Assembly: GCA_950097015.1 (NCBI GenBank) | Contig: CATNEN010000029.1 | Location: forward strand, 3,410,001 to 3,474,000 | Direction: 5' to 3' | DNA length: 64,000 bases | Source: Macrostomum hystrix | Lineage: Eukaryota; Animalia; Platyhelminthes | In this document: positions 1 through 64,000 of the stretch, one piece after another | How the letters are laid out: each line of letters opens with the position of its first letter | Position numbering within the stretch: the stretch's first letter is position 1 | The notes under the pieces: generated by a model | The model's input: the letters and a program-made list of their open reading frames with translations, nothing else | Told to the model about the DNA's origin: nothing | The model's database searches: none | Position numbers and translations under genes: made by a program

Positions 1-1432
1 ATGGCTAAACCAGCGTCTGAATCATGGCTAAACCAGAGTCTGAATCATGGCTAAACCAGAGTCTGAATCATGGCTAAACCAGAGTTTGAATCATGGCTAA
101 ACCAGAGTTTGAAACATGGCTAAACCAGAGCTTGAATCATGGCAAAACCAGAGTCTGAATCATGGCTAAACCAGAGTCTGAATCATGGCAAAACGAGAGT
201 TTGAATCATAGCCCACCAGGGTTTAAAACATGGCTAAACCAGAGTTTGAATCTTGGCTAAACCAGAGTTTGAATCATAGCCAACCAGAGTCTGAATCATG
301 GCAAAACGAGAGTTTGAATCATAGCCCACCAGGGTTTAAAACATGGCGAAACCTGAGTTTGAATCATGGCTAAACCAGAGTCTGAATCATGGCTAAACCA
401 GAGTTTAAATCATGGCTAAACCAGAGTCTGAATCATGGCTTAACCAGAGTTTGAATCATGGCTAAACCAGAGTTTGAAACATGGCTAAACCAGAGCTTGA
501 ATCATGGCAAAACCAGAGTCTGAATCATGGCTAAACCAGAGTTTAAATCATGGCTAAACCAGAGTTTGAATCATAGCCAACCAGAGTCTGAATCATGGCA
601 AAACGAGAGTTTGAATCATAGCCCACCAGGGTTTAAAACATGGCTAAACCAGAGTTTGAATCTTGGCTAAACCAGAGTTTGAATCATAGCCAACCAGAGT
701 CTGAATCATGGCAAAACGAGAGTTTGAATCATAGCCCACCAGGGTTTAAAACATGGCGAAACCAGAGTCTGAATCATGGCTTAACCAGAGTTTGAATCAT
801 GGCTAAACCAGAGTCTGAATCATGGCTAAACCAGCGTCTGAATCATGGCTAAACCAGAGTTTGAACCATGGCTAAACCAGAGTCTGAATCATGGCTAAAC
901 CAGAGTTTAAATCATGGCTAAACCAGAGTCTGAATCATGGCTAAACCAGAGTTTCAATCATGGCTAAACCAGCGTCTGAATCATGGCTAAACCAGCGTCT
1001 GAATCATGGCTAAACCAGAGTTTGAATCATGGCTAAACCAGAGTCTGAATCATGGCTAAACCAGCGTCTGAATCATGGCTAAACCAGAGTCTGAATCATG
1101 GCTAAACCAGAGTCTGAATCATGGCTAAACCAGAGTTTGAATCATGGCTAAACCAGAGTTTGAAACATGGCTAAACCAGAGCTTGAATCATGGCAAAACC
1201 AGAGTCTGAATCATGGCTAAACCAGAGTCTGAATCATGGCAAAACGAGAGTTTGAATCATAGCCCACCAGGGTTTAAAACATGGCTAAACCAGAGTTTGA
1301 ATCTTGGCTAAACCAGAGTTTGAATCATAGCCAACCAGAGTCTGAATCATGGCAAAACGAGAGTTTGAATCATAGCCCACCAGGGTTTAAAACATGGCGA
1401 AACCTGAGTTTGAATCTTGGCTAACCCAGTGT
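1..1432. repeat. 23-bp satellite array (ATGGCTAAACCAGAGTCTGAATC)n, truncated by window start
   Basis: ATGG recurs at 1, 24, 47 and so on; variant blocks (GGCAAAACGAG...GCCCACCAGGG) recur in a higher-order pattern. Confidence 0.95.
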
Positions 1433-1439
1433 TTGAAAA

Positions 1440-3139
1440 ATCAACGTCAACTGGGGAGTCATCATCAAAATGGGGATCATGGTGAACTGGGGGATAATCG
1501 TCAACTGGGGGATCATGGTAAACTGGGGGATAATTGTCAACTGGGGGATCATTGTCAACTGGGGGATCATTGTCAACTGGGGGATCATTGTCAACTGGGG
1601 GATCATTGTCAACTGGGGGATCATCGTCAACTGGGGGATCATTGTCAACTGGGGTATCATTTTCAACTGGGGGATCATTGTCAACTAGGGGATCATTGTC
1701 CACTGGGGAATGATTGTCAACTGGGTAATCATGTCAACTGGGGGATCATTGTCAACTGGGGGATCATTGTCAACTGTAGGATCATTGTCAACTAGGGGAT
1801 CATGGCCAACTGGGGATCATTGTGAACTGGGTGATCATTGTCAACTGGGGGATCATCTTCAACTGGGGGATCATTGTCAACTGGGAGATCATTGTAAACT
1901 GGGGGATCATCATCAACTGGGGGATCATTGTCAACTGGGGGATCATTGTCAACTGTAGGATCATTGTCAACTAGGGGATCATGGCCAACTGGGGATCATT
2001 GTGAACTGGGTGATCATTGTCAACTGGGGGATCATCTTCAACTGGGGGATCATTGTCAACTGGGAGATCATTGTAAACTGGGGGATCATCATCAACTGGG
2101 GGATCATTGTCAACTGTGGGATCATTGTCAACTAGGGGATCATGGCCAACTGGGGATCATTGTGAACTGGGTGATCATTGTCAACTGGGGGATCATCTTC
2201 AACTGGGTGATCATTGTCAACTGGGGTATCATTGTAAACTGGGGGATCATTGTCCACTGGGGAATGATTGTCAACTGGGTAATCATTGTCAACTGGGTAA
2301 TCATTGTCAACTGGGGGATCATTGTCAACTGGGGGATCATTGTCAACTGGGGGATCATTGTCAACTGGGGGATCATTGTAAACTGGGGGATCATTTTCAA
2401 CTGGGAGATCATTGTAAACTGGGGAATCATCATCAACTGGGGGATCATTGTAAACTGGGGGATCATTGTCAACTGTGGGATCATTGTCAACTGGGGGATC
2501 ATGGCCAACTGGGGATCATTGTGAACTGGGGGATCATTGTCAACTGGGGGAACATTGTCAACTGGGGGATCATTGTCAACTGGGAGATCATTGTAAACTG
2601 GGGAATCATCATCAACTGGGGGATCATTGTAAACTGGGGGATCATTGTCAACTGTGGGATCATTGTCAACTAGGGGATCATGGCCAACTGGGGATCATTG
2701 TGAACTGGGGGATCATTGTCAACTGGTGGATCATTGTCAACTGGGAGATCATTGTCAACTGGGGGATCATTGTCAACTGGGGGATCATTGTCAACTGGAG
2801 GATCATTGTCAACTGGGTGATCATTATCAACTGGGGGATCATTGTCAACTGGGGGATCATTGTCAACTGTGGGATCATTGTCAACTGGGGGATCATTGTC
2901 AACTGGTGGATCATTGTCAACTGGGAGATCATTGTCAACTGGGGGATCATTGTCAACTGGGGGATCATTGTCAACTGGGGGATCATTGTCAACTGGGTGA
3001 TCATTATCAACTGGGGGATCATTGTCAACTGGGGGATCATTGTCAACTGGGGGATCATTGTCAACTGGGGGATCATTATCAACTGGGGGATCATTGTCAA
3101 CTGGGGGATCATTATCAACTGGGGGATCATTGTCAACTG
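1440..3139. repeat. 18-bp satellite array (CAACTGGGGGATCATTGT)n
   Basis: Period 18, giving QLGDHC / WGIIVN / MIPQLT hexapeptide pseudo-ORFs in the track. Confidence 0.95.
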
Positions 3140-3506
3140 ATCATTGTAGCGCAAAAAAGGCTGACAATACAGCTGCTAAAAAGTATATACTGGACGAGTT
3201 AAAAATATTTCTGCTCCCCGAAGGGGGGCAAAACTTGCTAGTTCAAATAGCTATAATCCTAATCGTAATCAGAAGACGAAGTGAAAGCAAGAACTCATAT
3301 TAAAACTGCATTTGTCAAGAAATAAGCCGGTAACATAAAAAAGTGTACTGATTATGACATTTTGGTTTTATTTGTTTCATCTCCATCGGATTCAAAAGAA
3401 ATTCAGTGCTTATTAACGTTGCATCGCGTCCATATTAGGTCAAGTAGCTGGAGTCGGCGAGCCGCTTGTCGGAGCAGCTTGACGTCCTGACTGCCTTCTC
3501 GTTAAA

Positions 3507-4409
3507 CTAGGCATCTTTTTTTTTCTCGATGACCGGGTCCCACTGATCGCGGCCACCCGGCCTGATAGGCGCCAGCCAGCAATTGATGGTCTCATGGTGC
3601 CGCATTCTCTTCAGCTTGCACTCTTCGCGCGTACACCAGACATGCGGCTGGTCGCAGGAGCATAGTTCGTAATGCTGACCGGCCACCCGAACGCCATTGG
3701 TCAGAGGTTCCCGGCAGGACTCACAAGCAAAGCAGGACCGGTGATAGACCCGGGCGACTGCCGGCACTACGAACTTTTCGTGACCTTTGGCTAACGCCTG
3801 GCACTTTGGACAGACCATCTTTTCCAGTTTGCTTCTGGTTGCATCGTATGGCAAAGGAGTTATCCATGGGTTCCTCTCATCGGGAATATTTTTGCCCTTC
3901 CGATCGTACAGGATTCTTCTAATTGGTCTACGACCGTCGTTTTTGTCATAATACAGTGAGCGGTCCTTGCGGCGCAACTCGAATAGAGGGTCAAAAGGCT
4001 TAGGCGTACGCATAGCCGTTTCAAGCTTAGCCTTAAACTTGTTGCTTTCATTGTCCAATATAACTAGATTTTTCTTCTTGGTCGTAATTTTGTTGCCGGG
4101 CTCGATTGGATAGCCGAAATTCTCCAGGCACCTTGAGCAGAGTACAAGGCCGTCGATGCACACCAGGCGCCGACTGATCGAGCAGTTTTCACGTTTGCAC
4201 GCGCTACAAGCAGAGCAGTTGTAGCATACCAGCATTCCATTGGCGATCATTGTGTACCAATCTCTTCTCTGATCGATGATTTCGCCACACGAACAGCTAA
4301 ACTTAAAAGATTTTATTACATCAACATTTCTTTGGACGAAGCGCAGAGAATTTCGACGGTTGTTATTAAGCATGCCTTCCATGTCTTCTTTTGTCATTTT
4401 ATTGTCCAT
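3507..4409 (-). CDS. Intronless LIM-domain zinc-finger protein (300 aa, two LIM-like domains)
   Basis: C-terminal CPKC-x-H-x2-C-x2-C-x2-C-x-C fits the LIM consensus (CPKCQ...YHRSCFACESCREPL). An N-terminal degenerate LIM (CSCG...CYNCSACSAC...CSRC) has Cys in place of His. 903-bp non-repetitive ORF. Confidence 0.8.
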   Translation of the reverse strand: MDNKMTKEDMEGMLNNNRRNSLRFVQRNVDVIKSFKFSCSCGEIIDQRRDWYTMIANGMLVCYNCSACSACKRENCSISRRLVCIDGLVLCSRCLENFGYPIEPGNKITTKKKNLVILDNESNKFKAKLETAMRTPKPFDPLFELRRKDRSLYYDKNDGRRPIRRILYDRKGKNIPDERNPWITPLPYDATRSKLEKMVCPKCQALAKGHEKFVVPAVARVYHRSCFACESCREPLTNGVRVAGQHYELCSCDQPHVWCTREECKLKRMRHHETINCWLAPIRPGGRDQWDPVIEKKKDA

Positions 4410-5246
4410 TTCCTAATAGCGAGATGCTGCTCAGCAGCCGCGTCAGTCTAGTTGTAAAAGTGCATTCAGCGCAAATCCGAGAACCAGTTTGGGAGTGTGG
4501 CCAGATTCTTCGATCGTGACTAGGAGTTAACGCATGAACCCGCGCACATTAGTCTATGGTCGACTCGCATTTTAGCTTGTACGAATGGTGCGTTACAAAG
4601 GTACTTTCCCTTTCTGAACTTAGCTAAAGCAAATGTAGGATTAATAACGTTATATCGTTAGAAATGGGCTTCGTGCACTCGTGCTTTTGCCAATGACGCA
4701 CTCGTTCGCGTTCAAGAATCCTTACGGTCTTTGCACATGTTTCACAGGGGACGGGAAACTACGTTTCTTATATTTGAATGCTGGTTTTCGCGAAAATAAT
4801 ACACTACAGAGATAGGAAATTTCACATTTTTACAGATTTAAATGTTGACAGCTTTTGATTGGAAGCAGATACAAAGCTGTTCTTTTGATCTTGCCTACAT
4901 GTTGCTCTACCGAATGTTGTTATAATGTTTTGTACATGACAATTTGATATTAATACGATTTTCTTTACTTATAAAGATCCGATTCACTCACAATGTTTTT
5001 GCAGTTATTTTTTAGCTAATAATAAATTCTTTATGAGCCTAAATAAAAAATTTTACCTGTCGTTTTTTTACTAGCGTAATGAATTTTCATTATTTAGCTT
5101 ATTTAATGAACAAATTAATTTATTTAGTTACTGAGTTATTTACTTAATTAAATAAATTATTTACTATGTTAATCAACATGAAATTATAGATAAAAAAAAA
5201 TATTAAAAATAACAAAAATTAAACAAGCATTGCTAGGAATAAAGGG

Positions 5247-5407
5247 TGGTCTAGATAGGCGCTTGTTGTCGAAGTCAGTACGGGCTCTCTTCGGAGATTC
5301 CGCCGTCAGGCAGAAGGCCGAGTGCCAACCGATAGGATCTGTCGGGGCAGCGCTGAAAGCAGAGACAATCGGAGCCTCTCGGAAAGAGTAGGGTGCGGAT
5401 TAGGCCA
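5247..5407 (+). ncRNA. Candidate structured RNA island, family unassigned
   Basis: Terminal stem 5247-5256/5399-5407 encloses a C(UUCG)G hairpin (5286-5297), a UGCC-CCGAUAG/CUGUCGG-GGCA helix and GAAA/GGAA-capped hairpins, set in AT-rich flanks. Folded by eye only. Confidence 0.3.
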
Positions 5408-7732
5408 GTTTATGTAAAATTGTTATATCCAATTTCCCCGGACCAAATTTTGTTTTTACTATAATTGCTATAATTGCTTTCCGTGCGAATATCCTCATTC
5501 TGTCGGTGTAACTTTTGAATCAAGTTGAGAGCAAGTAAACGAGAGTCAAATCAATTCCTATTCTTATCTGGAGTCGGCGAGTCACAAAACAGACTAAATC
5601 ACTCCCAATCAATTTATTCGAGTCTTCGTGTTCATACTGCAGTGTTGTTCTTTTTTTCATTGGGAGTTTCACCGGGCCGGAGGACGACACGCGGGTCTCA
5701 TCGCTTATCTATTCCGCTTCGCTCGCTACCCCAGTCCCTAACGCTATTTATTTTCAGATTTCCCCTGCTGCTATTGAACCGATTGGTAGAACACCGACCC
5801 CAGTGAATAGTGAATAGTGAATAGTCGCTAGCTTTAAATTCCTCACGCTCCAGCTAGGACATTCATTTTATTACATACTAGTCTATAGTGTATTAGATTT
5901 TAGACTTTATGATGGGCTATTTAGAAAAGAAAACCGTAAGAATTGATCGAATTTTAATGTAGAAAACTTTATAACATTCGGTAGAGCAACACGTTAAGCA
6001 AGTTTTATATCGAGAACAGCTTTGTATCCGCTTCGAGACAAAAGCTGTCACCATTTAAATCTAAAAAAAGATATTTTCCCATCTCCTCGCGAAAACCAGC
6101 CTTCAAATATTTTTCTAAGAAACGTAGTTTCCCGTCCTTCCACGCCTAGTGGTCCTTGCGAGAGTCACGATTTTTATGGGTTTCAATCCAGTTTATCTTG
6201 TCCGAAACATTCTTTATGATTGCCTTCTACATGAGTTTCAACACACCAAATTTGCTACTCATGCGCGGTCTTGTTTATTTTGGTGAGTCGCAATTCCGAA
6301 TCCGAAGGCTGTCCGCAATTTACCCAACAAAATACCAGCTCCCCTTTTCTTCTCGTCATTGAGCCAAGATGCCACTCAGTCAGCTCCGTTATAAACTACT
6401 TACCGCATGAATATTAGTATACTGTCGAAGCACACGCAAAATCTTATTAAGGATTTGCATAGCTATATTGAGCTATATTGAATCGATGATATCGAGAGTA
6501 ATTAGTACAGCAAGACATTTTAGGAAGTAGAGATATAAAAAGTAAGAGAGGAATGAAAGAGAGAATTGGAAGGACATCTGGCCAAGAGAGTATTAAAGCA
6601 ATAGTAGGGATCGTGATGGGCATAAAGTGGGCAACTAGCGTCGGAGATGATGCCAAAAATAGCAGCTGGATACGCGAAACACTCGTGTAGAATTGGCAGG
6701 GCGGCAAGCGCGACAGGAAATTAGTTGCTAGCGGAGAAAGAGAAGCATAGGGAAAGTTGCCCACTTTAAATCTGGGAGAGATCGAAAATAGCTTTAGAGG
6801 ATCATGACGAGCGAAATTAAAAAATTCAAGCAGTCTGCCATAAAATAAATAATGAAGGCGGGTGGTTGGTAGCGAGAGAGCAGTTGTCAAACAAGCTCGT
6901 TGAAACCGGTTGAGTGGCATAGTTCACGTCCACTGCATTCCACATTTCATCCGGGGACGCACAGCTGCGGAAAGCAGGCTAACTCGATTTGAATCCAATT
7001 TCGCTTAATCATTTTAGCAATAAATTAGCTGAAATAATAAACGGGAAACGATCGTGGCTTGAAATTTAATCCAGTAGTTGCCTAAATCAGTTTTCTTGCA
7101 ATCCATTATCTAAATTGCGACATGCGACTTATTTAATTAAAACGAATGGTGACACGGCTCCATCGGCCACTCGTCTGCTCGTTTTAAGTCATCAGTTTTT
7201 TCTTCAAATTTCTAATTATTTTGTGCAACTAGTGTGTATCAACAAAATGTCAATCACATTTCGCCCCAGAACACTACCAGAACGGTAGTTCCGTAGATGC
7301 TTGCCTGGAGAGATACATGAGCGTTCTGTAAACACAGTGACTCGATCGTCTGTATGATCCCTTGATTTTTTGGAAGACGCGGCGCGTCTATTTTGAGATG
7401 CAAATGGCGAGAAGTAGCTATGCATGGGAAACAGGGGGACATAGGATGGAGTTAATCCTATGGGAGACAGCCTACTCGTACCTCCGTAGAATAAATTTGC
7501 AAGCGTATTTTATTATTAGCTTCCTTGGCGAGGTTTAAAGAGTCCATGCGATTTTTAACTTCTAAAATGTACGACTTCAATCGTATGCATGCATGTTATT
7601 AAGGCCATAGACAAAACATTTTTTCCACTAAACAGCTAGCAACTTGCTTCTTCCGTCATTTGCCCCTCGCTAAAAACGAAGCTAAAAATTAAGAGCGAAT
7701 CTGACCTGATCTAGCAGCAATCAAAAGTGAGC

Positions 7733-8149
7733 ATGTCAGCCGATAACAACCAGCTGCTGATGAAATGCAACTTGTCAGACTTCATCAGGGACACTCAGAG
7801 CAAGGACTTCAAGGCTTTAGAAAAAGTCTATCACTGCTTTGTGCGAGAGCAGGTGGGCCCCATACTGCTGCTGAGTATAGGGTTGGCAACCGTGTTTATT
7901 AACGCCTTGCTGTACTGCCTGGGCAACTTCATGGACCGGCCGAAAGATCTGGAGGCCTTCTACGCGTCGAGACTGCGCGATCGGCATGTCAAGAGTCGCC
8001 ACGTGGCCACTTTACTACTGCCGTCCGTACCGGGAGCCAAAAATTCTGCCACCACCGCAGCCACCACAGCCGCCGCTGACGTCGCATCCGTGGGACAGTT
8101 TTCTAATGGATCATTGAAGCATGCATCAGTTACAACTCAGAACTCCTAA
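7733..8149 (+). CDS. Small single-pass membrane protein of unknown function (138 aa from ATG 7733)
   Basis: GC-rich non-repetitive ORF followed by AT-rich 3' sequence. One hydrophobic segment (GPILLLSIGLATVFINALLYCLG) is followed by basic residues. No family recognised. Confidence 0.55.
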   Translation: MSADNNQLLMKCNLSDFIRDTQSKDFKALEKVYHCFVREQVGPILLLSIGLATVFINALLYCLGNFMDRPKDLEAFYASRLRDRHVKSRHVATLLLPSVPGAKNSATTAATTAAADVASVGQFSNGSLKHASVTTQNS

Positions 8150-9732
8150 ATTCGGCAACGACTGTCGACTGTTAACAATACTTTGTTCTTATGGTTTTGT
8201 CTTGTGTTGATAAATTGATAAAAATGAGGTTTAATTGGTTTTTGATAATCGCCTGAGCATGCAACGTTTTCGAATAATTATAGCTTTGAAATCTAAATGG
8301 TGTTTATTGTCAGTATAGAAAGACTATAGGGGAATTTCATTTTTTTCATCCTAAGATATTCAACCAATCGCCATGAAAATCAACCAATTGCAAAACACGG
8401 ACTGAAGAAAACTGAGAAAAATACTACCTAACACAGAACTTAATTGGGTTCATTAGTACATCTGTGGGCACTTCAGCCAAGGCCGAACAAGTATAAGTTG
8501 AAAGCTGCATATTAGGAATAGTCTGTCTAGCTAAATAAATCAAATAGCTTAAGGCCTCTTAGCCCGACCAGATCACAGCCAGATCTTAACCCGCAGTCCC
8601 GCCCAATAGCCCATCTCAATCATCATATTCCATCCCTCTGAGCCATTATCAAGAAGTCGGCCTTCCTTCCGCTCGCTTCCTTCCGTTCCTTTCCGGGACA
8701 CTAATTATTCCACTAAATTTGTGTCTCACACGTTTTTTCAATTGCATGACTCCATGTGACAAAACTCCATGTTTTCGCAGCAAATCGGGTTAAAAATGGC
8801 ATCAAACGAGAGATTCAATGTCGACGAAAGTGCATGGACGCAAGACTCTCGTTTCCTGGAAAGATTGTTCTTTCTTTTAAAAGATAGGATTCGCGTAAAA
8901 ATATGTTTTGAGATGGCTAGTGTCAGCTTTTTAAGACAGGTGCTGTCTCAAAGGGTTGCTTTTTTGATTTACAAATAAAAAAACTCATTTTATGAATATA
9001 AGTGGACCATATATAGACATCCAACTATTGGAAATTGCAACAGTTCAAGTACAATGTACGCATGCTGCCGGCAAACAGCCGCCTATATAGGCACGTTGTA
9101 TAGCTTTCAATTTCTACTTATGCGAAATGCGAAAACTTACAATAATTACAATAATGTTATAAAACACATAAAAATAAAAGTAACATTATATAAATAATTA
9201 GATTAATTGTGATGGAAATCAGCCTTTTTTCTCACAAATTTCGACCTTTCTTCTTCAGTAGTGATTGGAAAAAAGCTTTGACCGCGCTTACTGAACGCCG
9301 CGTATTAATTGTACCTCAGCAGTGCTGAGTGAGTGAGTTGTACGTTCTTCCTCAGCTCCGCCCCAACCACTAATCCACTCTCACTTCTTTTATGCCCCAG
9401 AAGCAGAGGCTCTTAGCATGCAGCTCTGTAATCGTCATAAACCCTCTCCCATCCCGGGGCAAATCAGTTTGCAGCAGAAGCGCAACAGTTGCCTCATTTG
9501 CATTGCATTGTCAGTCAGTCCTGCCTTTCAATAGTTAGAATTTTCTATGCTGTTCCGCATTTTTGTTGCTTTTCTGTTTTCCTCCTGTTCCTTGTCTACT
9601 ATTTTTTAGGCTAGTTCTCTCTTTGTCTCCCTGAAAGGCTTCTTCAACCAATGCCCTCCGTCTCTGCAGGATCTCATAAATGAGTACTCGTCCTCGTCCT
9701 TTAACCTCAGCCTCTTCAGCAACTTTATTGAT

Positions 9733-9957
9733 GAGATTCTGTGTCTCAATCAACTTTGGGGGACTTTGAATCTTAGCCCACGAGTGAGAATCTGTGTCTC
9801 AATCAACTTTGGGGGACTTTGAATCTTAGCCCACGAGTGAGATTCTGTGTCTCAATCAACTTTGGGGGACTTTGAATCTTAGCCCACGAGTGAGAATCTG
9901 TGTCTCAATCAACTTTGGGGGACTTTGAATCTTAGCCCACGAGTGAGAATCTGTGTC
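9733..9957. repeat. 53-bp tandem repeat, about 4 copies, abutting a CORE-like SINE segment
   Basis: GAGA(T/A)TCTGTGTCTCAATCAACTTTGGGGGACTTTGAATCTTAGCCCACGAGT repeats at 9733, 9786 and onward. Confidence 0.9.
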
Positions 9958-10025
9958 CTTGAGCTAGGCGCTTTGTTGATTTTCGCTTCAGTTCACGCTG
10001 CAGCTGTGAAATGGGTGCCAGCTAG
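9950..10025 (+). mobile_element. CORE-like SINE central-domain fragment
   Basis: TGTGTCCTTGAGCTAGGCGCTT...GCTTCAGTTCAC...CAGCTGTGAAATGGGTGCCAGC resembles the CORE-type SINE motif and the copy at 52170-52270 (-). Confidence 0.5.
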
Positions 10026-11109
10026 GTTAGAAATTCAGTCCATGGACTGAACAGTAGCTGTCTGTACACAGTCTTTAGATGAGCTTCGCAATAGCTGCAG
10101 CTCTAGCCACAAGCCGTAAATTTGGGCCGCACGTTACCTCTGGGAAATTTGGGACTCATTCGAGAGTTTCTGTGTCGTATATTTGATTTTTGCTCAAAGG
10201 GAGCTCCTTTCAACGGAGGTCGTTGTCTGCTAACAGACAGCTAATTAACAGTAGAACTACCAGGGGGAATCCACCCTGATATATTTTGTGCTGCAGCCGA
10301 ACGGAGCAAGCACACAAAACTCAAGAATACGGGCCAACTTTTTGTTACGCATCTTCTGAAACAAGAATCAAGTCGCCAGCTCTTCAGACCGTCGAGATAT
10401 TCAATGGTTCTGGCCGAAGGTCAGATTTTTTCCATAAGCGCTAGTGTATTCCATACACCCCTAGACACGGATTAGCACTACACAGCCTTGTGAGACCTTC
10501 AAAATTTATCAGCATGTCACCCGAATGTGCCTGCATCATATCCAACTTCGGTGGTCACCTACCTTTATCTAGCTGACAGACTGCTGGACCTTCAAGGGCT
10601 ACGACAGGTGGAACTAGGCCACTATGGACACCCTGACGCAAATTTCTCCAATTTTAGTGATCAAGCCTAAATATTAAGCGCAGCTCAACCACAGTACATC
10701 ATCGCCTAGTCTGTCAACCAATCAGTCACCACCCAATGCATTCAGGCGCTGCTAAAAATGCAGGTTCCCTCCCCTTGGTATAAAACGGGCGGCAAAATGG
10801 CTCGGTAGTCCTACTGTTAACTTGTTACTGTACTCTTCTCTAACAGGGCCGTGCCATTCAACACGTCAGTCTCAGCTCTGCTCATCGCAGAAAGGATCGC
10901 TCCCATTGGCTATGGGCAGTCCAGCGCCTTACTCGATTCGTTCAGCTCCTCCCATCTCATGCTGACGTGTCTTTGATTTTAGGCCTTTCTTACACAGACT
11001 GCGGAACCCTGCCTGACCCAAGAAGTTGGTAATCAAGATAGAAAAGTGTATCAACAGAATCTGGACAATACAATCCTAGAATTACCTTTGTAAAATAATA
11101 CATTAGCGC

Positions 11110-28263
<17,154 letters not shown>

Positions 28264-31044
28264 TCAAGCAGACTAACTGCATCTGGCGCAATCTCTCCCT
28301 CCTGTTCTCCAGCTACTTGTCTTTTGTAATCTCATCTAAAATTCTATATTTACGGAAGATTTCATTGCAAGTATATACAATAGAATAAAAATTTAGTGCT
28401 GTTGTGATCAACTTTATAGCTTCTTTGGTTGTGTAGTGATATTTTCGTGGCGTTTGCTTATTAGAATAACTAGTATTCAATAATCGCAAAAGCCGTAAAA
28501 GTCGGTAACAATAGCTTCTATAATAAAATAATTTTTTGGTGGAATTTTTTCCTCGTAGAAAGTACGAGCGTAATACACTGCATAAATCGTTTGTAATGGT
28601 CAACTTGTATCTATATAGATATTTTTTAAGTTTTATAATTGTGTGATTACTTTAATTATTATTGTATGTGAGTTAATTTGCAATAGTAGCTTTCCTGTAC
28701 TAATAGTAGTTTTCTACCTATCCCCACAGTCACCGAATGACAATGCGTGAATCTCTCTCCTTAAAAAGCACGTATTTTGAAAAGTGTAAAAATACTTATG
28801 CATGGAATGTAAATTCATTATGATTAGCGAGAACCCATTATCGCTGTCCTTCTAAGAAAAAATCAAATTATCTAGATTTTAAAGTTTTGTGAGCATAACC
28901 GGGAAAATTTATTAGCCTATGTACAAGTTCAAGAAACGATTCGCAGCCTCCAAAGAGGCGTTTTTGCACATTATTCTGTTGCGGCACTATTATCTATAGC
29001 CTGGAATAAATTAAGAGCCGTTAAAAAGCTTTACTTGCAGCACTGTGAAAAAAATCGAGGCATAAAACGCGGTGGTTTGTTTGCTTCGATTCTGCTTCGA
29101 TTGTTTTCCGTGTGGAAAAGGAACAGTCTTGAATAATTACGTGCTGTGGTGCTGTATATTTATATTCGTGTTAATAGAACATTCCGGAATCCGGAAAGTT
29201 CGAGAATTAGCTCGTAGTTACCGTCATGGGGTGCGCCTCGAAATACCGAATATAGTAAGTGAAGAAAATCAATTACAAGCAACCAACCAACCAACCATTT
29301 CATTTTTAGTATATAATGTTTAGCAAAAAACGCGATCAAATTTGGTTGAGGCATTTAGCCTGTGTATCGAAATTCCACAGACAGACAGACTTTAGAGATT
29401 TAGTATAGTTGGATATTGCAAGCGCGGAAGTTTCTGTAATACAAGTACTGTATCACATGCTATCTTAAACCGTGCACGCACGAGTTTAGTTGGAGAACTT
29501 TCTAGAAAATGAAGATTTAAACATGTCATAGAATAGGCCTATCATAGTAAACATAAATACGCCACAACGGCAATGTTCTACTTCCGTTCGTATTTATGTT
29601 TTCGTATTCGTTTTCGTTTTAGTTTTCGTATTTATCAAGAAAACTTATATATAATACGATGAATACGCTACATAGGCCTACTCTTGCATTGGCATTCTTT
29701 TTTTAGTTTTGGTGACTTAATTAGCATGACATCTGCTGTACTTTAGGTTAGAATAGCCGACGGAGCTCGATCCTATATAGCTGAGCTATTATGATTGAAA
29801 GAAACTAAATTGATCTTAGTTTAAATTACTTTACAACTATCTCTTAAATTTTAGGTACTAAAACTTCTCTTTGTGTGCTCAGATTGGCTCAGATCTTATG
29901 TTATATTCTTTTAGGGCATATCCTCTTAAAACCTGTAAAACTGTTGGGCCTACAAATTTAAGTAGGCCTAGGCCTAGGCCCAACAGTTTTTAAGCTAATT
30001 TAAGTTCTTTCAAACATTTTCGATTATAATAATTTTGATAAAAACTATTGTAGCTGTATGTATAGGATTTGAAATTTGCAAATAATGAAATAGAGAAAAG
30101 GAAAGTAAGTGTTGATTTTTTGCTAAACAGCAAAGTTAATTTCTACAAAAACATTCAGGGGAAGTGGCAGGGTCAAAATGAGATCAGTCGCCCACCCAAC
30201 CAATTATAATGCGCCAGTGGGGTATGAAAGTCACTTGGGTTAGGTTTGTTAAACATGCAACAGCCAGTCAGATTTAAAAGAAAAAAATTTGGTAGGCTTA
30301 CAAAAAGTGGGTGATGCAGAGAAAAACTAAGAAAAGAGAAGAAAGGGACAAAGAAGAACATGGAAAAGAGAAAGTACTGTTAGGCCTAGGCCCCTATGCT
30401 ATACTTGATATATATAATATTCTCAGCCTTGAACTAAGGAATAAATTTTTTATTTTTAGTTTTTGTTGTTGTTAAGAAATTACAATTTATAGGCCTATAT
30501 GCTTTTATATATACTAGATTGACTTGCTATATGCCATATATATATAGGCCTATATTTATTCTTGGCCCTACCTATCCTAAGGATAGACAGATGTACTATA
30601 AACATGTGGCTAATATGAATATAAATATTTGTAGTAAGAAATAAATTAAATATAAATTCCAAATACCAAATACTTTCTAAGTGCTAACTAATATATTGCT
30701 AGTTGTCTGTTTTCTTTTAGCTTGATTAAAGTGTATACACTTTAAATAAAAATATTTAATAGCACACTGTAGTTATGCTTTGTTGTTAAAATAATCACAG
30801 CTTTTGGATGCCTACCCAGTTTGGAACAGCATTTAGCTCATTATCTATAAGTGTTCAGAATACATAAAATTATGTTTATGCACACTAGTAAGCCAAATAG
30901 CTAGATTGTAGTGGAGAATTTCAAGTTTAAGTATTAATCGATTTAAAGAAACTTCATCTGTTTAGAAAGAATATGTATGTAAATGTCTTAGCACTTTAAT
31001 CGACCCTTTCCAAACTTGAGCAAAAGTACAATTTTTCACTTCAG

Positions 31045-33017
31045 CCATTTCTAAGACTTCCAAGCTATCTGACATCCTTGCCATCGGCCACAGCCAAGCT
31101 AGCAGTTCTCCAGCTAGCCACTCTCACAGTTGCCAACGCTAGTATCTCATCATCGGCTGGTTGGAGTTCACAGTCTGCCAGCTGCTTCCAGCCCGCCATG
31201 CTGGTGTCGCCAGACAAAGCCCTGCCAGGCCGACCAACCCCCATGCCAGTGTCCGGCGTCCACGCCGTGCTGAAGAGTGCCACAGTGCCGCCATTCCCCG
31301 CTGACACTCGGAGCATTGTGTTTGGCCTTGGCTGCTATTGGGGCGCTGAGCGACTATTCTGGCGAATGAAGGGCGTCTTCTCAACCCAGGTGATTTTTTG
31401 GGGAATTGAGATCATAGTTTGGGATGTACTTTAAGTAGTCTATGGGCAATCCAAAAGGGCTAAAAACGAAAACGCAAGTATGTTCCAAACTAAGTTTTCA
31501 GATCAATTGCGCATTTGTAGAGGGTAAACCGCGTGAGTAACTATGCTTTTATACTCGTTGTTGAAGGCCTCGCCATCTAATTAGGAAGTCTTTCGTCCTC
31601 TCGTACCTACGTACGAGAAATTTTACTGTTACCTACTGTCGTGAAATTAAGAGAACTAATACATTTTAGGCTGGCCTAGAGGTAGCCAATGGAGAGAAGA
31701 GAAGCGAAAGTGAAATGCAGTCTGGAGGGCGGTTGGCGATGATAAGACTCGGCTAGGGTAAGATAAAGAGGCTAGAGGGTGAGAGGAGGACCAATCAGAA
31801 GGCGGCGGAAAGAGATTAAAGGTAGAGCGAGGTGAGAACTGACTGTGAAGAATCGAAGGTAAACAGACGAGAGTGCAGAGGCATGAAAGTCGCGGCACCT
31901 ACGCTGCGTTTCATCGCTTCTTAGAAGCAAGAAATCAATGCTACAGTCATTTCTAAAATGTTTCTGCAGGTCGGCTTTGCTGGCGGTTACACGCCGAATC
32001 CCACCTACAAGGAGGTGTGCACGGGTCGGACCGGACACGCCGAAGTTGTCCGAGTTGTCTACCGCCCGGCGGAACTGACGCTACAAAGCCTGCTTAAAGC
32101 CTTCTGGGAGAGTCACGATCCTACTCAGGTGAGGCTAGGACAGATTCTCAGCTGGAATCTGCTGATTCTCGCCGAAGTCACGAGCTGCATTTACTACATT
32201 CTACTTCAATTGGAATCCGCCGAAGATGAGTTCATGAACCGCAGTCGGTAGATTCTACTTCAATTGGAATCCGCCGAAGATGAGTTCATAAACCGCAGTC
32301 GGTAGATTCCTATTCGATTGCAATCCACCGAAGATGAGTTCATGAACCGCTGTCGGTAGATTCTTATTCGATTGGAATCCGCCGAAGATGAGTTCATAAA
32401 CCGCATTCGGTAGATTCCGAAGATCACGAATAATAAGAACTTATACGATTGGAATCCGACGAAGATTAGTTCATGAACCGCTGTCGGTAGATTCTTATTC
32501 GATTGGAATCCGACGAAAATGGGTTCATGAACCACTTTCAGTCGAATCTTATACGATTGGAATCCGCCGAAGATGAGTTCATGAACCACTTTCAGTCGAA
32601 TCTTATACGATTGGAATCCGCCGAAGATGAGTTCATGAACCGCTGTCGATCCTAATAAAGTAATAAATGAGAAAACTTGTAGAGTTGTTTAGTTTTCAAA
32701 AGTTAACACCATAAGTTGCTTTGTTCCGTGCGTAGGGCATGCGGCAGGGCAATGATATTGGCACCCAGTACCGGTCGGCTATTTACTTCACGGACGAGTC
32801 GGAGGCTGCTGTAATCAACGAATCGGCTCGCGCCTACGCCGACGCCCTGACAGCCAATGGGAAACTGCGGGCTGGAGGCTCCGTGACCACGGAGATCGCT
32901 CCGCTGAAGGAGTTCTATTACGCCGAAGACGATCACCAGCAGTATCTACACAAGCACCCGGACGGCTACTGCGGTCTGAAGGGCACCGGCGTCGCCTGCC
33001 CAATGCCCAAGAAGTGA
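31045..33017 (+). CDS. MSRA: Peptide-methionine (S)-S-oxide reductase MsrA
   Basis: Exons 31045(acceptor; first in-frame ATG 31198)-31389, 31970-32128, 32736-33017. Motifs: GCYWGAE, GFAGG...PTYKEVC...[52 protein letters not shown]. Confidence 0.95.
32190..32645. repeat. About 54-bp minisatellite in MSRA intron 2
   Basis: TTGGAATCCGCCGAAGATGAGTTCATGAACC units. Confidence 0.88.
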
Positions 33018-33470
33018 CCTGGAATCCCAACAATAAACTAGAATCATATCTATGAACTGGAATCCCATCTATGAACTGAAATCCCATCTATGACCTGGAA
33101 TCATATCTATGAACTGGAATCCCAACAGTAAACTAGAATCATATCTATGAACTGGAATCCCATCTATGAACTGGAATCCCAACAATAAACTAGAATCATA
33201 TCTATGAACTGGAATCCCATCTATGAACTGGAATCCCATCTATGAACTGGAATCCCATCTATGAACTGGAATCCCATCTATGAACTTGAATCCCATCTAT
33301 GAACTGAAATCCCATCTATGAACTGGAATCCGATCTATGAACTGGAATCCTATCTATGACCTAGAATCCCATCCATGAACTGGAATCCCATCTTTGACCT
33401 AGAATCCCATCTATGAACTGGAATCCTATCTATGAAATAGAATCCCATGTATGGCCTAGAATCCCATCTA
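33015..33470. repeat. 19-bp minisatellite (ATCTATGAACTGGAATCCC)n starting at the MSRA stop codon
   Basis: The first unit TGACCTGGAATCCC begins with the TGA stop at 33015-33017. Confidence 0.9.
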
Positions 33471-34074
33471 GAAAATATATATCATGAACTTGTTTGATTG
33501 AGACTGAACCTGATGATTTTAGCTCATACGTATAAAGCGTTCGTCTATTTTTCACTGATTGCTCATATTTTATTCAGAAATTCCGACATTCATGATATCA
33601 GAGTCATAATGTCGAAGTGGTGTTTGAGGCTAGCATTGCTTTTGCCGAAAAGTGTTATTTTTTAGTACATCTAACTTTAAAATACAAAATTTTGACATGT
33701 TGAGTTTGAAAAAACGAGAAATAATTTTTACCAATAACTTTTCTGCTGACTCAGCAAATTCATTTAAAAATTTTTCGTGAGTTCTTAACTTTTTAAGGTT
33801 TAGTTTTACAAAGACGTCAGTAATTATGCGCTGCGCTATCTTTGTACCAACGAAAGCGGAACAGACAATACATAGAGGGCATCATTGAAAGCGACAGATA
33901 TTTATTTTCTAACTCGAAGAATTAAAAGACAATAATGTACAACTACGGGCAAGTTTTCGTACTATAGAGATGCAAGCATAGGTAATGCACAGCGAAATGG
34001 CAGCAGCACTGGGACTGGCTTATATTGAATCACACTCTCCATGCACTATTATCACACCCTCCCTGATCTCAAAT

Positions 34075-35815
34075 CACACTGCCCTATCTCAAATCACTCA
34101 GCCCTAACTCTAATCACTCAGCCCTATCTCTAATCACTCAGCCCTATCTCTAATCACTCAGCCCTATCTCTAATCACTCAGCCCTATCTCTAATCACACT
34201 GCCCTATCTCTAATCACTCAGCCCTATCTCTAATCACTCAGCCCTATCTCTAATCACTCAGCCCTATCTCTAATCACACTGCCCTATCTCTAATCACTCA
34301 GCCCTATCTCTAATCACTCAGCCCTATCTCTAATCACTCAGCCCTATCTCTAATCACTCAGCCCTATCTCTAATCACACTGCCCTATCTCTAATCACTCA
34401 GCCCTATCTCTAATCACTCAGCCCTATCTCTAATCACTCAGCCCTATCTCAAATCACTCAGCCCTATCTCTAATCACCTAGCCCTATCTCTAAGCACTCA
34501 GCCCTATCTCAAATCACTCAGCCCTATCTCTAATCACACTGCCCTATCTCAAATCACTCAGCCCTATCTCTAATCACCTAGCCCTATCTCTAATCACTCA
34601 GCCCTATCTCTAATCACTCAGCCCTATCTCTAATCACCTAGCCCTATCTCTAATCACTCAGCCCTATCTCTAATCACTCAGCCCTATCTCTAATCACCTA
34701 GCCCTATCTCTAATCACTCAGCCCTATCTCTAATCACTCAGCCCTATCTCTAATCACTCAGCCCTATCTCTAATCACTCAGCGCTATCTCTAATCACTCA
34801 GCCCTATCTCTAATCACTCAGCCCTATCTCTAATCACCTAGCCCTATCTCTAATCACTCAGCCCTATCTCTAATCACCTAGCCATATCTCTAATCACTCA
34901 GCCCTATCTCTAATCACCTAGCCCTATCTCTAATCACTCAGCCCTATCTCTAATCACTCAGCCCTATCTCTAAGCACTCAGCCCTATCTCTAATCACTCA
35001 GCCCTATCTCTAATCACACTGCCCTATCTCAAATCACTCAGCCCTATCTCTAATCACTCAGCCCTATTTCTAAGCACTCAGCCCTATCTCAAATCACTCA
35101 GCCCTATCTCAAATCACTCAGCCCTATCTCTAAGCACTCAGCCCTATCTCAAATCACTCAGCCCTATCTCTAATCACACTGCCCTATCTCTAATCACACT
35201 GCCCTATCTCTAATCACTCAGCCCTATCTCTAATCACACTGCCCTATCTCAAATCACTCAGCCCTATCTCTAATCACCTAGCCCTATCTCTAATCACTCA
35301 GCCCTATCTCTAATCACTCAGCCCTAACTCTAATCACTCAGCCCTATCTCTAAGCACTCAGCCCTATCTCTAATCACTCAGCCCTATCTCTAATCACTCA
35401 GCCCTATCTCTAATCACTCAGCCCTATCTCTAATCACTCAGCCCTAACTCTAATCACTCAGCCCTATCTCTAATCACACTGCCCTATCTCAAATCACTCA
35501 GCCCTATCTCTAATCACTCAGCCCTATCTCTAATCACCTAGCCCTATCTCTAATCACACTGCCCTATCTCAAATCACTCAGCCCTATCTCTAATCACTCA
35601 GCCATATCTCTAATCACTCAGCCCTATCTCAAATCACTCAGCCCTATCTCTAAACACTCAGCCCTATCTCTAAACACTCAGCCCTATCTCTAATCACTCA
35701 GCCCTATCTCTAATCACTCAGCCCTATCTCTAAACACTCAGCCCTATCTCTAAACACTCAGCCCTATCTCTAAACACTCAGCCCTATCTCTAAACACTCA
35801 GCCCTATCTAAAATC
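34075..35815. repeat. 20-bp satellite (GCCCTATCTCTAATCACTCA)n
   Basis: About 85 copies between the MSRA and coiled-coil gene 3' ends. Confidence 0.97.
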
Positions 35816-35861
35816 ACTATTAGCTCGATCTCTAATCACCCTCCCAGACCGCTAATCCTCT

Positions 35862-38087
35862 CTAATCCCGGGCCTTCTTGCCGCCCGTGCAGGTGGTGGT
35901 GCGAAGCCTTCCACGCAGTCGCTCATTCTCCTCGCGCAGTGCGGCCACTTCGCGCTTGACCGCCACGAATTCTCGGAAATTGGCGTCGCCTGATTCTCGC
36001 GCTGACGCCTGCTGCTGCTGTTGCTGCGAGGTTGCCGGCGACGACTGCTGCTGACGTCGGGCCGTAGCTCGGAGTGCTTCGATTTCCGACTCTAGAGCCG
36101 CGTTTTCGGCCGCCAAGCGCGACTCGTTGCGGCGTGCCTCGGCCAGTCGCCGCTCCGATTCCGCCAGCAGTTTTTCCAGCTGATCGGCGCGTGCGAGCAG
36201 CTCCTCCAGCTGGTGCTGGACGGCGTCCAGCTGGCGCTGCCGCTCCGTCTCGGCCTTGCTATCGGCCTCGCGATCGCGAGTCAGCTGCTCCAGTCGGAGC
36301 CGCAGCTCGGCACATTTTTGCCGCTCTGCGCTGAGCTCGTGTTGGACGGCCTGCGGTTTTGGGATCGTTAGCCTGCACTATAAACTATTTTCTATGGCGA
36401 TTCCCGTTCTAAAATATGCTTTTGGGACGATTCCCATTCTAAAATATGCTTCTGGGACGATTCCCATTCTAAAATATGCTTCTGGGACGATTCCCATTCT
36501 AAAATATGCTTCTGGGACGATTCCCATTCTAAAATATGCTTCTGGGACGATCCTCATTGTGACATTAGCTTTTGTGACGATTCCCATTCTAAGGACGATC
36601 CTCATTGTGACATTAGCTTTTGTGACGATTCCCATTCTAAGGATGATTCTGATTGTGACATTAGCTTTTGGGACGATTCCCATTCGCAAACAATAGAATT
36701 CAGCACAGAGAATTTCCCTGGTCGTTCAACTCCTTTACTCAGTTGAAAACTGGCAGCCCCACTCACCTGCTCCTCCCGCCGGCGCTCCTCCGCCGCGGTC
36801 AGCGCACGCCTCGCCGCGTCCCTCTCGCCAACGGCGGACGCCACCGCCGCCTCCAGCGCCGAGGCCCGCTCCGCCTCAGCCGTCAGCGCCTCCGCTTGCT
36901 GGCCGACTCTTGCCTCCAGCCGGGCTGCCAACTCATCATGGTCGCGCAGCGCCAGCTGAAGCTTCAGCAGCTCCGCCTGCTCTTGCTGCCTGGTGGCGTA
37001 CCAGGCGCGCTCCGCGTCCGCCCGGTCCTGCAGCAGGGCGGCCACCTCACGCCCGTGCTGCTCGGACAGCCGCTTGGCTACCTCGTCAACCCGCTGGTTG
37101 CACAGTTCCTGCAATGAAGGCCGTCAGGGGCGCTGACTGGGTATTAAATGTTCACTACCCCGATCCTTCAGCTACTCCTTCCCCATCCTTCAGCTACTCC
37201 TTCCCCATCCTTCAGCTACTACTTCCCCATCCTTCAGCTACTACTTCCCCATCCTTCAGCTACTCCTTCCCCATCCTTCAGCTACTCCTTCCCCATCCTT
37301 CAGCCACTCCTTCTCCCATCCATTCAACTAGCCTTGTGTTTCAACCAGCAGCGGCTCACCTGCATCTCTTTAAGTCTCCGCTGTGCCTCATCCTCCATCT
37401 GCTGCCGCAGGTTCTTGGACGCATCAGCGCCAGCCAGCTGGTCCTCCAGTGTCCGCACCGCTGCCTTGAGTTCCCTATTCTGGCGAGTAATCTCCTGGGC
37501 AAACTCAAGCGTCTCCAGGTGTCGCCTAGTGAGCCGTTCATCAATGTCAGAGTCCACGCCCCGCTGGCCCGGGCTGCGCGCATTTGTATTGTAGCAGTTC
37601 TGCATGTCCAGCCGGGTATCAAAGCTTCGTGATCCGGGCCCGCACTCTCACTCTAGCTGCAGATGCGGGATTTGCTGGCCTATTGTGACAAGTATTGGCG
37701 CGCTTTACAGTAAGCTACCGCCCCACCAGGGGCCTTCCTTCCACTTGACTGGGCATCCCAGACTAGCACAACTGGCTGACAAATATGACACGATGTCGCT
37801 GAGAATTTAGCGCAGTGCAGATTAAGTAGAATTTAGAAACATAGAAAAACGGTAAGAGATGTTTCCTCATAGTGTCAGCCTCAGCGGAGTACGGTTTGCC
37901 CAAGCCTCCACTTTGCTTTGCTGGCGAGAAAGAAAGAGAGAAAGAAATAGAGAGAGAGCTCTCGGTTAGAACCACACCAGTACCCATTATTTCACCTGCC
38001 AATAGGACATGTTCTTATCTGTACGCGGGGGTTGGGCGGCCGTGGCGTGAGGGGTTGAGCAGTGTACGGCTGGGTGTACTCGGCCAT
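35862..38087 (-). CDS. Coiled-coil protein of unknown family, multi-exon; 5' exon junctions uncertain
   Basis: Clear in-frame exons: ~37640-37360, 37108-36767, 36350-35862 (heptad-rich, E/R/Q/A). Candidate first exon 38087-37996 (MAEYTQPY...CAG|GTGAAA). The link through 37799-37640 could not be resolved with strong splice sites. Confidence 0.7.
36400..36690. repeat. Compound 30-bp minisatellite (GGGACGATTCCCATTCTAAAATATGCTTCT)
   Basis: Intron 36351-36766. Confidence 0.85.
37165..37320. repeat. 22-bp minisatellite (CCCCATCCTTCAGCTACTCCTT)n
   Basis: Intron 37109-37359. Confidence 0.88.
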
Positions 38088-38256
38088 GCAGTTTGCTGCC
38101 ATGACAACCAGAGTGGAAGAGAGAGCTATTTTCTGTCTCTCTCTCGTAGTCCACTGGGTTTGCTTGCATAAAGTCTCGCTTAAATAGCTGTTTTATAGTT
38201 TCGTAATAAGTAGATTATTGCAGCCTTCCGCTGACATCATTCGACATTCAGCAGTC

Positions 38257-41200
38257 ATGCCGAAAGGCAAAAAAAGCGGCGGCAAGAAGGGGGGCAAAAA
38301 AGGCGGCAAGAAGTCAAAGAAGGCCAAGGAGCCGGGAATGACAGCTGCCGAGGCCATCTGGGACTACAAGATCAAGCTGCAGGAGCGGGAGCTGGAAGAG
38401 ATCGCGTTTCAGGTGAGTGACTGGCTCTGTGGCAATCAGACCTTGTCATTTCTAGATTTATACATATCTCAGACATCCAATATCTAGGGACATCAACTAT
38501 AGCCTAGCAGTGTCATCAAATATCTAGGGATGCGAATCTACTACTTGGAGATGGTATCCAGTATCTAGGGACAAGGCAACAGTAGTCTAGTGTTGGATCA
38601 AGCAAACCCAGAATAGGCTATCCACAGCTCTTGTTGCGACCCAACCGACATTGGCTCAGGTGAAGGGCCAGCAGGAGATGAGGGAGCGAAACCTGGAGCG
38701 GAACAAGCGTCTAGCTGAAGAACGCGAGGCCTACATGCGGATGCTGCTGAAGCGGCTTCAGGAGCAGGAGAAGAAGGACTCCGAGCACTTCACCGACAAG
38801 CCGGAAGTCGTGTCCGCAATGCAAGAGAATTGGCGACTGGAACAGCAGGTGACTTTCCCAGACTGCTAACACCTTGGCTAATCCCTGATGGTAGCTTGAC
38901 TACTCCCTGTTGGTCCTTCGGTAACTTGACTACTCCATGTTGGTCCTTCGGTAACTTGACTACTCCCTGTTGGTCCTTCGGTAGCTTGGCTAATCTCAGT
39001 TGGTCCTTCGGTAGCTTGGCTAATCTCAGTTGGTCCTTCGGTAGCTTGGCTAATCTCAGTTGGTCCTTCGGTAGCTTGACTAATCTCTGTTGGTCCTTCG
39101 GTAGCTTGACTAATCTCTGTTGGTCCTTCGGTAGCTTGGCTAATCTGAGTTGGTCCTTCGGTAGCTTGACTAATCTCTGTTGGTCCTTCGGTAGCTTGGC
39201 TAATCTGAGTTGGTCCTTCGGTAGCTTGGCTAATCTCAGTTGGTCCTTCGGTAGCTTGACTAATCTCTGTTGGTCCTTCGGTAGCTTGGCTAATCTCAGT
39301 TGGTCCTTCGGTAACTTGACTACTCCCTGTTGGTCCTTCGGTAACTTGACTACTCCCTGTTGGTCCTTCGGTAACTTGACTACTCCCTGTTGGTCCTTCG
39401 GTAGCTTGGCTAATCTCAGTTGGTCCTTCGGTAGCTTGACTAATCTCAGTTGGTCCTTCGGTAGCTTGACTAATCTCTGTTGGTCCTTCGGTCGCTTGAC
39501 TAATCCCTGTTGGTCTTTCGGTAGCTTGACTGTCCACCATGCTCATGTAGCTTCAAGGGATCTGGTCACATTGCTCTCTGGCCCACATTGTCATTCAGGA
39601 GCGTGAAGAAATCCGCAGCCTTCGCCAGGAGATCGAGCGCACCTTGTCTGACACGGCAGCCACCAGATCGGAGATCGCCACCTGGCGAGACTTCCGCGAC
39701 CGAGGCCAGGTTGAGCAGCAGACGAGCGTGCGCCTGCTGAGGCAGGAGGTGCGGGACATTGACGAAACCTTTCGCTCCATGTGCGAATACCTGGAGAGGA
39801 AGACCCGCCAGGACCGGGACCGCATCCAGACCACCACTGACGCAGCGCTGGAGGACCAGAAGAGTCGAGCCACCGACACGGCGGTGCAGCAGCTCGATAA
39901 GAACACCAAACAGGTGCGGCTTTTAATGATGAAGTAATCAAGGTAGAAGTGAGAAAGGGAGAGGGTGAGGAAGGGAGAGGGTGAGGAAGGGAGAGTGTGA
40001 GGAAGAGAGAGGGTGAGGAAGAGAGAGGGTGAGGAAGGGAGAGTGTGAGGAAGAGAGAGGGTGAGGAAGGGAGAGGGTGAGGAAGGGAGAGTGTGAGGAA
40101 GAGAGAGGGTGAGGAAGGGAGAGTGTGAGGAAGAGAGAGGGTGAGGAAGGGAGAGTGTGAGGAAGAGAGAGGGTGAGGAAGGGAGAGGGTGAGGAAGGGA
40201 GAGGGTGAGGAAGGGAGAGGGTGAGGAAGGGAGAGTGTGAGGAAGGGAGAGGGTGAGGAAGGGAGAGTGTGAGGAAGAGAGAGGGTGAGGAAGGGAGAGT
40301 GTGAGGAAGAGAGAGGGTGAGGAAGGGAGAGGGTGAGGAAGGGAGAGGGTGAGGAAGAGAGAGGGTGAGGAAGAGAGAGGGTGAGGAAGGGAGAGTGTGA
40401 GGAAGAGAGAGGGTGAGGAAGGGAGAGTGTGAGGAAGAGAGAGGGTGAGGAAGGGAGAGGGTGAGGAAGGGAGAGTGTGAGGAAGAGAGAGGGTGAGGAA
40501 GGGAGAGTGTGAGGAAGAGAGAGGGTGAGGAAGGGAGAGTGTGAGGAAGAGAGAGGGTGAGGAAGGGAGAGGGTGAGGAAGGGAGAGGGTGAGGAAGGGA
40601 GAGTGTGAGGAAGAGAGAGGGTGAGGAAGGGAGAGGGTGAGGAAGGGAGAGGGTGAGGAAGGGAGAGTGTGAGGAAGAGAGAGGGTGAGGAAGGGAGAGG
40701 GTGAGGGAGAGTGTGAGGAAGAGAGAGGGTGAGGAAGGGAGAGTGTGAGGAAGAGAGAGGGTGAGGAAGGGAGAGGGTGAGGAAGGGAGAGGGTGAGGAA
40801 GGGAGAGGGTGAGGAAGGGAGAGGGTGAGGAAGGGAGAGGGTGAGGAAGGGAGAGGGTGAGGAAAGGAGAGGGTGACGAAGGGAGAGGGTGACGAAGGGA
40901 GAGGGTGAGGAAGGGAGAGGGTGAGGAAAAGAGGTCATACAGTGATCAAGGGAGACAGAAGAAGGGGTGGAGAGAGTGAGGCAGGGAAACAGTTAGAGGG
41001 GCCTGGGTGAAGAAATTTCGGCAGAGAGACTAATAAAGTAACACAGATGCCAAATAATTGGTTAAAGAGTGCCCTGAGAATAGGAGCGCCTCCTAGTGAA
41101 GATCCTTATGAATCGATCTTACTGTCTGCTGATTGGCCCTCTTAACTCACCAAACTAACTGAAAATGCCGCCTTATTTAGGAGCTGGTGGACAACAGCTG

Positions 41201-42374
41201 GCTGAAGGAGGAAGCTCAGGCTCACAAAGCCGAGATGGAGCGAGTGCTGGCTGAGGTAGAGGAGCTGGAGCGGCGAAACCTGCGCATCATGGCCGACCTG
41301 TTCGAGTGCCGGGTGCAAGACCTGCGCTTCTCTCGCGACTTCTTCCTGACTCAGTTCCGCGACGGTGACAATCTGGCAGAGCCGGGCCTGCTGGAGCTGG
41401 ATCTGGACGAGGTGAGTCATGGATCCTGATGGGATCTGTGCTGTTATCCTGATGGGATCTGTGCTGTTATCCTGATGGGATCTGTGCTGTTATCCTGATG
41501 GGATCTGTGCTGTTATCCTGATGGGATCTGTGCCGTTATCCTGATGGGATCTGTGCCGTTATCCTGATGGGATCTGTGCCGTTATCCTGATGGGATCTGT
41601 GCCGTTATCATGATGGGATCTGTGCCGTTATCCCGATGGGATTTGTGCCGTTATCCTGATGGGATCTGTGCCGTTATCCCGATGGGATTTGTGCCGTTAT
41701 CCTGATGGGATTTGTGCCGTTATCCTGATGGGATCTGTGCTGTTATCCTGATGGGATCTGTGCTGTTATCCTGATGGGATCTGTGCCGTTATCCCGATAG
41801 GATTTGTGCTGTTATCCTGATGGGATCTGTGCTACTGTCCTGATGGGATCTGTGCTACTGTCCTGATGGGATCTGTGCTGCTATCCTGTTTGTCCCAATC
41901 CGCACTCAGGTTTTGGCGTCCCGAGGCGCAGCCACTGGCGGTGGCGACGTCGGAGCTGCCGAGGCCCGCGGAATTGCCGATTTGCGTCCCCGCAGCGCGA
42001 CGGAGAAGGCACTCGAAGATCGCTTCCTAGCGCTGACCACCCGGCTGCAGTCGGCATCGGACCGCTTGGCCAAGGGAGGCCGCGGCGACACGGGCAGCAA
42101 CGATGAGGCAGACGACAATGAAGAGGAGGCAGGCGACCAGGAGCTCCGCCAGCTGCTGCGCGAGCTGGGCGAGGACGGCCGCTCTCTGGACGAGTTGATG
42201 AACATCGGGCCGCTGGAGGTGAAGCTGCTGAGCGTCACTGGCAATGCGGCGCGGCTGCACACGCCCTACAGGCCCACAGCCGAGGAGCTGGAGGCCAAGC
42301 AGTGGAATCCGGACATCTGGCCAGTCAGCCGGCGAATGTTAAACAGCTACCGGCCTTCGCAAACGGATGGCTGA
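38257..42374 (+). CDS. CCDC83: CCDC83-like coiled-coil protein
   Basis: Exons 38257-38412, 38660-38848, 39599-39913, 41181-41411, 41910-42374, all phase 0. Segments EAIWDYKIK, ERNKRLAEE, AMQENWRLE, ATDTAVQQLDK and NSWLKEE.....ELERRNL...LFECRVQDL...FLTQ line up with my recollection of vertebrate CCDC83; not confirmed by search. Confidence 0.8.
38885..39530. repeat. 30-bp minisatellite (TGGTCCTTCGGTAGCTTGACTAATCTCTGT)n
   Basis: CCDC83 intron 2. Confidence 0.95.
39950..40930. repeat. 16-bp purine-rich minisatellite (GTGAGGAAGGGAGAGG)n
   Basis: CCDC83 intron 3; source of the 447-aa pseudo-ORF. Confidence 0.96.
41423..41885. repeat. 23-bp minisatellite (CTGATGGGATCTGTGCTGTTATC)n
   Basis: Fills CCDC83 intron 4 almost end to end. 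Confidence 0.95.
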
Positions 42375-42922
42375 GGCCCATTTACAGCGGCGAAGCTCGC
42401 GCTACTACTAGTAGTAGGGTAATTAGCCTGGCAACTGTAGCCTAATGGCAGATCATTGTACTGTCACCGTCGACTCCACGTACTGAAATGCTTTAATTAG
42501 ATAGCACTTAATATAGCCTCCTAATAATTCTGCCTTTCACCTGACATGCTAATTGTTTCGTTTCATTAATGCGCAACTGCTTCTCGTATTGCAAAATGTG
42601 TGCGAAGATTTTCACTTACATCTAATTTCATGTAAATATTTGACTCTTATGTTTGAGCCAGTGTTCACAATGGCACGCTTGTTTTGAATATACGTTTGAG
42701 TTTCTTTAAAAACATATTTGTTTGGATTGCTAACCTGACAAAGTAGTTTTCATCAAACCGAGAAATTCGCGAGTATAATAGAAACGGCACCTTAGCCCAG
42801 TTGGGCCTGATGTGCAGTCCCGCAGCTATCGCGCCTCATCTAAAGGCTCCGTACTGCCGTTCAGTCCATGGACTGAAGGGACTTCCGCACCCTTCGGAAT
42901 TTTTACCCAAGTCTAAAGGCTA

Positions 42923-45312
42923 GCTGTCCCATCCAGCATGCTGTCCTATCTGTCTAACAGGCTGCTGTCCCATCCAGCATGCTGTCCTATCTGTCTAACA
43001 GACTGCTGTCCCATCCAGCATGCTGTCCTATCTGTCTAACAGACTGCTGTCCCATCCAGCATGCTGTCCTATCTGTCTAACAGACTGCTGTCCCATCCAG
43101 CATGCTGTCCTATCTGTCTAACAGACTGCTGTCCCATCCAGCATGTTGTCCTATCTGTCTAACAGACTGCTGTCCCATCCAGCATGTTGTCCTATCTGTC
43201 TAACAGACTGCTGTCCCATCCAGCATGCTGTCCTATCTGTCTAACAGACTGCTGTCCCATCCAGCATGTTGTCCTATCTGTCTAACAGACTGCTGTCCCA
43301 TCCAGCATGTTGTCCTATCTGTCTAACAGACTGCTGTCCCATCCAGCATGCTGTCCTATCTGTCTAACAGACTGCTGTCCCATCCAGCATGCTGTCCTAT
43401 CTGTCTAACAGACTGCTGTCCCATCCAGCATGCTGTCCTATCTGTCTAACAGACTGCTGTCCCATCCAGCATGCTGTCCTATCTGTCTAACAGACTGCTG
43501 TCTCATCCAGCATGTTGTCCTATCTGTCTAACAGGCTGCTGTCCCATCCAGCATGCTGTCCTATCTGTCTAACAGACTGCTGTCCCATCCAGCATGTTGT
43601 CCTATCTGTCTAACAGACTGCTGTCCCATCCAGCATGCTGTCCTATCTGTCTAACAGACTGCTGTCCCATCCAGCATGTTGTCCTATCTGTCTAACAGGC
43701 TGCTGTCCCATCCAGCATGTTGTCCTATCTGTCTAACAGACTGCTGTCCCATCCAGCATGCTGTCCTATCTGTCTAACAGACTGCTGTCCCATCCAGCAT
43801 GTTGTCCTATCTGTCTAACAGACTGCTGTCCCATCCAGCATGTTGTCCTATCTGTCTAACAGACTGCTGTCCCATCCAGCATGTTGTCCTATCTGTCTAA
43901 CAGACTGCTGTCCCATCCAGCATGCTGTCCTATCTGTCTAACAGACTGCTGTCCCATCCAGCATGCTGTCCTATCTGTCTAACAGACTGCTGTCCCATCC
44001 AGCATGCTGTCCTATCTGTCTAACAGACTGCTGTCCCATCCAGCATGCTGTCCTATCTGTCTAACAGACTGCTGTCCCATCCAGCATGTTGTCCTATCTG
44101 TCTAACAGGCTGCTGTCCCATCCAGCATGCTGTCCTATCTGTCTAACAGACTGCTGTCCCATCCAGCATGTTGTCCTATCTGTCTAACAGACTGCTGTCC
44201 CATCCAGCATGCTGTCCTATCTGTCTAACAGACTGCTGTCCCATCCAGCATGTTGTCCTATCTGTCTAACAGGCTGCTGTCCCATCCAGCATGCTGTCCT
44301 ATCTGTCTAACAGACTGCTGTCCCATCCAGCATGCTGTCCTATCTGTCTAACAGACTGCTGTCCCATCCAGCATGTTGTCCTATCTGTCTAACAGGCTGC
44401 TGTCCCATCCAGCATGCTGTCCTATCTGTCTAACAGACTGCTGTCCCATCCAGCATGTTGTCCTATCTGTCTAACAGACTGCTGTCCCATCCAGCATGCT
44501 GTCCTATCTGTCTAACAGACTGCTGTCCCATCCAGCATGCTGTCCTATCTGTCTAACAGACTGCTGTCCCATCCAGCATGTTGTCCTATCTGTCTAACAG
44601 ACTGCTGTCCCATCCAGCATGCTGTCCTATCTGTCTAACAGACTGCTGTCCCATCCAGCATGCTGTCCTATCTGTCTAACAGACTGCTGTCCCATCCAGC
44701 ATGTTGTCCTATCTGTCTAACAGACTGCTGTCCCATCCAGCATGTTGTCCTATCTGTCTAACAGGCTGCTGTCCCATCCAGCATGCTGTCCTATCTGTCT
44801 AACAGACTGCTGTCCCATCCAGCATGCTGTCCTATCTGTCTAACAGACTGCTGTCCCATCCAGCATGTTGTCCTATCTGTCTAACAGGCTGCTGTCCCAT
44901 CCAGCATGCTGTCCTATCTGTCTAACAGACTGCTGTCCCATCCAGCATGTTGTCCTATCTGTCTAACAGACTGCTGTCCCATCCAGCATGCTGTCCTATC
45001 TGTCTAACAGACAGCTGTCCCATCTAGCATGTTGTCCTATCTGTCTAACAGGCTGCTGTCCCATCCAGCATGCTGTCCTATCTGTCTAACAGACTGCTGT
45101 CCCATCCAGCATGCTGTCCTATCTGTCTAACAGACTGCTGTCCCATCCAGCATGTTGTCCTATCTGTCTAACAGACTGCTGTCCCATCCAGCATGCTGTC
45201 CTATCTGTCTAACAGACTGCTGTCCCATCCAGCATGCTGTCCTATCTGTCTAACAGACTGCTGTCCCATCCAGCATGCTGTCCTATCTGTCTAACAGGCT
45301 GCTGTCCCATCC
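42923..45312. repeat. 41-bp satellite (GCTGTCCCATCCAGCATGCTGTCCTATCTGTCTAACAGACT)n
   Basis: About 58 highly homogeneous copies; the unit has an internal GCTGTCC duplication. Confidence 0.97.
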
Positions 45313-47035
45313 AGGATGCTGGGCTGTCCTAATTGCTACTGGCTATACAAGGTCTTGCCGTGCAAGCGAACTGTAAAAGTGCAGCTTAGGCAAATCCCGT
45401 GACTTCTGTATTCACGGGGGGAACCGAGTCACTGCAATCCGGATCGGACCGGATTCGCGATTTGGGTTGTGTCCCAGTTCGAAATTCCCGTCTATAGTTT
45501 ATCGGGCTATTTCTTCCCCATATTTTATAAGCATCGTTGCATCCTACTTGCCGCCTTATCTTCATGGCAATGCTACAAACGCTGGACAAAAAATAATTTG
45601 TTAAATGTACTATTACGCGCTCGTAGTTTGTCGACGCACTTTCATCCTCATTAAAGATGTGCTTCGTATAGCTTCATAGCAAAAAATGAAGATACATTTT
45701 GAGTCCAAGCGAAAGCCTTTTAAGATGACAATGAAAGGTGGTAGTATTGCAGGCCCTCAGGTGTTAGTAATCAACGGTGCCTGGTTTTAAAGTGTATTTT
45801 TCGGTGAGATGTTTGCAGTTTGATAAAACAATCCATATCTAAGCTATATTGCAGCGCTGGTAAATTAAAACAAAAATAATATAAACTAAACTAGTTTTTT
45901 TAACAAAGCAGTTTATCGGCGTTAACTAGACTAACTCGATGGGGCTGCTTGACGCGATCAGTTTCGAGGAAATACCACTTGAAGATCCCAATAAACCCAA
46001 TTTATGAATTCTTAGAAACTAGACAGATAGACAGAGAGAAGAGTTGAGTCAAAGCCACAAGTGAACAACAATTACTCTGGACCCATATCTATCAGCATTC
46101 TCTATTAGGCCGATAATTAAAATTCTGCTTGGTCACGTGGGCCTCTCTACCGCGCTGCACTTTGCCCCTTCAAGCATTTATGCACACCAGAATATGGTGG
46201 GGCGGCTGGCGCACAAAAATTAGCTTGCAATGGAATTTTTCGGTACTTTTCCATGAAACACTCTGGCTAAGCTAGCTCTGGTCTTTATCTCTAGTCTAGC
46301 ATTCTTCGCTGTTCCACTAGTGATTCAGCTAACTGAAAAATTATTATTTTATCGCTTGAACTCATTGACGCTAGCGATGTAGACAAAAATATAGAATTAT
46401 ATATATTGTAAATAGAAGGGTGATAATGTATTAGACATTGGGAATGGGAGACAGTGCAAGCTTACACGTACAGGCAGGCCAATAAACTGGGATGTTTTAA
46501 CTTTGTTCGTCTTCTAAATCATAAAAAGATGCTGGCGGGCACTACAGAATTAAAACCAAGAAAGCAGATGAGTTTTTTTGTTAAAACAGAGGAAGAAACT
46601 ACGCGTTTTCTTTTGATCGTAGATAGGCTGAAAAAACTGACAACAATTTGTGAAGAAAAATTATTTTGTCCTTTTTAAAACATTTTACGTAGCGAAGTAT
46701 GAGTTTGTAGGGGGGAGACAAACACCTGGATCGATGCTGCGAGCTGATCACTTCCAACTCAAACCTGACGCTCCTGCTCAACGGTTAGCTCCTTTCTCAG
46801 TCTGCCAATTATGTTTCCTTCCTAACTGTATTTGATTTTTAGAGCAAAAGTCTATAAAGAACTGTAGGTAATGGCTTTGAGATTTAGGGCCTAATTTCCG
46901 GTAAATCTAGTGTTAAGATCTCAGTTTTTAGAGAAGAGTGGCAACCGACGATTCTCAAAAAAGGGCGCAAACAAAGCGTAGAGCGAGAACGGGCGAGAAT
47001 GAGAAGAAAGTGACAAACAGGCTGGGCCACCGAAA

Positions 47036-49240
47036 TCAGTCGGCAATCTGGTAAACCATGTAAGCGAAGTCGCCTGCGTCAGTGCCCAGCCGCTCCTCCG
47101 GCCTCGGGTTGTAGAGGGCGAAGCCCAGGAAAAGCAGCGTTTTAAGAAGCGCGTCTGAAATACAAACCATGGGAAGTGCGGACAGTCTGGTAAAATGCAA
47201 CTGCCCTGCGCCAGGTCGGTCCTAGTTTCAATTGCATTGTCTATGGGCTGTCCCTAACCATCAATCTGTGGACAGTCCCTAACCCCCAGTTTGTGGACTG
47301 TCCCTAACCCTTAGTCTGAGGACTGTACCCTAAAACCTAGTCTGTGGACTGTCCCTAACCCCCAGTCTGTGGACTGTCCTTGAATTACCCCCTGTCTCTA
47401 AACTGTACCTAATTTTAAGTCTGTGGACCCGCGGACCGTCCCTAAACCCAGTCTATGGACTGTCCAGTCTTTAGGCTGTTCCTTTCTCCGCAGCCAGTCA
47501 GTTGCAAGCCAACGAACCTTTGTCCTGCCTGCGCCGACTAACGCCCAGCAGCACACGGTCACACTGGAGCTCCTCCTCTGCGAACTCCAGCATGTCCGTC
47601 AGCTGCTGCTTCAGCCGCTCGCCCAACTGGTCGCACTCGGTTAAGCGCAGCGACATTGTCTGCCGCTGACCAGAACCGGGTAGAAGAGTGTAAGCTAGCT
47701 GCTGCTGCTGCTGACCGCCGAACCCAAAACCGACCATAGACCCATACTGACGGCCGGCACTCGTAGACGACTCATTGCTAACATGGGTGACAGGGGGCTT
47801 GTTTAGTGCCCCCAGGCCGCTGCCCTCTGTCAACTGTGCGCTGACTGTGGCGGCCCGGGGAGCATCAAAAACCCTGTCCAGGCCCAGCAGTGGGACGGGA
47901 GCAATAATCACTCAGCTCCTTACTCCTGTGGAAATAAGAAAATGGAAATAGAAAGTTGATTCTATTAAAAAATTCTAATAAGTTGTAAGTTCCTTCTATC
48001 TAAGAGCTATCTAATATTGTGATTGTGAATTGCAGTTTGATAGAAAGCAAAGAAATTTGTATATAAAATCAAAATGACACTTCCTTGGTGATTTTTATAG
48101 TCTATAGAATATATAGTAATGGCTATATAAAAAGGACTCAGAGACCTTCACTGAAAATAAGAAATCCTAACAAAAATGTGCAAAAGCATATTTAACAACC
48201 TGTACATAGGCTATAAACCTGGGGATGATTAAAGAGCTAGTATAATTTTATATTTTATTATAGCCATTTTTTGAGAAAAAATCAATGACAATACCTCTTT
48301 AAACACTTAAGTCAAGATTGAAAGTGGTGGATTTAGGAGGAGGTGGGTGAATGCCTCTAATGGGGTGGTTGGCAACCCCCTAACAGTCCACCCCCAAAAA
48401 ACTGCATTCCAGTATCTGCTACTAAATTATTATTGAGACTATAATAGGCTACTTAGGAAATAAGTGGCTTGAACTGATTGCAAAACATGACCTAATGCTA
48501 ATGCTAAGAATGATAACATCTGAAAACCTTATGTCATAACATAAGTTCTGATAACCTAGATTATTTTAATTTGTAAACCACTCAATTTCATACAAAACCA
48601 TACCAAAACAGAATTGCTACCAATACAAATCTTCATTATCCTGTTTCAAACCATAAAAGTGCTATTGTTTCGACTTTTGCTTTAGCTTTCTAACTAAGAT
48701 TTATTTTTTTGACAAGTTAATAAATTTACAAAATAACAACACAAAAAACAGAACTTTTTAAGGAAACATGTCCAGAGGATTTTTTTAATTTTGGTCGGTG
48801 TGGCAGGCAATTAGGTGGGATGGCCTGGTGTTGTGTGGTGCAGCACTGCAATTTAGTTTTTTACTATAGGGTTGCACAGGCCAAAGCTGTTGTTAGCTTG
48901 TCGCGGTGATCTATTCAGACAAAATTTTAGAGTTCCCAGGCACATGTCTAGGAATTTTGTGCAACAATTCCAATAGGGCAAAATACTAAAAATTATACTA
49001 GAAAAACTACTAGAAAATTCATAGCCTGCCTAATTGCAAAAAACACTTACATTACTATTCTAAGCGTTAAGGGCATCCATAATTTCATACAATTATATTT
49101 AAGCTCTTGAGTATTGTATACAAAACTTTCTTTACAGCTCTCCATTTTGTCATCATAGAGACTACAGATATTGAGACTTACACAAAAAAAATTACTGAAG
49201 CAGAAAAATCGAACTATTACCGTATGGATAATTTAGCCAT
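47036..49240 (-). CDS. OAZ: Ornithine decarboxylase antizyme, expressed via a +1 programmed frameshift
   Basis: Exons 49240-49221 (gaccATGG...CG|gtaata; best candidate first exon), 47925-47518, 47154-47036. ORF1 MAKLSIRSKELSDYCSRPTAGPGQGF* ends in TTT-TGA (47870-47865). ORF2 in the +1 frame carries antizyme motifs LTDMLEFAEEELQCDRV...RRRQDKDALLKTLLFLGF...AYMVYQI. Confidence 0.92.
47268..47465. repeat. Degenerate minisatellite (TGTGGACTGTCCCTAACCC) in the OAZ last intron
   Basis: Several diverged copies. Confidence 0.75.
47788..47870 (-). promoter_or_regulatory. Antizyme frameshift site UUU-UGA plus 3' stimulatory pseudoknot
   Basis: Stem 1: 47864-47850 with 47820-47807 (14 bp, one bulge). 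Stem 2: 47832-47822 (UGACAGAGGGC) with 47798-47788 (GCCCCCUGUCA), 10 of 11 pairs. Confidence 0.85.
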
Positions 49241-49747
49241 GGTCGATTCCTTGAAACGCAACAACGTGTAGCTTAGAGAGAAATTCTATGAGCAAAACTG
49301 CCGCAAAGAGCAATGTTGTATTCGCGCTGTGAATGTTTTGTTGACTATATTTACGAAACTCGTATTCGCGCATTAAATATCACTAATCCGCTTATATGCA
49401 AAGTATAACAAAATACTGTGCTATTGATAAAAAATTGTTGAATGCTATTTTATAGTAAAAAACGTTATCTTGTTTTATATGGCTTTTTGCGCTTTTAACT
49501 TGCAGTTTCCAGCACAGAATTTTAGTACGGACAAAACCCTCATTTGTTTCGTTAACTCCTTTGGCTGATTCAGATGCAAAATATACTTACACCGTATGTG
49601 CATTTCATTTGCGGATTAAGTGGTATATGCTGTTCACAACTTTACAATTCAAAAAGATGTGATACATATAATCTAAATCATCTGGAATCATCGCCATGCA
49701 CGGCTTTCGCATGTACCTCTTACCAGGTAACCTTCATTTTGTGATTG

Positions 49748-49904
49748 CCAGTGGCATAGCTAGGATTTTTTTAGGGGGGGTCGCGCCTTTCGGGGGCGCA
49801 ACTACCCGGCCCGGGCGCCACTACCATGGGTCGCCACATGGATTTGTCAGCCGATTGGGGGGGGGCGCGGCCCCCCTTGCCCCCACAACTGGCTTCGCCC
49901 CTGG
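49748..49904. mobile_element. MITE-like element with imperfect 16-bp terminal inverted repeats
   Basis: 5' CCAGTGGCATAGCTAG versus reverse complement of the 3' end CCAGGGGCGAAGCCAG (12/16). GC-rich interior in AT-rich DNA; no clear TSD. Confidence 0.5.
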
Positions 49905-52149
49905 TCGAAATTGCGCTGCTCATGGCTTGGAAAACGCATTTATTTTTCACATCAAAATCAACTGAAAAATAGCAAGTATTTAACTAATTAGTGGACTGAA
50001 AGATTAGGACAACAGGCCCTTTAATATATCAGTGGTTGCTCTTTGGCTTTGATGTTTTTACTTATTTTCATTTATGATTATATCCGCTTGAATTACAGCG
50101 CACAGCGCTCCAGCCCTCTTAATTTACCTTAATATTCTATAGAAGTTGGGTATAAGCAGAATCGATTTAATGAGCCAAAGTTCAATTAAAGGATGAAAAG
50201 GTTTTTTGAGAGTTTTTTTCGAATAATGATAAAACATAAAACAATCGCTTTATAATTCGTCGCCCAATGGCTTATTTGAATGATAGCTCGTATATGTACT
50301 TCACTCGCTTTAGCGTACTTTATAATGTTTCATTTATGATGTTTTCATTTTCATTTATTTAATGTTTCAACGTGTTGGTACGCACATGTGCAATTAAAAC
50401 TTCTAATATACTGAATTTCAAATATTCAAGACTAATACATTGTGTCATTAAATGACAATCAAGTTTAAAATATTTAACTTATAGATAGTGAGTGAGAGCA
50501 TGATAAAGTTCCAGATAAGCTTTGATGTACGTCGTAAATGGGGATAGTCTTGGACTCACTATCTAACTGCAATATTAGATGTCTGAACATTAGAATGGAA
50601 CATAAATTACATATTGATCGAACAGCTACAGTTCAACGGATGTAATTAACAAAAGGACATTAATAGCTACTACATATTTGCTAGAATTAGAAATGGCTGT
50701 ACAAAAAAGAATAAGAGCTACATATAGTTATGACGCTTTCTTCTGAACACCCAAAATATATCCCTTCGATCAATAGACCCATAAGTAAGAAACATGTAGT
50801 ACAATACATCCGGCTTCATACATTGGTATTATGTGAAAAACTGTCTGACGAACAGCGAAAAACCATGCTTAAGAGAGGAAATGAAACTTTGCAGTTAGAG
50901 CTACCATGAAAAGGTGCAGCTCGCAGTCGTGCTTCTATGAGTTGGATTGTACGTTATACCAAGCTTTATGCTTCAGAGTACAATTAGTATATTCTACGCA
51001 AAGCTTGAGTAGAAATGTTATAAATGAAATGCAATTATGCCTACAACACAAATAGATCAGGGTGGTTGGTCGATAACGAAGTACGGGTTTTCATGTTTTC
51101 ATGTTAATCCTTACAAATAAATGCACTGCAGGGACACAACACTAGTTTACATCACAAATTCATTGACACGAGTTGATTTGCAAATAGGGGTAAAGGAAAA
51201 TCTCAATATGACCAAATGAGCATCCCATTCAAATTATAATCGAGGGAACCATATCTTGTCGATGTAAAAGTGCATTAAAACACAAAAAGTTGATGGAGTG
51301 ACAATGATAAATTTTCACTAGAATTAATTTGACAAGCTACAGTAAAAATTGAAACCATATGCATGCACCCGAGCATTTGATATAATGCCTACAAATTTGA
51401 AATCTCAAACCGGAAGAGAAACACACAACAGTGCTCGGCTTCGCCTCGGTCAATAAACGAGACACCTCTTGCTATGGTTACTTTAGCTAAAAGCCTATTT
51501 TAAACATATTTGTAAGTTCATATCAATAAACTGTACTTTTGAGACGCGCAAAAATCAAAACATGAGTATGGTTGTAAAATTCATCTGATAGTGTATCTGC
51601 AGATACTAAGAAATTAACAATGTCCATCTTAATTAGTACGAATGGTTGAACAATCTATGATGCGCATGATGTACGCCATTGTGAATAATGAATCGAATGA
51701 AGAATTCGGTTTATTGAATAAAAAGCAAGAGAAAGCCAAGTAGTGGAATGAAGGCAAATAAAGAACTTAATCTTAAATAAATAAAAAACTAGACAGTTAA
51801 ATAATCCAATGATTAGGCGACCATATCACACGATCGAAAAATTATTGACGAGATAAAATAATAACTGCGGAAGCACCGCAGAAAAATAAAACCTAGAAAA
51901 GCAACACACTTTAAGATAAAACACTATAGACGGTAAAAATAGCTTTTAGAATATATTAGCTAATAGTTCTCTAGCTAAGACAATGCATTCAATTAGAAAA
52001 TGAACTAATGAGAGCAGCAGGTGGTGCTCGTTAAATATAACAATTGTATTGAATCAACGGAACAACAACATTTTAGTTCATTCAATTTCTTTTACATAAA
52101 TCTTCCGCACTGATATCACAATGAAACAAATGAAAAACAACAGCTTGAC

Positions 52150-52345
52150 TTTTGTGTGATAACAATGTGCCACAGCCCAACAAATGCTGGTACCCAATTG
52201 AACAGTTGGATGAACTGAAGCAATACTATCGAGTTACTTAAGTGCCTTGCTAAAGGACAAAAATATTGTTCCCGTGGAGTCGGTAATCGAACCCCCGACA
52301 ATGAAGTTCGTGAGTCCTGCACTGTAACCACTAGACTCAAACCGC
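52150..52345 (-). mobile_element. tRNA-headed CORE-like SINE (family B)
   Basis: The minus strand has A box TAGTGGTT and B box GGTTCGATT, then TGTCCTTTAGCAAGGCACTTAA...TGCTTCAGTTCATCCAACTGT...TGGGTACC. The acceptor stem does not pair, so it is not a tRNA gene. Confidence 0.65.
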
Positions 52346-53391
52346 TCTAAGCTATAACACCAAGTCTACTTTTGAGATGTCTAAACTGTGTGAAGCAAAA
52401 TTGTTAATAGCTTCAATTCACAACGATGCAAATTTGCATTTCCACATAAAAAATTATTTTCGTCGGTGCGTAAGACTTGTGAAGGAGCTTGGAAACTCGG
52501 ACTTCAGAGTCCGCAATTTCGATGGATTAGTTATAACAGAAAAAATTAAAAGTTACCATTTCGAATCTAATAGAAAAGTACTCACGAAAGTATTTCGCAT
52601 AAGATTGCCGAGTGGTGAAAATACGAGTTTAAATAGCTTAAACAACAAAACTAACTCACATCTGATTAGTAAAACAGAGTAGCGAGAATAGTATGTATGG
52701 GTTGCAATCCTTTTGCTTTTCTTTTTTAGCAATATTTCGGCGTTATATTACGAGTTAAAAAATAGTGCAGACCTCAGTTTTAGTCACAGATGCGCTCATT
52801 TTGATGAAAGACAAAATATGTATAAGAATACTATTTCTACGTAAAAGATGTACACAATGACGCGTGTTCAATAGCATAGCAACCAGCAGAGACGCAGTTT
52901 TACCCTTGAATATTATGAGAAGCTTTCCTATGAATAGGCAGACTTGCACAGTGCCTATATTACAACTCGACCAAATTAAATAACCTTAATGCTATTCAGT
53001 GTCACGTCGAGTTAACAACAATTTAGGTAGAACTATAGGACAGTAAAAGTGCTAGAATATTTATAAGAACTATAAAGTAAAAAACGGAGAGCTATTTTAC
53101 GTATGAAGCAAAACGTAACGACAATTTTAAACACTGCTTCGATACTGAATTATGCATGAGACAAAGAACTGACAAGCTTTCGTAATTTTATAAATAGACA
53201 TCTATCATTTTGCACTCGGTAAAGTACGGAACAGGAGCAAATTTATCGGAAAGCCGGAAACAGGCTTGACTGTTGTAAATTAGCTGCTGTCCGGTTGCTT
53301 TTTGACAACAGCGAGCTTAAATATATAAAACCCGCAAGAATTTCCTTCATGGGAGACTTAGGAACCCTTAGCATTTCCCGCGACTAACACG

Positions 53392-53704
53392 GGGTGAGTG
53401 GCAGAGCGGCTGACGCGTTTGCCTCTCGCAAAAAGGTCCCTGACCACTATACCGTGGCGAGGCCTATCAAAAAATACTCATTTGGGACGCGGAGACGCGA
53501 ATAGAAGGTTTGAGGCATTTTGCGCAATTTACGTGCCCTGGAGGTCCAACCCCCAATATACAGTGAGAGTCTGCACTACCTGACGATTAAAATGTCAGAT
53601 CAGATGTACACACAGCATGCTTCGGTAGAACTGTATTCTCGCAGGCTGCGGGTCTAGTGTCACCACAAGTTGTGCCAGTGCCAACAGCTCTTCTGCAAAA
53701 AAAT
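53392..53704 (+). mobile_element. Diverged second copy of tRNA-derived SINE family A
   Basis: Colinear with the reverse complement of 22018-22401 (GTGGCAGAGCGG, TTTGCCTCTCGCA, GCAATTTACG, CAGATGTACACAC, GGCTGCGGGTCTAGTGTCACCA). B box decayed; short A tail. Confidence 0.8.
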
Positions 53705-53795
53705 AGATCGGCTTAACTAGCATTTTGTATGCATTTTCATAATTAAAAAATCAGACCGGCGAATGACTCCTTACTCAGTCGCCTTTGCGAAGGTC

Positions 53796-56700
53796 TCAAG
53801 CCTGATCAGCTTGCTCAGAAGTCTCCCTGCTCTCCGTCTCCTGCTGCTCACAATCGTCTCGGGTGAAGCTGAACTGCGAACCAGCGAGACAGTCGCCAGA
53901 CTCAGGCAGGGCGAGGTTCGGCGTCACATCGCCGGAGGCCTCTTCAACTGTAGCCAGGCTGCTCACGAAGCCGAGGCTGTCGGCGCTGCCAACGTGGCTG
54001 CCAGCGATTCCGGCGGGACCGACAGACTCGGTGTCGGCCGTCGCTGCAGAGGCAGTTTCTGTAGCACCGACTACGGAAACTGTCGGAGCAGCCGACGCTG
54101 ATGAAGTAGCTTCTGAAGATGAAGTCTGCATATCATTTCGCTGCTGCTGTTGCTGCTGCATTGTCTCTTGTGTCCATCCCGGTAAGTGCATTGTCAGCTG
54201 CACGTTAAGTAAGATTTAAAAAATTTTTGCTAATTTTTTTTTATCAGAATAGAGTTCATCCTAAGGAAATCGGTGAACTCACCTGCTGCACCGACTGCAG
54301 ATGGCTGTGCAGCTTCTGCTTGAGCTCCTCGAGCTCGCCTGGCGAGCAGCGGCTCAGGTCCCCCGTAGAGTGCTCGGCGATGCTGGAAATTTCACGCAGG
54401 CGGGCCCGGACGGCCTCCAGCTGCTCTTGGGCCTCGTCCCGCTCCCGCTGTGCACGCTGCATGGCCTCGCGCATTCGCCTGGCCTCCTCGCGGGCTCGGT
54501 CGATCTCCTGTTGGAACTGTAGCCGCTCCAGGTCCATACCCGGATTCGCGAACGGACTGTTCGACATCAGGATCGGGCTCTGAGCGTAGGAGGAGGACGC
54601 AGGCCGACGACCGGTCGCCGCCACTGTTCACCCGAGCGCGACTGATCACTGGGCCAGACTGAAACCAACGAGATGCGAGAAACAGATGTCCGTTGTCAAC
54701 AGCAACATCCCATTGTGACCCGGCCATGTCAAGTACAACATCCCATTGTGACCAATCCGTGATTAACTGCAACATCCTGAATGTGACCAGTCCGTATCAG
54801 CTGCGCCACTCACATCGAAAAGCGTTTGGAAGGGCAGCGAGCCAACTGGCGGTGGGCCCTCAGACGCCTGCAGTTGATTGGCTGCCACGTAGGTAAGCGG
54901 ATTGAAGCTCGGGCTGTGGCTCGCTGTGGCGGCTGTGGCACTCGCTGTAGCAGCGGCCGACAACGACGGCGAAGAGAATGTCTTTGCGCCGGGGATACCG
55001 ATTGGTCCGCTGCTGGTGACATAGCCGGCCAGCGGGCTGCTGAAGGAGTCGCTGCCCTGCGAAGAGCTTGTATGGCAAGGACCAACGCTGCCGAAGCCAC
55101 CGACACCGACTCCACTGCCGACAAAGCTGATGCTGTCGTGCTCAGACAGGTCGAGGTCGTCCAGCTCGGGCAGCATTGCGCTGCTGGGCGAAGCCTGCTG
55201 AAGCGACGCGCCTCTGAGCTGGCTGCCCGGCTCCAGGGGACCGACGGCGCGACCTGGAATAGGCAGGCGTTGAGAGTCCGTCATTGAATGGTGTCAAAGC
55301 AACAACAAAAACTAGAAATAATCAACTAGATGGATGCAAGAAGACTCCTGATTCTTGGAATCGTTGAAATCGGCTGTTTCTTAAACCCAATTCATCGATT
55401 ATGTGACAGCAGCAGTGTCTTTTTTTGCTTTTTGTGATGTCTATGGCAGGTTTTCCTAAACTATTCTAACCATTTTTTTTCATTGACGATGTAAGAGTTG
55501 CGTTTCTTAATACCGTGACTAAGGGAGCGTTTACGACTTGTCAAGCAAATATCATTGAAGTGCAAGCCGAACCTCTATTTCCGCCAGGGGCAACCGCCTG
55601 CTCCCACACGTTCGGGCTGATGAGTCGCCCCAGTGTCAGCGGAGCTGGCCCAGAAGCCGCACCTGCTGCCTGCTGTTGTAGCTGAAGATGATGCAGAAAC
55701 TGAGGAGAATGCTGCTGCTGCTGCTGGGCGGTGCTGAGCAGCATGAGGCCCAAGTCTTGCATGAAGTTTCGCCCGAAGTTCATTTCCGATTCTTCATGAG
55801 CGAACGCGCAGAACGGCCCCCTTGGACAGTAGTTCTGCTGCATGACATCATTGCACTTTGTCGACTTATAGATCTGCAACAAAATTAACCTTCATTTTTA
55901 ATGTGGATAAGAATTCTTCACTAGCAAAGCATCCTACTGAGAGTAGCAGTGGACAAAAAGCGAGCAAAAAAGTGAGCGATCATTTGGTCTTTGATTGAGG
56001 AAACCAACACGTATGCGCGGGTCTATTTGTAGAGCGCTAAGGCATCGACAAAAGTGCAACCGAACCCGTCAACAACCTCTTTCCCATCCTCCCTAATATT
56101 CCTTTTGCAAATAAATTTCATTCAGCTGGTGCTAGCTCATAAGCATGCAAGCGAATGATATTTTATGTTTTATTTTGCGGAGAAAATGAAATCATGATTC
56201 TGCACAAAATGTTTCGCTAAACATTGCGATTTGGAATCGCAAGGTCTCCAATTTCATCTGGTCAGATTTGAATCGTAGATCCCCAATCCAATCTGGTCAG
56301 GTGGGAATCGCAAATGCCCAATCTCATCTGGTCAGGTGGGAATCGCAAATGCCCAATCCAATCTGGTCAGGTGGGAATCGCAAATGCCCAATCCAATCTG
56401 GTCAGGTGGGAATCGCAAATGCCCAATCCAATCTGGTCAGGTGGGAATCGCAAATGCCCAATCCAATCTGGTCAGGTGGGAATCGCAAATGCCCAATCCA
56501 ATCTGGTCAGGTGGGAATCGCAAATGCCCAATCTCATCTGGTCAGGTGGGAATCGCAGATCCCCAATCCAATCTGGTCAGGTGGGAATCGCAAATGCCCA
56601 ATCTCATCTGGTCAGGTGGGAATCGCAGATCCCCAATCCAATCTGGTCAGGTGGGAATCGCAAATGCCCAATCTCATCTGGTCAGGTGGGAATCGCAAAT

Positions 56701-59699
56701 GCCCAATCCAATCTGGTCAGGTGGGAATCGCAAATGCCCAATCTCATCTGGTCAGGTGGGAATCGCAAATGCCCAATCCAATCTGGTCAGGTGGGAATCG
56801 CAAATGCCCAATCTCATCTGGTCAGGTGGGAATCGCAAATGCCCAATCCAATCTGGTCAGGTGGGAATCGCAAATGCCCAATCCAATCTGGTCAGGTGGG
56901 AATCGCAAATGCCCAATCTCATCTGGTCAGGTGGGAATCGCAGATCCCCAATCCCATCTGGTTGGGTGGGAGATTCCATCAGCCTCACCTCCGGGTGGAA
57001 CTGCTGCTCAGTGCGTGTGTGGCAGTACTGGCAGTCATCGCCTTGTTCGCAGATGCTGCTGTCCAGCCATTCGTCCGAGCTCTTTACCACCGGGCACGGG
57101 GTGGACCTGGTTGATATTTGCGGGGGTTGAAAACTAACTTGTAAATATCAAGCTTGTTGAGCTTGGAAACCAAACTAATTACTCGTATAATTCTTCAATG
57201 ACTTCGAAGCAATTATAATTCAATCAGTGAGGCATAACGTTATTTGATTGAAAACATGAAGACATTCAGAATAGACTTTAAAAGTACTTAAAGGCATCGA
57301 GTACAGACACAGGCGTAGCCAGGTACTATTTGGGTTAGCCGCGTCTAATGGTTTCCATAAAGGGGCGCCACCAATGGATTTGGGAGAGCGCCCACCATGG
57401 ATTTGGGAGAGCACCCACCATGGATTTGGGAGAGCACCCACCATGGATTTGGGAGAGCACCCACCATGGATTTGGGAGAGCACATTTGGATTTGGGAGAG
57501 CGCCCACCATGGATTTGGGACTGGAGAGCACGAAGTTGACTTCAAAAACTTTAAGAAAGTAGTAAGTAAAGTAAAGCATGTAAAGCAAGTAAACCAACTT
57601 CAGAAAGTAGTGATTACTATTGCGTCAGAATAATGGAAAAGTATAATTATAGTATGTGAATAATTCGCAACTTGCGTAGTGTGTGGGTGCACGGCGTAAT
57701 ATGAGAATATCAAAGTAATAAATTTTCATTTCATGCACTAATTGGCTTCACTCACATCATCCTAAAAAATTAAATAAATACAGGACAATTCTGCAATCAG
57801 AATCAGTTTTGCGCTTTGACATGCATCCCGCATCTGCCAGGTCCAAAGTACCATGGACTGTTAAAGCATTAACGGCTGAACGCGTATACGGGTGAGGTGG
57901 GTGTCGCTGCTACATGGATAGAAAAATGTGCAAAGCTGGATAGAAAAGTGCAGCTTGAAAGCAGAGACAGGGAGAGAGTATGGATAAGGCGAGCTTGTGT
58001 ATTCGGGTGCCGTTGGTCGAGCTGGCTGGATGGCCGGGGTCCCTAACTCTGCCCCAATGTCCACCGGCGAACATTACTTATTGATTTTTGTTTATTTCCA
58101 GTCCTTGCGTCTACTTCCCGCCTGCCCCAGCAGCCCACCCCAAACCCGGCGCGCCCAGTGTGCGGCTCATCGATCCAACAGGGCGCTAAGCTGAGCCGAA
58201 AATAGCACCAGGGGGGTTCATGCTAGGACTGGCACTGCAAGCGATGTGCGAAACGCGTTTGCATTCTGACAGAAGTAGGCCAGAATTCTGTCCTTTCATG
58301 CTTTCTCCATGCCCCAGCTCAATGATAGGAGGGCCACTAAGGAAAGAACTCGTGGAGTGAACTGGAAGGGGAGGGGTTGGCGTGGCATGCTCGGTGAGAA
58401 AATTAAGCCGAGCATGTACTCACGCAAATTGAGGGGGACATGTTTAGCCGATGTCCGCATGTGAGCGTGCCTTTTTTGACCAACTATTTTTATACGCTAC
58501 GATTTGTTGAATATAGTGCTGCGACAATTCACCTATACGATATTTCTGCCTTTACCTCCAGTGCAAAAACAGTATGAATCAGTGGAGACATTCGGGAACA
58601 TTATTCATTTCCATTATTATTGGGAACAAATAAGCGCATTATGCAAGAATGAGCGCACCTGTACTTGTGCACATGCGGTCCGCGCCGCTTGTCCTTGGCA
58701 TTGTGGTAGAATGGGCAGGCGTAGCCCTGACGGCACATTCTAGGCGGCTTGCGGCACTGCTCAGTCTTGTAGCTGGCCAACACGTAGCCCATGTCGTTCC
58801 ACTTGGGATCCTCGGACAGGACTCGCTCCTTCTCCAAGCTGGCCGGCAGGTTCACAGGACAGTCTGTGGCCTCCTGCACCTCCCGAATGTCGTAAACCGG
58901 TACGCGCAAGTCGTTGGCCCCATGAGCGAAGGCGCAGTGAGCGCCGTTGCGCGAGCAGTGGCCCCTGGCGTCGGTGTCGTGAATGCAGGTTCCAGTTTTA
59001 AAGTAACGCAGATGATAGCGGCGCTCGGTGTCTCCGGCATTGCGGTGCAGGTACGGACAGGCGTCTCCATTAGGACACTCACCGCGTGTCTCGTCATACT
59101 TGTCACAGTAAACATCTGGGGAGTAAGTAAAAGTGCCGTCGGCCTTGCGTAATGGACGACGTCTGCGCTGATTAGGAAAATGCCAATGGAAACAGGTAAA
59201 CGGTTTGTGCTGCGTGCACTTGTGATTGGCAAATAGCGGACATTGCTGGGTACGAAAGTCGCGAAGATAGCTACAATTAAATGGTTAAATTTTTTTGTTC
59301 GATTGACTTTGAAGCCAGTTTGTATGGTAGGAATAAGACTAACTTTCATTAAAAACAAAACAAACAAATAATTCAAAACCGAACATAAGTAAGTAATTTA
59401 AAACACTCATTTGTAGCATTTTGTAAAAATATTCTAGGTACCATTACTTTGGTCTCAGATTACTAAAACGAATGCATAATACTATAAAAATGTTATACTT
59501 ACTTCAGGTGCTGTGGCTTCACAAAAACAGACGGCATACCGATTCCCTGCACAGCTAGATCTAGCTCTTGAGGGAGACAAACACTTCCAGATAAGTTTTG
59601 CGGCGATGCTTGTGATGACATTACTGGAAAGCTTGTAGAGAGATTCGCGTTCAATAAACTTGTTGACGAGTTTTGTGCTATTGGAGACAGTGATGACAT
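53796..59699 (-). CDS. UNK: Unkempt-family CCCH zinc-finger RNA-binding protein
   Basis: Exons 59699-59503, 59270-58659, 57106-56989, 55873-55573, 55253-54814, 54579-54283, 54197-53796. Hallmarks: KPQHL.YL..FRTQQCPLF..HKCTQHKPFTCFHWHF.NQRRRR, YKTEQC.KPPR.CRQGYACPFYH, YCHTRTEQQFHPEIYKSTKCND, CPRGPFCAFAH, followed by a coiled coil. Confidence 0.94.
56250..56970. repeat. 35-bp minisatellite (GGTCAGGTGGGAATCGCAAATGCCCAATCCAATCT)n
   Basis: UNK intron 55874-56988; about 20 copies. Confidence 0.96.
57370..57520. repeat. 23-bp minisatellite (CCATGGATTTGGGAGAGCACCCA)n
   Basis: UNK intron 57107-58658. Confidence 0.88.
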
Positions 59700-62628
59700 A
59701 CTTGTGGCAATGATTTTAAATAAATCATTCGATGTTTTTGAAAATGATGTCCTAGTTTATATAAATATAGTAGTTTCTATGATAGTTGATCATCGACGCT
59801 GAGACTCGACGTCGTAATGCAAGCAGGAACAATCTGTCTCTACTTACAGTAAAAAATTGAAGTTTCTATTGTAAATAACTGTCAAATATTGGGTCTTACT
59901 GTCGCATTCAACTGAATGTACAACATTGATAGTTTTAAACGGCATGGTCAAATAATAGGGTATAGTTCGAGGTTACGTAGTTAGTAATTATTGCGAATTG
60001 TTTATTTTAATGCTTTATTTACGCCATTCCGTCGAAACTTAAAATGCTTGAACTGGTCTGCTGGCTGCTTCTACTAAATAGATATTTTAATTGAAAACAG
60101 AAACTGTATAAGTTAGTATTCGTATATTTGCTAAAATATAGTGTTTTTATTCTGTGATCAACTAGCTATTCGCCTACTGGTTACTATGGATAGGGTAATG
60201 TATCATCAACCGAACAGTGTATCTTCAAAACCGAACAAGAATTTTGACTTCTTCCTTGGTCTTGTGCAAGACAGAAACAAGCTATTGTGTTAGGGCCTAG
60301 TGTTTCACAGAACAACTAATTTGAAAGTTGAAGAAATTATCTACAAGCTGAGGCATGATGTGCAAGGAAACATTAAGAGGAAAGAAAGATATTTATGTTT
60401 CAGTAGAAATTTTTATTGCAAAAGCATACTTTTTAACACCATTTTTTCAGTATGTACTTTAGACAAAGATTGTATGTGGTTGCTTGCCAATTAAATGACC
60501 ATAAATGTAGTTATTTATAGAGCATGAAAAATGCTTTCAAATTACATAATTCGTGATAGTTCACTCCTTAAAATAAGATTAAACCACTCACTCCAATTTT
60601 AAAACCAAACATCAAATTCTCTGTTTGGTTAGAAGATACATGAAAATCGTTGTTCAGTTTTAGATAAAAAGCAGGAATAACTTTTTTTCTATTTGATAAA
60701 ATAGCAAAAGCAGATACTTTTTAGAAAGATGTAACTGTTTTCTATAACTTGGCTTTTGATTTATCATCATATCTTAAATAGAAAATCTGTAGCTTAGGTT
60801 TAAAGTTAAAAAAATACATATTCTTGTTTGGTTGATGATACATTACCCTAGTTTTTTAAACAATTTCCTGTGCCAATAATTCTGAAGTTGGAACATAATT
60901 ATCATTATCTACATAGCTACTATATAGCTAGTAATACTTTACATAATCTAGACTTTCAACATAGCTAGCAAGCCATGTCAATAATGTCATCCAGTGGTAT
61001 CCAAATCCAAAAAGCTGGTCAAGGGGTCATGACTGCCCTAGACGCCCAGAAAACAGATTTTTAGGGCTTATGCTAGGCCTACTGCACTGTGGTGGTGGGT
61101 ATAGCATGGGCCATGGCTTATGACCCCCTCACAAAAATTATATTATGTGGTTGAACTTATCCTATGTGATAGGTTTCTAGAATAATACTGATAGACCTAG
61201 GCCCTGGGCTACACTAGACCTAGTAGTTTAGTGTAGGCCTAATCCACAATGTGGATAAGACATGGGGCTATCTATCATCAGAATCTATATAGGCCTATCC
61301 TAGGCCTAATGGAAACAAAAAAGCTTATATATATAAGTTTTTGGGCATTTGACAAAGAAACAACAATATGGCCATGGGTAATAGTTAATTAAGATTTGAA
61401 GGAGATCATTTAAAAGTTACTATTGATTCAGGATCCATGAACAGAAATATGATAGGCCTAATAGAGGAGTTATAATTTTTTTCCAAGACAAAAAAATCTT
61501 AAATGGGAAGGTGAGATATATTCTAGAAAGGAAAAATAGTCCTAGTGAATCAATTTTCCATAAAATGTTTTCCTATAGACAGGCCCAGACAAGGCTATAT
61601 AGGCCAAGTCAATAGGCTCTTAACTTAAAAATGTAAACTTTTTTGGCTTTATAGGCAGTGCTTATCCCCACGGTACTGTAGAAATATTTTTTGTCTTATT
61701 CCTATGGTAGGCCCCTACCATGGGAATAATTTGGAATAATAATAATAGAATAAATAGTATTGGTCGCCTAATCCAAAACTAGCATCTTATGTATATTGAA
61801 GTGCACAAGACTACTTGATAAACCAAAATGTTATCTGCCAAAGTTTTCAACTGTTGCAAGTTTGGGAAATACAAAACTTTCTTTACAGTTTGGTTTAAGG
61901 GACCCACAATCTATGTTTTATATTGATGGCCTACTCAACCAAAGGATAGTTTTGCATAGTTTACCCTGAAGTGTTTGTAACTTTTCAAATTCAAGGCAAA
62001 AATGAAGTAAAAATATCATAATTTGAATTAAAACTAAATTTAGCTATCAATAAAATGAAGTTTAACATAGCATATTCTTATTAGCCAAACATTTTTAGCC
62101 CCCAAGTAATTTTTGTCTGATTATAGTTAAAAGCCATTTTCTTTTTGTAGCTTAACCTAATACCTTAAGGTACATGCTTTTATTCTCAAATAAAACTAAT
62201 TATAAAGCTAGTCTAATATTCATTGTAGGTAAGACTGCTATTTGTTTTGTAATATTGAATAGCATAGCTCAAACACTAGACCTCTAGAATACACAGTAGC
62301 CACTTTAAGCTTTGGTCTTCTCACCAAGACCAAGTCTGTCCTTAAGCAGGACACTAAATTCCCAGGTGATTCAGCTCTCCCAGCTATAAAAGAGGTACTA
62401 TTATTAGCTAGCTAGGATAGAATGCGATTGTGGCAGCCTTTTCAGTCCACATTCTTAACTTCTGTACAGAGCCATGTACTTTAGATACACCAGAAAATAG
62501 CTGTAGCTATAATGATAGGCTAACTGTACATATTGCCTTACTGGCACATGTGTAATGAACATGCATATTGGAAAATGGAAATCATTTTTTCTTTCAGTTT
62601 TTTATTAAACAAAATAATAAATATTGAC

Positions 62629-63022
62629 ATGGCTGAGAAAGGTGACACAGACGACTTGGCCCCGGAGGACACTGGCTTCAAGCCGCCGCCACCCAAGTCC
62701 TTGGACGAGATTCTAAATGCCGACAAGGACGATCCGGCCCTGGAAAACTATAAAAAGCAGCTACTAGGCAATGTGGTTGCTCCCGTGTTTCCCGACAATC
62801 CCAAGAATGTTATTGTGCAGAAGCTGCAGATCGAATTCCCGGACGAACGCCGGCCGCCAGCTGAAATCATACTGATGAACGCCGACCTGGCTACGCTGAA
62901 GAAGTCGCCAATTGTGATCAAGGAGGGCGTCACCTACCGCGTCAATGTGCACTTTTTTGTGCAGCGGGAGATTGTTGCCGGCCTGCGCTACATTCAGGCC
63001 ACTTACAAGCTCGGCATGCGGG
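62629..63022 (+). CDS. ARHGDI: Rho GDP-dissociation inhibitor, first coding exon (gene continues beyond the window)
   Basis: FKPPPPKSLDEILNADKDDPALENYKKQLLG...IVIKEGVTYRVNVHFFVQREIVAGLRYIQ is the RhoGDI signature; donor G|GTAAGG at 63022/63023. Confidence 0.93.
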
Positions 63023-63234
63023 GTAAGGCTTAGCTTGACTTTTAATGGATAAAAATATTCTCAGGGGCTGTTGCACTGCAGCATAATTTGGCAACATTCA
63101 ACCCGCAATCATCAAGGAGGCCATTCCACTGACCCCTAAGCACAAATAATGTCTATATATATGCTCCGACTTTCTCATAGTCAGGCATGCACTCTCATTG
63201 ACTAGCCTGATTGTGCAGAATTTTTTTTCTTTTT

Positions 63235-63565
63235 GCTGCTTGCCGAAGGCTGCTTGCCGAAGGCTGCTTGCCGAAGGCTGCTTGCCGAAGGCTGCTTGCC
63301 GAAGGCTGCTTGCCGAAGGCTGCTTGCCGAAGGCTGCTTGCCGAAGGCTGCTTGCCGAAGACTGCTTGCCGAAGGCTGCTTGCCGAAGGCTGCTTGCCGA
63401 AGGCTGCTTGCCGAAGGCTGCTTGCCGAAGGCTGCTTGCCGAAGGCTGCTTGCCGAAGGCTGCTTGCCGAAGGCTGCTTGCCGAAGGCTGCTTGCCGAAG
63501 GCTGCTTGCCGAAGGCTGCTTGCCGAAGGCTTCTTGCCGAAGGCTGCTTGCCGAAGGCTGCTTGG
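63235..63565. repeat. 14-bp minisatellite (GAAGGCTGCTTGCC)n
   Basis: About 23 copies; truncates the gypsy integrase relic. Confidence 0.96.
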
Positions 63566-64000
63566 CAGAGCGCAGGTCTCCATCCACTTGGAGAAGTAGT
63601 CGCAAATGCTCATAACCTAGCTGTTTCCTCATGGCGTTCTTGGCAGAGGGCCATTGATATTGATCTGGACCATTTCCTATGGCCGAGACGGTTGCGGCGT
63701 CGGCTGCAGAGGTGCGCGTTGCGGCCGGCTGCTGTTCTTTCGCCAAAGGCAAGCGGCGCAGCTGGTGACCGAGTTCTTAACATCAAGCTGCATGCCCGGC
63801 CACCAGCATCGCTCGGTCAACTTGTCCAGCGTTCGATCCGTGCCTAGGTAGCCGCTGCTGGCGGCAGCGCGTCAGCCAGGAATTGCGCGCGAAGGTGACC
63901 ACCGGCTTGCCCTGACGACTCTCTGTCGACAGCCTTCGGTCAAGTGCTTAAGACCATCATTGACCGCTGGGAAGACATTCTGCAGAAGGCTGTCGCGGAG
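63560..64000 (-). mobile_element. Degenerate Ty3/gypsy retrotransposon integrase fragment
   Basis: A minus frame reads GYLGTDRTLDKLTERCWWPGMQLDVKNSVTSCAAC...RAPLQP...P*EMVQINI.GPLPRTP*GNS*VMSICDYFSKWMETCALP (integrase zinc-finger region plus start of the catalytic core). It has three in-frame stops and a frameshift upstream. Confidence 0.85.

Follow-up and report, generated by a model that had tools for sequence, protein, structure and literature searches.

The window analysed here, a 64,000-nucleotide stretch of the Macrostomum hystrix genome, carries an ornithine decarboxylase (ODC) antizyme gene that very probably is translated through a +1 ribosomal frameshift at a UUU-UGA site lying beside a putatively stimulatory RNA pseudoknot. 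The gene is expressed and spliced, its second reading frame is intact, and its shift-site and pseudoknot cassette recurs in the other macrostomid sequences that we aligned. The arrangement itself is already on record for a congener, and the practical weight of the finding lies in annotation: the public M. lignano antizyme proteins are truncated to 85-86 aa.

Gene structure, transcripts and reading frames

The antizyme gene comprises three exons on the minus strand of the window, laid out as follows (window coordinates, in order of transcription):

49241..49328, minus strand: 5′ UTR, a minimum extent taken from RNA contigs, with no upstream ATG
49221..49240, minus strand: coding part of exon 1, 20 bases, ATG GCT AAA TTA TCC ATA CG
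47926..49220, minus strand: intron 1, 1295 nt, GT..AG, with the joint 47925/49221 present in 4/4 runs
47518..47925, minus strand: exon 2, in which ORF1 is completed; the shift site and pseudoknot lie here, as does the greater part of ORF2 with the beginning of the ODC_AZ domain
47155..47517, minus strand: intron 2, 363 nt, GT..AG, with the joint 47154/47518 present in 4/4 runs
47036..47154, minus strand: coding part of exon 3, made up of a split codon and the last 38 codons and closed by the stop TGA at 47038-47036

The start codon occupies 49240-49238, and a GT donor (49220-49219) follows exon 1 directly; exon 2 is preceded by a polypyrimidine tract and an AG acceptor, and a further GT donor follows position 47518. 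A repeat unit of roughly 22 nt occurs about five times in intron 2. Evidence for splicing comes from Logan contigs of four runs belonging to three studies (of the runs, at least one is RNA-Seq, recorded as metatranscriptomic), aligned to 46700-49450 at ≥99% identity. All four runs skip 47155-47517 and 47926-49220, which appear as CT..AC on the plus strand. Because contigs in every run join 49221 to 47925, the short first coding exon predicted at 49240-49221 by the first-pass annotation is indeed used. The 5′ ends of individual contig pieces fall at 49328 (X1), 49317 (X2) and 49272 (X16), and the 3′ UTR extends below 46700.

That earlier annotation also called for a cDNA check that the mature message keeps its UUU-UGA. 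Contigs of all four runs cover 47518-47925 and differ from the genome at a single base, 47555, where one low-depth contig has G for A; this position is far from the shift site. They contain no indel in exon 2 and no difference at or near 47864-47870, within what Logan contigs retain after dropping rare variants; the mRNA therefore keeps UUU-UGA.

Two features mark the junction between the reading frames:

47871..47905, minus strand: conserved block 5′ of the shift site (UGCUCNCGNCCNCCUGCNGGGCCUGG...), defined by alignment of the five upstream sequences described below
47865..47870, minus strand: frameshift site UUU-UGA, with UUU at 47870-47868 (P site) and UGA at 47867-47865, followed by U at 47864

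Spliced ORF1 (MAKLSIRSKELSDYCSRPTAGPGQGF) is 26 codons long. ORF2 opens in the +1 frame at GAU 47866-47864 and ends at the exon 3 TGA. In the mature mRNA its frame is closed upstream by a TGA at 47914-47912, 14 codons before the shift, and the interval between this TGA and the shift site, read directly, contains no ATG in the ORF2 frame; internal ATGs occur in ORF2 only at codons 44 and 71. A direct reading of the sequence thus bears out the 26-codon ORF1 ending in UUU-UGA-U, the +1 frame without a usable AUG, and every coordinate that had been assigned at first pass, those of the loop-1 hairpin included. As in antizyme genes, the domain is encoded by a +1 ORF2 that lacks its own start and overlaps the stop of a short ORF1, and UUU-UGA-U belongs to the known set of shift sites in a weak termination context; passages of Ivanov & Atkins 2007 (PMC1874602) give UUU for Platyhelminthes and describe U or C after the stop as the usual weak context. 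The predicted trans-frame protein has 26 + 155 = 181 residues. Sequence conservation makes the block at 47871..47905 a candidate for one of the 5′ stimulatory modules of antizymes, which are described in passages of the same paper (PMC1874602).

Protein searches, made with the exon pieces separately, identify the +1 frame as an antizyme. The ODC_AZ family (Pfam PF02100) matches at 32.1 bits against a gathering threshold of 24.2, with 30.9 bits for the exact exon piece and 31.8 bits in a six-frame search of the genome; model positions 24-75 are matched within exon 2. The exon 3 piece (38 aa) is too short to score alone and aligns with the C-termini of proteins P0002 and P0003. The six-frame family search finds two ODC_AZ loci in the whole assembly, this gene and one on contig 38. 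A word-based protein search returns Macrostomum antizymes only, namely two M. lignano entries (85-86 aa) and two Logan products (83-84 aa), and identity to the M. lignano protein over the domain is 91%. The start of all four matched proteins is an internal Met, the counterpart of ORF2 codon 71. The expectation that gene callers mis-annotate this gene is thereby borne out in M. lignano, whose proteins on record start at the internal ORF2 Met, and automatic annotation of the M. hystrix genome would likewise lose ORF1 and the first 70 ORF2 codons at both antizyme loci.

The pseudoknot and its conservation in macrostomids

Immediately 3′ of the stop, the RNA can form a pseudoknot with these elements:

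47850..47864, minus strand: stem 1, 5′ arm (UGCUCCCCGGGCCGC), with U47861 bulged
47833..47849, minus strand: loop 1, 17 nt, containing the 5′ arm and loop of a nested hairpin
47822..47832, minus strand: stem 2, 5′ arm (UGACAGAGGGC)
47821..47821, minus strand: hinge, a single A between stem 2 and stem 1, invariant in the alignment
47807..47820, minus strand: stem 1, 3′ arm (GCGGCCUGGGGGCA), in which C47816 pairs with G47854
47799..47806, minus strand: loop 3 (CUAAACAA), 8 nt, varying among species
47788..47798, minus strand: stem 2, 3′ arm (GCCCCCUGUCA), invariant in 5/5 sequences

Stem 1 starts at the first base after UGA and consists of 14 bp with one bulged U (duplex −29.6 kcal/mol). Stem 2 pairs at 10 of 11 positions (−16.0 kcal/mol), its 3′ arm lying 8 nt past stem 1, and the whole structure spans 77 nt. 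Both helices had been proposed at first pass with these lengths and this spacing; they hold up, and the 1-nt hinge is added to them. When the 100 nt after the stop were shuffled with dinucleotide composition preserved, a stop-adjacent stem of at least 14 bp together with an equally strong stem 2 arose in 1/1000 shuffles. The stem-2 duplex alone reaches −20.7 kcal/mol versus −12.8 ± 2.7 in shuffles, a value matched by 13/2000. In the minimum-energy fold computed without pseudoknots, loop 3 is instead the pairing partner of the shift site GGUUUUUG; we discarded this helix, since loop 3 is different in each species and the site lies under the ribosome.

To examine conservation, we aligned five sequences: this gene; the second locus of the same genome, on contig 38 (L006); the M. 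lignano genomic copy (L004); and spliced transcripts from two related species (L001-L003 and L008). All five carry the same shift-site and pseudoknot cassette. UUU-UGA is kept in L004, L006 and L001, and L008 has AUU-UGA; ORF1 is 26 codons long in transcripts L001 and L008 as well. The stems are near-invariant, while loop 1, loop 3 and all sequence past stem 2 diverge. The M. lignano pseudoknot is identical to that of M. hystrix except in loop 3, and the paralog L006 has a loop 1 of 23 nt and a pseudoknot span of 83 nt. Across the five sequences pairing is kept in 99% of cells; sliding the partners against each other lowers this to 37-47%. The stem-1 pair G47854-C47816 is G-C in three of the five, while L008 has G-U and L001 has A-U. 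The covariation score does not exceed that of shuffles (205/500; five sequences, one compensatory pair, stem 2 invariant), and with so few sequences covariation alone proves little.

Synonymous sites are more informative. Where the amino acid does not vary, all five sequences use the same codon at 17/19 positions in the pseudoknot, compared with 6/22 across the antizyme domain (Fisher p = 1e-4), and the two non-identical pseudoknot codons fall one at the compensating stem-1 pair and one in the hairpin. This freezing of synonymous positions points to a constraint on the RNA beyond that on the peptide, judged from the aligned sequences. The peptide over the pseudoknot (DAPRAATV..LTEGSGLG..PPVTHV) is conserved too, so some of the constraint could act on the protein. 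As the covariation is thin and its shuffle control non-significant, structural support comes mainly from conservation and the frozen synonymous sites.

Within loop 1, a nested hairpin of 6 bp (GUCAGC 47845-47840 / GUUGAC 47834-47829, −6.4 kcal/mol) overlaps stem 2 through its 3′ arm, which takes up that helix's first four bases, 47832-47829. Full stem 2 (−16.0 kcal/mol) and a shortened stem 2 (−7.2) combined with the hairpin (−6.4; together −13.6 kcal/mol) are near-equal in energy. Each of the five macrostomid sequences allows this hairpin, its own loop differing in sequence and length, and it reaches 9 bp in the paralog L006, whose loop 1 is 6 nt longer. At the three variable hairpin pairs, changes occur on the 5′ arm only and are transitions opposite G or U; substitutions of this kind keep pairing automatically, so the conservation of the hairpin is suggestive and no more, and the tuning of frameshifting proposed for it at first pass stays conjectural. 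The near-equal energies allow the tentative and rather unlikely idea that the hairpin is a conserved conformational switch, perhaps driven by polyamines, that sets the stimulation of the +1 shift. If it were one, exchange between the hairpin and full stem 2 would determine how strongly the RNA stimulates frameshifting.

Proposed mechanism and alternative explanations

In the proposed mechanism, ribosomes would start at the AUG at 49240 and translate the 26-codon ORF1 until the P site holds tRNA-Phe on UUU and the A site receives UGA-U, a weak terminator. A fraction of ribosomes would then slip one base forward, where tRNA-Phe can re-pair perfectly because the next base is U, read GAU and continue through ORF2 to yield the 181-residue antizyme. 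The pseudoknot and the conserved upstream sequence would raise the efficiency of the shift, and polyamines would be expected to stimulate it, by analogy with tested antizymes. By the same analogy, the product would inhibit and destabilize ODC, closing the feedback loop.

Were the stop not recoded, the product would be a short protein of ~85 aa initiated at the internal ORF2 AUG (MSLRL...), and ORF1 would be a mere upstream ORF. The annotated M. lignano proteins P0001 and P0002 do begin at that Met, and the Pfam match begins only five residues ahead of it, but the annotation carries no weight since automatic callers cannot model frameshifts. Internal initiation would also leave unexplained that the 70 ORF2 codons before the Met are open in 5/5 sequences, that ORF1 length (26 codons) and stop position are kept in two independent transcripts, and that the stop lies between a known shift codon and a pseudoknot whose conservation extends to its synonymous sites. 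All characterized antizymes, moreover, use the frameshift according to passages of Ivanov & Atkins (PMC1874602), and we regard translation from the internal AUG as highly improbable.

Less probable still is that the frame is restored in the RNA, with polymerase slippage on the five-U run (GGUUUUUGA) dropping one U in some transcripts. One U fewer does bring ORF2 in frame, and a minority form would be invisible in Logan contigs; however, five bases is a short run for slippage, L008 keeps the same arrangement with CAU-AUU-UGA and hence only three U, and indels are absent from all contigs. That the stop is an assembly error, or this copy a pseudogene, has almost no probability: nothing beyond the in-frame stop itself speaks for it, whereas the stop recurs in two genome assemblies, at the second locus and in RNA contigs of several studies, and the gene is expressed and spliced with ORF2 intact. 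The +1 frameshift at UUU-UGA accordingly stands as our preferred reading.

Relation to known antizymes

A 2004 study by Ivanov et al. reportedly defined the invertebrate antizyme pseudoknot, with Crassostrea gigas as the type example of class IIa. Passages of Ivanov & Atkins 2007 (PMC1874602) describe class IIa by its long stem 1 adjoining the stop, its enlarged loop 1 and its hinge of one nucleotide. The M. hystrix structure shows each of these features, with a 14-bp stem 1 (about 11-14 bp expected), a 17-nt loop 1, a 1-nt hinge and a span of 77 nt. It further resembles the class, as described in passages of PMC1874602, in the G+C-richness of stem 1 and in a stem 2 paired with downstream sequence. 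Its stems are conserved and its loops variable in the five sequences, with compensatory change confined to the one stem-1 pair. This architecture and the five-sequence conservation support the first-pass reading that the lineage pairs a UUU codon with a long invertebrate-type pseudoknot. One difference from the C. gigas type lies in the P-site codon, which is UUU here and UCC there.

Any novelty implied by that reading is not supported. Passages of PMC1874602 already state that the M. lignano antizyme uses UUU-UGA and place Platyhelminthes among five phyla with a class II pseudoknot; they assign AUU-UGA to planarians and trematodes. M. lignano belongs to the same genus, has the same UUU-UGA and differs in its pseudoknot (L004) in loop 3 only. 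As a same-genus ortholog of a catalogued case, the M. hystrix gene represents a finding already known. In those passages, the 2007 text names the shift site for the species and the pseudoknot for the phylum, without a structure or a loop-1 hairpin (PMC1874602). In the literature searched, one further paper names antizyme and Macrostomum together, and its subject is spermine synthases.

Among sequence models, cmscan of 47000-49500 at E ≤ 10 found no Rfam antizyme element, Antizyme_FSE included; matches to mir-15 (18 bits) and CssrA (15 bits) lie far under their thresholds and were taken as chance. Metagenome pattern scans with stem 1 and its partner gave no match to class II pseudoknots in other animals. 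The scientific gain is small, in that a recoding arrangement from the literature is confirmed for one more species of Macrostomum. New, if minor, are the conserved loop-1 hairpin, the AUU-UGA cassette with an otherwise unchanged pseudoknot in a related transcript, the second, longer antizyme paralog and the truncated public annotations. The macrostomid cassettes also constitute a natural series for tests of shift-codon interchangeability or loop-1 structure, with the same pseudoknot combined with a P-site codon of UUU or AUU and a stem-1 pair stepping through G-C, G-U and A-U.

Antizymes of the Caenorhabditis elegans clade share the UUU-UGA shift site, but in these nematodes 5′ module B is absent and module E present, and UUU-UGA in flatworms and nematodes is treated as having independent origins (passages of PMC1874602). 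Vertebrate antizymes 1 and 2, with the class I pseudoknot (Rfam Antizyme_FSE), resemble the Macrostomum gene in a +1 shift site made of a sense codon and UGA-U, in an H-type pseudoknot with a 1-nt hinge and in the protein family encoded. They differ in using UCC-UGA and in a pseudoknot that, in passages of PMC1874602, begins 3 nt after the stop and lies within 60 nt, whereas the pseudoknot of the present gene, 77 nt in extent, follows the stop without a gap.

A second antizyme locus in the assembly

The assembly that contains the window (G000) carries a second antizyme locus, which has a UUU-UGA shift site and a pseudoknot that are the same as those of the window gene.

Contig 38, 22647554-22648102, minus strand: second antizyme locus (L006:1083-1655, L007, L010)

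In this paralog, loop 1 is 23 nt long, 6 nt longer than that of the window copy, the nested hairpin comprises 9 bp, and stem 1 lacks its lowest G-C pair. Its ORF2 contains an acidic low-complexity insert of ~70 residues, N-terminal to the antizyme domain. 5′ of the shift site the paralog reads GGGCCUGGGUGGCG, resembling both foreign transcripts (spliced antizyme transcripts from related species); the window copy reads GGGCCUGGACAGGG. Neither exon 1 nor exon 3 was found within 3 kb of sequence at the contig 38 locus.

Exon 3 and intron repeats in the Macrostomum lignano copy

Exon 3 of the M. lignano genomic copy (NIVC01000808.1; L004:6100-6235) reads aaccccggccggagg, versus aacccgaggccggagg in the window. 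This difference in length shifts the reading frame and thus accounts for the unrelated C-terminus (..GRRSGRASRQATSLTWFIRLRTE) of P0001, an annotated M. lignano antizyme protein; a second annotated protein, P0002, has the normal end. The length difference is due to an indel in the assembly or, alternatively, to the decay of a duplicate copy, the M. lignano genome being polyploid. Tandem repeats are present in the introns of both this copy and the window gene.

L004:3270-4200: M. lignano repeat upstream of exon 2, unit ~35 nt (..ccttgccatctcagcaatcccccca..)
L004:5300-6040: M. lignano repeat in intron 2, unit ~45 nt
Window 47250-47450: intron 2 repeat, ~5 copies of a unit like gggttagggacagtccacagact

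Matches in public sequencing runs

Parts of the antizyme mRNA (window 46700-49330) were found in metatranscriptomes (X5-X13) labeled as sediment, outdoor, wastewater, root, and salt marsh. Alignment of the sediment run X5 to the window yields a spliced contig with at least 99% identity, and these environmental RNA samples seem to contain the window’s species or a very close relative. One low-depth contig from a further run, X16, resembles 43 bases within intron 1 (window 48858-48900) at 90-95% identity, with flanks unlike the window on both sides; this match is probably a dispersed repeat fragment.

An AUU-UGA shift site in a related transcript

A related transcript (L008:43-200, a Logan contig of SRR22269866) carries AUU-UGA in place of UUU-UGA. 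Its ORF1 spans 26 codons, as in the window gene, and its pseudoknot differs from that of the window by a single G-U pair. Since AUU-UGA is the antizyme shift site described for planarians and trematodes in PMC1874602, both flatworm shift codons are found on one otherwise constant cassette.
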